Assembly (NCBI GenBank): GCA_052327205.1
Contig: CM126224.1
Location: 28,086,001-28,150,000, forward strand
Reading direction: 5' to 3'
From: Somniosus microcephalus
Taxonomy: Eukaryota
DNA length: 64,000 nt
Position 1 is the stretch's first letter, and every line of letters starts with the position of its first letter. Both the position numbers and the translations under genes were made by a program. This document shows, in pieces, positions 1-64,000 of this stretch. The notes beneath the pieces were generated by a model, which did no database searches, was not told the DNA's origin, and worked only from the letters and a program-made list of their open reading frames with translations.

Positions 1-982
1 AACAACACTGCAAATGGCACAAACACCTATGACCCCAATGGGAAGTATCTTGACCTCAGGATTTGGGAACCGGTCAGGAGCGCAACAAACTGGTGGCCAG
101 AAGTCCCACCCCATCGCGGAGCGGAGCCCCAAGAATTTCAGGCCCCATATGACCAGGGCTGCTAGTAGCAGATGAAGCCAAGGGGAGCTGTATGACACAG
201 CCACAAATATACCAAACTACTGCAAAAGCAGAATTCAGCAATACAGAGCAGTATTGTCCACAGGACTGTGTTTAGATAAAACAAAAACACAGTTTATTTT
301 TCCAAAGCTCCATAAAAGACTTTAGATAAGTTATCCCTTTGATAACTAACATTTTTAAAGGATTACATGTTGGAATCTTTAAACTCTGGAATTCCTTATG
401 AAGTAGAAAGACAAGAATGGAGCCCTAGCAATGTTGTTGACTTGTAGGCTGTAGCAGGATATCTGAGGCAATGCACAATATGCTAATCATTTCAAGTCAG
501 CCAGGAAGAAGAGTACTTCCAAATAAGGACACTTATGAGCAACCAACATACACTGGTGGGCCAATAGAAAGTACATGTTCCTCAAATCACAAAAAGAATG
601 GGAATAGCAGCTCAGATCACTTTACAGATGTTCTATTCCAACAAAAAACAGCCACCGTCAACATTTTTAACACATTGGAATCAGAAAAGGTGAAGAAGTG
701 GAGGACTAGGAGACTGAGCTGCTCAACTTTTCATAGAACGTGCTTTCAATCTTAGACAATTAAGTTGAATTTCCCAAGATGTCACATGGATTCCTGTTTC
801 CATTCTTAAATGGGTCCTTCAGTTACTGTACATGCTTTTCCCCCAACACTGCGGTGTGATGTTCATGGCTGGGCCTTGTATATGTTAGCATGGCAGGTTA
901 ACAATTAACTTCTAATTATTTGACACCACACTGGATGTTCATCAGTCTTTTGTCCCCTCCAAAAGGTGGAAGATTGATTACA

Positions 983-1397
983 GGTCGTGAGACCAATATT
1001 TACAGGCTAAAAGTACTTGGTCAGATTTATTTACAGATTAAGCAATAGACAGCAAGCAAGATTTACAGCAAGATACAGATTCAGCACAGTACTTAAAAAC
1101 AATACAATGGAATTAGCGCACAAGGGGTTAACAAGAGTTCAGATCCTTTGCCAGAACTGAAGCTGAACAATCAGAGCAACCAGAGATCTGATTTATACCT
1201 GGATTCATTTTTCACGTTCCAGTCATTTCCTTGAACATAAACATATAGACTGAGAGTTTAACAGATCTCACATCTTGTGAGGTAAGCCATTAAGGTCTGG
1301 ACGTTGCTGCTTCCTCCATTCATTTCCCTTAACGACTCAGCGCTCAGAAAGGTTAGATTTATCCATTCCACGGTTAATCAATCCACTTATGTTGACA
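983..1397 (-). mobile_element. Possible solo LTR
   Basis: Ends GGTC...GACA (one mismatch from TGTC...GACA). Flanks TTACA and TTTCA (4/5 TSD). Minus-strand AATAAA near 1030 and TATAAA near 1195, in LTR order. Confidence 0.35.
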
Positions 1398-2934
1398 TTT
1401 CAAATAAATTAAGCCACCGAGTAATGTTTGACTTCATTGGCTTTTGAATAAAGATTGAATCAGCAGAGAAAACCCATGTAAGGCCAGACTTTTTCTGCTG
1501 AATAGGTCGGATTTCACGCAGCCAGATTTGCATATGGTCAGCAATGCCACGGAACAATGGGATGCACCCAGAGACGGAGCTGCCTGAAGTCATTTCTTTC
1601 CGAAACGCGACGCAATGACCTTATTTATGTTACAAAAAAGCATCACATTACTGCTTTGTTTTTTCAGTGGTTTCATTGTGGCAAAGATGTTGCTGAACTT
1701 TCCCTGCCCAAGATGGGGATCATTTCCCGCTAACAGAAACCCATTATATAAGGCTCCTAGGACCTGTACACATTGAAAGCCATGGGACTTGTAACTGTAA
1801 CTTGTTGACTGTGCGCACAGCTCAGAAGTAGTTATATGCTAAAATCAGTTTTGCTTTCGCTGAATAAAAAAAATACGGTTTAGTTTTTTTTAAACTTATT
1901 TTCCTTGCCTACGGACCAACATTCTCTGTGACGGTGCGATTGCAAAAAAAAAAAGAATTTATTGGACTTTCTATTTTGTATCTCATAGACTTTAAACTGT
2001 AAAAGTTGGCTTGAGGCTGCTGCCATGGAATCTTACCATGCCAACAGAATGTGATGGCACACACTGGTCCTTTTATAACCAAAAGAGTGATAATCAGCAC
2101 TTCAGCATGGACAGGTCGGGAGATAAGTCCTGAACACATCAGCTAATAACGCACTCCACTTGACCAATATGTGGTAAGGAACAAAGAAAGGATGATTGGC
2201 ACAGTGCACTCATATAAAAAAAATACGAGTTCTCTCCGTCCTTCTCAATGAATTTTCTTTCTTTTCTCATTCCCCCCCTCCCTCCAGTTTGTCTACAAAG
2301 AACTATTTCTCTCGAATGGTTTGGAATGTTTATACTCTGAACTGCAAATGGAGCGTGGCTGGGTGCACAGACTGGTACAATGCCAGCGTGAAATTCCTGC
2401 ATGCCAGCATAAAAGAGCATAACAAGCACCGTGCCAGTTGAAAGAAACAATGGTTGGAAATATATATATTTTTTTTTAAAAAGGGGGATGAGTTGGCAGG
2501 TTCAATTGAGTTTAAAACGCCTTGTGGCAAAAACACAGCAAAGCCATAAATTTATGGATATACTAGAGTGGGACAGCCCAGCATGACAATTCTTGGGGCA
2601 GTTACAGGATGCTGCTCCAGCGTCGAAACTGATTTTCGGTTTAATTGTTATTCCCAGCTTTATCAGTGCTGTGGGATATTTTGCAAAATTTTATTTTGCA
2701 TTTTCTGGCCAGTTCTTCGGCTGAAAACCCATTAAAGCCGCCAGATTTCTTCCTTTCTCTCCCCGTGGGCATAGTTTGTGTTTTCATTATTTTTCCAGGG
2801 AAGGCATTAAAAGACCCCTATTAAAACTTGAGTTATTTGGGGGCTGCATTTCTGAAGCATTTACTCCGTTTCTCTGGGTTTCCATGAAGCTGCACCAATA
2901 CAGTAATCGGTAGCTATTATTATTATTAAAATAA

Positions 2935-3230
2935 ATTGGGAGTGGTGCAGTACTGCCCTTTCACCTCTGGGGTCAGGGTTTTATTTTTAGTCTAGATTGA
3001 TAGGATGAAATGGCCCCCTCCCTCTTTCTGCTATCTGTAAGGGTTCTAAGTAAAATAAGCTTGGGTGTCTCACCAAGTTCCTGGCAACGGTAAAGTCCAC
3101 AGTACAAAAGTGACCATATTTTGCTCCAGACTGCATTCGTTTGAGTCATAAAGACAGCCTTTGCTGAGAAGTAGAAAGTTCACACAGTTGGGGCAGGCTG
3201 GGCTATATTGGACACTGGCTTGCTTGACGG
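2935..3230 (+). mobile_element. Degenerate ancient tRNA-derived SINE, LF-SINE-like
   Basis: CCTTTCACCTCTGGGGTC followed by GTAAAATAAGCTTGGGTGTCTCACCAAGTTCCTGG...GTCCACAGTACAAAA resembles the LF-SINE 5' half as I remember it; heavily diverged. Confidence 0.35.
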
Positions 3231-4295
3231 TGATAAATGTATCAAAAGTGGTAAAGTATTCTACTTCTTGATATTAACATCTCTCACCCTTCATTCACCC
3301 AACAATCCACTAAAAGCATGAAAAGAATAAATAAGATTCATAAATTTGCTGGAAGGTTGGGTCCTACTGTTGGAAAATGCTAACAAGGTGTATTCCAATG
3401 ATATCCTCAGTTAATGCAGTTACAGTCAGCCTGAATTAAAGCTTCACCATTAAAAACCTTCTCACAAACAATCTCATTCACCCCTCTAATCTCTGCCTTC
3501 CTGCCATGGTATTCATTTCCTTAAACTTGTCTTTGAAGCATCTTGTGATGTTTCAGTATGTTCAAGGCACGGTGCGAGATGTGCACAACATCGATGCACT
3601 CGGAGCTATTTAATCTTTTTTGGAATCTTGAGATTACGCACACTTTTGTTTGTACGAGATCTCCACAATGAATAATACTGTGTAAATGATAACAGATCAG
3701 TCAAATGTGTAGGTTCATCGAGTATTAACTTTTACATTCTCTAAATAATGAGAGCATATCAAACCAGTAACAGTACATCAATGGATTTAGTTTATGAGGA
3801 TGGGAGATTCATAATTCACAACAAGCAACAGCCATAGATGAATGATAAGATCTTTCTCATAAGTGATTTAAAGTCAACAACACTGTTTATGGTGCAGTAT
3901 TCTATTTCCTATACATCCATTATTGGTTAAATGTGGGAAAACGCAATATAATTTTTTTTTTGGTTTTAACAGTAATTTTATTAAACTAATGTGTATTTAT
4001 GAAAGAAGATTAAAGTTGTTGTGACGATGTGGTCTGCTACCTGTGTTTTGTTGTTTCTTTGACATCAGTGCATGCTGAGATACTGGTGTGTTTTTTGAGG
4101 AGAGTTGGCTATTGCTGTCAGTCCATGAAAAGCAAAGAGGGAGTTGAGTTGTGGGGTGGAGTGGGTGAAGTTGTTCTATGGGGTGATCTTCTTAATCTGC
4201 CCTGAGTCAATGAAAAGTTGTTATATTCTTTTTGCGCTGTAACAGATAACTGAGTTAAGGAAAGCTTCTTGGAGCTCAAGAGGAGATTTACAAAG

Positions 4296-5077
4296 CGCAG
4301 GAGATGCAATACCTGCCCTTTTACCTCCTCCCTTCCCACTGTCCACAGCCTAAACACTCCTTCCAGGTGAAACACCGATTTACTTGTAGTTCTTACAGTT
4401 TAGTATACTGTATTCAATGCTCACGATGTGGTCTCCTCTACATTGGGGAGACCAAGCGCAGATTGGGTGACCGCTTTGTGGAACACCTCCGTTCAGTCCG
4501 TAACCATGACCAGAGCTTCCGGTTGCCTGTCACTTTAATTCTCCGCTCCACTCCCACTCTGATCTCTCCGTCCTTGGCCTCTTACACTGTTCCAATGAAG
4601 CTCAACGTAAGCTCGAGGAACAGCACCGTATCTTTTGATTAGGTACTTTAGTGTCTTCTGGACTCAACATCGAGTTCAACAATTTCAGACTATAACCTCG
4701 GCCCCTATATTTTTTTCTCACATAGCAGCTATTGATGATTCTGCCATCACCATTTACACCTCAGCTAGAGTCATCTTTTGTTTATTAACTTGTCCCATTA
4801 CCCTCTCCTTTGCCTTGCACCATCATCCCTTTTGTCTTTTAATCTCTCCTGCCTTCCAGCCCATCAGAGGCCTTCCCTTTTGTTCTTTCCTCCCCTCTAC
4901 ACTTGCTTAAAAATCTGTTACATCTCTAACTTTTTCCAGTTCTGACGAAGGGTCACCGACCTGAAAGATTAACCCTGTTTTTCTCTCTGCACGGATGCTG
5001 CCTGACCTGCTGAGTGTTTCCAGCATTTTCTATTGTTATTTCAGATTTCCAGCATCTGCAGTATTTTGCTATTGTAT
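4296..5077 (+). mobile_element. Penelope-like retroelement, 5'-truncated: Cys-rich linker, GIY-YIG endonuclease and 3' end
   Basis: Translation RRRCNTCPF...SLVYCIQCSRCGLLYIGETKRRLGDRFVEHLRSVR (GIY-YIG), frameshifted. Flanked by a 15-bp direct repeat AGGAGATTTACAAAG (4281-4295, 5078-5092). Confidence 0.9.
4938..4974 (+). ncRNA. Hammerhead ribozyme motif, mutated copy
   Basis: AGTT-CTGACGA-A-GGGTC-ACC-GACCT-GAAA-GATT-AACC. Core and stem II are present, but the stem III palindrome ACGT is mutated. Confidence 0.6.
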
Positions 5078-5765
5078 AGGAGATTTACAAAGTTTTGATG
5101 CACTACATGATAGAGATAAAGATTTCAGTGTGTAATATTTCTGTTTTTACTGCTTCAAGATAACATTAGAAGATACCGTGAACAGATATATAATAAACTG
5201 GAAAATTGTAAACGTGTGTTTGCTGCAAACATTGTAGTCCACTCTACAGAAGACTGAATTTACATTCCATCAAGTCAAACCGCTCCCAACTTTGCTTTGG
5301 GTTTGAAGAGCTGATTTACACTCAGCCTTCCAAACTCATTTTTATTTCCTGATTTCAAAATCACTAAGTTCTTTTGACTTTGTGATAGCTTGTAACTGAC
5401 TGATTAATTACAGGGGAACAGATATATTATCAAAACAAGAGTTTGAATCTGCCATTATCCCAAATCAGTTTGATAATTTGTTAGTAAAACTCTTGGATCA
5501 TGTGTTCAATAGCAAATGTTACCTCAATCTACAACTTTGTAGCTTTGACCCAAACTGCAGGAGACATTTACACTGCAGTCTGGGATCTGCCGTTCAGGTG
5601 TGAAGCCCACAGCTGCTGCTCCAATACAATCCGCAGTCAGATTGATTGGCTGAATCCCCGTTTACGCACCAGCCTTAGCGTCATGGTAAAGTAGAAACCA
5701 CTACGTCGTTGTGTAATAGTCCATATCCTAGTGTATATGCACGTCAACTGATCCCTTTTTAGATC

Positions 5766-6217
5766 TCAGCTGGGGCTCAGTTGGTAGCACTCTCGCCGCT
5801 GAGTCAGAAGGTTGTGGGTTCAAGTCCCACTCCAGAGACTTGAGCACATAAGCTAGGCTGACACCTCGGTGCAGTGCTGAGGGAGTGCTGCACTGTCAGA
5901 GTTACTGTCTTTCGGATGATACGTTAAAGCGAGGTCCCGTCTGCCCAATCAGGTGGCCGTAAAATATCCTGTGGCACGATTCGAAGAAGAGCAGGGGAGT
6001 TCTGGCCAATCTTTACTCCTCAACCAACATCATTAAAATAAAACAGATTATATAGACATTATCACATTGTTGTTTGTAGGACCTTGCCGAGTGCAAATTG
6101 GCTGCTGCATTTCCTACATGACAACAGTGACTGCACTTCAAAAGTACTTCATTGGCTGTAAAGCACTTTGGGACATCCTGAGGTCGTGAATGGTGCTATG
6201 CAAAAGTCTTTCTTTTT
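5766..6217 (+). mobile_element. Full-length tRNA-derived DeuSINE (SacSINE1/AmnSINE1-like)
   Basis: A box GGCTCAGTTGG and B box GGTTCAAGTCCC. Deu domain (GAGGGAGTGCTGCACTGTC...TTCGAAGAAGAGCAGGGGAGTT...AAATTGGCTGCTGCATTTCCTACA). L2-type tail. Confidence 0.88.
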
Positions 6218-6379
6218 AAGTGTATGCGCTGTTAACTGTAAACTCAAGATGTGTGCAATTTTTGTGTTATTTTTATTTTGAAATTTCACTCCCATTCATT
6301 TCTATGGCAATCTGTTAAGTGTATAAAATAAGACTGCTCTTCCGTTCCATGTGCAGACCTGTGCCAAAGAACCATTCAA

Positions 6380-7125
6380 GGATTTCAAGTTAATGAGGGA
6401 AGACTAGAGAAGATTAATTAGGAAATAAAACTGGGAAGGGATAGAACAAACAAAAATGGAATGTTTTTAAGGATATGCTGGAGAGGGTGCAAATGAGAGA
6501 GATACCACACTAGAAGCAGAATAATAGACATGTGGGTTTAATTTCCTCAGACCACTGTAAAGACCAGTTAGTGTGTTTGCATAAATTTCTGTCTGTGCCG
6601 TTTAATGTCGTCATTAACCTGTTTATTTTAAACTGGCTAGAACAGTGTAAGAATACAGGAATCCAAATGCATTAATTGATGCGCTGAAAATAGCAGAGAG
6701 AGGAAATTAAATCCACTAGTTGGCAAAGCAAGGAATTACAGTAAGCACAAATTAATTCAAGAAAGTGAAGGAGATTGGAAACAATAAAGGGAAATGAGAA
6801 ATTCCAAAAGAATAAATCAACAGGGAACTGGGAAAGTAAATTGCTACAGGAATGGGTGGAATTGAAAGTGCTTCCTGCAAACATATCCAAGGAAGCTAAG
6901 TGTTAAATAAAAACAAATGGAGCCCCTTCAAAAGGCCAGAGTGGGCAGGCTATTAGTATGTCAAAATTTTGAAATGATTTGTTCACAATTCTTCTCACTA
7001 TGGAAGATGTCAGTTGAGTTCCCAAGGAGAAAGCATCTGATTTGATAAAGGAAAGAGTACATAATGGTAAGGGATTTGTAATGCTCATTGATAAATAGGT
7101 GGGTTCAGAGGACAGGAATAGAACA
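6380..7125 (+). mobile_element. Highly degenerate CR1-type LINE ORF2 fragment
   Basis: Purine-rich tract. The end resembles the FASVFT..ED / DKSPGPD..HP region (TTCACAATTCTTCTCACTATGGAAGATG...GATGTACACCAG). No intact ORF. Confidence 0.4.
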
Positions 7126-8749
7126 AGTGATGTACACCAGTTTGGAATTATAAAGTTGTTAGCTTGCTATCTATAATCTGGTTAATACCACTTTACTTTG
7201 TTACATTAAATGTTACTCTTTCTGCTGGAGCCCACCTGTGTAAATATCTCACTCCAAGCTTTTAATACATTCCCAAATGATCCTATTGACAAGGCAAGAG
7301 AGCCGCATGTTTCCAACTAAATCCAGTTTTGCACGGTAACCTGCGTGTATTATTGTGAGAACTCCAGCTTATATAATGTGTAAAAGTGGCTGAAATAATA
7401 TGAATATAATTCAATCAAGAGGCAAGCTTCTATTCATATACTCGGTGTTGATTTTCTTGTAATGGACTCGTGCAAAGTCCAGTTAGGATGGTGCCCAAGG
7501 ATTTCCCCCTTTATCGCAGAGGGTTCATGTTGGTGACTGGGCCTGAAGTCCTCCCTCACCCTAGCATGGAAAACAGAAAGTTGCAGTAACTATTTCTTTG
7601 AAGAAAGTTTGTTAGTCAGCAAACAATCCTTGATGTGACGGGGGCATCACATGCTAACTGACCTGTTTTCTCTTGTGTCCTCACACCAGCCATGGTCAAA
7701 ACATGAAAATGACCAGCCAGGTGGAGAAATAGCTTCAGTTGCTCATTTAGGAGCTGGTTACCCATGAATTAACCGTGCACAGTGGCGGCTGTGGGAATAA
7801 TAGGACTTGTATTTCATCACATTAACACAGCACAATGGCAAACTAAGCCGATTGCTTTCAGTGTGCGCCATAATCCCAATCTGCTCGAGGAATAATTAGA
7901 AATGCACAATTCCTGCGGAGCATGGACAGTAGAGTGACTATTTCAAGTTAATGTCGTACATCCTAAGATCTACGGGACACAGCAGCTTTAAGCAGTTACT
8001 CTGAAATCTCTTTTTCGTTCTCAGATGAGTCAAGTGCATCTGCCAGTCAATAGCGCCAAAAACCAGAAGATCATATCCTGAGGTCGTAAGATATCACACT
8101 GAAGGTAGTTAGGAATTGTCTATATCCTATACGCATCTTTGAAAACTGTACTTTAATAAGACCTCTATTTAAAAATGTTAAGAGGCTTTATGCGCGATGT
8201 GAGCCAGTTGAAGGGGAAAGCGATGACGAGTACATTCACCGATAACAATGTTGTACTGCTGCAGAATCCGATGTGGTAGCTCACGCAGAGGTGTATGGGT
8301 CCAATCCTGCCCCTCTACACTACCAGTGCAGAGTTGTGCTCACGAGGAGTGCAACACGGCCCACAACGGTGGCGTTTTCCACCTGTTAATTTTAGCAACC
8401 AGAAAATCACTGGCTGCTCGTCAATGTTTTTCTGTGATGTGTTCTCTGCACCAGGAGCGCGGGACTTTAGAATCAGCTTTCCATTCCTCCAAAAAGAACA
8501 TACGTATACAGCAGCTCTTTATACTCATATCACTAAATTAGCAAACAGAGGAAAATATGGTTAATCTACCAGATTGTTATAGAATCAGGGTTTGTGACAT
8601 GGTTCCATGTTCCGAAGTTTTCTTTATTGTATTCAACATTCTTGAATGTATTTGTGAAATAATCATTTTTGGGGGCGATTGTCTCAAATAATTTATGGTG
8701 AATCCCTCTAAGTAAAAATAAAAGAAGTATTCAGTGATTAATTTCTTTT

Positions 8750-8960
8750 TCACCCTTTTTTGGATGTTTTTCTCCCTTACCTCCTGCTGGAGTACAGTTC
8801 CATGGGTGCTGACAGATCTCCAATACCTCATCCAAATGGCCCTTCTTCATGTAAGAGGCTGGGCGGTAAGTGACAACAGGCTACTCAAATGCAGGATAAA
8901 CTGGATTCTAAATCGGACACTGATACATGGCTAGAGCTATATGGCCCGAACTCTCATCCG
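8750..8960 (-). mobile_element. Fragment of unassigned tRNA-SINE family 'X' (3' part)
   Basis: GTACAGTTCCA...CCAAATGGCCCTTCTTCATG matches the copy at 23680-23760. Confidence 0.4.
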
Positions 8961-8964
8961 TGTG

Positions 8965-9033
8965 TTTACATGAAGCGTCTTGGGACGTTTAATTACGTTA
9001 AAGGCGCTACATAAATATATACTTGCTATTGTT
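8965..9033 (+). mobile_element. L2-type LINE/SINE 3' tail
   Basis: GAAGCGTCTTGGGACGTTTAATTACGTTAAAGGCGCTACATAAAT...TTGTTG; same tail as the copies at 18000 and 62074. Confidence 0.65.
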
Positions 9034-9954
9034 GACGTACAGTTCATCCTGTAGCATATCATTACATCTGATGAAGGGGGGGGGGGGGCACGTAATTATA
9101 CAACACGACACACAAATTAACGATACATTTTTAAAGATTAGAGTTTAAGTCCATTACTCTCCAAAAATCACAATTGGAAATGTAACCTATTTTGGAGGTT
9201 TATAGATTGTTGTGGCAGAGATCGAGATGTGAGATTCGATGCTTTGCTTCTGAATGGTGTTGACCTCTAACTCTGCACAGCTAGCTCCCGGCTCTGCAAC
9301 CCGTAGGAACTACTGGTGCCGAGTAAACGTCGGAGTCTTTTGCAAAACAAAATGCACAGATCATGGGTCAGAGCGAACGGGGAGTAAGGAACCCTACACG
9401 TAAACATGTGGCCCTCACACACAGCAACGCCTCACGGCCTCTTGGTCACCTTTGCTCAAAGAGTAGAGTTCATTTCTTTTATGTTTCATAAATCCATCCA
9501 CATGCAACAGCAGAAACTGTAAAATGATACTGATGGCTTGCAGCTATATGAGCCTCACCACTGGCTGCTGGATTACTTACACCCCTGTTCCATATAATGT
9601 TATCTAATGAGCGGAAAGAAGTCATTTTGTTTCGCGCAACTTTTTCCCAGATGTCAATCAAAATGTGAAAAAAATCAGAAATCCAACGAGATTGAGATGT
9701 GGAATAAGGCCAACCACCATCTCAAAGTTTTTTTTAATAAGTGCCTATTATCAATGTTGCAAAATAAAATTACGTTTACTCCAACAGCAATACAATAAAT
9801 TGATTTTTATTTTACATTTATTTAATTCAAAAGGTACATATTTATATACTGTGAAGTTGCTGAACAGTTTTACTGCATATACAAGGAGACTACATTGGTG
9901 CATTGGGATTGCCGAGATAGTGGTGTACACACTGGGTATAGTGGCTGCGTATCC

Positions 9955-10195
9955 CAGAGGGGAGATGAGGAGAATTGTTTTACACAGCGAGTTGAAATGA
10001 TCTGCCTGAAAGGGTGGTGGAACCAGATTCAATAGTAACTTTCAAATGGGAATTGGATAAATACTTTTAGGGGTGAAAATTGCAAGACTATGGGGAAAGA
10101 GTGGGGGATTGGAACTAATTGGACAACTCTTTCAAAGAGCTGGCACAGGCACAATGGGCTGAATGGCCTCTTTTCTGTGCTGTAAGATTCTATGA
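9955..10195 (+). mobile_element. CR1/HER1 LINE 3' end
   Basis: GAGATGAGGAGAATTGTTTTACACAGCGAGTTG...GAATTGGATAAATAC...ATGGGCTGAATGGCCTCTTTTCTGTGCTGTAAGATTCTATG. Confidence 0.8.
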
Positions 10196-11584
10196 TATAG
10201 ACAATTTGTATACTATTGTTTTATGGTAAAACAGTGTCTAATTTCTATTGCCAATCTTGAGGACCTAATAAATAAAAGCAATGATGCATATAATCCATTA
10301 CAGGGGTGCATCATCCCCAACTCCATGAAGACCTTCCTTGTGAAAGCTGAAAGTGCTGCATCACCCACTGTAACCCTGTCCTTACTGAATACCCCATTTT
10401 CAGAACAGGGCTGGAGGGAGGACATAAAGAAACAAAAGATTAAAATGTTCATTTTGTTTTAATCTGCTCTGCCATGTCTTATGCCTTTCTTCTAGATGTT
10501 GCTTGCTGGCTCTCCTCTGCCGTGTATTTTCAAATGCCACCGCACTCTTTTATTTATTTTCTCTGGAGTCTGTCTTGCTATTTTCGCTCCTCATTTATAG
10601 TTGTTGTCTCTGCCATCTGTTCCACTGTTTATTGTGTTGGTTTCCCCGATCTTCCCTCTATTTATATTCCGTCTGCCTTGTCCCTGTTGTTTTTCGCTAG
10701 CTCGCAGCTCTCCTGGCTCAGTCTCGATTTAGAAAGACCGCGTCCCGATCTCCCCAGACTCCGGCCTGCCTGTTCCTCCGCTCTGCCTCCTCCTCTGACT
10801 AAACGCTATGATCCTGGCAGCAGTGCTGGCGTGGACCAGGAAGCCGACAGATGGTTGCAGGGATCTGTACAGAGATAGGCCTGGTCTACTTCCAGTGTTA
10901 TCGCAAACAAGATGCATCGCTGCCAGCTGCTAGAATTCAGCTGCGACCCAAACTTTCCCAATGCATCTTAAATTTCTGCTTACACAAAGATCAAGGTAAA
11001 CGATGTATACATTGTAAGCAGCAGATATGAAGGTGATGGCGCCATCGGTTCACTGTACTTTCCCCTTCAAGATACAGGACCCAATAATCATAGCTGTGGA
11101 TGGAAAGGCCAGGCAAGCAGATTTTTGACCAGATCTGAGGGGAAACAAAAAATCCATCCCTTATTCACCAAGTGACGGAGCTAAAAAAAAACTGCTGCCG
11201 GAGCAATATTTCTGCCAGTGAAAAATAACCCAAGACATCCGACTTCATTCAGACGAAGTCACAACTAACCACCGTTAATGAGTGCAATGAGCGGGGAAAT
11301 GATCCATGTGACTCCAATTAAAACTCGTTCAAAGATTCCCTCTGCCTGTTGGGGTGGAAAATTACGTTCAAAATGTCTGCATCTGGGCAGAAACTAAAGC
11401 AAACAGAAAGGGTGTCGGAACTATTAGCGGCGGAGAAAACAGCCCCAAAATGGCACTGTTCAGAATTAATGAGAAATCTCTGAATATGAAATCTGGAAAG
11501 GTTGCACGCAAACTAATACTTGCAGAGTAATTGCAACAAGAACAGCAAAAAAATAACCTGGCAGGACACATGAAAAGGATTTAC

Positions 11585-11705
11585 AGGAAGGAGGCTATTT
11601 GCATAGCTCTTTACCATGTCCTCAAGGTATCCCAAAGTGCTTCACAGCCAATGAATTACTTCTGAAGTATAACCACTGTCCTTACATGTTACAACAGAAA
11701 CAATG
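11585..11705 (-). mobile_element. DeuSINE 3' fragment
   Basis: CCCAAAGTGCTTCACAGCCAATGAATTACTTCTGAAGT is the reverse complement of the SINE tail at 6130-6175. Confidence 0.65.
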
Positions 11706-12024
11706 ACTTTTAACAGAAGAATGTTCAGAGGATCTGAAGTAGATTTGAAGCAGAGGGAAAAGTTCTACACCTCTCTCTGAATGGACATGATGGGGGAGGG
11801 AATGATGGAAGTACCTGTACAGATTGAGCAACTTTTTTTTTTAGTATCTTCTGGTGTATATTATACTTATGACAATGAAAAGAAGCAGTGCGTAATCTGG
11901 TGAGCAAAGTTGTTTATTCTTATAAATTGCGTTACAACCAAGATGACTTCCTCCAGCTTCTAAAACGTTGATCTGAGAATAATAAGCGTGCAAAGAAAAC
12001 TTTGTTCAGGGCTTCTTCGTTGTT

Positions 12025-12090
12025 CATATCAAGATAGCCGGCACAGGCACGGTGGGCCGAGTGGCCTCTTTCTCGGTTGTATCAATCTAT
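12025..12090 (+). mobile_element. CR1 3' tail remnant
   Basis: AGCCGGCACAGGCACGGTGGGCCGAGTGGCCTCTTTCTCGGTTGTATCAATCTATG. Confidence 0.65.
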
Positions 12091-12099
12091 GGCTCTGTG

Positions 12100-12600
12100 G
12101 GAAAAAAAGCTCTCGGCGAGAATATCTGCATGAGAAAAGTGTGCTTCACCAAAGCGGCACAGGAGAGTTGTGCCAGCTGTTCCGTGGAGATCTACCGCCG
12201 AGATCATCTGACCAGTCAGCTCTGCCTGTGGCCGTGAAAGTGACAACTGCACGCAACCTTTATGCCACCGGCTCATTTCAAGCAGCCATGGGAGATCTCT
12301 GCAATGTCACCCAGGCCTAAGGGAATTGGAGAATTCATCCAGTTTGGCACCACACGAAGTAGCAATGCAATAGAGGACAATCTCACATTTCTGGCTTCCC
12401 CAAAGTGTAAGGCGTAATAGATGGCACTCCTGTAGTATTGCAGATTCCCACAGTTAATTTCCTCAACCTGCTGAATGTCCAGATTGTATGCGATCGCGTG
12501 CAAAGCATCCTCCACATCAGTGCCAGATTTTGTTGGAAGTTGCCAGCATGCCTTCATCCTTAAAAATTCTGAAATCCCTGAGCTCTTCAAGTAGTTGCAA
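12100..12600 (+). pseudogene. PIF/Harbinger DDE transposase fossil (HARBI1-like nuclease family)
   Basis: ELCQLFRGDLPPRSSDQSALPVAVKVTTARNLYATGSFQAAMGDLCNVTQ, then ISGFPKV*GVIDGT, then LNVQIVCDRVQSILHISARF..SCQHAFILKNSEIPELF. These collinear Harbinger motifs carry stops and frameshifts. Confidence 0.88.
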
Positions 12601-12874
12601 CGATAGCAGCTGAGGAATGCTACACTGTCACACATGCCTCTACCGGAGCAGTGACAGTGAGAAAGAGCCATTTTACTGCCTTAATAGATTAGGAAGTGGT
12701 TTTAAGCTTGTCCGTGCAAGTAATTGCTGTTAAGGGAGATGGCAACACATACTGTATGATCCAGAGTTAGTGGCCCCCTTAGCCACAGTGCAGCGTGAGG
12801 GTGCTTTGTGCTTCTATTCATTTCAGAATGTGAACAGGATGCTGATGTCCAAAGAAGAAAAGGCAGAGTGGTCT

Positions 12875-13100
12875 GCTGCCTTGCCTGCCCTCAACAGGTC
12901 ATTGAACTTTTTCCAGCACTGATCTGCAGTCCTGGGGGATAAGAGAGATCCTTTGATGAGCTGCCTCCCATGGGCATCCAGCAGCCTTTCTCTTCATTGC
13001 TGCAATTTGTCCGGGAATGTCTGTAGAGTGTTATACGCTCTTCTTTTCTGCTTCCTTCCAATGCTCTTATCCTTTCTTTGGATGTTTCTGCCAAGTCCTC
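12875..13100 (-). pseudogene. Harbinger Myb/SANT-like (trihelix) DNA-binding protein fossil
   Basis: Minus strand 12936-12880 translates as PRTADQCWKKFNDLLRAGK, the RTxxQCxKKFxDL third-helix motif; it sits next to the transposase. Confidence 0.75.
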
Positions 13101-13529
13101 TACTTGAAGATATGTTTGAAAAGTGCCAAAATATCTTGAGTGAGCCTCTATCACATATAACTGACAGTTACCTCTGTCTTCTGCTGCAATCTTCATCCCT
13201 TTTAGCCTTTTTAAAGGCCAGCCATACAAATTTCCACTCACTTCAACGCATTCCCCTCGTGTTACATGGGAACGGCACCACTGAAATGCCAGTGGGTATT
13301 TACATTAGCTGGCCCCACCTTCTCTGGCGGGTCAGCACTGCAGGTGATTGGTGGGCAGAAGTCCCGCCTCTGGGATGCAACACCAGCATCAATGGCCCCA
13401 TGGATTGTCGGGACCTATAGCCCGATATCCTTGCTGAGCCACACTATCTGAAGTTCGTTTTTCAAGGGTTGCTGGTGGTCATCTTACTGTAATTTTGAAC
13501 TCAATGCCCGTACCCACACATGATTTCCC

Positions 13530-13619
13530 GCCCCCCCCCCCCAAAAGCCGTCAACATGGCCAGGTGCTCAAACCCCCCCCCCCCCCCCAAAGCAGTCAAC
13601 ATGGCCTAGTGCTCAAACC
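13530..13619. repeat. Short tandem duplication (~42 bp x2) with poly-C runs
   Basis: (C)n-AAAGC(C/A)GTCAACATGGCC(AG/TA)GTGCTCAAAC occurs twice. Confidence 0.8.
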
Positions 13620-14289
13620 ACACTCTGCTTGATGGGTCCTATGCTCAATATGAAGGACGGGAGCTGCTAATACCTTTTCTCTGCTGGACAATCCTCCGCC
13701 CTCAGCATAGTAAGGCACAGAGGGCAAACTTCTGCTGGATGGCCCACGTACCGTAGATCACCCTCTCAGCCACTTAACTCAACATTGTTTTCTACTTTAA
13801 TATACTGCACCGAGGTAATGACTCTCAAAGTCATGCACGTTAACAAGGAATGCCATGTAGTGTAATCACTCATCATGCCTCAGCTGTGCTCTCCCCCATT
13901 TCTGTCAAGCCTTTATTTTGAATACAATCAGAAGAAATGTGCCAAGCTGCTTGGTGTGCCAAATTTGGCTCTGCTGCCCAACTGAACCATGAAGTACTAA
14001 ATTTGTAAATCAAGAATCCACACACTCCGAGGACTCGAGCTTCAATATGTCAGCACTTGTTTCACACAATAGATCCTTAGAAGTCACAATTGCCCTTCTG
14101 TTCAGTTAGGGGAAACATGGACATGAAGCAACTGATTGCAATGAATATTATTCACCAGCTGAAACCAGGGACGTTGTGCCTCACTGACATTGTTTGTTAT
14201 GCTGACTTGCCAGCAGTTGAATGCGTGTGAAGGACCTACAGGGCGACTGCGTTGCAGAAGAAAAGGAGCATAAGAGGCTGAAAAATGCA

Positions 14290-14530
14290 CATACTAGCTA
14301 CCCTAGGCCGAGACACTAGGCCAAGGCACACCTACCCGGGGCTCACCGAGGAGCAGCATCGAATGAGGCACAGGATGAGCAAAGAAGCCGCCTTGGAGCT
14401 ATGCTGCTTCATACACGAAGATATGAGCTGGGGTCAGCCAGAGCATCAGTGCTGTCGGTGGAAGTTAGAGTCACCACTGCTACACATCCAGACCAGCCGC
14501 CATACAGAAAACTGCAGCATTTGTGACGTG
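14290..14530 (+). pseudogene. Second Harbinger transposase N-terminal fossil
   Basis: RPRHTYPGLTEEQHRMRHRMSKEAALELCCFIHEDM, then in a shifted frame SVLSVEVRVTTA; homologous to the region at 12100-12280. Confidence 0.7.
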
Positions 14531-14677
14531 ACTGCAGATTTCTACTGGAAGACACATTAGTTCTGAGTTTAAGGAGGACCGCAAGCAGCAGGAGCAAAGC
14601 AGCTTGGTTTCTACCAGCTGACTCGTCGTCCCAAAGTGAAGGGGGTTATCAACTGCACCCAGATTGCCATTTGTGAC

Positions 14678-15742
14678 ACAATAGCAAAATACTGCGGATG
14701 CTGGAAATCTGAAACAACAACAGAAAATGCTGGAAACACTCAGCAGGCCAGGCAGCATCCGTGGGGAGAGAAGCAGAGTTAACGTTTCAGGTCTGTGACC
14801 CTTCATCAGAACTGGAAAAAGTTAGGGATGTGACAGGTTTTAAGCAGGTGCAGAGGCAGAGAAAGGAGGGGGGAGAAGGGGAGGAAGGAATAGAAGGGAC
14901 AGTCTGTGCTAGAATGCAAGGCAGGAGAGATTAAATGTTGTAAATGGGGATGGCAGAATCATCAACAGCTGCCACCTGAAAAAATGGGGGCAGAGGTTAT
15001 AGTCTGAAATTGTTGAACTCAATGTCGAGTCCAGAAGGCTGTAAAGTGCCTAATCAGAAGATGAGGTGCTGTTCCTCGAGCTTACGTTGAGCTTCATTGG
15101 AACAGTGTAAGAGGCCGAGGACAGTGAGGTCAGAGTGGGAGTGGAGCGGAGAATTAAAGTGACAGGCGACCGGAAGCTCGGGGCCCCCCTTACGGACTGA
15201 ACGGAGGTGTTCCGCAAAGCGGTCACCCAATCTGCGTTTGGTTTCCCCAATGTAGAGGAAACCGCATCGTGAGCAGTGAATACAGTATATTAAATTGCAA
15301 GAAGTACAAGTAAATCGCTGTTTCACCTGGAAGGGGGGTTAGGGGCCCTGGACAGTTGGAAGGGAGGAGGTAAAAGGGCATGTGTTGCATCTCCTGCGCT
15401 TGCACGGGAAGGTGCCGTGGGGAGGGGAGGGGCTGTTGGGGGTGATTGAAGAATGGACCAGGGTGTTGCGGAGGGAGCGGTCCCTTCGAAATGCTGAAAG
15501 GGGAGGGGAAGGGAAAATGATCCATTGAATGTGGAGGCTGGTGGGGTGAAAGGCAAGGACAAGGGGAACCCAATCGTGGTTCTGGGAGGGAGAAGGGGTG
15601 AGAGCAGAAGTGTGGGAAATGGAACGGATACGGTCGAGGGCCGTGCCAACCACAGTAGAGGGGAATCCTTGGTTGAGGAAAAAGGAAGACATATCGAAAG
15701 CATGGCATCGTCAGAACAGATGCGGTGGAGACGGAGCAACTG
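14678..15742 (-). mobile_element. Penelope-like retroelement, 5'-truncated: RT thumb end, Cys linker, GIY-YIG endonuclease, 3' end
   Basis: LLRLHRICSDDA; GTFPCKRRRCNTCPF; NLIYCIHCSRCGFLYIGETKRRLGDRFAEHLRSVRK...VACHFNS...RKLEEQHLIF. 3' region homologous to 4640-5075. Confidence 0.92.
14777..14813 (-). ncRNA. Minimal type-I hammerhead ribozyme (intact core)
   Basis: Minus strand AGUU-CUGAUGA-A-GGGUC-ACA-GACCU-GAAA-CGUU-AACU. Stem I AGUU/AACU, stem II GGGUC/GACCU, palindromic ACGU stem III, GUU cleavage triplet. Confidence 0.8.
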
Positions 15743-15899
15743 GACCTCTTAATAATCCCGAATGAATAGGAAAGACTACTACTGACTCAATGTATAGAGT
15801 TTGCAACAGCAGCTCAAAACCATGCATGTCAAAGCATGTCGCCCAGGGACTCCATCTTGAGACAGTCCAATGTGACCACATTATTTGAAGGGGAAGAGT

Positions 15900-16335
15900 C
15901 ATAAGAAGATAAGAATTAGGAGCAGGAGTAGACCATACGGCCCCTTGAGCCTGCTCTGCCATTCAATAGGAACATGGCTGAACTTCGACCTCAACTCCAC
16001 TTTCTCACCCTATCCCCACATCACTTGATTCCTTTAGTGTCCAAAAATCTAGCGATCTCAGTCTTGAATAAAGTCATTGGCTGAGCATCCACAGCCCTCT
16101 GGGGTAGAGAATTCCAAAGATTCACAACCGAGTGAAGAAATTTCTCCTCATCTCAGTCCGAAATGGCTGACTCCTTATCTTGAGACTGTGACCCCTGGTT
16201 CGACACCCTCCAGCCAGGGGAAACAGCCTCTCAGCATCGAACCGGTCAAGCCCTCTAAGAATTTTATATGTTTCAATGAGATCACACCTCATTCTTCTAA
16301 ACTCCAGAGAATATCGGCCCATTCTACTCAATATG
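15900..16335 (-). mobile_element. CR1/HER1 LINE 3' fragment
   Basis: YSLEFRRMRCDLIETYKILRGLDRFDAERLFPLAGGCRTRGHSLKIRSQPFRTEMRRNFFT plus the 3' UTR hairpin and short-repeat tail. Confidence 0.92.
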
Positions 16336-16469
16336 TGGAAAGCTGCCTCCTGGAAGACCAGGGATAGACATGACATTCGTGGCTGATGACTCCACTGGTG
16401 AATCCCCGTACTCAACTTCAGCAGCGATAATATTTGAAAGGGCTTTTATTTTCTCATTTGTATCAGACC

Positions 16470-16595
16470 AAATACCTTCTACTGAGGCAGGGTCCATATC
16501 TGAAACATCATCTTTGCTGCCTGACCTGCTGGGGTGTTTCCAGCCTTTGCTGCTTTTTTTTCCCAATACCTTTCGTTTTCTCCCATTTTGGAATC
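16470..16595 (+). mobile_element. Degenerate Penelope-type 3' end
   Basis: CTGAGGCAGGGTCCATATCTGAAACATC...GCTGCCTGACCTGCTGGGGTGTTTCCAGC resembles 4942-5030. Confidence 0.55.
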
Positions 16596-16943
16596 TGATT
16601 ACATGTTCATGGTAATAAATCCACAGACTGTAGCTTTCAATGAAAGGATGCGTTTTATTGATATTTTCTGTGCATCGTGGTGTCTGCTTGGCATGTTTAC
16701 CAGCACCAGTGACTTGCTTATATCTGTGTAGCAGTTTGTACTGGCATTCCCATATGTTCCCTCAGGTAGGGGCCTGGAACTGGGAACTACTGTCTCTCCT
16801 CTGACTCTAGATTCCCTTAGCCAAGAGTGGTGCTGATGCCCTTTCACCAATGCAAAGAGGCCCCTGTGCTTGAGTTGCTGCAGTTAGAGGCTCCCCAGGA
16901 GGAAGGTGGTGTTGGCAAAGAGAACACCCCGACAACATGGACA

Positions 16944-17005
16944 CAAACAACAACGACTTGCATTTATATAGCACCTTTCGTGTAGTAAAACGTCCCAAGG
17001 CGCTG
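16944..17005 (-). mobile_element. L2 3' tail
   Basis: CAACAACGACTTGCATTTATATAGCACCTTTCGTGTAGTAAAACGTCCCAAGGCGCT. Confidence 0.75.
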
Positions 17006-17042
17006 CGGCAAAGCCACGGAAGGATTTGAAAACAAGGAGGGG

Positions 17043-17044
<2 letters not shown>

Positions 17045-17078
<34 letters not shown>
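17045..17078. repeat. Poly-T tract (34 nt)
   Basis: Read directly from the sequence. Confidence 0.95.
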
Positions 17079-17083
<5 letters not shown>

Positions 17084-17261
17084 GAGGCTGCTACCGCAGA
17101 GACTGCTCTTGGGGGCACATTAATCTGCCGAAGGACAGGAGGCCATACATCGAACAGGTTCTTAAAACTATTCCCCAGTGTGCTGCCCACATTGGGACAG
17201 GAATGGGATCAAGCAAGTGCGGAGGTGAGGAACGGGTGGAAGGGCGTGGGGCTGGTTAGCA

Positions 17262-17452
17262 GAAGGAGCACAGGATCGGGAATAGGCCATTCAGCCCCTC
17301 GAGCCTGTTCCGCCATTCAGTTACATCATGGCTGGTCTGTACCTCAACTCCATTCACTCATCTTTGACCCATATCCCTTGATACCTCTACCCAACAGAAA
17401 TCCATCGATCTCGGTCTTGAAAATTTCCATTGATCCAGCCTTCACAGCCTTT
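17262..17452 (-). mobile_element. CR1 3' UTR fragment
   Basis: AGGATCGGGAATAGGCCATTCAGCCCCTCGAGCCTGTTCCGCCATTCA...CCATATCCCTTGATACC. Confidence 0.8.
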
Positions 17453-17999
17453 TTGTATTTACAGCCCATTCCAAAGTATTGGTGATTAAGCAGCTCATTA
17501 ACTGCTTGAGCAGTGTGAAAGTGAGCATTAGTGCAGGTATAGGATGACAGGCAAGATTATTGAGTTTATGAGGCTCAAATCCAATTGGACATACCCATCA
17601 GTTTAATGATCAGGTGTTACTCACAAACAGCAATCAGTGAACGTTAAAGGGAAGAAAATATTACCCATCTGTGTCTCCACTACGGACATTGTGCCATAGC
17701 TCCTTTATTTTTTTTTCCAATCTAATGAACACAAAGTAGACAAAATAAATATGATTTAGTCTGAACTATTGCTCATTGTTTGTAAATCTGTGAGGGTTTA
17801 AAGAAAAACAAAGCAAGGCTGATGTCCTCCTAATCTCATCTCTGCTCAGATACACCCAGAACATCTAGACTTTCTGATGAGAAGTTTCCTGCACTTCAAG
17901 AACCACCCCCCCAATAATATCAGGTGCAACAAGCCCAGCAGACCCAGCAATATCTCATTATAAACTAGCACGAGGACCGCATTGTGTTGCAGTCGTCAG

Positions 18000-18308
18000 C
18001 AACAACAACAACTTGTATTTATATAGCGTCTTTAACATAGTAAAACATCCCAAGGCGCTGCACAGGAGTATTTTAGGACAACAAATTTGACACCGATCCA
18101 CATAAGGATAAATTAAGGCAGGTGACCAAAAGCTTGGTCAGAGGTAGGTTTTAAGGAGCGTCTTAAAAGGAGGATAGAGAGGCGGAGAGGTTTAGGCAGG
18201 GAATTCCAGAGCTTAGGGCCTAGGCAACAGAAGGCACGGCCACCAAAGGTTGAGTGCTTACAATCAGGGATGCTCAAGAGGGCAGAATTAGAGGAGCGCA
18301 GATATCTT
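18000..18308 (-). mobile_element. L2-clade LINE 3' fragment
   Basis: RYLRSSNSALLSIPDCKHSTFGGRAFCCLGPKLWNSLPKPLRLS (L2 ORF2 C-terminus) plus a (TTG)n tail. Confidence 0.88.
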
Positions 18309-19469
18309 TGCGCAGCACAGCAACAAGTGCACAAAACATTGGTAACAACCACCTAAGTGGCATGGATGAATTGAAATGACCTGTTGAGGAATTTAAAACA
18401 CCCGCTATAGTTTGAACATGCTGCAGACAGCAGCTGTTTGAACAGAAGAATGTGGATACAGATATCTTCGGAAAAGCCTCCAAGGAAAGAGGCTTAATGC
18501 TTGTACCCAACAGGCAAATCAAGCAGTTCCACAAGACTATGGATCAAGTGAAGAATCACAAATGTTTTCCCTGATCAAAATGCTCTTCAGGACTCCAAAA
18601 TGGTTGAATATAACCTGTTATGGACATTAGTGCGTGCATTCCAGTGTCTGCTGTTGAATTAGCAGTGAGCCAAGAAATAATCGACATTGGTTCAATTCTG
18701 ACGGGATGGCTTGTTGATGCCAGAAGAGGATTGGAGTCATCTACGGGGGAAGTTGACTAAGGAAACCATCCAGACTGATTCCAACCAACTGCATGACTGT
18801 CTTGACCACATACAGGACATCTAACAAAGAACAATGTCATTTATGCGACTGATCTGTCTTTGCCATGTCCGGCTCAAATATATCCACTGAAATATATCAA
18901 GTAGACACTAATCCCTTCGCACAGATGGATAAAGACATTCCTCGCTCTGATGCACAGATGTCAGCCACTACTGCTGAAGTGTGTGTTTTCCACTTTCTGC
19001 AGACTGATCATCCACCTGTTGATGTAACTCTCTCAACGGAAGCTGCTAATGGCAGGGCGCTCCTCAGGATCATAGTCCTCTAATAGTGTACACCTACTGA
19101 GAAGTACAGGGGTTGCAGAGCAGAACAGTACAAACATCAGGAATACATCCTGTACATGCACTTCATTGGAAAAATAAACTTTTTTATGCTGGTTTCAGAC
19201 ACAAGATCTGTGAAGGCTCAAAATTGGCAATGTATACAAAAAAAAAGTTTGCAAGTGTCTTTTTTGTGTCAGTTATTGGGACAGCGTACCAACATTTCTA
19301 TGGTAGTGAAAACTGCCATTATTCAACACAACTAATCCTTGCCATATTATAAACCACATATACAAATCAACTTTTTTTTTAAAAAGCAGTAAGAGATAGG
19401 AACTCTTTAATTGAAGGATTCCTCAGGGCAGAATTGAATGGATTCAGAATACGGGAGAAGTTTTAAATG

Positions 19470-20700
19470 CCTAATTTGCGTTAGTTTTCACTACAAAAGA
19501 TGATGCGGAGTTGCCTATAATACGTAGGGTTGATGGTGAAGTTGAAATTGTCAAAGTTGATGCGGATATAATCCTGGCTAGAATAAAGGATCTCAAAACA
19601 CGTAGGGCTGCTGGCCTTAACAGCAGTCACCTGAGGGTGCAAAAACAAATGGGGTGTGTGCTCTGCAAGTCCTTTGTTCATTTATTTAACACTTTGTTGA
19701 GGTCTGGGGTTGTTCCCATGGACTGAAGAGGTCCATGCGGTGCCAATATTTAAACGGGACAATGTCAGCACCAGGAAATTACAGACCCATTAGCTTGACT
19801 TTGGTTGCAGGCACCTTGCTCGAAGGGTCCATTGAAGGTGTGCTGCATGACAATCTAGACTGAGACGGGATCATTAGAGACTCTCAACATGGTTTCTGGA
19901 AAAGAAGGTCCTGTCGCAACAACCTGGTTGAGTTTTTTTTGGAAGAAGTTACTAGGTTGGGGGATGTCGGTAGTGCTATTGACATTATGTATCTTGATTT
20001 TCAAAAAGGTGCCACACAGTAGGCTACTAGATAAGGTTGCATCCTGCGGAACCAACGGGCAGATTTCGGGTTGGATAAGGAACTGGCTGCATTCTCAGAG
20101 AGAAGGTAGTTATTAATGGTAGTGGTCCTACGTGGGAACCAGTTACTAGTGGAGTCGAGTAGGGATCAGTGTTAGGACCGTTGCCCCTTTCTCCACCTTT
20201 GTCAATCATCTGAATGAAGATTTTGGGGGAACTGTCCACAAGTTCACAGATGATACTAAGGTATGTGAAGATGCAAGGATCTTAGAGGAGAAAAATGGAC
20301 TACAGGCACACCTACTTGGCTTTTAATATAGAAAAGTGTAATATTATGCACATGGATAGAGGCAATGCCGAGCATGTGTATACCATGCAGGGTTGCATGC
20401 TCAAGGCTGCTGAAAGGAAGGAGGACCAGGGTGTTATAGTGCATGAATCTTTGAGGGTCCACAACCAGTGCTGCGAGGCTGTTACTAAAGCAAATAAAGT
20501 GATAGGGTATATTGCCAGGGCGATTAAATACACAGCAAGAAATACTACACAGTCTCTGTACGCGTCTTTGGTTACACCTCATCTAAAACTATGTCAGTTA
20601 ATGTGGCGATATGGAACCATTGGAAAAGGTTCAGAGGAGGTACACTAGATTGATAGTTTAAAAGCCCTCAGTTACCATGATAGGCTTAGAGATTTCCCTT
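19470..20700 (+). mobile_element. Old CR1-clade LINE reverse transcriptase fragment
   Basis: Broken RT motifs: SGVVPMD, PGNYRPISLT, QHGF, YLDFQKVPHSRLLDKV, WIRNWL, VTSGV..GSVLGP, FTDDTK, FNIEKCNIMH, LYASLVTPHL. Confidence 0.88.
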
Positions 20701-20913
20701 GACTCATAGCTCCCTGCTGGGGACATGGAAGTGCTGAATTTACCCTGCAGTGTCTGATAGGCAAGCTGCAAGGCGATGTTTTCAATTGTGGTGTAGTTTT
20801 GCACGTGCAGACTTTAAGCTTCAAAAGAAGGGCAAAGTAGATGAAATGTGGGAGTCAATTTCTGTTCAAGAGATAGATTCTTCTCAGACACAGACAGGAA
20901 TGTAACAGCTGCA

Positions 20914-21706
20914 TAAACTCTGCTGTCTTTGAAGCAGCATGTAAACCAAAATGTCCACTCTCCCTCTACTCCCACTACAAGCAGAGGGATTTCCTGTAAC
21001 TGACTGGGTGTACGTGTGTACACAGGTATGTGTGTGCCATGCACACGTGGAGATCTGTGCACAGGTGTGTTGTCATTGTGCAAACTTTAAGCTTCATCAC
21101 CCTTCAGGATGCCTGGAATGCTCAAGATAAAATTGTTACATTTTGAATTGAATTATTCAGTAGTTTGGAAAATAACAGTGTAATTTTCACACTTTCGGGG
21201 AACTCAGTTTAACGTGTGAGAGAACAAATGTTCGCATGGGAAGATGAGGAGTATGGAAATTACCATTCCTGCTCAACTGCTCTTATGTAATAGATGTGAG
21301 CATATTATAGTCAAAGCTCATTTTTCCAAAGTTTGGATGTTTTAGATTTTGAACAGGGGACGTTGGGAGTTTAATGTTTGCTAAGTATACTGATGCTGCC
21401 CCCGGCCCACCATGGAAATCTGTAAACCTCCCCAGCGATCGGACATCTCAGACACCGCCCCCCTCCCCAAATTCAAAATGTAACAATTTTATTTTGACCA
21501 TTCCAGGCATCCCAAAGGGTGACAAAGCTTAAAGTTTGCACAATAACACCACACCTGTGCACAGATCTCCACGTGTGCATGGTACACACACCTGTGTACA
21601 CACACGTACACCCAGTCAGTTACAGGAAATCTCTCAGCTTTTGGTGGGGGTAGAGGGAGAGTGGACATTTTTGGCTTACATGCTGCTTCAAAGACAGCAG
21701 AGTTTA
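20914..21706. repeat. Long inverted repeat: arms 20914-21149 and 21470-21706, ~320-bp spacer
   Basis: The arms are reverse complements over ~235 bp with scattered mismatches. They give the near-identical opposite-strand ORFs MHNDNTPVHRSPRVHGTH and MHNNTTPVHRSPRVHGTH. Confidence 0.95.
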
Positions 21707-22100
21707 CCAACAGCCCCCCAAATTCACCATCTCTCCCTCCAATCTCTCTTCGAGCACCTTCCGATCTCTCCCTGACCCCACTCAGATCTTTCCCCCAACC
21801 TCTCACTCTGATCTCTCTCCGACCTCCCGCAAACACCCCAGGACCCTCCAAATCACACTGTCTCCACCCCTTCACGATCTCTGCCGAGCAGCAGGAAAAC
21901 TACCTGCTCCTGGGCTACGGCCTCTTCTGCAGTGTTCCCCGACCGCCAGGGCGCCAAGCCCGTCAATTCGGCTAACTTCTGGGTGGGGAGCCCGTTTAAA
22001 AAAAAAAAAATGCACACTACGGAGTTAAAACTCCACGGTGTTCAGGGAAACAGGGTACCGACCAGAACTCCTCTCCCACCACTGGCTTGGAAATCCGGCC
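21707..22100. mobile_element. GC-rich non-autonomous DNA transposon end (Harbinger-type MITE)
   Basis: CpG-rich tract ending GGAAATCCGGCCC, like the ...AAATTCAGCCC termini elsewhere in the window. Confidence 0.5.
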
Positions 22101-22326
22101 CAATAAATATCAGGGTCAAGCTATCACATGGGAAGACCTTGAGAAGAAGTACTCGATGAGATTGGTACATTACATACAACGGACAAACTGATGAAATGGT
22201 AGCTTTTGTAAGTGATATGTAGTACTGTCTTGTGACGAGGTGCACATAGCTTCATGTGTGTGCAGTTCATTAGGGCCAGAATCTACAGAGATGCTACAAT
22301 TGAATAACATTGTTCCTGTCAGACTA

Positions 22327-22650
22327 CAGGAAACTTTCGATTTACCGGCACCTAAATAACCGGAAATCTCGGTTAACCGGCAAAATTCAGGAGTAGGTTT
22401 TACTTCATATTGGTATTTGCCTTCTTCCATCTGTGCTGTGCAAGGGTGTGGCTGCAGCTGTTGCTAAGCTACAGAGACGCTTGAAACTTGTGTTCATTGT
22501 TCTACAGTTGTTGCTAAGCAACAGGGTTTGTTGCTTTATACGAAGCGGTCAGCTCTCCCGATCTTTTACTATAGCGTTCGGTTATCCGGAATTTTTGATG
22601 AACCGGCACCACGTCGGTCCCGTCCGTGCCGGATAAAAAAAAGTTTCCTG
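22327..22650. mobile_element. Tc1/mariner (Tigger/pogo-like) MITE
   Basis: TA|CAGGAAACT...AGTTTCCTG|TA: terminal inverted repeats with a TA target duplication and sub-terminal ACCGG repeats. Confidence 0.85.
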
Positions 22651-22814
22651 TACCTATTTAGGAAAACGGATGAATCTAGAATCCTTCATTCCAGTGCAGC
22701 ATTGGTGGACTGTAGGATGCCCATTTAATAGTCCACTGATGTCTACAAGAAGCCTGCCTCATAGAAATTCATGTCTGTGCTGCTGATGGCTCACTAATGT
22801 TTATGCAACGATTA

Positions 22815-23560
22815 AGGAGGTGCAACGAATCCAGAATGGTCTCGGGTTTGATCCTTGGTCTGTGCTGTGTTAGTTGCTCTCAGCCAGGGAGATGTACAGT
22901 TGGCCTCAGTGCCCTGGGTTGGGTAGGGGAAAATGAGCCAACACTCCCACTCATGATCACGATCCAACAACCCCCAAGTGGAAATGCAAGTATGTAGTCA
23001 CCAGGTGAGGACAGGCTTTGGCTGTGATGCACTTCACACATTTATCAGGTACAGTAGCATAGTGGTAATGTCACTGGGCTAGTAATCCAGAAACCTGGAC
23101 TAATGATCAAATCCCACCAAATGGGCAGCTGGGAATTTAAGTTCAGTTAATTAAATAAATCTGGAATAAAAAGCTAGCATCAGTAATGGTGACCATGAAA
23201 TTACCGAATTGTCGTAAAAACCCATCTATTTCACTAATGTCCTTTAGGGAAGGAAATCTACCGTCCTTACCGGGTCTGGCCTACATGTGACCCCAGCAAT
23301 GTGGTTGACTTGTAACTGCCCTCGGAGATAGCCAGCAAGCCAACTCAGTTTTATAAGGGCGGCTCACCACCACCTTCTCGAGGGCAATTTGGGATGACCA
23401 ATAAATGCTGGCGACGCCCACAGCCCATGAACAAATAATAAAAAAAATATAACGGATGGCCAATTGAGTGAGATATCGGAGGGCAACAAATGCCTGTGGA
23501 ATTATACCTGAGCCAATGACATCAGGAGAGGGCGGGAGGGAAGAAAAGTGAAAAAATAAA
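22815..23560 (+). mobile_element. Unassigned tRNA-SINE family 'X', interrupted by a younger SINE
   Basis: GGTTTGATCCTTGGTCTGTGCTGTGTTAG...TTGGCCTCAGTGCCCTGGG. It resumes after 23450 (GGCCAATTGAGTGAG...TGTGGAATTATACC), matching the reverse complement of 23680-24040. Confidence 0.65.
23048..23447 (+). mobile_element. tRNA-derived SINE with a LINE-derived A-rich tail
   Basis: A-box TAGCATAGTGG and remnant B-box TCAAATCCC. The tail 23357-23447 matches the LINE 3' end at 36100-36200 (reverse complement). Confidence 0.8.
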
Positions 23561-23639
23561 TAAAGAACGTATCTGCTGAGGTAAACGTGTCACAGCTTAT
23601 TTAAGGACAAACAATTAACTCTTGCCTTGTAAATTCAAT

Positions 23640-24040
23640 GTTTTTTCTCTGCTACTGTCCTGGAGGCAATAACTAATGCTGAGGTACAGTTCCACAAGTG
23701 TTGCTGATCGCCTAGTACCACTCAATTGGCCATTCTTAATGAGTGAGCCTAGATAGTCAATAGTGTTGGGGTATTCTGAGTGTAAAGGTCCTCAATAGCC
23801 CCAACCTATCCTCACTAAGAGTCTGTACACACTGATCACTGCATAGCAATTAGGAGCAGGAGCCCTAGATTATATATTTTTTCCCTTCCTTGGCCCAGGA
23901 TACTGAGAATTATTGCAACCTTATGGCTGTTCAAGCTGAGGACAATTAACTCAGCACAGGCTAAACCTGGAGCCTTCCTGGTTTTGTGTGGCCGAGTACC
24001 ATATCAGAGATTGCATTTAGCTACTTCACCACTTGAGGAG
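23640..24040 (-). mobile_element. SINE family 'X' copy
   Basis: Reverse complement of the motifs at 22840-23030 (GCTGAG..AATTAACTCAGCACAGG...CCTGGAGCCTTCCTGG). Confidence 0.6.
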
Positions 24041-27000
24041 ACCTGGCCTGTAAATTGTGTGTAAAGGATTATTCCACGTTCATGAGAAATTGCTGCTACA
24101 TAAAAATATGGCCAAAGAGGTCATTTCTTGCTGATGGTATTTTAACCTACTTCAATTGTGATTTATAACAAAAATGGAAGAAGATAGTATTTCATGTAGA
24201 AAATTGTTAGAAAATTGTTTTAATTTAATCAGCCCTGCAACCTAATAATTGGCTTAATTGGTGTTTTAGTCATTGCGCACCAATCCGGTGCAGCTGTGTT
24301 TAATTCAATGCAGAAAACACTCCCTAGCGATTTATATTGCTTAAGAACAGCAAAATAGTAAGTGGTAACTGGGTAGTAAGTAGACCACAAACTGAACGAT
24401 TCCAGCCAAGGTCACTACATTAAAATTCAGTGGAAGCTAGCTTTGATCTATCTTTACATCTTACATATGAATAAACATTTACGTTCCCACTGATTCCTGA
24501 AAGTTGCCTGCAGGGAGGATACAGAGAAAATAAAATTAAGAAAGCTGGATAGTGATGTCATGCAAAAGAATATTTAGAACCAGTCAATAGATGAAGAGTT
24601 ATATCTCACCTATCAGTGTTTCAGACCAGATTATATTTCATTCTGATTTAAAGGATTTATTCTAATGTTGGGATAACTATGTGATCTCAACGCTTAGGAT
24701 TCACTAGAAGCACATGTTCCGGTGAGGACCTTTTGGAATAAAACCAGCTCCTTCAAAAAAGCAGAGAGGCTGGAATCTCGCAACGTGAGATCAGTAACAA
24801 AGCAGTTCATACTTTTGTATCAGACCCTTTTGTGCTCCATTTTAACAAAGGCGTTAACCTGTGTATTTTGAACAGGTTAGATACAAAGGTGAAACTTGAA
24901 TCATTTTAACCCTTTGAGGAGTCGGTAGCGTTTATTGGATAAAAATAATGACCTAAACCTTGGTACACAGCTATTAATACATGTACTGAATTGTTTTCAA
25001 AGAACACGGCAGATGAAGAAATTCTCTTTGTTTTTTGGTCCTAGCTCAAGTTTCCATCAGAATCGTCAAAACAATTACACCCCCATCTCTGTGCAATGGG
25101 CAGTGTGCATGTTGACATCTACAGAAAGTTAAAATGACGTTCTTTTACAATGGCTTGAATGTGCAAGGCCACGGGGAGCTTTCTCCCCCTCATAGCTGTC
25201 TGATCGGCAGAGAGTTCCTTTTGCAAGGTTGTGTTAAAACTTACAACCTCCGCATGTTCTCCGATTGAGAAAACACAATGGGAGTGCAAAAGGGCAGGAA
25301 AGTGACATGTTGCTCCAGACAGGAGGATTTTTGTTTTTACATACGTCCTGGAGCTCTCTTTGTTTTCAATGTAAAATGGGGGGGATGTTGGGAGACAGCA
25401 TATGTGATACCCCTCTCAATGGTTCATTGCTTGAATAGTTTTCAAACAAACAAGATTTCTAATATAATTTGCTTGACTTATGGAATAAAAAGCTACAAAA
25501 AGGTGGTTTGTATTTTTGCGAACCTGGTCAATATTCTGTTCTAGGCGAGTATTACATATTGCCATAAACCCGTATCCATAGGCAACACAGGAAGGATCAA
25601 AGGTGTCCATACAGTATAGGCTGTCAATAAAGGTACCAGCAGAGATAATTTTCTACCACTAGATGTCAGAAGCACACTGAGTAAGTAAGGGTATAAGAAA
25701 GCATGAAAGAAGAAAAGGCCACTTGGCCTATTAAACTCCGTCCTTCCACAAGCCATGTGGATTCTACCCTATAGATTCTAGCCCAAAATTAATCTAAGAG
25801 AAAGTTTTGAATAACAACTCTCTGCCCCTTAAAGGCAATTAGCAAAATGCCAGAATATTTATTCATGTCCACTATTGACCCCTTGGCCTGCTGCACTTGG
25901 TGGATACAATACCCCCTACCCCCAACCTCAACAACACAGGAACCACCATGTTGTGGAGTATTTGATCATTTGACTTGTTCCTCATAACCTTCAATCCCAT
26001 TCCTATAAATCCATCTGCTTTCTAAAGGAATTAATCAATATGGCATCAATGATTCTCCTATGTCATATTGACAGAGTATCCAAGGACAGGACACCACTAC
26101 TGTAGGGACATTTTGTACTTTGAATCATTGGATGCAATAATGGAAAATTGGTGATCAGTGTCTAACTAGTTTTAGAATTCTACATCTAACAGTGGTCCAA
26201 CCATTGTCCTAAAATTCATGAGCCGTCAATATCCTACTGTTATATATCTTAGAGGAAATAGTAACAACTTGCTCTTTAGGTTTGCTGATGCATTCCCACA
26301 GGCTGAATCTGTGGTATCCTTGAGGATGGCAATTGTCTGGTGTCTGCTGTACACCACTGCAGACAGCATACCTTCAGGCACGAGTAACTCATGCTCAGGA
26401 ATGGTTAATTTGCAAACTTTTATTTCTCGTATTAAAAGGTTTCTTTTACAAGGAAGCTTATCAAATGATCAGTAGAATGTGTTATTTTCTCAGGAATATA
26501 ATACATGTTCAATTCTATGGTGATGTAAAGGCTTTTGGATCACTTTCAGAGGATTCAGAGTTTCTTGCAATTGATATCCAGTTTGTTTTCTTACATATGA
26601 CAACAAAACATAGAAACTACCATGTGAGGTATTTCACGGAGTTCTTTTTCTGACTAGATGAAAAATATATCTTTAAAAATCTCGTTATTGTTGCACTAAT
26701 ACTCAAGGCAAACTGTAATAGAATAATCTTTCGATGAGTATTCTGCCACTTTGTGAATCCATTTTACACCAACAGTAAAGTTTATTTGTGATCAGATCAT
26801 TTAAAGTCCATCGGGCTGGTCGAGCTTAATGACCAATGACTGTTCCAGTTACAGTCAAGGTAATACTGGCTTTACAATGCTAGGCACCAATTGTGTATTA
26901 TCAGCAATAACATCAATACTATTTTTTGATAATATATTTAAAGCATGAAGTTTCAAAAAGAAAAGTTGAGATGCAAGTTATTGGCAGGACCTAGAATCCC

Positions 27001-28142
27001 CAAGCTCTGAACGGTTTTAATGCAGAATGTATTTTTTTACTAAATTGTTTCCTAAATACAGTCATAATTTGAAACATTAACTACACCAATATTTCATTCG
27101 AGCATAAATAAATCATTTTAACATTACTACAAAACCATCGCCAAACAAGATTTTTGAAATCTCATTAACAAATCATATTTGACAGCTTCCTTGATGAATG
27201 TGAAAACCTGAACTTGAAGTACATAATCATGTGATTTTATATATCCTGTTCCTCTTTACTGATAATACATTAATGATTTTAGGTATAGTTATTTTGTTAT
27301 GTGGATCTCGTATGTTCTTACTTTTACGATGTGCATTTCATGAACAGAGAACACTATTAGCTATTAATAAGTCACAAAGCAAGGAAGGCAAATGTGACCA
27401 CACATAGATTGTGTTCAATCAGGGTAAATGCCGTCGGCATGAGCCCTTATTTAGCAGCCTATTTAAACAATATCTTTCTGTCTGTGCCTGTGTAACACAA
27501 TTATCATCAATTCATACTCAGTAAGTCATTAAAATGTGCATTGCTTATTTCAGTTGCCTCAGTCCATTTTAGATGGCTCCCTTTATTTTCAATGTCTAAA
27601 AAATATCTGTGGTAACAGGGATACTGTTAATGAATCAATGAAGAAAAAAAGTGCTCAGTATGTTATTAGTTTTATATATTAAGTTCTTTAACGAGAGCAC
27701 ACATACAGGAAGGAGTGAGGCAGTTGGCCTGATCACAGTTTAGGAGGAGGTCAGTAATTGGTAACACTCCTCCGTTGTTGTTGGCTGTATTCAAGTCTAA
27801 TTGCTGATTTTCTTTCAATTTTACAGTCATTAGAGATCTCAAAACTTCGAGCATTCATTTGTTTTTGCCATCTGAAGACTATCAAACATAACTGAAAGGG
27901 TGTTTAAAGAAGAACATTGGACTTTCATCCAGGACCACAAGTTCAAATCTAGTCTTGGCAATCATCTTGCCTCAGCTATCCTCTCTCACAATTTGCTGGT
28001 TCTTGATAAGGTGCCTAGATGGTCTACCTTGTAGTGACAGAGCAATTAATCTTGGGGAAGTGGGAAGAAGAAAAAGAAGATAAACTGGTACAGAGACCTG
28101 CAAATCACGTCTTCTGTCAACTGATTGAAAGCAGCGTTGAAT

Positions 28143-28575
28143 GAAAGAAAGAATGAACTTGCATTTATATAGTGCGTTTCATGACCTCAGGATGTCCCAA
28201 AGCACTTTACAGCCAATGAATTACTTTTGAACTGCAGTCACTGTTGTAGGAAATGTGGCAGCCAATTTGCACACAGCAAGCTCCCACAGACAGCAATGAA
28301 ATAAATGACCACAATGATCTGTTTTAGGTGTGGGTTGAGGGATAAATGTTGGCCAGGACACTGGGAGAACACCCCTGCACTTCTCTGAATAGTGCTGTGG
28401 ATCTATCCAAGAGGGCAGACTCAGTTTAATGTCTCATCCGAAAGATGAAACCTCCAATGGTGCAGCACTCCCTCAGTGACGTACTGAAGTGTGAGCCTAG
28501 ATTATGTGCTCAAGTCTCTAGAGTGGGGTTTGAACCCACGACCTTCTGATTCTGAGGCAAAAGTGCTACCATTGA
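28143..28575 (-). mobile_element. Full-length DeuSINE
   Basis: Reverse complement of 5766-6217, including the B box (GGGTTTGAACCC) and tail. Confidence 0.88.
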
Positions 28576-28758
28576 CGATATCCTTCATGGAGAAGTCTCC
28601 TGCTCAGAACATGCCATCCTTCAGATGAAGATTTACAGCATTGATATGGGAAAATCAGAGATAGGACAGGAACTCAAAATATGTATAAAAGATAAAATGA
28701 AAATATCATTAAGTTTTTTTTAAATTGTTGTCCGTTTTATCTGCCTCCTTCTAAACTA

Positions 28759-28986
28759 ATCCAAAAGCAAAATACTGCGGATTGCTGGAAATCTGAAATT
28801 AAAACAGAAAATGCTGGAAATACTCAGCAGGTCAGGCAGCATCTATGGAGAGAAAAACAGAGTTAACGTTTCAAGTCGATGACCTTTCGACAGATGAAGG
28901 GTCATCAACCTGAAACGTTAACTCTGTTTCTCTCTCCATAGATGCTGCCTGACCTGCTGAGTATTTCCAGCATTTTCTGTTTTTAT
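28759..28986. mobile_element. Fold-back non-autonomous element made of two inverted Penelope-type 3' ends, with 13-bp TSD
   Basis: Arms ~28797-28887 and ~28895-28986 are reverse complements. TCCTTCTAAACTA occurs at 28746-28758 and 28987-28999. Confidence 0.9.
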
Positions 28987-30331
28987 TCCTTCTAAACTAT
29001 GGTCAGCTCAGCAGTTCCTGTCTCCTTCCTATTTTACTTTTGGTCGAATTAAAGGTGGTACATATAACTAATAAAATGTTAGGATTTTAATTCTGACGCA
29101 GTTCTATTTTTCATGAATTCAGTAATGACATCTTACAACAGGTTCAAGGGGGTTTTACTTCTGCACATTGTTTGAAGTCGCATCTCATGTCAATTACACC
29201 AAGAAACCTCGAATTTGGAACTTGAGGAAATCTGCTCATAATTTATATTCTGGATTTTATTGCAAAAGTATAACTACAATACTCCCATTTTCCACCATGT
29301 CCCTTAAACCATTGGTATTTACACTCAATGATGCATCGGAAGAGCTGTACTTCAAGCCGTTCATCGAAGACTTCCATGGATACACAAGGCTAACTTGCCA
29401 TCCTCAGCCAGTATTGTCATTATACTGATATTGCTACTTTCACTTAATATCTACAAATTTAACATTTTGAGGTATTAAGTGAAAGTAGGAACGCCTCTAC
29501 TTGCATGGTCTTCACTGGGGAGAAATGCTGGCTCAGTGAATGTGTCTGTTCAGGTCTTGAATTTACAACTATGTGAATATTTGATATGTTATAAACGGAA
29601 GGCCCTAAATGTAATTTGTTGCGCTGTTTTGAGTATTTCCTTGGAGTGTGTAAGTCAAGATCCTAACCAGATAACAAGCCTTTGGAATCAGTGTCCCTAC
29701 TTGCTGCACTGCGGCAGTCATGTATAAATACATTTCTGGTAATACTTGTGCCACTCAAGCCATAAACCGTTTCTATTTTTTCTTTTCAATAAAGCTCTAA
29801 TTTGTTTTATAACAGCCCCCAAAATGCATTAATCAGTTTGCTCAATCATACCGCAACAGCAGATGTCTAAGGTTAGCTGCTCATTATATTTAACAACTAT
29901 GTAATTAGAAATTATGGACTTGCTTGTGCAGATGTACAGAGGTGCCTCAAACACACTGCGAGATCAGAACTGATGCTGAGCCTGTTCAATGAAAAAATTG
30001 CAGGGCTGATTTTGATTCTCCCAATGAAGTGGTAATTAACTATAATTACTAAAATGAAAATGACAGTGTAGGTTTTAATGCACAGAGATATTATTAATAG
30101 TTTATTTCATTTGCCAAGTACTAATCTTCTTTTGTATGGCTGGATAACGCAATTGCATAAACAAGTGGACCAAAACTCTACCTGGACTTGAGTTGAATTC
30201 TCGGCTAAGGCCCAGATGATATGGGTCACCTCGCACTGGCAGGCACTGAAGGAACATTAGGGATGAGCTTCCTTCTGCCAGTAGTATTGCCAAGAAAGTA
30301 ACCATGAGTACAAAAGGGGGAAACCCATGTA

Positions 30332-30596
30332 CAAGAAACTCTTTTATCCGGCACCGACGGCACCGGCATGGTGCCGGTTGATCAAAAAGTCCGGATTACA
30401 GAGAGGTATACTTACCAAGGTACGAGAGCCCCATACACGGCCACAGGTGCAGGAGTCCCGGCTACATGGCCACAGATCCAGGAGTCCCTGTTGTACGGCC
30501 ATAGGTGCAGGAACCCCGGTTACGCGGCCACTAATATATAGTAAAACTTACTGAAACTACTCCTGAATTTTGCCGGTTAAAAAAGAGAGTTTCCTG
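30332..30596. mobile_element. Tigger-like MITE with an internal 29-bp tandem repeat
   Basis: TA|CAAGAAACTC...GAGTTTCCTG|TA. Ends homologous to 22327-22650 in opposite orientation. The 29-mer repeats ~3.4 times at 30434-30531. Confidence 0.85.
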
Positions 30597-31299
30597 TATT
30601 ACTGACGTCAACTTTGTCATTGAATGATCAACAGGAGGAATTTCACCCCAGTGCAGATAAATCCTTTTCCTGGTCTCTACAATTCTGCACTGAAAGTGCA
30701 GCAAAGCACAGCCAATTTTCCAAATGCATTCAGTAAATTGAAGCAATTTGTGGGGAGCAGCCTGCAATTTTCTGATGTATTCTTAAGAGGCGAAGCTCCA
30801 GACTGAGAGTCTGTGTTCGAAAAATGGGCCCATACACTGTCCTTCAGAGGAATTTGTGTAATTTCATTATTTTTATCTTTAATTGAAGTTTAGTTTTATA
30901 ACTGACCCTTGCTAATGCTGAAAGGTTCTGATGCTGTCTTTCAGCTGCCCATGTGAAGCAGGAAAAGTCTAATGTAAAGCTTAATTTGTTCATCAGGAAC
31001 TAAGATCATTGTTTTCAAAGTTATGGGTCATTTGCTTTGTTAACTTTCTCTCTTTGTTCTTCCTTTAGATGCAGCCTGCTGCTCCTTAAGAAAGGATTAA
31101 TTTGAGGATTTCTTCCCCGCCGCCCCCCCCCCCCCCACCGCCAGGTTCTGTGAGGACATAGTCTGAACACTGGCAGGATATCTAGGTACAGAATCAATGG
31201 CACTATGGAAAACATGCCTCTCAATCATCTAAAGACTTGAAATGTTTGTAATCTTTTTCAATCAAGACAGCAGGATGGTCTGGTCACCTGACTTGTGTG

Positions 31300-32505
31300 T
31301 CAGAGAGGCTCACACTTTCACTTCTGAATCAGAAGGTTGTGGGTTCAAGTTCCTCTTCAGTAATTTGAGCACATAATCTGGCCTGACACTTGAGTGCAGT
31401 ACCGAGGGAGTGTTCCCTTGTCGGAGATGCCACCTTTTGGATGGGAAGTTGAACTGAGGCCCTATCTATCTGTTCAGGTGGATGTAACAGATGCTGATGC
31501 ATTATTTGAAGAAGAGCAGGGGAGTTCCCCGATGTTTTTGCTAACATTTACCCCTCAACCAACACCCTCAAAACAGATTGGACCTAATAAGGAAAGAACA
31601 GGGTACTTTCTAAATGGTGAAAAGCTAAAAACCGTGGACTTGGGGGGTCCAGGTACATAGATCAGTAAAATGTCATGAACAGTTACAGAAAATAATCAAA
31701 AAGGCTAATGGAATGCTGGCCTTTATAGCTAGAGGACTAGAGTACAAGGGGGTAGAAGTTATGCTGCAGCTATACAAAGCCTTGGTTAGACCACACCTGG
31801 AGTACTGTGAGCAGTTCTGGGCTCCACACCTTAGGAAGGATATATTGGCCTTGGAGGGAGTGCAGCGTAGGTTTACCAGAATGATACCCGGACTCCAAGG
31901 GTTAAGTTACGTGGAGAGATTACACAAATTAGGGGTGTATTCCCTAGAATTTAGAAGGTTAAGGGGTGATCTGATCGAAGTTTTCAAGATATTAAGGGGA
32001 ACAGATAGGGTAGATAGAGAAACTATTTCCGCTGATTGGGGATTCTAGGACAGGGGGGCATAGTCTAAAAATTAGAGCCAGACCTTTCAGGAGTGAAATT
32101 AGGAAGCACTTCGACACACAAAGGGTGGTAGAAGTTTGGAACTCTCTTCTGCAAACAGCAATTGATGCTAGATCAATTGTTAATTTTAAATCCGAGATTG
32201 ATAGCCTTTTGTTAACCAAAGGTATTAAGGGATATGGGCCAAAGGCGAGTATATGGAGTTAGATCGCAGATCAGCCATGATCTCATTGAATGGCGGAACA
32301 GGCTCGAGGGACTAAATGGCCGACTCCTGTTCCTATGATTAACTGGTCATTTATCTCATTGCTGTTTGTGGGACCACAATGTGTACAAATTAGCTGCCAC
32401 GTTTGTTTGCATAACAACACTTCAAAAATAATTAATGGGCTGTGAAGCACTTTGGGATGTCCCGAGAGCATGAAAGGCACTACTGTATATACATGCAACT
32501 TTGTT
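31300..32505 (+). mobile_element. DeuSINE split by a CR1 insertion (5' part 31300-31579, 3' part 32337-32505)
   Basis: The SINE stops at AAACAGATT and resumes at GATTAACTGGTCATTTATCTCATTGCTGTTTGTGGGA after the LINE tail. Confidence 0.85.
31580..32336 (+). mobile_element. CR1/HER1 LINE 3' fragment
   Basis: MLAFIARGLEYKGVEVMLQLYKALVRPHLEYCEQFWAPHLRKDILALEGVQRRFTRMIPG... plus 3' UTR. Confidence 0.93.
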
Positions 32506-33052
32506 CTTTGCTTATCTTTCCCATCGTCTAAATAAACACACTAAAAACGAATTTGAATGCCCCTGATCATTCAATACTAAGATTTCAACTTGCACTATTT
32601 CAGTCAGGATCCAATGCTGGAATTAGCAGTCGACTACCAGTCTGATGTTTAATACTCTGAGCACTGAATGTCCTAATATGCAAAATATGCAGACATTTTC
32701 TAGCATTTAACATCTGTAAAAGTATTATTCTGCAAATTTCCTGCACTGTATATTGCAAAATGGAGCTGACGTACTGCGCAGAACTGTAGGGATATTTCTA
32801 AATATTTAACATTTGAATAAACTGCAACTAATGTAAATTATTATATGTGTTTTACAGAATCCAAAGCCATCCTATTCTTGAAAAGATTACAATCTACTCC
32901 TCAATTCAAATTTACTTATTCAAATCTACATTACTTAACTAAAATGTTGGATAATTTGCTAAAAGACTTGGAATTATTAGGAGCAGACAGTAATGGAATA
33001 ACTTATAGGAAGCTTTAATCAGTGTACTGTCGAATCAATTAAAAAATGAGGA

Positions 33053-33350
33053 TAACAACAGAAAATGCTAGAAGCACTCAGCAGGCCAGGCAGCATCCAT
33101 GGAGAGAGAGAGAAACAGAGTTAACGTTTCAGGTCTGGGACCCTTCTGGAAAAGGTTAGAGAGGTAACAGATTTTGAGCAGGTGCAGAGGCAAGAACTGA
33201 AGGAATATTCTGTGCTAGAGTAGGAGGCAGGAGATTAAATGTTGCAAATGGGGATGGCAGAATCATAAACAGCCTGAAAAATGGGGGCAGGGGTTATAGT
33301 CTGAAATTGTTGAACTCAATTTTGAGGCCAGAAGGCTGTAAAGTGCCTCA
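33053..33350 (-). mobile_element. Penelope-like 3' end with the hammerhead core deleted
   Basis: Collinear with 14712-15052, but the ATCAGAAC segment (reverse complement of the CUGAU core) is missing at ~33146. Confidence 0.85.
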
Positions 33351-35019
33351 TCTTGACTGGTTAAATAGGACTTAAAGAACTGATCTAAAATTGACAATGG
33401 AAAATGGATATTCTCCCTTGTAAAAGTTACACAGGAAACGATTGTGGCAGTCCTGTTCGAAATGAACATAACTACACAGCGCACAGAACTCAACTTCCTG
33501 AGCATAATTTAATAGTTGGATCTGTGCTCAGAATTCTGTTATTTCCTGGTGCAGCTACAAAGGATTATATATATATTTTTTTAATTTGCTGTCCAGGCAG
33601 TGCAGAGGAGGTTTGCATTCCCTCCCCAAAATATCCCATGGTATCCTGTGGGATGCTATAAGAGCTGTTGTACAGAATATAATCATTTCCTGCAAGACAC
33701 TGTCCAGAAGGCACATTTAAAGCTACTCTGTCTCGCAATCAAACATTTGCCATTTCTAAACTGGCTTACTTGCTGAAAATTAATATAAATGGTTCCATAG
33801 CTATGCAATCCTCAGAAAAACATATTCCGGCCAATGTCCTGAAATTTGTAAATTATTACCAAGCCTTAACTTGGCTCATTACTCATACTAGTGGTGTAGC
33901 AGCCTGGTTTTTTGCAAACCGGTTATATAAAACTTTGTGCCCGTCTCATTCTGCTGCCTATGACATAGTAGGTAAACTTATAGAACCTTATCCTGGAATA
34001 TTGCTGTAACAGTCTTATCCAATAGTTCTTTTTTTAAAACATGATTGGAGCTGCCATTTTCACACCAGTCCTGGGGGTGCAGTGGTGTCAGCATCAAACC
34101 CAATGGTCTCAGCACCCTGTTAACTGGTCAGTCTCCTGCACATTATAATCACTGGAGCACCCCACAGTGAATGAAAGATGCCCAGGCGCTATCAGCTTTG
34201 AAAAGTTCTTTTTTCCGCCCCCCCCACCCCACACTCTGTTTTGGAAACTTTTCAGAGGACCTTTCATAGAGATTCCCTCCATGACTTTTCAAACTAAGAA
34301 AAATGGCCCCACCCTAAGGCTCGGTCAGTGCTCTCAGCCAGCGTAGAATGGGGAATTGGGAGGGCAATAATAGCTCAATAACTTTTACAAAATCAATTCA
34401 AAAATGTTTTTTTCTCCACTTTATGCCGCCCCTGCCACACTCGCCAATCCTGGCTGAGGGGAAGAGCCTGCTTCCGGCCTACACACGTGCCATTTTGTGA
34501 CTCACCACTAAACAATGCATAAGGGATCAGGGTGGATGTTCCTACCGTTTTCCGTCCCTCCTCATGCAGAAACACCGTAGGGGACATGACTACCACCCTG
34601 AATGCTCCAGTGAAACGTGGTGACTATGTTGGTGATTGTGTCCTTGGAAAACTGAGATACTTCTCACTCAGGCATTCAAGACATGATTAGATACAGCTTA
34701 ACACCCACAGTTCCGCTACAGAGAATTATCTATCTCAGCCTGGTCATTGTAGGAAGGGACACTGAATAGAAGCTAATCACTTCCCCAATAGAAAGGGAGA
34801 GACAGTGAGAGAACAAGTCATCCCTCAGCAGCTTGCAGTGTTCTGCTGGTTGCTTTCAGACTTAACTGTGCACCCCCCAAAGAAAGTTTTAGACTTCCCT
34901 GAAGGGTCTCTTCTGTCTTCAGATCAGCTGCAGACCTGCTCAACCTTGTGAAAAAGTTGTGGCGACTTCCCCGCTCAGGCCCCGGTTAAAACTGCATCAG
35001 GGTCCAATTGGCATAATCA

Positions 35020-35403
35020 CAGAATTACATAGCATTTACAGCACAGAAACAGGCCATTCAGCCCAACAGGTCCATGCCGGTGTTTATGTTCCACACAAGC
35101 CTCCTCCCATCCTTCTTCATCTAACCCCATCAACATAACCTTCTATTCTTTTCACTCTCATGTGTTTATCTAGCTTCCCCTTAAATGCATCGATGGTATT
35201 CCCCCTCAACGACTCCTTGTGGTAGCAAGTTCCACATTCTAACCACTCTCTGGGTAAAGAAGTTTCTCCTGAATTCCCCATAAGATATACTAGTAACTAT
35301 CTTATATTTATGTCGCCTAGTTCGGGTCTTCCCCACAAGTTAAAACATCTTCTCTATGTCTACCCTATCAAACCCTTTCATAATCTTAAAAGAACTCTTA
35401 TCA
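35020..35403 (-). mobile_element. CR1 3' fragment
   Basis: ACAGCACAGAAACAGGCCATTCAGCCCAACAGG...TTCCACATTCTAACCACTCTCTGGGTAAAGAAGTTTCTCCTG. Confidence 0.85.
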
Positions 35404-35476
35404 GGAGCAGGTAAGTGATCTGCTCGGTTTTAACTGTCCACCCGCCCGGTTTATGCTGGGCCAGTCAGCTTAGAAT

Positions 35477-35640
35477 CAATGTTCTCTGTAAGCTGCGCAG
35501 CCGCATGGTCGCACAGCGCTCCAGGGAACCCGCGCAGCCGGCTTTTCAATACAAAAACTACGCATGCGCGGTGTTTTGAATGGCCTGCGCAGTCTCTTAA
35601 AGGGGCCGCGCAGGGCCAAACAAATTTAGAGGGAATATTG
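35477..35640. mobile_element. hAT-superfamily MITE (164 bp)
   Basis: TIRs CAATGTTCTCTGTAA / TTAGAGGGAATATTG. 8-bp flanks CTTAGAAT and GTTAGAAT (7/8 match). Confidence 0.82.
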
Positions 35641-35659
35641 GTTAGAATTGATCCCTTGG

Positions 35660-36030
35660 GCTTTTCAGCCTGGAAAGGAGGTATCAGAGAGGTGTTCTTA
35701 TTGAGGTATACAAGATAACAATGATATGTCTTTAAATAAAACCATGGGCGTAGGAGAAGGACTGCAGATACAAACTAGTAAAAGGCAACAGGACTGATAT
35801 CATGAGGTTCTTCTACACACAGAAAGTAATCAACACTTGGAATGGGCTTCCATCCGGTGCAGTAGAGACCAACATCCTTCAATCATTTAAGAAACAACTA
35901 GGTACAGCAATCGGGTGGTGGCGGGTGGCGTCGGGGGTGGGGGTGCGCGTGGAGGAAGTGTAAGATTGTCCTGGATGGACAAACTAAGATGGGCTGAATA
36001 ACCTCCTTCATCCATAAATGTCGTGTGATC
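35660..36030 (+). mobile_element. Old CR1 3' fragment
   Basis: LGLFSLERR..., TTCTTCTACACACAGAAAGTAATCAACACTTGGAATGG, tail GATGGGCTGAATAACCTCCTTC. Confidence 0.7.
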
Positions 36031-36099
36031 AAAAAGCCGTGACAGGCATGTTTACATAGGAAATGATATTATTAAAAAATAAAACCTAGGCCTGTTTTT

Positions 36100-36425
36100 A
36101 TTTTTTTTTTTATTCATTCATGGGATGTGGGTGTCACTGGCAAAGCTAGCATTTATTATCAATCCCTAATTGCCCTTGAGAAAGTGATGGTGCGCCACCT
36201 TCTTGAACCACTGCAGTCCGTGTAGTGAAGGTACTTCCACAGTGCTGTTAGATAGGGAGTTCCAGGATTTTGACCCAGCGACGATGAATGGCAATATATT
36301 TCCAAGTCAGGATGGTGTGTGACTTGGAAGTGGTGGTGTTCCCATGCGCCTGTTGCCCTTGTCCTTCTGGGTGGTAGAGGTCACGGGTTTGGGAGGTGCT
36401 GCTGAAGAAGCCTTAGCGAATTGCC
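36100..36425 (-). mobile_element. Non-LTR retrotransposon 3' end with A-rich tail (clade not assigned)
   Basis: Minus-strand reading LQQHLPNP*PLPPRRTR..., then a 3' UTR with AATAAA and an A tail shared with the SINE at 23048. Confidence 0.75.
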
Positions 36426-36429
36426 TATG

Positions 36430-36620
36430 CAGTCTTCGGCCATTGTCTACACATGTGCACTCCCAGCAGAGTCACTGGATAGAGAGATCAGGAGTGGGAA
36501 CCTTGGCTAATTTTCCCGTCCCTAGCCCATGCACTGGCTAACTGCTGCACCCTTATTACCGCCTCATCGGAGATCAGACAGCTTACCATAGATGGGGGAT
36601 CAAACAGGGGACCTTCTGTT
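36430..36620 (-). mobile_element. SINE family 'X' copy
   Basis: CCAGCAGAGTCACTGGATAGAGATCAGGAGTGGGAACCTTGGCTAATTTTCCC...GGGGATCAAACAGGGACCTTC is the reverse complement of 61520-61665. Confidence 0.65.
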
Positions 36621-36764
36621 CAGAATGCTTCTGTTCACCAAATAAACCCGATGAGAGAGAGAGAGAGTGTGAGTGTGCATATGGCGGGGAGAGGGGTTTA
36701 AGGAGATGGTCAGTGGTGGGCCTAAAACATCACAAATAACTATATATATTTAGGTTAGAGATAA

Positions 36765-36935
36765 AGACAAAAACATGCTACAAATACATCAGGAAATTGA
36801 TTGGCATCTGAAAGGGAAGGTCAGGTTTTTATTTTAGGTTTGACACTTTCTCAGAGAAGGTTGAATGAAGATTCACATCTCAGACTTTAACTTATTTTCT
36901 GTGGCAGATGCTGAGCAGTGGATTTTCAGCATTTT
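36765..36935. mobile_element. Degenerate older fold-back of Penelope-type ends
   Basis: AAAACATGCTACAAATACATCAG...GGCATCTG on the left and CAGATGCTGAGCAGTGGATTTTCAGCATTTTT on the right echo 28800-28985. Confidence 0.45.
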
Positions 36936-38919
36936 TGGGAGAGGTTATTTGCAGTTTATGTTCATCTACAGTCTTTTGTGACAATTCCAGCTCTATTTGT
37001 AATTCAATCTTTGTTATTGCTTCAACTCTGTACTTTAGTTTTATTTTTTGCATTTTTTACACCAAGTCACAGACCAGAACAGTGCCCCAGCTCTGTGATT
37101 ACATACTACCACATACTTTATTTTACATGCAGACAGTCTGGGAAATGCCCTCTCCATTTTCTAAGGCGGCAGTGGGTGTGACTCTGAATTTCAGGTGGGA
37201 GTATTGCTGGCAGTGGATGCAAAAACTATCTTCTCACGAGCACAGAATGAACCCCTTACTCTACATACTTGAAATTGCTGTTACTAACCGCTGCGTTGTT
37301 TAAAATTTTGCCCAAAACTATTTCAAAATTTGTAACTATTTGAAAAGGGCGTTGATGAAGAGCACATGTTTGAAATGTTAGACACCAGAGAGCTCTTAAG
37401 GTAGACGGGGAGTTGAACTAACCTGAGCTTCTTGCTGATAGCCCGAGCCTGGTTTATAAAGGAGGTTGTTCTGATTTTCTAGAGTGTGTGGATGATGGTC
37501 CCGTTGTTCCTCCATTGCAGCATGTCACTGAGGTTTTTTTTAAAAAATTATTCCTGTGGAGATACCAGACAGTTAAATCTTTGCCAAACAGCACTGCAAC
37601 CAAGTATTAATTTTCCAACCGGTTTTCTTTCCAACTCCACTGAATGCTAATTCGAAATGCTAACCCTGCGTTACACTTTGGATCAATGGATTCATTCTTT
37701 TTAGACTTCTTCTACATGACACTCGTTAGATATCCATTTCGGAAGTCACAGTTTCTATCAGCTATTTCGCATTTACTTTCCATGCCAACACAATCACTGG
37801 GACAATAGTTTGCAGGCTAAGGCAGGCTTTCATTCATTATTAATTATCCACATATCACATTACCTGTGGTAATACTGCCCTTGAAACTATTCTTTCTTGA
37901 AAAGGTGCGAATTCAAAAGATACAATTCCAAACAATCCGAAAGCACTGTAGTTTTCTTTTAGAGGTGGAAGCGGTGAGGAATTAAAACAGATTTCCAGTA
38001 AGAATCTGCATCTCTCAGTCACTCACTACGAGAATGTCACGATCCCACATGAAACAAAGTCATTTCGCAACTCCAGAATGAGCTCCACTTCCTGCTTTCG
38101 CAATGCTCCGAAGCTGGACAGTGACAAACGTTTCTACAAATCATTAGCGCAATGCTGTAAATGAACCAATAAATGATTACTCGGAGGCTATTGCAAAACC
38201 TCCCCGCCCACCTGCATAATGGGTCATTAGAGCAGATTTTACAGGCTAATCGGCCAGATTTTATTTCTTTTTAACCCTTTTAACATATGGTGCTGCTATT
38301 CTCTACTCGCATTCCAGAAGGGCTTCCCTCACTGAAAGAGCTTATTATGAGACAGTCAGTAACTGTATGCTCACCACGGCCTTTCCGCTTGTAGTGACCT
38401 ATGGCAAAGTACACCATGTCATACTGGGCAGTGAGTCAACTACAGGAACTGAAAGACATTCTGAACCATGAATTCTTTTTCTAGTATCTGAGTAAAACCC
38501 TCCTGACTTGACCCATTCATACTGATATTTACTCTTTACGATAATCTTTGCGCCCACTGACACACCAGGACATGCTTATTTAGTTTTTTCTCCTTAACAA
38601 AGTACTTTGGCGAGTCTGTTGTTTGCCTTCACTGGCAACACAGTTTGAAATGATTAATGTGCCCTTTGTGTTAGGCTTTATTTATTTATTTCTGCATCTG
38701 AGACGAGGTACCTGTGAGTCTAAAGTAAGTGACTGTTTTTAGATCTAAATGTTTGTGAAGTCAAGCAGGATCACTGGTCACTGTGTCCCATTACCTGTTG
38801 ATATTGTATTTCTTTGCCATGGTCTTTAACCCTTTGAGTACTGCAAGGTTCTATCAGGTTTATTTTCATTTAACCTCTGGGAAAATGACTTATAACAACT
38901 TCATCCAGTAGAATGCGAG

Positions 38920-38985
38920 AATCATAAAATGATACAGCACAGGAGGCCATTCAGCCCATCGTGCCTGTGCCGGCTCTTTGAAAGA
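38920..38985 (-). mobile_element. CR1 3' tail remnant
   Basis: ACAGCACAGGAGGCCATTCAGCCCATCGTGCCTGTGCCGGCTCTTTGAAAGAG. Confidence 0.75.
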
Positions 38986-40889
38986 GAAATGTGCACAACC
39001 AACGCGCATTTGATAATATATAAGTAAATAGTCCATGCCATTACCCACAGTCAGTTGGTGAACTTCAAGTTCTTTTATATACAGGGTAGTGATGGAGTTG
39101 GCAAACAGACTTACGCAACAGGTTCCACAGTGCCACCTACTGGCATGAGCCTGCAACTATATTGTTACAGGCAACTGTTTACATATAGGATTGCCATTCC
39201 AAGTGTTTGCATAAGCAGTTTCAAGGTTAAATATTGATATCAAAGTGTGACCAAAAATCATAACAGGAAGTTTTTACCAGAAGTGTGTGCATACACAAGG
39301 ATTTTAATAATATATAAAAGATAGTAGCAAAATTAAAAATTGGAATCATGTCACTTTTTTTTTTAAGATACTGTAGAAATGGCACTAAATTCTCAAGGAG
39401 TTAACTCTGTGGGGTGTTTCTCTGTACAGTTTGAATCCAGTCTTCACAGCTGCAATATAGCACGGTTGCCAGTGACAACTTGGTGCTTGTTGCGATCTCA
39501 TGACAGTCTATGGTAATGCAGCCTTTGACTGGCTGGTGCAGATTTGAAATTCAAAAGCTTTGCACAATTTTAACCATCCTCAGAGGACCTTCTTCTCAAG
39601 GTGCGACGCACCCCTGCCCTGGCTCGACCGACCCATTAGATTTGGACGTGGCAAATTAAAAAAAAAAAATTATTTTTATTTATTTATTTTTTATTATAAA
39701 CGTAGCCTGGAAATTGCTGTTGGAAATATTAACAGATGACTGCTAATCTCGATCCTAGGATGTCCCTCTCTCCGGTATTTGAGAGGAGGTATTAACCGAT
39801 TTAAAATAGACAAGCTAAGAACCGCATTAAGGTAACAGATAGATGAATGTCATACAAGCCTGTTAGGTACTTGTCCACTAATATCGACAACAGTCATTTC
39901 TAGGCTCCTATCTGCACTCCCACTGGCAAATGAAGACAATATCAAACAGGCCATCGGTGGAAAATAATTTAATCAAAATCTGTGAAAAGCGTTCATATTT
40001 TCTGAAATCATTTCATCAATTTTTTTTAAAAACCAAAGTCCTATTGTTCTCTAATTGCTTACATTGGAGCAAAGAAATTGAGTTAGCACACAGGTCGACA
40101 TGATGCCATTGTTGCTGAATATTGCTACTACACCTATTATGGTCATGCACTTGCCTTCTAGCACTGTGGGTACTATCAGGATGATGCTATTTCTGTCAGT
40201 CTCGGGCTAAGTAGTACCAGGCCATGCTGAGATGTTCCCATATGGCTGGCAGGATAACACGGAGCTTGTAAAAGTTACTTAATTTTTTTTTTTTGGTTTT
40301 TGGTAATTCACTGAAGGTTTCATTATTAAGTTGGCCTAAGTGCACAGTTGAAAGCTACCGATTCAGTATTCTCCAGCTGTACACTCCCGATGCCAGAGGC
40401 TGTGCTCTGGGCAGCAGAGGACCTCCTGAAGGTTTACCAGCTCCACTACCCTTCATGTGTCAACAAGATGCACTTCGGGAGAGCTGAAGACAGTCAAGTA
40501 CAGCTTTAGCACGTGCTTGGCACTAAATTTCCTTCAGCGTTTTACAATTTTTAAAATTCTATTTAGTTCAGCCGCATAATAATAATAATCATCAAGATCA
40601 GAAATAAAACGCCTTTTCTTGTCATTTATTCCTGTAAATTCCGATTTCTGTTGCTCAGTGTGCTGTTCCTGCATTTCCACCCCTCCCCCACTGCCTCGCT
40701 GAGAATTAATGTCTCGCACACACAGCTTGCGATGCCGTGCGCAGATATTAATTCAAAGGTAGCAGAGTAGCAACAAAAAAAATCAGCAAAACCTGTTGAA
40801 TAATGTATGTATTAACCTTTTGTATGTAATGAATGAAACATTGAATTTAATGTTTTTTTTTGCAAAGAATTAATTTGATCCTTTTCTAC

Positions 40890-41890
40890 CCCTCCTCATC
40901 TTTAGGTGTGCCCTGGCCCAGTGCGATACCCCAGCCTCCTCTCGGCCCTCTGCCACTGCTCCTGCGTAACCAGTTGCTAGGAATTGCATCGGAGCACTTG
41001 GGAGTGGGGAATTTACTTTCAATGCCCCTTTCTTCCCTGTAAGGAAGTGCATGGCCCCTGCTCAGTGCCGCCTCAACAGCACAGCTCAGATCAGGATTTC
41101 ATCATGTGGGGAATCATGGACATGATCCTACCATTCCCTAGCACAGCTCTTTGGAGCTCCCACTCACTGCATCAGAAAAAAATACATATTTCAATGGGTA
41201 GGAACAATTAGCATATTGCCATTTATCCTGCCCATGGTGAAATAAGACTTCATTTTGAGTGGTTCTGCAATGGGAAGTTCATTGAAGTGGCAGGGGGAAG
41301 AAATTGGTTCACGCAGGCCTACTGCCATGGACTGGGGAGAGGGGGGAAATGACACCTGCACATGATCAGGTAGGCCCAAGGCTTAATCAAAATTGGACCT
41401 TGGGCCTCATTTAAATTAGACTGGCAAGCTGCAGGCGCCTGCTGCCGGCAATGGTTCTCAGGTAGGTCCCAGAAGGTAGTGGGACAAGGCAAATCGGAAG
41501 AGAGAGCGCCGATCGGGGGGGGGGGGGGCCAGCAATGGTCTTCAGGGACTGCTGCGGAGCCGGGGAGAAGTTTACGACTTACCTTTTTGGTTGCGGACTG
41601 CAGTGGTCATTTTAAGGACCGCCGGTTAGGTCGCACGTAGACCTGGTTATCCTGGCGACGGCTGCATTCAGGGCAGCCCAGTTTTGGGAAGGAGTCCTTG
41701 GCATATGCGAAGGGACGAACGCCTTTTTCAGGCGCGGGCTCGGGACGCCCGTACTGGAGCCTTTACCAATATGGCAGGCGGCGCACTTCAGGCGCGGAAT
41801 GTACGCGTGTGCACTCCGCCCACAATATTGGCTGCTTCGGCGCCTGTTTTGCGCCCGCAACATGGACACGGCGCCAACAAATTTCCAGGC
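40890..41890. mobile_element. GC-rich degenerate DNA-transposon derivative (probably Harbinger-type)
   Basis: Local CpG-rich island ending AAATTTCCAGGC (TIR-like). Weak Myb-like wording on the minus strand near 41000-41130. Confidence 0.4.
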
Positions 41891-43714
41891 ACTGGTATCT
41901 GATACCTTCACTTTATTTCAGGGAGGGTATTGCTTTAATCACAATAATGATTTTTTGGGGAGGGGGCGAAATCGTCTCACAGATGCAAACTAAAAGCAGC
42001 AAAATAAGGTTGGTCACTGGAATCTGGGCTTTCTTTCTATTGTGAGATAGACCTGGCTAACCCTTAGTCTCCATCAGCCATGAAATAAAAGCAGCATCAT
42101 TTTGTCAATCGTATAACATTCACAGATAGATATTTAGTTACATCGACAGGCAGGCAAGAACACAATTCTACAGTTTTAAGGAGTTAACAGTGAAACGGTT
42201 GTGGGACACTTGGCTCATGTTTTAGTTCTTTACACTGCATTGCCGCCCATATCTACCCATTCAAAGCATCGTTTCACCTGCTTCATTCAACAGCACAAAG
42301 CACAGTTTTGTGTCATTGAAGAAATATTCGAGGCTCACTCACGGACTGGCTTGTGGAGAGGGAGTGCCGCACAGAGGCTCATACAAATGACCCACTTTTA
42401 ACTTTTTGCAGCACTACCTACAGCAGAGCTGGTGTTATCAATATGACAGGGTTCAAGTTAACATCAGATAAATTAGAAAAGGATTGTCAAATCACAACAC
42501 TGCATCAGATCAGGAAAAACTTGATAAGCTCCCCTTCTGGCTGAAACCCATTTTAAAATCTGAACAAAAAGTCTTCTCGGACAGCACAGGCCCGCATGTG
42601 AGTGCACACTGCCCCTACTACTGTAGTCCAGTCAGTTACATCTCACATGCATTGCACATCCGGTGAAGAAAAATCATTAGAAATTGAAATAATTCAGTGA
42701 AACATTCAACAAAATAGTCACAAGAAAATGATGAAACAACAAACAAAAAGCATGTTCACGACTGGCTGAAGGTTAGTAGCGTCGCAAAAGCTTTTACGTA
42801 AAATCCAGGCCACTCAATGGCTGAACCCCTATTCCGATTGTCATTTGTCTAGTTTGCTTTTTTATTTTCTTCATTTTTGAGAAACTCTATTTCAAAGACA
42901 AACATATTGTCTTCTTCTGCACCTAATAACTGCGTGCCACTAAAGTAGAGCTCAACAGCTTGGGGCAACAACATGAATATAAAGTATAAATATTAATAAA
43001 AGCAACTTTGAACAGTATGCCCAAGGGTGGCTGGCAGTACATGACTGCAAAAAGTTACAATTAAAATTCACCCATCTCCAGTTACTGGCACAATGCCCAT
43101 GCTTCTTAAAGCAGTAAATATTTATTCATACAGTCAAGAGCAGTCTGCTCTATCACAGATTATTTTACAACCAGACACAAACCTGAAGCAATTAACACAG
43201 CTCATGTCACCCGGCATAACAGTTTCAGTGGCACTTTTAAGGATAATTTAGACATCCAGTAATGTGCCAAGATTTTGACTGAAAACACTACATGTCACCC
43301 AACCAATTTGCACAAACCATTGTAAATTACAAACCATTTAAATGTAATTAAATAAAGAGTGCAAAAGGTCCTTAACTCACAAAGGCCACAGGTGTCATAT
43401 TGTTCACACAAGTGCACGAATATAAAGGAGGTGCCATCAATATTGCAATGTTTCTTTTATTCCACAATTAATAAAAAATGAATTCTGGAATTGATGCTAT
43501 GAGTGGCCTATTGTTTTTCACTATTAGGACTTCACTCCCTTTCCTTTAGCCACAGTTACACAAACCATCACGGTCCAGCTGGCCTGATTCTGCTTCGATT
43601 TACTTCAAGTTTGAGTTCTGTTCAAAGGCATAAATAGCTGACAATATGATAAACCACAATGGCAATGTGTGGTCTACTTTCAGATGGCAACACTGTAGCG
43701 GCTTTGCTGCCATT

Positions 43715-44165
43715 TTGTGTTAGGTCACTGCCCTTTTACCTGCAATCAAATCCCAACCGAACAGAGGGGACAATGTTCCCCTCAGTCTCTGCCTCTAATC
43801 GGGACGGGGTGACGAATTACTCCTGTTACTAAGTACAGTAACATCGCGAGTGCGTTTAGAAACCATGCTTGATACCCCTGGGCAGTCTCAATCTGAGCTC
43901 CCAGTTGGCATGAGGTCATGCTACAAAGCTGCCTTGAAGTTTAGCAACGTATTTATTTGTCAATTTGTACTCAAAATGGAAGAGTTCAGGAAATTAAATC
44001 GCCTTCTGGTGCAGAGTATAGTGGTCTGCTAGAGGGTGAAATGAAGGTAATTTGTTGGGATAATGTGGTGGAAGCAGTGCTTGTATCTGACCCAAGGATA
44101 TTGGTCATTGGATGGAAAATTGTTCCATCTTCCAGCATGGTCATCCCTCACCTTATTAAACACAT
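43715..44165 (+). mobile_element. Degenerate LF-SINE-like element
   Basis: GTCACTGCCCTTTTACCT..., GGCAGTCTCAATCTGAGCTCCCAGTTGG...CTACAAAGCTGCC; similar layout to 2935-3230. Confidence 0.3.
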
Positions 44166-44252
44166 CAGGTCACATTATCGTATTTTTAGCATAGTCATTT
44201 AAGACGGTACGCAATAGAGTATCTACAGAGGATAGGCAGTGAGTAACTCCGG

Positions 44253-44603
44253 AACACAGAATCACACAGAAACCCCACAGTGCAGATAGAGGCCATTTCG
44301 GCCCATCGAGCCTGCACCGACACATATCCCACCCGATCCCCGTAACCCCTACACCAACACATATCCCACCCTATCCCTGTAACCCCACGTATTTAATCCC
44401 CTAACACTAAGGGTCAATTTATCATAGCCAATCAACCTAACCCGCACATCTTTGGACTGTGGGAGGAAACCGGAGCACCCGGAGAAAACCCACGCAAACA
44501 CGGGGAGAATGTGCAAACTCCACACAGTCGCCCGAGGCCGGATTCGAACCCAGGTCTCTGGTGCTGTGAGACAACAGTGCTAACCACTATGCCACCGTGC
44601 TGC
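44253..44603 (-). mobile_element. HE1-like V-SINE (tRNA-derived, CR1/HER1 tail)
   Basis: Minus strand: A box GGTGGCATAGTGG, B box GGTTCGAATCC, V-domain TGTGGAGTTTGCACATTCTCCCCGTGTTTGCGTGGGTTTTCTCCGGGTGCTCCGGTTTCCTCCCACAGTCCAAAGA, tail GATGGGCCGAAATGGCCTC. A ~37-bp internal duplication lies at 44315-44386. Confidence 0.92.
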
Positions 44604-44894
44604 CACTTGTTTTATTCTATGAATGAAGAAGTCCGTAGGGGGAAAAATTTTCACGAGGAAAATAAAAATGGCATTGCAGAGTTACCTGATGATCACATAT
44701 CTATTTATATGATGAAGTAAAGAAAATCATTAAAATATACTCCTTTCATTTTCATGTGGTGACACTTTAATGTTCTTCACTGTCACAGGGGGTAGGGTTT
44801 CATTCCCATCAGAGGGGTTTGGTGACATTTTTGAAAATCCCCCAAATAGACCAGAGGCGGTTAGCTGGTCGTAGAGTTGTTTACATTTGTTTTT

Positions 44895-45110
44895 AGCTCA
44901 GCTCCCCCCAGGTTCAGTGAGTAAATGCACTGACTATTGAACCATACAGACAGGGAGGATCTCTAAGCAGTGCTGTTATTAGCTAGGACAGCGAGTTGGC
45001 AGAGCACTACAATTGGCCTTAGTGTCTTCGGCAAGTGGCAGAGGGGGAGTAATCAGCCTATGTTCGTGATCAGTATCTAATGACTATTGCTGGAAAGTAC
45101 ATGCTTGAAA
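44895..45110 (+). mobile_element. SINE family 'X' copy
   Basis: GGTTCAGTGAGTAAATGCAC...GAACCATACAGACAGGGAGG...CTACAATTGGCCTTAGTG...TGCTGGAAAGT. Confidence 0.6.
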
Positions 45111-45129
45111 TCACAGGTTTAGAGCACAG

Positions 45130-45845
45130 GAGAGCATGCAGGTGCAACAGGCGATTAAGAAGGCAAATGGTATGTTGGCCTTCATATCAAGGGGGTTCGA
45201 GTATAGGAATAGGGATACCTTACTACAGCTGTACAAGGTGCTGGTGAGACCGCATCTGGAGTATTGTGTACAGTTTTGGTCGCCCCATCTGCGGAAGGAT
45301 GTTCTTGCCATGGAAAGAGTGCAGCGGCGATTCACCAGGCTGATACCTGGAATGGCGGGAATGACCTACGAGGAGAGATTGAATAGTTTGGGCTTGTACT
45401 CACTGGAGTTTAGAAGATTGAGAGGGGATCTCATCGAAACATATAAAATTATGGCAGGCCTGGACAGGCTGAATTCAGAGAGAATGTTTCCAATGGCAGG
45501 GGAGCACAGAACCAGGGGCCACAGTCTAAAAATAGCGGGCAAATCATTTAAAACAGAGATGAGGAAGAATTTCTTCACTCAAAGAGTGGTGAGCCTGTGG
45601 AATTCCCTGCCACAGAGGGCTGTGAAGGCTAATTCAATAAATATTTTCAAGAGAGAATTGGATATATTTCTGAAGGCTAAGGGGATTAAGGGTTACGGAG
45701 AAAAGGCGGGGACGGGGTACTGAACTGGTAAGATCAGCTATGATCTCAGACGAAGATCAGCCATGATCTCATTGAATGGCGGAGCAGGCTCGAAGGGCCG
45801 AATGGCCTACTCCTGTTCCTATCTCTATGTTTCTATGTTTCTATG
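45130..45845 (+). mobile_element. Young CR1/HER1 LINE 3' fragment with open ORF2 C-terminus (45136-45723)
   Basis: Uninterrupted 195 aa (LVRPHLEYCVQFWSP, YSLEFRRLRGDLIETYK, FFTQRVVSLWNSLP). (CTATGTTT)n tail; short duplication in the 3' UTR. Confidence 0.95.
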
Positions 45846-46010
45846 AAAGGGGCCATCCAGTCCGTCATGTCTGTGCTGGCTCTTTGCTGCAGCGATTCAA
45901 AACTAATCCCACTGCCCTGATCTCTCCCCATCACCCTGTAGCGTCCTTTGTTTCATATATTTATCTAACTTTCCCTTAAAAGATGCAATGGTTTCTGCGT
46001 CAACCACAAC
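45846..46010 (-). mobile_element. Older CR1 3' UTR fragment
   Basis: GGCCATCCAGTCCGTCATGTCTGTGCTGGCTCTTTG...TATTTATCTAACTTTCCCTTAAAAG. Confidence 0.65.
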
Positions 46011-46012
46011 CT

Positions 46013-46457
46013 GGGGCTTATTTTGACTTTTAGGTGGTCGACCAGGGAAGTGACCGCCCCACCACCCCCCCCCAGATTGGAAAGTGACCAGCTGTAAAAT
46101 GGTAGGTTTTAAACCACCTTTGCCAGTGTGACCTAATGAAAGAAATAGAGAGTTGTTCAGAACCCGACAGATTTACCTGGCGTGGTCCCCGAGCGATGGG
46201 AACCTCGAGGAAAACGTGGGAAAATGCTTTGGACCTGGTAGAATGTCGATTCAACTGCTTTAACTACCCTGCTAGCCATCAGCATTGCCTGACCCGCCGC
46301 TTAGTGCCGGGTCTACAAAGCGCAGGCAGAGCCGGCACTAGGGACCCTCACAAGGAGGCGGGTTCAGAGCGGGATACCGGCCCGCTGTCAATCTTTTTGG
46401 TTTTGACGGTGGACCTGCCTCCAAACCCGCCCTCTGAGCGCCAGCAAAATTCAGCCC
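46013..46457. mobile_element. Harbinger-type MITE
   Basis: Ends GGGGCTTATTTTG / CAAAATTCAGCCC; CpG-rich interior. Confidence 0.65.
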
Positions 46458-47408
46458 AATGAATGGTCATCTGACTGACGTACCCGAGACTAAATACCAG
46501 CAGAACCATAACCCGGCCAAAAAAAATCAGCAACTTCAGGAGAGAAAATAACGGAGAAAAAAATAAGAAAATCTCTGTAACTGAACAGTGATTGAAAAGA
46601 AGGTAAATTATTAATTTTTCTATACAGCAGCCAAATTGCTGCCTAGGTTGTGGGTGGCAGAGTGTTTGGGAGGAGGGGGGGAAATGCCGTCATAATTTCA
46701 ATAGCGACTAGTAAATTTCTAACAGTGAATCTTACAAAAGCAGAACGACAAAAGTGCTGAGAATTATATGTTTCATATACATATTAATCTGCGAATAAAG
46801 GTAAAAATTGTAATTAGAAAATAGGGCCGAATCCCCGCTACAAGCATTAACTGCAGGTATTAACCAACTGTTCAGACTTAGTTCTGCACTCACGGTGCTG
46901 ACAGACAGCGTTAATTTTTAAACAGATATTGGGCTAAGAATTTCAAAACAGGAGCGTCAGCCCTTTACAAGCCCACAGCTGACGCGGAATACGGCCTCAC
47001 AAATTGAGATTGTGTTGAGAAGTCTTACTTGCTCCACCTCCCCAAATACTGAAATTATACCGCAGTTCAATGCTCCCATTCAGACATCATTGAAGAGATA
47101 AGGGTGCAGTTGCCATCATTGTGACTCAGGAATTACTCAACCATTTCAGACAACAAAGTACAAGGCCAGGCTTGAGGTGTTGGCTTATAGTTTGCAATAT
47201 GCGTTTCGGGCCCAACCTCTCTACCCCCACAGATGTTCTAAGAGATAGAATACTGGACAGGTTTTTTGTATATATATTGAATTTGAATGCCATGCCATTG
47301 TCATACATCTCCAAAAATAAAGATAATAGTTGTGTTATTTTATTTTTCATCTGATTTCTTTTTGAGAGGGGAGTTACATTAATCATCTATTTGAACATTT
47401 TAAATTAT

Positions 47409-48254
47409 GGGGCCAGAAATTCGGGTCCCCACGGGTGAGTACGTGCTGGGTACTCGTGCGTAGGCCCAACGAAAGTGCCGGTTTCGTGCATGCGTGGGAA
47501 ACCGGAGCTTCCGTTCCCTTAAAGGAAGCGGTTCACAGGTCGAACGCGTGCGCTGGAGCAGCAGCGTGTTCGCCAGGAACTTCTGTTTTTTTTTAAATAC
47601 AGGTTTCTCCGGGAGGGTACGTCTCCAGCAGCTACGCGTTTAAAAAGCAGTCGCAAGGCCTGCTTTTAACAAGGTAAGTGGTGAATTAAGTAAAATTAAA
47701 ACTTTTTTTCCCCCACAGGTTTATTATTTTTAAATACTTTAAAGGTATTATTTTTAGCCCTGTTAAAAACTAATTTTTTCAAATTTAAATTATTGTTTAA
47801 AATAGTTTTTATGTAATTTATAGTTATTTTAAAAATGTGATTAAAAAAAATGTATTTGAAGTTTCAGTTATGTTTTGGGGCCAATCTCTATTTCATAGAT
47901 TTGACAGGTCTAATAGAGATTCCCTGCTCTGATTGGCTCCTCATGGCCCACGTGATCCCAGGCGACGCTTCGAACTAACTGCGCCTCTGGGATACGCAAG
48001 CACTGCGCGCCGGCAGTTGGAAGAGGCCCAGGACTTACCCTCCCGGAGAAACCTGTAAAAAAAAAACAGAAGTTCCTGGCGAACACGCTGCCGCTCCAGC
48101 GCACGCGTTCGACCTGTGAACCGCTTCCTTTAAGGGAACGGAAGCTCCGGTTTCCCGCACATGCGCAGTGCATGCACGAAACCGGCACTTTCGTTGGGCC
48201 TACGCACGAGTACCCAGCGCGTACTCACCCGTGGGGACCCGAATTTCTGACCCC
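47409..48254. mobile_element. MITE/fold-back element with ~215-bp near-perfect inverted arms (47409-47623, 48032-48254)
   Basis: GGGGCCAGAAATTCGGGTCCCCACGGGTGAGTAC... is mirrored by ...GTACTCACCCGTGGGGACCCGAATTTCTGACCCC, with few substitutions and one 11-nt indel; AT-rich core. Confidence 0.92.
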
Positions 48255-48844
48255 ATAAGCCCACGAAGGCCTGTGGGCAGCTGCAAGTGCATTGAACAGC
48301 GAGCGCCATTCCTTCGCCGCTGACCGCAAAAATCTGGGCCTAGCTTTCTAAGCGAACCGATCCGATCTTCAAACCCATTACTAATTTGGCTGGCACAGAC
48401 CTCTTTTAAGCTGCTGCAGGCCTTTCAATCCTGCAGTAGCCCAAATGGTGAGCTCCCAATTAGAGGCAGGATTATCGCCCGAGGCTCACCAACAGTATTG
48501 AAATCAAGATGACCCCAGAAAATGTAACAGAGCGATCCCACTTTATTCTAACGGGCGTGAACAGAGTCTGGTCATTATTTTGCTTGGGTTTTTGCCCAAG
48601 TGGAAAATCCTGCTCATTGTCTCCACTCTGCTGCTATCATCGGAATATCCTGGAAGTTTAAATAAAAGGTTTCACTGGAAGGGTAAACCCCTGCATTAGA
48701 CTGTGTTACTTCTCTTACTGTTTTCTGCCTGGTGTGATACAGTTTGGGATCTGTTCAACAGTCTTTGAGTGATGTGCGTGGTGAAACGCTCAGCTCTTTC
48801 TCCCAGGCGTGTTGGGAGTTTTGTTAGCAAAATTTTTTTTTAGC

Positions 48845-48847
<3 letters not shown>

Positions 48848-48876
<29 letters not shown>
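48848..48876. repeat. Poly-T tract with duplicated TTAGCAAAATTT flank
   Basis: Read directly from the sequence. Confidence 0.85.
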
Positions 48877-48880
<4 letters not shown>

Positions 48881-49394
48881 AAATGTGTCGAAAATCTGGG
48901 AAGTATTTTATTTCAGATCATTTTTCTTTCTCATGCTATTTAAAATTTATTGCTGCAGCCTAGTTATTGATGATCTGCCTCTTAATTAGCTCGAGTACAC
49001 CAGGCGTTCTGGTTGGCTGACTCTGAATATATTAAACTGACCCAAAGTTAATGAGAACATTGTTAAAAAGGGGTTCTTTAGCTTTCACAAAATGTCAGCA
49101 AAATTATAAAACAAATGATCTGCAACATAGCAAAACAAAGTTGTAATCAAGGTCACAAGCAGCAGAACTTTGCAGCAAAAAAGCTTTTGTTCATATTTGT
49201 TCTTATTTAATACGTATATCCATAGGAAGCAGAGTTCCCCTCTCTTGTTTAATGATGTCACTTGCCAATCATGTTATTTTGTAAGTAATTAACATTTCAG
49301 TGTTTGTTATGCTGAATTAGAGGACAGGGCTGATTAAAGCACAAGGTAGAGTTGAGTGTTAAGATAATTCAAGATCCCCAATTTCAGCATCAAA

Positions 49395-50360
49395 CATTAT
49401 AGAATCGTACAATTTTACAGCACAGAATGAGGCTATTTTGACCATCGTTCCTATGCCAGCTCTCAGAGAGTTTGGTTCCCCATCTCTTTCCCCATACCCG
49501 TTATTTTTTTCTTTAAATATTATCACTTCCTTTTTAAATGCGGTCATGGATTCTGCTTCCACCACTGTTCTGGTAGGCCATACCATGTCCTTACAACCCT
49601 CTATGTACAAATATCAGTCCTAACTTAACATTTTAGTGATGATCTTAAACTTATGCCCTCCAGTTACTGAGTCACCAACTAGTGGAAATAGTTCTTTTCT
49701 CAATTTACTTTATCAAAACATCTCATCATTTTGAACTCTCCTTTTGATCAGATCCCTTCTTACCCCTCTCTATTCTAATGAAAAAGTCCCAGCATCGCTA
49801 GTGTCTCCTCCAAACTAAAGCCTCTCATCCCTGAATCTCTTCTACATCCGCTCGATGGCCTTGACATTCTTCTTAAAATAAGGCATCTGAAACTGGACAC
49901 AATATTACAGCCATTGCAGTTTTTCCTTTTTATCTGACAGTATTTGAGCCGCAGCCTAGCCAATGACTTGGAGAGGTTTAGCATTGCCTCTTTGCTTTTG
50001 TACGCGATACTTCTATTCAAAAAAAAAACCTAGGATCCCATATGTCTCTTTCTACAGCTTTATTAACTTCTCTTCCTGCATTTAAAAAGATTTGTGTACT
50101 TGAATCATAGGAACAGGAGTAGGCCATTTAGCCCCTCAAGCCAGTTCTGGCATTCAATGAAATCATGGTTGATCTGTACCGTAACCCCATTTGCCCATTT
50201 TTGATCCATATCCCTGGATACCCTTACCTAACAAAAATCTCCCTAAATCTCTCTGCTCCTCTACCATTTAGTGTATATGTGCTCTCCTTATTCTTCCTTC
50301 CAAAATGTATTACCGCACATCTCTCCAAATTAAATTTCAACTGCCCAATCTGCTAAGATG
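49395..50360 (-). mobile_element. Old CR1 fragment with a younger CR1 3' UTR (50103-50245) nested inside
   Basis: Minus-strand NRSIAYKSKEAMLNLSKSLARLRLKYC and CR1 3' UTR motifs. Confidence 0.78.
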
Positions 50361-50402
50361 TCCAGTATATCTGATCCGATTTAATCCGATTTTTAATTTA
50401 AG

Positions 50403-51228
50403 AACACATAGAAACATAGAAGATAGGAGGAGTAGGCCATTCGGCCCCTCGAGCCTGTTCCACCATTCAATGTGATCAAGACTAATCATCCAAGTTCAGT
50501 ACCCGGTCCCTGCTTTCTCCCCATACCCCTTGATCCCTTCAGCCTTAAGAAATATATCCAACTCCTTCTTGAATATATTTAATGAATTGGCCTCTACTGC
50601 CTTTTGTGGTAGAGAATTCCACAGGTTCACCACTCTCTGGGTGAAGAAATTCCTCCTCATTTCTGTCCTAAATGGCCTACCCCTTATCCTTAGACTGTGA
50701 CCCCTTGTTCTGGACTCCCTGACCATCGGGAACATCCTTCCTGCATCTAGTCTGTCTAGTCCTGTCAGAATTTTATAAGTTTCAATGAGATCCCCTCTCA
50801 TTCTTCTAAACTCCAGCGAGTACAAGCCCAATCGACCCAATCTCTCTTCATACGTCATTCCTACCATCCCAGGTATCAGCCTGGTGAATCTTCGCTGAAC
50901 TCCTTCCATGGCAAGAACATCCTTCCTCAGATAAGGTGACCAAAACTGCACACAATACTCAAGGTGTGGTCTCACCAAGGCCCTGTATAACTGCAGCAAG
51001 ACATCCTTGTTCCTGTACTCAAACCCTCTCGCTACGAAGGCCAACATGCCATTTGCCTTCTTAACCGCCTGCTGCACCTGCATGCTTACCTTCAGCGACT
51101 GGTGCACAAGGACACCCAGGTCTCATTGCACTTCCCCTTCTCCCAATCTATTGCCATTCAGATAATAATCTGCCTTCCTGTTTTTGCCACCAAAGTGGAT
51201 AACCTCACATTTATCCACATTATATTGC
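50403..51228 (-). mobile_element. Young CR1/HER1 LINE 3' fragment with open ORF2 C-terminus (50496-51107)
   Basis: 203-aa open frame HQSLKVSMQVQQAVKKANGMLAF...GIKGYGEKAGTGY; 3' UTR and CTATG-type tail. Confidence 0.95.
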
Positions 51229-51234
51229 ACATGT

Positions 51235-51350
51235 TTTACCTCATTACAACAGTGATTCACTCCACTTCAAAAGTACTTAATTGACTGTAAAGTGCCTTGA
51301 GACATCCGGTGGTCATGAAAGGCGCTATATAAATGCAAGTCTTTCTCTCT
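51235..51350 (+). mobile_element. DeuSINE 3' tail
   Basis: CATTACAACAGTGA...CTTCAAAAGTACTTAATTGACTGTAAAGTGC...GAAAGGCGCTATATAAATGCAAGTCTTTC. Confidence 0.8.
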
Positions 51351-52631
51351 TCTCTCATCAATGCCTTTTGTCTGCCAACTGGAACGCTCAAGTCAATTAA
51401 TCTGTCCAATGCCTTCTAACACTCTCCTAACTATCCATTACGCTCCAAGGGCTGTATTTCCTTCTTGGCTGGAGAAAGGGTTAAAACCCCGTGTTTGTAT
51501 ATTTACCAATGAAAGCAAAACAACAAATTCGTTAGTAGGAACGTAAAGCCTGCCAGTCACACCACAGATGAAGTAATGCTCTGCTCACACTTTTCAGGCA
51601 GCTAAATTGCCAGTTAACCAGTATAACTGATGAAACATTTAGTAATCCAGGGGTGATGGCTCCACAAAAATGGAAACAAATTACACAACAGGCTTAATGT
51701 CTGTTGAAAAGTGTCTATTTCATTCACATAAAGCAGCCTCTTTCCTAGAAATTAACAATTACACATCCGATTTAAAAGAATAAATCTAACACTGATTGGG
51801 CGCATGCATATTTGGGCGCATGCATATTAGGATTGATGAGGATGCGTCACACAACAGAGGATGCCGATGGCTTCTGCGTTCAATTATCAACAAATTAACA
51901 TCTGTTTAGCAAATGCGAGCAGAGGTCTGACATACATATATATATGATGACAGAGAGGGTTATCTACCAAGGCTATTTTTAACAAAAAAATCAAGAAATG
52001 TGCAGTATACAGTAATTGGGTGCTCCCGGCAGCGCGGGAGAGTCAGACTCCTGTTATTGAGGTGTTCGGACTTCCGACAGCGCCAAGAAGCCGAGTAGTG
52101 GCAATTTGGAGAACTACCCCTACTGACTAACTCGGCCACCGCGGGAGACTCCAACTCGACAACATTTCCGGTTATTGAGGTGTTGTTTTCGGAGTATGAA
52201 TTTTGTCAGTTAAGAGAGAGTTCCCCACACATTCTTGCTGTATGCCTATAAACTGTAAGAAATCCACACAAGATCGGATTAAGAATATCTGTCTCAAAAT
52301 TAAGAGAAACGTGGACTGTGCAAAGAAGGAAAGTAATGAAAATAGCAAGATGAAAACAGATCGAAAAAGAAACCAGTAATCAATAAATGTGACTAATAGT
52401 AACTATTTTAATCAAAGGAAATTGGAGTCTTCTAGAACAAGTCAGATATCAATTGCACCATATACACTGTACTAATCAAATGTTATGGTCCATCAACTGC
52501 TTATTTTGTCCATTCCCCCCAAACATAGATGAACTGAAATATATAGATCTTGATACAAATAGCTTCAGTTGCATAAAAGCTGCTGCAGGATTATTCTTAG
52601 TTATGTACAGGGGTGGGAGGAGGCTCGTGTG

Positions 52632-53448
52632 ATATTAGTAGATTAAGTGAACAGCCAAAACAGTGGCAAATGGATTTCAATGTAGACAAATGTGAGGTCA
52701 TCCATTTTGGACCTAAATAGGATAGAACAGAGTACTTTCTAAATGGTGAAAAGCTAGAAACAGTGGAAGTCCAAAGAAACTTGAGGGTCCAGGTACATAG
52801 ATCATTAAAATATCATGGACAGTTACAGAAAATAATCAAAAAGGCTCATGAAATGCTGGTCCTTATATCTAGAGGACTAGAATACAAGGGAGTAGAGGTT
52901 ATGCTGCAGCTATACAAAGCCCTGGTTAGACCACACCTGGAGTACTGTGAGCAGTTCTGGGCACCACACCTTAGGAAGGATATATTGGCCTTGGAGGGAG
53001 TGCAGCGTGGGTTTACCAGAATGAAACCTGGACTCCAAGGGTTAAATTACGAGGAGAAATTACACAAACTAGAAGATTAAGGGGCGATTTGATTGAAGTT
53101 TTCAAGATATTAAGGGGACCTAATAGGGTAGATAGAGAGAAGCTATTTCTGCTCGTTGGGGAGTCTAGAACTGGGGGCATAGTCGAAAAATTAGTGCCAG
53201 GCCTTTCAGGAGTAAAGTTAGGAAACACTTCTACACGCAAAGGGTGGTAGAAGTGTGGCACTCTCTTCCACAAACGGTAACTGATGCTAGGTCAATTATT
53301 AATATTAAATTTGAAGTTGATAATACCTTTGGTTAACAAAAATCTAACGGATAGGGGGCAAAGGCGGAAGTTAGAGCACAGATCAGCCATGACCTTATTG
53401 AATGGCGGAACAGGCTCGAGGGGCGAAATGGCCTACTCCTGTTCCTGT
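52632..53448 (+). mobile_element. CR1/HER1 LINE 3' fragment inserted into the 3' UTR of another CR1 tail (52605-52631, 53449-53530)
   Basis: Same subfamily as 31580 (VEVMLQLYKALVRPHLEYCEQFWAP). Host GGGAGGAGGCTCGTGTG|...|GTGTGGAGCATCAACACCGGCATGGGCCTGTTGGGCCGAA. Confidence 0.92.
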
Positions 53449-56400
53449 GTGTGGAGCATCAACACCGGCATGGGCCTGTTGGGCCGAATTGCCTTTTTCT
53501 ATGCTGTAATTACTTTGTAGTACTTTGTAATTCAGACTGGCAAATAAACACAATATAGAATTTCTGTACTCAGGTAAATATGGACATTTGTTGATCTACA
53601 GATGTTGTCTTGCAATACCTTTCATTAAGGAAACCTTCATAACCGGTCACAAACAAGTTTTTGCCAAAATGCAGTTACATTTTGCCATGGTTATAACTGC
53701 AGCAATATTTTTTTAACAATAGGCAATTGTCATGGGGCCAACATTAATTTATAATTAGGATCTCCTGTACATTGATATAAATTTGTGATCTGCTGGATTC
53801 AAATAAAATATTTCACAGTTTTAGTGTATAAAGTAGCAGCAAGATTTATAAAATATGTGCATATATACCAGTCTTTAATCCAATTTTTACAAATACATTT
53901 TATAAAATTGCAAGAAACTTAAAAACAAACTGCAATCTGTCTCAAATGCACCAGGACATGAAACATGTCTGAAACATGGATAAATATGCAAGATTAGCAA
54001 TAACCAGAAAAGATTACGGTTTGGTGCCCATTTTATAATGAGCGTCAGGATCAGGTTAGCCTAGCCTAGAAATAGACAGCCAAAATGACTTAGGTGCAAA
54101 TAATCTACAAAATGCACTTTTTGTAATATTGTAGCCTCACAGATGTACAGATGTGTGTTTTGCATGATAGTTGTTAAATCGTTATTTTAAGTATGTATTT
54201 TCTTTGCAAGACTTCAAAATAGATTTCTACAAGTTACCCTGCTGTCTTCACATAGCATAGTAAATAATGGTTTTAAAATATTTAGGAGTTCTATCACATT
54301 TGGTGCAATCAATCCATTGCTAAATCATATCAATGTATTTCAGCATTAATGTGACACACTGGCACTATTGATTCATTTAAACAACTCCATCAAACTACAA
54401 TTTAACTTCTACAATATATTGGGCACATAAAAATGGCATTGCATGTTTAAAATTGTATTTAGATTATTTTGGTAATATATTACATTTTTATAATACACGT
54501 CTGCATTATCTATAGCATTGTTGAGTTGCTATTAGATACACTATATTAGATTAATTTTAAACAGCAACTACTAGCTGTGCTGATGCTTCAAAATATTGCC
54601 CTTTGTATAACTAATGCCAATTCTGAATATGAACTCAATTTTTGTATCCATCACCCCTGCACAACGCTGCATGAATTTCTCAGGAGAACAGCAACTAAAA
54701 GTATTTTTTTCTAATTTCCTTTCACCTATGTTAGGAAGGGAACAAGACTCAGAGTAGCAGTTAACAGCTGAAAAGTTAACTTCTGCTTTCTATGCTTCGG
54801 CTATCTTGCTCACCTGCCTACTCACATTTATTTTTTCGTTAAGCTAAACCCTCAGAGGAAAATGTTGCCCTAAGCAATCGTCTCCCACCTTTCTAACTCT
54901 TTTTCTTTCCATTATTCTCATGTAACTGTCTCCTCCTACCCATTTCTTCCTCAATTATTTTACAGGTGGTTGTGACAAAAATGAAGTATTTTTGTCTATG
55001 TTGTAATATAGTATTATCTTCTTTCCTTCTGTCATAGTGGATGCAGGAATATAAGGCAAGTGCATCCGCAGAAAATGGGTTAGCTTGATTTGATGCACAA
55101 TAGCCCCAGAATATATATCTGCAACAGGTATTTGAGCCACTCAATTCAAATACAAGCATTCTGAGGCTTTTCTTTGAATGTATGTTTGAATGGCAGAGCT
55201 TGGAGCTTAAGGGGTACTTATTGAAATTTTCTTTGTAACAGTCATGTTTTTGAAAGTTTACTCCAGCCTGTCTTGTTCCAATTCATGGCCCATCTAAAGC
55301 TATCAGACAGACAGATATAAAGATTCAGGGTCCTTGTGCCAAATCAAGTTCACACTGAAATTTAGTCCAGCAGGTGTGACTGTTATTTGCCATTCCAGGG
55401 AGGGATGCAAGTCTACAGTGCGTCATTGCTACTGTTCACTTATCCATTTATACTGTTTGATAAATCTGCTTGGCAGGTTTTCGTGTAACCAATAGTTAAA
55501 TAGACTTTTTTATCACCATCTAAAGTCAAAGAAGATTACACAAGGACACACAATATAACTGGTAAGCTGAGTGACGAGGGTTTTCTGTTCGACCCTTGGT
55601 CTCGCTACAAATTACCTCGACCGTGGGCAGGTTAAGGCACACTCCAGTTCATAGGATGTGGCCTAAGATGCTGAATCTGATAAAAGTACCTGGAGTACAA
55701 TCCCCCAAAAACATAACAGAGGTGTTAACCCGTTTGAAATAAATGGGTTAACACCACCGTTAAAATAGCAGAGAGGAATTTCAAACAAATGTATTAAGCA
55801 GTCATCCACATGGTATAATTTCAGGGTCCATCTAACCATCTCTTCCTGTCTATTCTTCTCCATGGTGCTCACTCTCTACCACGCCAGTATAATATTTTTA
55901 ATTTCCAACACCAGCCTTCCTTATAGCTTCTGAGTGAGATTGTCAATGTGTAGCATTATGGGGAGATTTTGCTGAACTAGGCTGAGATTCTCCAACTCAT
56001 TTCACTTGGGTCCCTTATCGCCAACAAAAAGGAGACGTTCAACCTAGGCTGGATTTGCTAGGCAAAAAGACAGCATGCTAACCTACTGCACCAGCCCATT
56101 CTCAATGGTGAATGTTGCGGAGAAAACTAGAGTTACCAAGTGTGACTATGTCAGAGAGCTGAATACAAAATGATTAATGGAATCATTAATCCAGGGCTCA
56201 ACTCAGCCAATGTGAGGATCAATAATGCTTTGCAGCCTGGTCCAACGTTTGCATTGGCACTCATTAAACATAAGAATTAGACTAAATGTCATCTTTAGTG
56301 TTTTCCTCTTTTTCCAAAGATGAAGTTTGCTCTTTAAGGGAGGTTAATCAGAATCATGACTTCTGTTTCTGGGTTACTGCAAAAGAGGTTCAGATCAGGG

Positions 56401-57454
56401 TCGCCCTGCCATATTTCTATACTGCTCCATCAGTTGCTATGTTACCCCTTTTTCGAGTCACTCCTCCTGTGTCCGAAATCCAGAAGCTGAGCTCTTACCT
56501 CAAACACTCACATCTCTCGCCCAAACCTGAGGGTATCTGTGCAGTCCGTCTGCAGCCAAATCAGATACAGAAATAACTTCCAAGCACAAGTCTAGAGGTT
56601 AACATTGACTACTGCTACCCTTCTATATCTTTCTGCTTGGACGCAATCAGCTGCTCTTCAGCTAGCGCACATCCAGCATGACCCAACCCCAGCCTCCCTT
56701 CCCTACTTGAACACACAAAGGAAGTGTTTACAACTCATCCACTTGATCGTCATCACAAGACAATTTCACATGGTTCCTGTTACAGTCTGCTAGGACCCAT
56801 TCAAACAGCTGCTGTTGAAAATGCTCTGACTGTGTAATCACTGTCTAGCTTTATTGGCGAAGTGATGAATGTGCCTTTTCACCACCCCAGCCAGAATAAT
56901 GTAACTGTTCAATTCAAATTACCACTCAACTCTTAAAGCCTCATCCCTCCGTGTAAAACTATTAAAAATAAAACCCTTATTGAGGATGGCGCATAGCTGG
57001 TATAATACAGTTACTAATATTTCATCTACGACATGCCTTCTACAGGAATGCATGAATAATCTTATGGAATCTGTTGTTTCTAAAAGGATCTGAAAGTGTT
57101 TCACAAGTTAGAAGAGAAAATGCTCATTACTTTTAACATTACTAACATCATTTTCCAAGTCTATTTTGAGCAAGATTTAGAAAAGGACCACGCCCAACAG
57201 GATCCCCTTTTTTTTTTTTAAAAACAAAAGGCATATGCAAAGATTTATAATGAACTTGCTGTTTCTAATTAAAGAAAGAAATAAATGCTAATACACTTGG
57301 TCAGGAATACTAGTGGGAAACAACTGCTGAGTCTAACATTGTGAAGAAGTGAATTAAACCAAGTTGAGATCTGAATCAAATTTCAAAACAGTGGCGATGG
57401 TGGCCCAAGCTGAATTTGGCCAGTTCAAGATAAGTAGAGAATACCTCAGAGATA

Positions 57455-57632
57455 AAAAGATAAATCTACTAATACTGGAACTGCGGGAACTACGCAGACG
57501 GTTAATCAGCAAGTGAAAGAGAAAGATTACTTAACGCGTTGAGTGTGACCATTCTGATGAAATGTTCCATTTTTTTCCCCCCCCAGGTGCTGATTGACTT
57601 GCTGTGCATTTCTGACATCTTCTGTTTTTATT
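57455..57632. mobile_element. Degenerate fold-back of Penelope-type ends
   Basis: ...GAAAGAGAAAGATTACTTAACGCGTTGAGTGTGACCATTCTGATGAAATGTT...GTGCTGATTGACTTGCTGTGCATTTCTGACATCTTCTGTTTTTATTT; CTGATGAA is retained. Confidence 0.5.
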
Positions 57633-58142
57633 TGACTGAGTTTAGGTTTAAAACATGTCTTGCATGTGGAAAGGGATGATTTCAACCTATGATTGTGGAC
57701 TGTAATTTTCCTTTTCTCATTGAACGTTTCCCCTCTCTCATGGCTGTGGAAAGGGTTAGGAAGGAAATAGTGGCTGTCTGTGGATGAAGCAATAGGTATG
57801 TCTACATTTCTCTAAAATTACATTGTTTTTTCAGTGGTCTATCCTGATTTTTTTTTGTGGTGTGTTCTGCAGTGTCATCAGTTCAATTGGTCCAGCAGGA
57901 ATGTTTGGATCCAGGCCCCGACAGTATGGAGAAAAATCTGCCCCACTATAGCGGAGCTAATGGCTGAGTTTTCTCTATTGTAACTGAGGGGTCACACACA
58001 TTTTATCAGAAAGAAGTCTCAATTCTCAATCCATACTTATCCCCATTTCTTTTGGAAATGGAAGCCAGTTGCTGTAGCTGCTGTAATCTGGTTATCAAAC
58101 AATAAACTGATTTAAATTCTTCCCATTGAGGTTCTTCCTCAT

Positions 58143-58420
58143 GAAAGAAAGACTTGCATTTATATAGCGCCTTTCATGACCTCAGGACACCCCAAAGTAC
58201 TTTACACTTCAAAAGTACTTCATTGGCTGTAGTCACTGTTGTAATGTAGGAAACGCGGCAGCCAATTTGCGCACAGCAAGCTCCCACAAACAGCAATGAA
58301 ACAAATGACATCATTTGTTTTAGGTGTTGGTTGAGGGATAAATGTTGGCCAGGACACTGGGAGAACTTCCCTGCACTTCGTTGAATAGTGCCGTGGGATC
58401 TTTGACGTCCACCTGAGAGG
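58143..58420 (-). mobile_element. DeuSINE 3' two-thirds
   Basis: Matches 28143-28420 in the same orientation. Confidence 0.85.
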
Positions 58421-60517
58421 GTAGTGTCTATTATAATGTAACACCTCATCATAAATCCCATAGTTTACTGCAAATTACCACCCGGGTACTACAATGTTCC
58501 CATAAAAGGTCCTGAAAGGTGTGAAGATGCCAGTTTCTGGGTGAACCTGGGTAATAACAAACCATATAGCCTAATTATACATACTCCATTACTGTGAGTC
58601 TTATGCATGCTCAGGTACTGAGCTGTGTACATTCAAATTACATACAACATTTGTACAGTGAATGGAGAGCTTGAAATGTGCTTGTTTAAATATTCTTAAT
58701 AACATCATGAGGCAGCTCCCAGTGAAAGTGCCATCCTGGTTTGTGGATGGCCCTATCCAATGAGATATGCCCCCAGTTCATCAACTTAAAACAGCAGGAA
58801 CAACAAAATAATTTGTACCGGAAAGAGCGCATCCAGGCAGGAAGCCAATAGATATGGGGGAAAGAGAGAATGCAATGTGTCTACAACTTCACATTCCACT
58901 AATTTGGGTAGTTCACATTACTTGACAGGACATTTCCTTAACTTGAATGTGCTGTTTTCTTCTGATTCGCTGTACGTTAACAAACTGTAATGAGGAGGGT
59001 CGGGTTTTTGTTCCCCCTTTGAACGTTTAAAGGTTTCATTGTAAAGTTATACATGGCAAGCAAGACATTTTTAAAAAGGAGCTGATTTAATTCGGACCAA
59101 CCTAAAGAACCTTTCACTGCACTTCCTCATGCCAAGTCCTCCTTCTGCCACTTTTTCCTTCCCAAACCGCCACTGCCGCTGTCTGGAGAAAGGCACCATT
59201 TTTGTCCAAGATACCACTTCCCACTCAAGTGCTGCACCACTTCCTCAGGACACAGCAGTTTCCCTCCAAACACTACTGCTAAACAGTCTGCAGGAAATCA
59301 CCAGATTCCTATATCAAAAGTCGCACAAATACCAAAACTCAAATAACATTTTTCTTTGACATGTCTACATACTAAACGTCTGCCAAAGGCAAATTACTTT
59401 TTTTCTGCTCTTATCTATTTTTTTTAAAGCTGGAAAACCCATCGCAAAAACATCCCAATACTCTAACCTTGCACATGCTCGGGAGATGCCGCACTGCGCT
59501 GCTGCAAGACAAGTATCAAGGAGGACGCTGTTGACTTAGGACCTGGAATTATGGGAATGTACACTGCAACCGGGAAAGTTCAGAAAAACTAAAAGCAACC
59601 AAGTTCAGCAGGATTTTTGGAATGAAGCGCCCATCTTTTGCTGGTTGAAAAGACAGAGATAACATCCCAGATTTTCCTGTAACGCCGAGATGGGCGACGT
59701 ACACTGCAACTTTTCGCTGTCTAGCTCACCGATCTTGCCGTTGATAACTTACTCCATATTTTCCTGCTTTCCCTATTATACTACGCCGCAGTGAGCATCG
59801 CGGCCAATCAGACACGGTGCAGTCATTGAATGACAATGGTGTTCGGAGGCTGCCAGGACCGCTTTGGTCATAGATCGACCTTGGTCATTTCAATCGCTGT
59901 GCAATTTCTGTGATTTTTCTGTTCATTACATTTAAATTGCCCTCACCATTTCGCATTTACTCGTAGAATCATGACAATACTCGAATCGGTTTTGCTCCAT
60001 ATTTTAAAATCATTCTGGAAATTCGTTTAGAACGGAAGAATAAAGCAACTTTGCAAAAATTCATTAAAAAAATTATGATTAAAGCTGTTGACTGTGTAAA
60101 ACCAGCCGGGCAGCCCCAGAACCTGAGCGGGAGAAGCAGGCCGAGACATTTGTAATCAATCTTAGAACAACTAGCTGGATTATTCAGCTGCTAGTTTATA
60201 ATATGGTGACATCACAGTCCATGAAGGCAAGAAATTGGATCTGGAGCTAAAATTAGATCTTTATCAATCAAACTCTCACTGTAAACAAATGTATTTCACT
60301 CCATTTTAAGGATCCATCCTAAATGGATTCCAATCCAAGTTTAAGGGTCCACCCTAAACACAGATATTCATTTAAAATTTCCATATTGCAATTCGGTTTT
60401 AGGCTGAATCCTCTGTATTTGGTGCTGGTACAGGCGGATGCCATTAAAAAAAAAAAAAAAACGATGTATTATTTTTTATATATATTAAACTTAAAGAATT
60501 ATTAATACTTATATAAA

Positions 60518-60799
60518 TGTAACCATGTAGGAATGTCTAGTTCCTATCCAAAAGACTGAGATCCACTCAGGCGATCAAATAAACGAGGTTTAATGAAAAC
60601 TAACAGAGTTTAACAGATAACTACAGGAGAACATCGAATATAGGTCTAGTCAGTTCGGAGGCTCCACGAGGACTGCTTGGGCGGTCCCGTGGCTGACGGC
60701 ATCATGTTTTTCCCGCCGGTGGGGATCACGTGATGAACGGCGTGACATCATCGCGTTTACCCGCGCTATTAAAGTGATCGCGCTCTGTACATGTAAACA
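60518..60799 (-). mobile_element. Possible solo LTR (Gypsy-like)
   Basis: TG...CA bounded ~280-bp CpG-rich insert in AT-rich DNA with a minus-strand ATTAAA near 60590; no convincing TSD. Confidence 0.35.
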
Positions 60800-61477
60800 G
60801 TGAAAACAAAAAGATACAGACTCAGGCTGTAGCTAACATATTATTAAAGGGAATTATATACAATTGATCGGAGTCCCTTAGTGGCTCCGCCACAACCAGC
60901 TGATTCCATGCACAATAGTTTGAGACTTGTATGCAATTTCATGAGGAGAAACTAAACATTCCTTAGGCTTTGAGGACTAGGTCCTCGCCTACCATCACGC
61001 AACTCTTTCAAAAACAGTTGAGTCATTTTTACTGTCATTGGGTTTAGAGATTAGAACATTCCGTCTGGCACCACCATTTAATGGCTATATGTCCTTTGAA
61101 TTGGCCAAAGTTGAACTCGCATTTTCGACATATCTACATAACTTCACCCTTGGGCTCAAACACACTGACTGAAAGGAATGACGCATTTTATAAGCATGGA
61201 CATTAAGGTTTGAACTATTTTTTCCTCAGTAAACATATCATAATTGCTTATCAGATCAAAGCAATGAATTGCTTTTGGAGTGCAATGACTGTTGCAAGAG
61301 GGAACCCTTTAATTAACCCTTGCCCTGTTGAGCAACTATGGACACTGCACCTACAGCACAAACAATACTTCAATTACACTGTTAGCTGATCAGACTGATG
61401 GCAGTCCATGTAGATGAGTTTACAACAGTATAAAGGAATACACAAACTTGATTAAAGCAGGTATCTAAAACTCACTG

Positions 61478-61700
61478 AATGGCTCAGTTGGTAAAGGCCA
61501 TGAGTAAATGAGCCATCCAGACTTGGAAGGTCCCAGGTTTGATCCCCAGTCTGTGATCTCAGCGAGGGTGGCAGTAAGGGTGCTGCAATAAGCCTCGGTG
61601 TCGCTGGGCTGGGAAGAGAAATATCAGCCAACGTGCTCACTCCTGAACATTGTCCAGTGACCTCAGGTGTGGGTGTGTTAGGGGGGGTCAGTGCGTGCTG
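61478..61700 (+). mobile_element. SINE family 'X' copy with a clear tRNA-like head
   Basis: A box TGGCTCAGTTGG and B box GGTTTGATCCCC, then GGGTGCTGCAATAAGCCTCGGTG...CTCCTGAACATTGTCCAGTGACC. Confidence 0.7.
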
Positions 61701-62073
61701 TGGGCTGGGCAATGTGCGCTGCGGGTTACTGTGTTGTGGGATTAACTCCTTAACATCCTCAGTCTTTGCGTCCAGCTACAATCTGTAAGCCTTTAAAATG
61801 CAAGCTGAACATTACCCAATCACTACTACCTGATTTACTGATCTTCCCTTTTACCTTTTTCAACCCTGATGCTGCCTTGCACTTTGGGCCTTTTACCTTT
61901 TAGTCAATAATAAAAAGAAATTGTATAATAGGCGAGCTATTTTTTTTCCTTCTCTTTAATATTTTGTTTCCAGCATTAAATCCCTGCCGTCTGTTGCTTG
62001 CCACCATACTTACTTCTTTCCCCAAGAGACCTGGGTTGGTTGGGTTGCCATCTTCTGCACATTGCCACTCTAT

Positions 62074-62318
62074 CAACAACAACAACAACCTGCGTCTATA
62101 CAGCGCCTTTAACAAAGTAAAACATCTCAAGGTGCTGCACAGGAGTGTAATCAGACAAGAAAAACTGCTACTGAGCCAAAGGAGGAGACATTAGGGCAGG
62201 TGGCCAAATGCTTGATCAAAGAGGTAGGTTTTAAGGAGTGCCTTAAAAGAGGAGAGAGAGGTGGAGAGGTTACGGAGGGGATTCCAGAGCTTAAGGCTGG
62301 ACATCTGGAGGCACAGTC
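62074..62318 (-). mobile_element. L2 LINE 3' fragment, interrupted by a hAT element
   Basis: Collinear with 18000-18240; resumes briefly after 63725. Confidence 0.85.
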
Positions 62319-63725
62319 TAGGGTTGCCAACCCTCCAGGATTGGCCTGGAGTCTCCAGATATTAATCTCCAGGAGACCCAGGAGAAAAAGCATAGGGGCA
62401 TTAAAACAAATTGTATGTTGATTTCATTTTCTTTGAGCACTTTCATTTATTAGTTGTTAAAATATTGTAGATGGGAAAATTGGCTGTTTGACGGACAGTC
62501 AAGAATCATCCACTTGAGTAATAAAGAGTCTGTTCACCTTACACTTGGTATGGGAAGGCGATGCAGCACAAGGACAGACGTGGGGGGGCAGGCCAATGGT
62601 GGGAGTGCGGGGGGGGGGGGGCGGGCCAACGGTGGGAGTGCGGGGGGGGGGGGCGGGCCAACGGTGGGAGTGCGGGGGGGGGGGGGGCGGGCCAACGGTG
62701 GGAGTGCGGGGGGGGGGGGCGGGCCAACGGTGGGAGTGCGGGGGGGGGGCGGGCCAACGGTGGGAGTGCGGGGGGGGGGTGGGCCAACGGTGGGAGTGCG
62801 GGGGGGGGGCGGGCTAACGGTGGGAGTGCGGGGGGGGGGGGGCGGGCCAACGGTGGGAGTGCGGGGGGGGGGCGGGCCAACGGTGGGAGTGCGGGGGGGG
62901 GGGGGCGGGCCAACGGTGGGAGTGCGGGGGGGGGCCAACGGTGGGAGTGCGGGGGGGGGGGGCCAACGGTGGGAGTGCGGGGGGGGGGGGCCAACGGTGG
63001 GAGTGCGGGGGGGGGCCAACGGTGGGAGTGCGGGGGGGGCGGGCCAACGGTGGGAGTGCGGGGGGCGGGCCAACGGTGGGAGCGCGGGGGGCGGGCCAAC
63101 GGTGGGAGCGCGGGGGGCGGGCCAACGGTGGGAGTGCGGGGGCGCGGGCCAACGGTGGGAGTGCGGGGGGGCGGGCCAACGGTGGGAGTGCGGGGGGCGG
63201 GCCAACGGTGGGAGTGCGGGGGGCGGGCGGGCCAACGATGGGAGTGCGGGGGGCGGGCCAACGGTGGGAGTGCGGGGGGGGCCCAATGATGGGCGTGTGG
63301 GGGGCGGGCCAACGGTGGGAGTGCGGGGGGGGGCGGGCCAACGGTGGGAGTGCGGGGGGGGCGGGCCAACGGTGGGAGTGCGGGGGGGGCGGGCCAACGG
63401 TGGGAGTGCGGGGGGGGGGGGGGGCGGGCCAACGGTGGGAGTGCGGGGGGGGGGGCGGGCCAACGGTGGGAGTGCGGGGGGGGGGCGGGCCAACGGTGGG
63501 AGTGCGGGGGGGGGGCGGGCCAACGGTGGGAGTGCGAGGGGGGCGGGCCAACGGTGGGAGTGCGGGGGGGCGGGCCAACGGTGGGAGTGCGGGGGGGCGG
63601 GCCAACGATGGGAGCGCGGGGGGCAGGCCAACGATGGGAGCGCGGGGGCAGGCCAATCCGGTTGGATGCGAAAGATCATGTGATGAAACCTCCAGGACTA
63701 CGTCCAACCAGATTTGGCAACCCTG
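62319..63725. mobile_element. Non-autonomous hAT element (Blackjack-like TIRs)
   Basis: TIRs TAGGGTTGCCAA / TTGGCAACCCTG. The 8-bp flanks GCACAGTC and GCACGACC both derive from the L2 sequence GCACGGCC. Confidence 0.85.
62581..63656 (+). repeat. G-rich minisatellite, unit CGGGCCAACGGTGGGAGTGC(G)n, roughly 40 copies
   Basis: Read directly; G-run length varies between units. Confidence 0.97.
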
Positions 63726-64000
63726 GCACGACCGCCAATAAGACCAGCCAATAAGATGGCATTTCTTCACAACGGGGTTCTCTTTCACTCTTCTTTCCTC
63801 TCCCCCCTGCCTCCAAAAGTAAAGCACTGAGTCCATTGGCCCAGTCGAGTACAGGCAAATAGAGAGCACGTGATGAATGCTCATCATGCACGGTATCGAA
63901 TTTAGGTTTTAAAGTGGGAGGCCAATCCTCGTATATCTCTAGTTATTGAGGGGCTACCTTTCCTCTCCATGAAAGACTGGTGACTCACTCAGGCTTCAGG

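Follow-up and report, generated by a model that had tools for sequence, protein, structure and literature searches.

Insertions of endonuclease-bearing (EN+) Penelope-like elements (PLEs) are described as an inverted 5'-truncated copy standing beside a direct one, flanked by a target site duplication (TSD), with a tail of 30-40 nt at one end and a pseudo-LTR (pLTR) over the ORF start (PMC3846280; PMC8557442). The origin of these tails, pLTRs and inversions is stated to be an open question in PMC8557442 and PMC11167929. With PAc, a Poseidon element from Anolis, both strands were cut and extended in vitro and ribozyme cleavage was unneeded; the protein was predicted to be a dimer, and two internal start sites bounded the tail (PMC11167929). 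Hammerhead ribozymes of metazoan PLEs are minimal forms with a long stem II carrying an unpaired 5' base, a short stem I and a palindromic stem III, and in Schistosoma pairs of hammerhead motifs lie 100-700 bp apart on opposite strands (PMC4209133). Metazoan non-LTR retrozymes are likewise small, carry a type I hammerhead, lack an RT and are possibly mobilised by PLEs; their repeats are arranged head-to-tail, their ribozymes are canonical and active, and they have circular RNAs (PMC7229834).

The locus considered here belongs to a stretch of shark DNA of 64,000 nucleotides (the window), and its features are listed in Table 1. Positions within Penelope are numbered from the tail end (d1 onwards), the first base of the hammerhead core being d134. 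The sequence-only reading had recognised an independently inserted, non-coding element of 228 bp with perfect flanking duplications and a stem of ~90 bp, and most of this was confirmed: the insert occupied 28759-28986 between identical TSD copies of its own, and its inverted arms (28797-28888 and 28896-28987) were 92 nt long and 95% complementary. The predicted fold of the insert had an MFE of -160.1 kcal/mol (z -22.9), as good a value being reached in none of 200 shuffles. The arms were of unequal length owing to the extra tail on the minus arm, and the final base of the plus arm also belonged to the right TSD copy. Similar inverted copies displayed TSDs of mostly 9-15 nt. The absence of coding sequence held in one respect, as no RT or endonuclease sequence was present within the 228 bp, but not in another, since the Penelope ORF likely begins within the arms. 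No empty orthologous site was seen in the search of contigs from other organisms: X19 and X21 contigs matched the flanks almost exactly and continued into the insert, and a single, diverged X20 contig reached 24 nt into the tail, which is under the 31-nt bridging rule.

Table 1. Features of the fold-back insertion, in window coordinates
Feature	Position	Strand	Remarks
TSD, left copy	28746-28758		TCCTTCTAAACTA, 13 bp
Tail-bearing Penelope arm, d1-d135	28759-28894	-	BLAST against natural copies 28762-28894, 93%
38-nt tail, minus arm only	28759-28796	-	inverted repeat begins at 28797
Minimal type I hammerhead remnant (predicted)	28861-28894	-	core CTGTCGA, stem II, GAAAC-GTT
Head-to-head junction	28893-28894		2-nt GA overlap within TC-x-GA micro-palindrome
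Tail-less inverted arm, d132-d38	28893-28987	+	BLAST 28893-28987, 96%
TSD, right copy	28987-28999		TCCTTCTAAACTA, 100% identical to left copy

The locus displayed the features of an EN+ PLE insertion, namely an inverted truncated pLTR, a tail at one end only, a TSD and a minimal hammerhead, and its tail matched that described for PLEs in PMC11167929 and PMC8557442. In contrast to the published insertions, no ORF body was found between the arms, the two arms stopped within the same narrow interval, and such copies numbered more than a thousand in this genome. With PAc it appears to share two tail-bounding RT start sites, two-strand extension and a hammerhead at the ORF start; PAc is, however, of the Poseidon clade whereas the shark family has a Neptune-like linker, and the available text of PMC11167929 describes no fixed cDNA stop, head-to-head joining or use of two templates, leaving the steps after initiation open. 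The hammerhead has the metazoan PLE architecture, but unlike in the Schistosoma pairs the two motifs overlapped at their cores and both were broken. Identity with retrozymes was rejected, for the insert is head-to-head, wholly Penelope-derived, without an intact canonical hammerhead, and ends at d133-140 instead of at the cut site. A search of the literature, with Repbase and Dfam lying outside it, gave no account of a fixed stop, of shark fold-backs or of two-template arms, and a term search of three supplement files of PMC11167929 returned nothing on these subjects, although the coverage plots of its Fig. S2 could bear on novelty. The insert reduces the published Penelope layout to its minimum, a tail arm and an inverted arm without tail between TSD copies, and is likely not a mobile family in its own right; we consider it with good confidence to be a dead minimal Penelope-like insertion, likely assembled on site from two short cDNAs and not derived from a hairpin master.

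That the arms are fused within the hammerhead, as had been claimed, was confirmed by the position of the junction. The minus arm had been thought to lack CUGAUGA, which was wrong: it aligned through the core up to 28894, and this core carries a single substitution at 28890 (T in most contigs examined). As for the CAGATGA ascribed to the plus arm, its 'CAG' is minus-arm sequence, the plus arm beginning only at 28893, without the first two core bases, so that the arms have the GA of the junction in common. With one core substituted and the other lacking its first two bases, neither ribozyme is intact; most of the 5' strand of stem I was also absent from the minus-arm remnant, and the hairpin would bury both broken cores in its stem. 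The cut predicted for the minus arm falls at 28865/28864 (d106/105). The hammerhead was called as a motif read by eye against PMC4209133, and an Rfam search of the insert returned no hammerhead match and only hairpin microRNA models. A reading as a microRNA hairpin was rejected, these matches being weak and all below cut-offs. The ancestral core, about which the sequence-only reading had left a question standing, was intact: its invariant columns were kept in 31-32 of 32-33 long copies, the seventh base being C or T.

Penelope origin was borne out by longer copies, which ran on from an ORF with RT and GIY-YIG domains into this same end. Pfam matches of P0001 to RVT_1 (E 4.7e-6) and GIY-YIG (E 1.3e-3) were each slightly under the cut-off, and the frame of L115 gave no useful Pfam match. 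P0001 displayed a Cys-rich linker between RT and EN (C-X4-C-X2-C), which suggests Neptune; judging by this motif, the parent is likely a Neptune-type Penelope-like retrotransposon. In the tandem copy L154 the same end precedes the ORF body, and a frame opening at the core ATG runs for 159 codons through arm and tail, which makes it likely that the arms cover the ORF start. This ATG reads ACG in most long copies of the subfamily of the window copy (25 vs 6). The same Penelope family was represented in the window by further truncated copies at 4293-5075, 14680-15743, 33052-33352 and 57572-57633. The window also contained two elements with inverted ends of 220-240 nt (20914-21706 and 47405-48258), a 28-bp hairpin (29431-29491) and a tandem array (62566-63670).

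The distribution of stop points uncovered a clear preference. It was drawn from 127 tail anchors taken in chromosome order (all 100 rows of one set and 30 of the 100 of another, minus three duplicates), a sample from one chromosome in which young copies of a single subfamily are over-represented and whose alignment ends are exact to within a few bases. Position d133 was reached by 72 of the 127, and 31 of these 72 stopped at d133-140, a rate of 0.065 per base against a background of 0.0036 (18-fold, p 3e-28), which excludes randomness. According to a hand tally the ends were spread across d136-140 and not confined to a single base. The same interval was the stop of 12 out of 25 inverted arms and of 20 out of 55 copies without detected second arm (7 out of 21 among those with an adjacent TSD), and 14 of the 127 were fold-backs in which each arm ended at d120-151. 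Tail-less solo stubs shared this stop position, and loose ends with mixed flanks occurred there in contigs of three organisms (a weak hint).

The stop position corresponds to the 5' edge of stem I (d138). It also coincides with what we take to be an initiator-like CCAGTT, preceded by an A/T-rich run ~30 nt upstream, and with a presumed splice-acceptor-like site. Putative TATA and Inr motifs were described in pLTRs of A. vaga. An extra-G (cap-like) signal after d137 (44 vs 15) became weak once re-primed and duplicated rows were removed (27 vs 15, p 0.09). Re-primed ends, in which the bases just before are repeated over a short length after d137 (L316-L345), amounted to 66 exact cases against an estimated ~10 expected; they could show an exposed end at d137, with repair polymerases as a possible source and some of them perhaps being duplicates. 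On balance we lean towards the stop being the 5' end of the packaged RNA, either a transcription start or a trimmed end, and prefer this to a block or a joining bias.

The latter retains the same de novo assembly but separates the stop from the RNA start: RT would be blocked by a bound protein or by splicing factors at the 3' splice-site-like TTTTTCCAG, or the cDNA ends would be trimmed and joined preferentially at micro-palindromes. The splice-acceptor-like sequence lies at the stop itself, and in D. virilis, where transcription starts ~120 nt upstream, the homologous position is the proven 3' end of an intron (PMC2377424); yet copies lacking a second arm stop there too, with the TSD adjacent and no upstream exon common to copies seen, and no GT-AG joint ending at d136 was encountered among the 15 joints listed (217 further ones exist). 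The two commonest junction classes fall on micro-palindromes, as joining would have it, while a block would have to arise although the upstream 81 nt are predicted to be unstructured and a folded hammerhead would be expected to halt RT at its 3' edge, not at its 5' edge. We regard a block or joining bias as possible but rather doubtful.

A recurrent GGGGA upstream of d137, considered as a spliced exon or SINE head, was in fact a TSD inside a host repeat. A ~1-kb repeat with TIRs harboured, as a passenger, a Penelope stub that lacked the tail and had its own TSD (L289, L296, L300, L309 ~1238-2246); this passenger-carrying repeat accounted for 13 of 100 rows, and the four loci were 89-93% alike.

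As to the number of templates, 26 fold-backs displayed a CCA loop on one arm and a TTC loop on the other, which means that two templates entered one insertion. Their junctions were varied, and the tail was found on the CCA arm in 10, on the TTC arm in 15 and on neither in one. In one subfamily, the stem II loop differed in six out of 29 copies. Two of the two-variant copies (L267 and L279) were sisters that agreed in junction and polarity. Most had one downstream haplotype in common, so that the two templates were close contemporaries; they could have been separate RNAs or else units of a single tandem transcript. The end of the inverted arm lay at d30-49 in 27 out of 38 cases.

The two arms usually matched, both in the subfamily marker (0.97 vs 0.53 expected) and in rare alleles common to both (16 out of 105 vs 1.2 expected), and their mutual divergence of 4.9% was lower than that to other copies (9.0%). 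This matching is also compatible with two rounds of copying from one RNA or with subsequent gene conversion, and it is the point from which a snap-back of one cDNA, or twin priming on one RNA as in L1, followed by gene conversion between arms, would draw its support. Such an origin seems unlikely, however, as the inverted arm reached beyond the tail arm in 24 of the 38, so that each arm often holds sequence absent from the other; this excludes snap-back from the tail arm and indicates that neither arm was copied from the other, and the 26 copies with differing 3-nt loop variants argue in the same sense. The arms moreover overlap in the template region, which L1 twin priming does not give. Some 'simple' copies (L089, L093 and L212) displayed a tail-less inverted arm of only 8-20 nt adjoining the TSD, so that both strands may be primed as a rule.

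The existence of many TSD-flanked fold-backs joined at the hammerhead, foreseen in the sequence-only reading, was borne out. Both 14-nt arm motifs were matched exactly in at least 1,265 places genome-wide (control: 0), and a rough capture-recapture (3 out of 13 in the first 76 Mb of C1) put the number of fold-backs at ~5,000. A search with the 228-mer gathered full-length look-alikes at 30 loci (29 distinct), mostly with their own TSD and with differing junctions. Among 49 parsed of 50 listed fold-backs, 43 junction classes were distinguished by an automatic parse that errs on mutated rows, and the sole identical pair lay within a 6.3-kb segmental duplication (99.1% identity). The junction class of the window copy comprised 125 exact copies, and a second micro-palindrome class 107. 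Of the first 30 copies of the former, 17 carried the tail on one arm, 10 on the other and three on neither, and at least three loop variants and several subfamilies were represented. In a tree of 83 tail arms (124 columns, few resolved forks, one member mislabelled), 23 members with the window junction fell on both sides of the best-supported split; label changes for junction class numbered 18 against 20.4 in shuffled trees (61 of 500 shuffles as low), and a distance permutation gave p 0.18. Another hammerhead fold-back belonging to this junction class, whose tail is carried by the opposite arm, was found 22 kb before the window (G000:C23 ~28063800-28064030).

These data leave the distinct hairpin-RNA family that had been proposed, a non-autonomous analogue of retrozymes or SINEs that Penelope proteins would copy as one unit, without support. 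More than a thousand similar TSD-flanked units, two recurrent exact junctions and the ability of PLE proteins to act in trans (PMC3846280) would suit such a family, which is nevertheless very improbable in view of the junction diversity, of both polarities and several subfamilies per junction, of the missing tree cluster, of an identical pair due to segmental duplication and of two broken cores lying within the stem. A single master cannot, by our reasoning, yield both tail polarities, whereas one paired intermediate with a central mismatch could have both as outcomes. A SINE-like family with few masters was rejected on the same grounds of junction diversity, mixed polarities and lack of a cluster in this low-resolution tree, with which small re-mobilised groups of fold-backs may be compatible. 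A random one-off event, named earlier as the opposite outcome, did not fit either, the pattern being one of recurrent de novo formation at a fixed stop point.

The least credible readings are that the arms are cDNAs of ribozyme-cleaved RNA, in spite of a slight excess of ends at d100-109 (2.3-fold, p 0.02), because the predicted cut lies ~30 nt from the hotspot and showed no clear end peak (d103-108, 1.5-fold, p 0.33), with just ~4 of 100 rows beginning at the cut and ~27 of 100 being secondary insertions of another element at d109 (hand tallies), or that the insert is a one-off random inversion, which the hotspot rules out. Elements ending in GGGC/GCCC or GGCC inserted at the centre of the hammerhead AACGTT palindrome, as in L064 (~1100-2530) and L190; these AACGTT-centred insertions made up the ~27 rows, and no TSD was seen in the single case read on both sides. 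They presumably resemble Spy-type DNA transposons.

Assembly of the insert from two cDNAs could have proceeded as follows. The endonuclease would nick two strands ~13 nt apart, and each 3' end would prime RT, one at a distal start site, giving the tail, and the other ~38 nt further in. The two primers would use two template copies, usually of the same subfamily, and both cDNAs would stop at d133-140, at the 5' edge of the hammerhead. Their 3' ends might then pair via micro-palindromes (TC-x-GA or CAG-xx-CTG), each being extended on the other.

Retroviral strong-stop DNA offers a comparison for a cDNA running off the 5' end of its RNA. We tentatively suggest that Penelope acts as a dimer with two RNAs, making strong-stop-like cDNAs up to the front edge of the hammerhead, each subunit priming on one nicked strand and from a start site of its own close to the 5' end of the RNA. 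A jump to another template would then lead to pLTR and tandem forms, a failed jump to solo stubs and a double failure to fold-backs, while the hammerhead would serve to mark or protect the RNA end and to pair two RNAs, rather than to cut.

In annotation, palindromes of this kind do not warrant an entry as a MITE, SINE, retrozyme or microRNA family. What makes the single locus valuable is its mechanistic evidence, a fossil record of Penelope insertion. Together, the fold-back stubs form a large natural read-out, with two start points, one stop point and the 26 two-template insertions, and they lend themselves to direct tests in the existing in vitro PLE system. If the dimer model is true, one rule would account for tail, pLTR and inversion.
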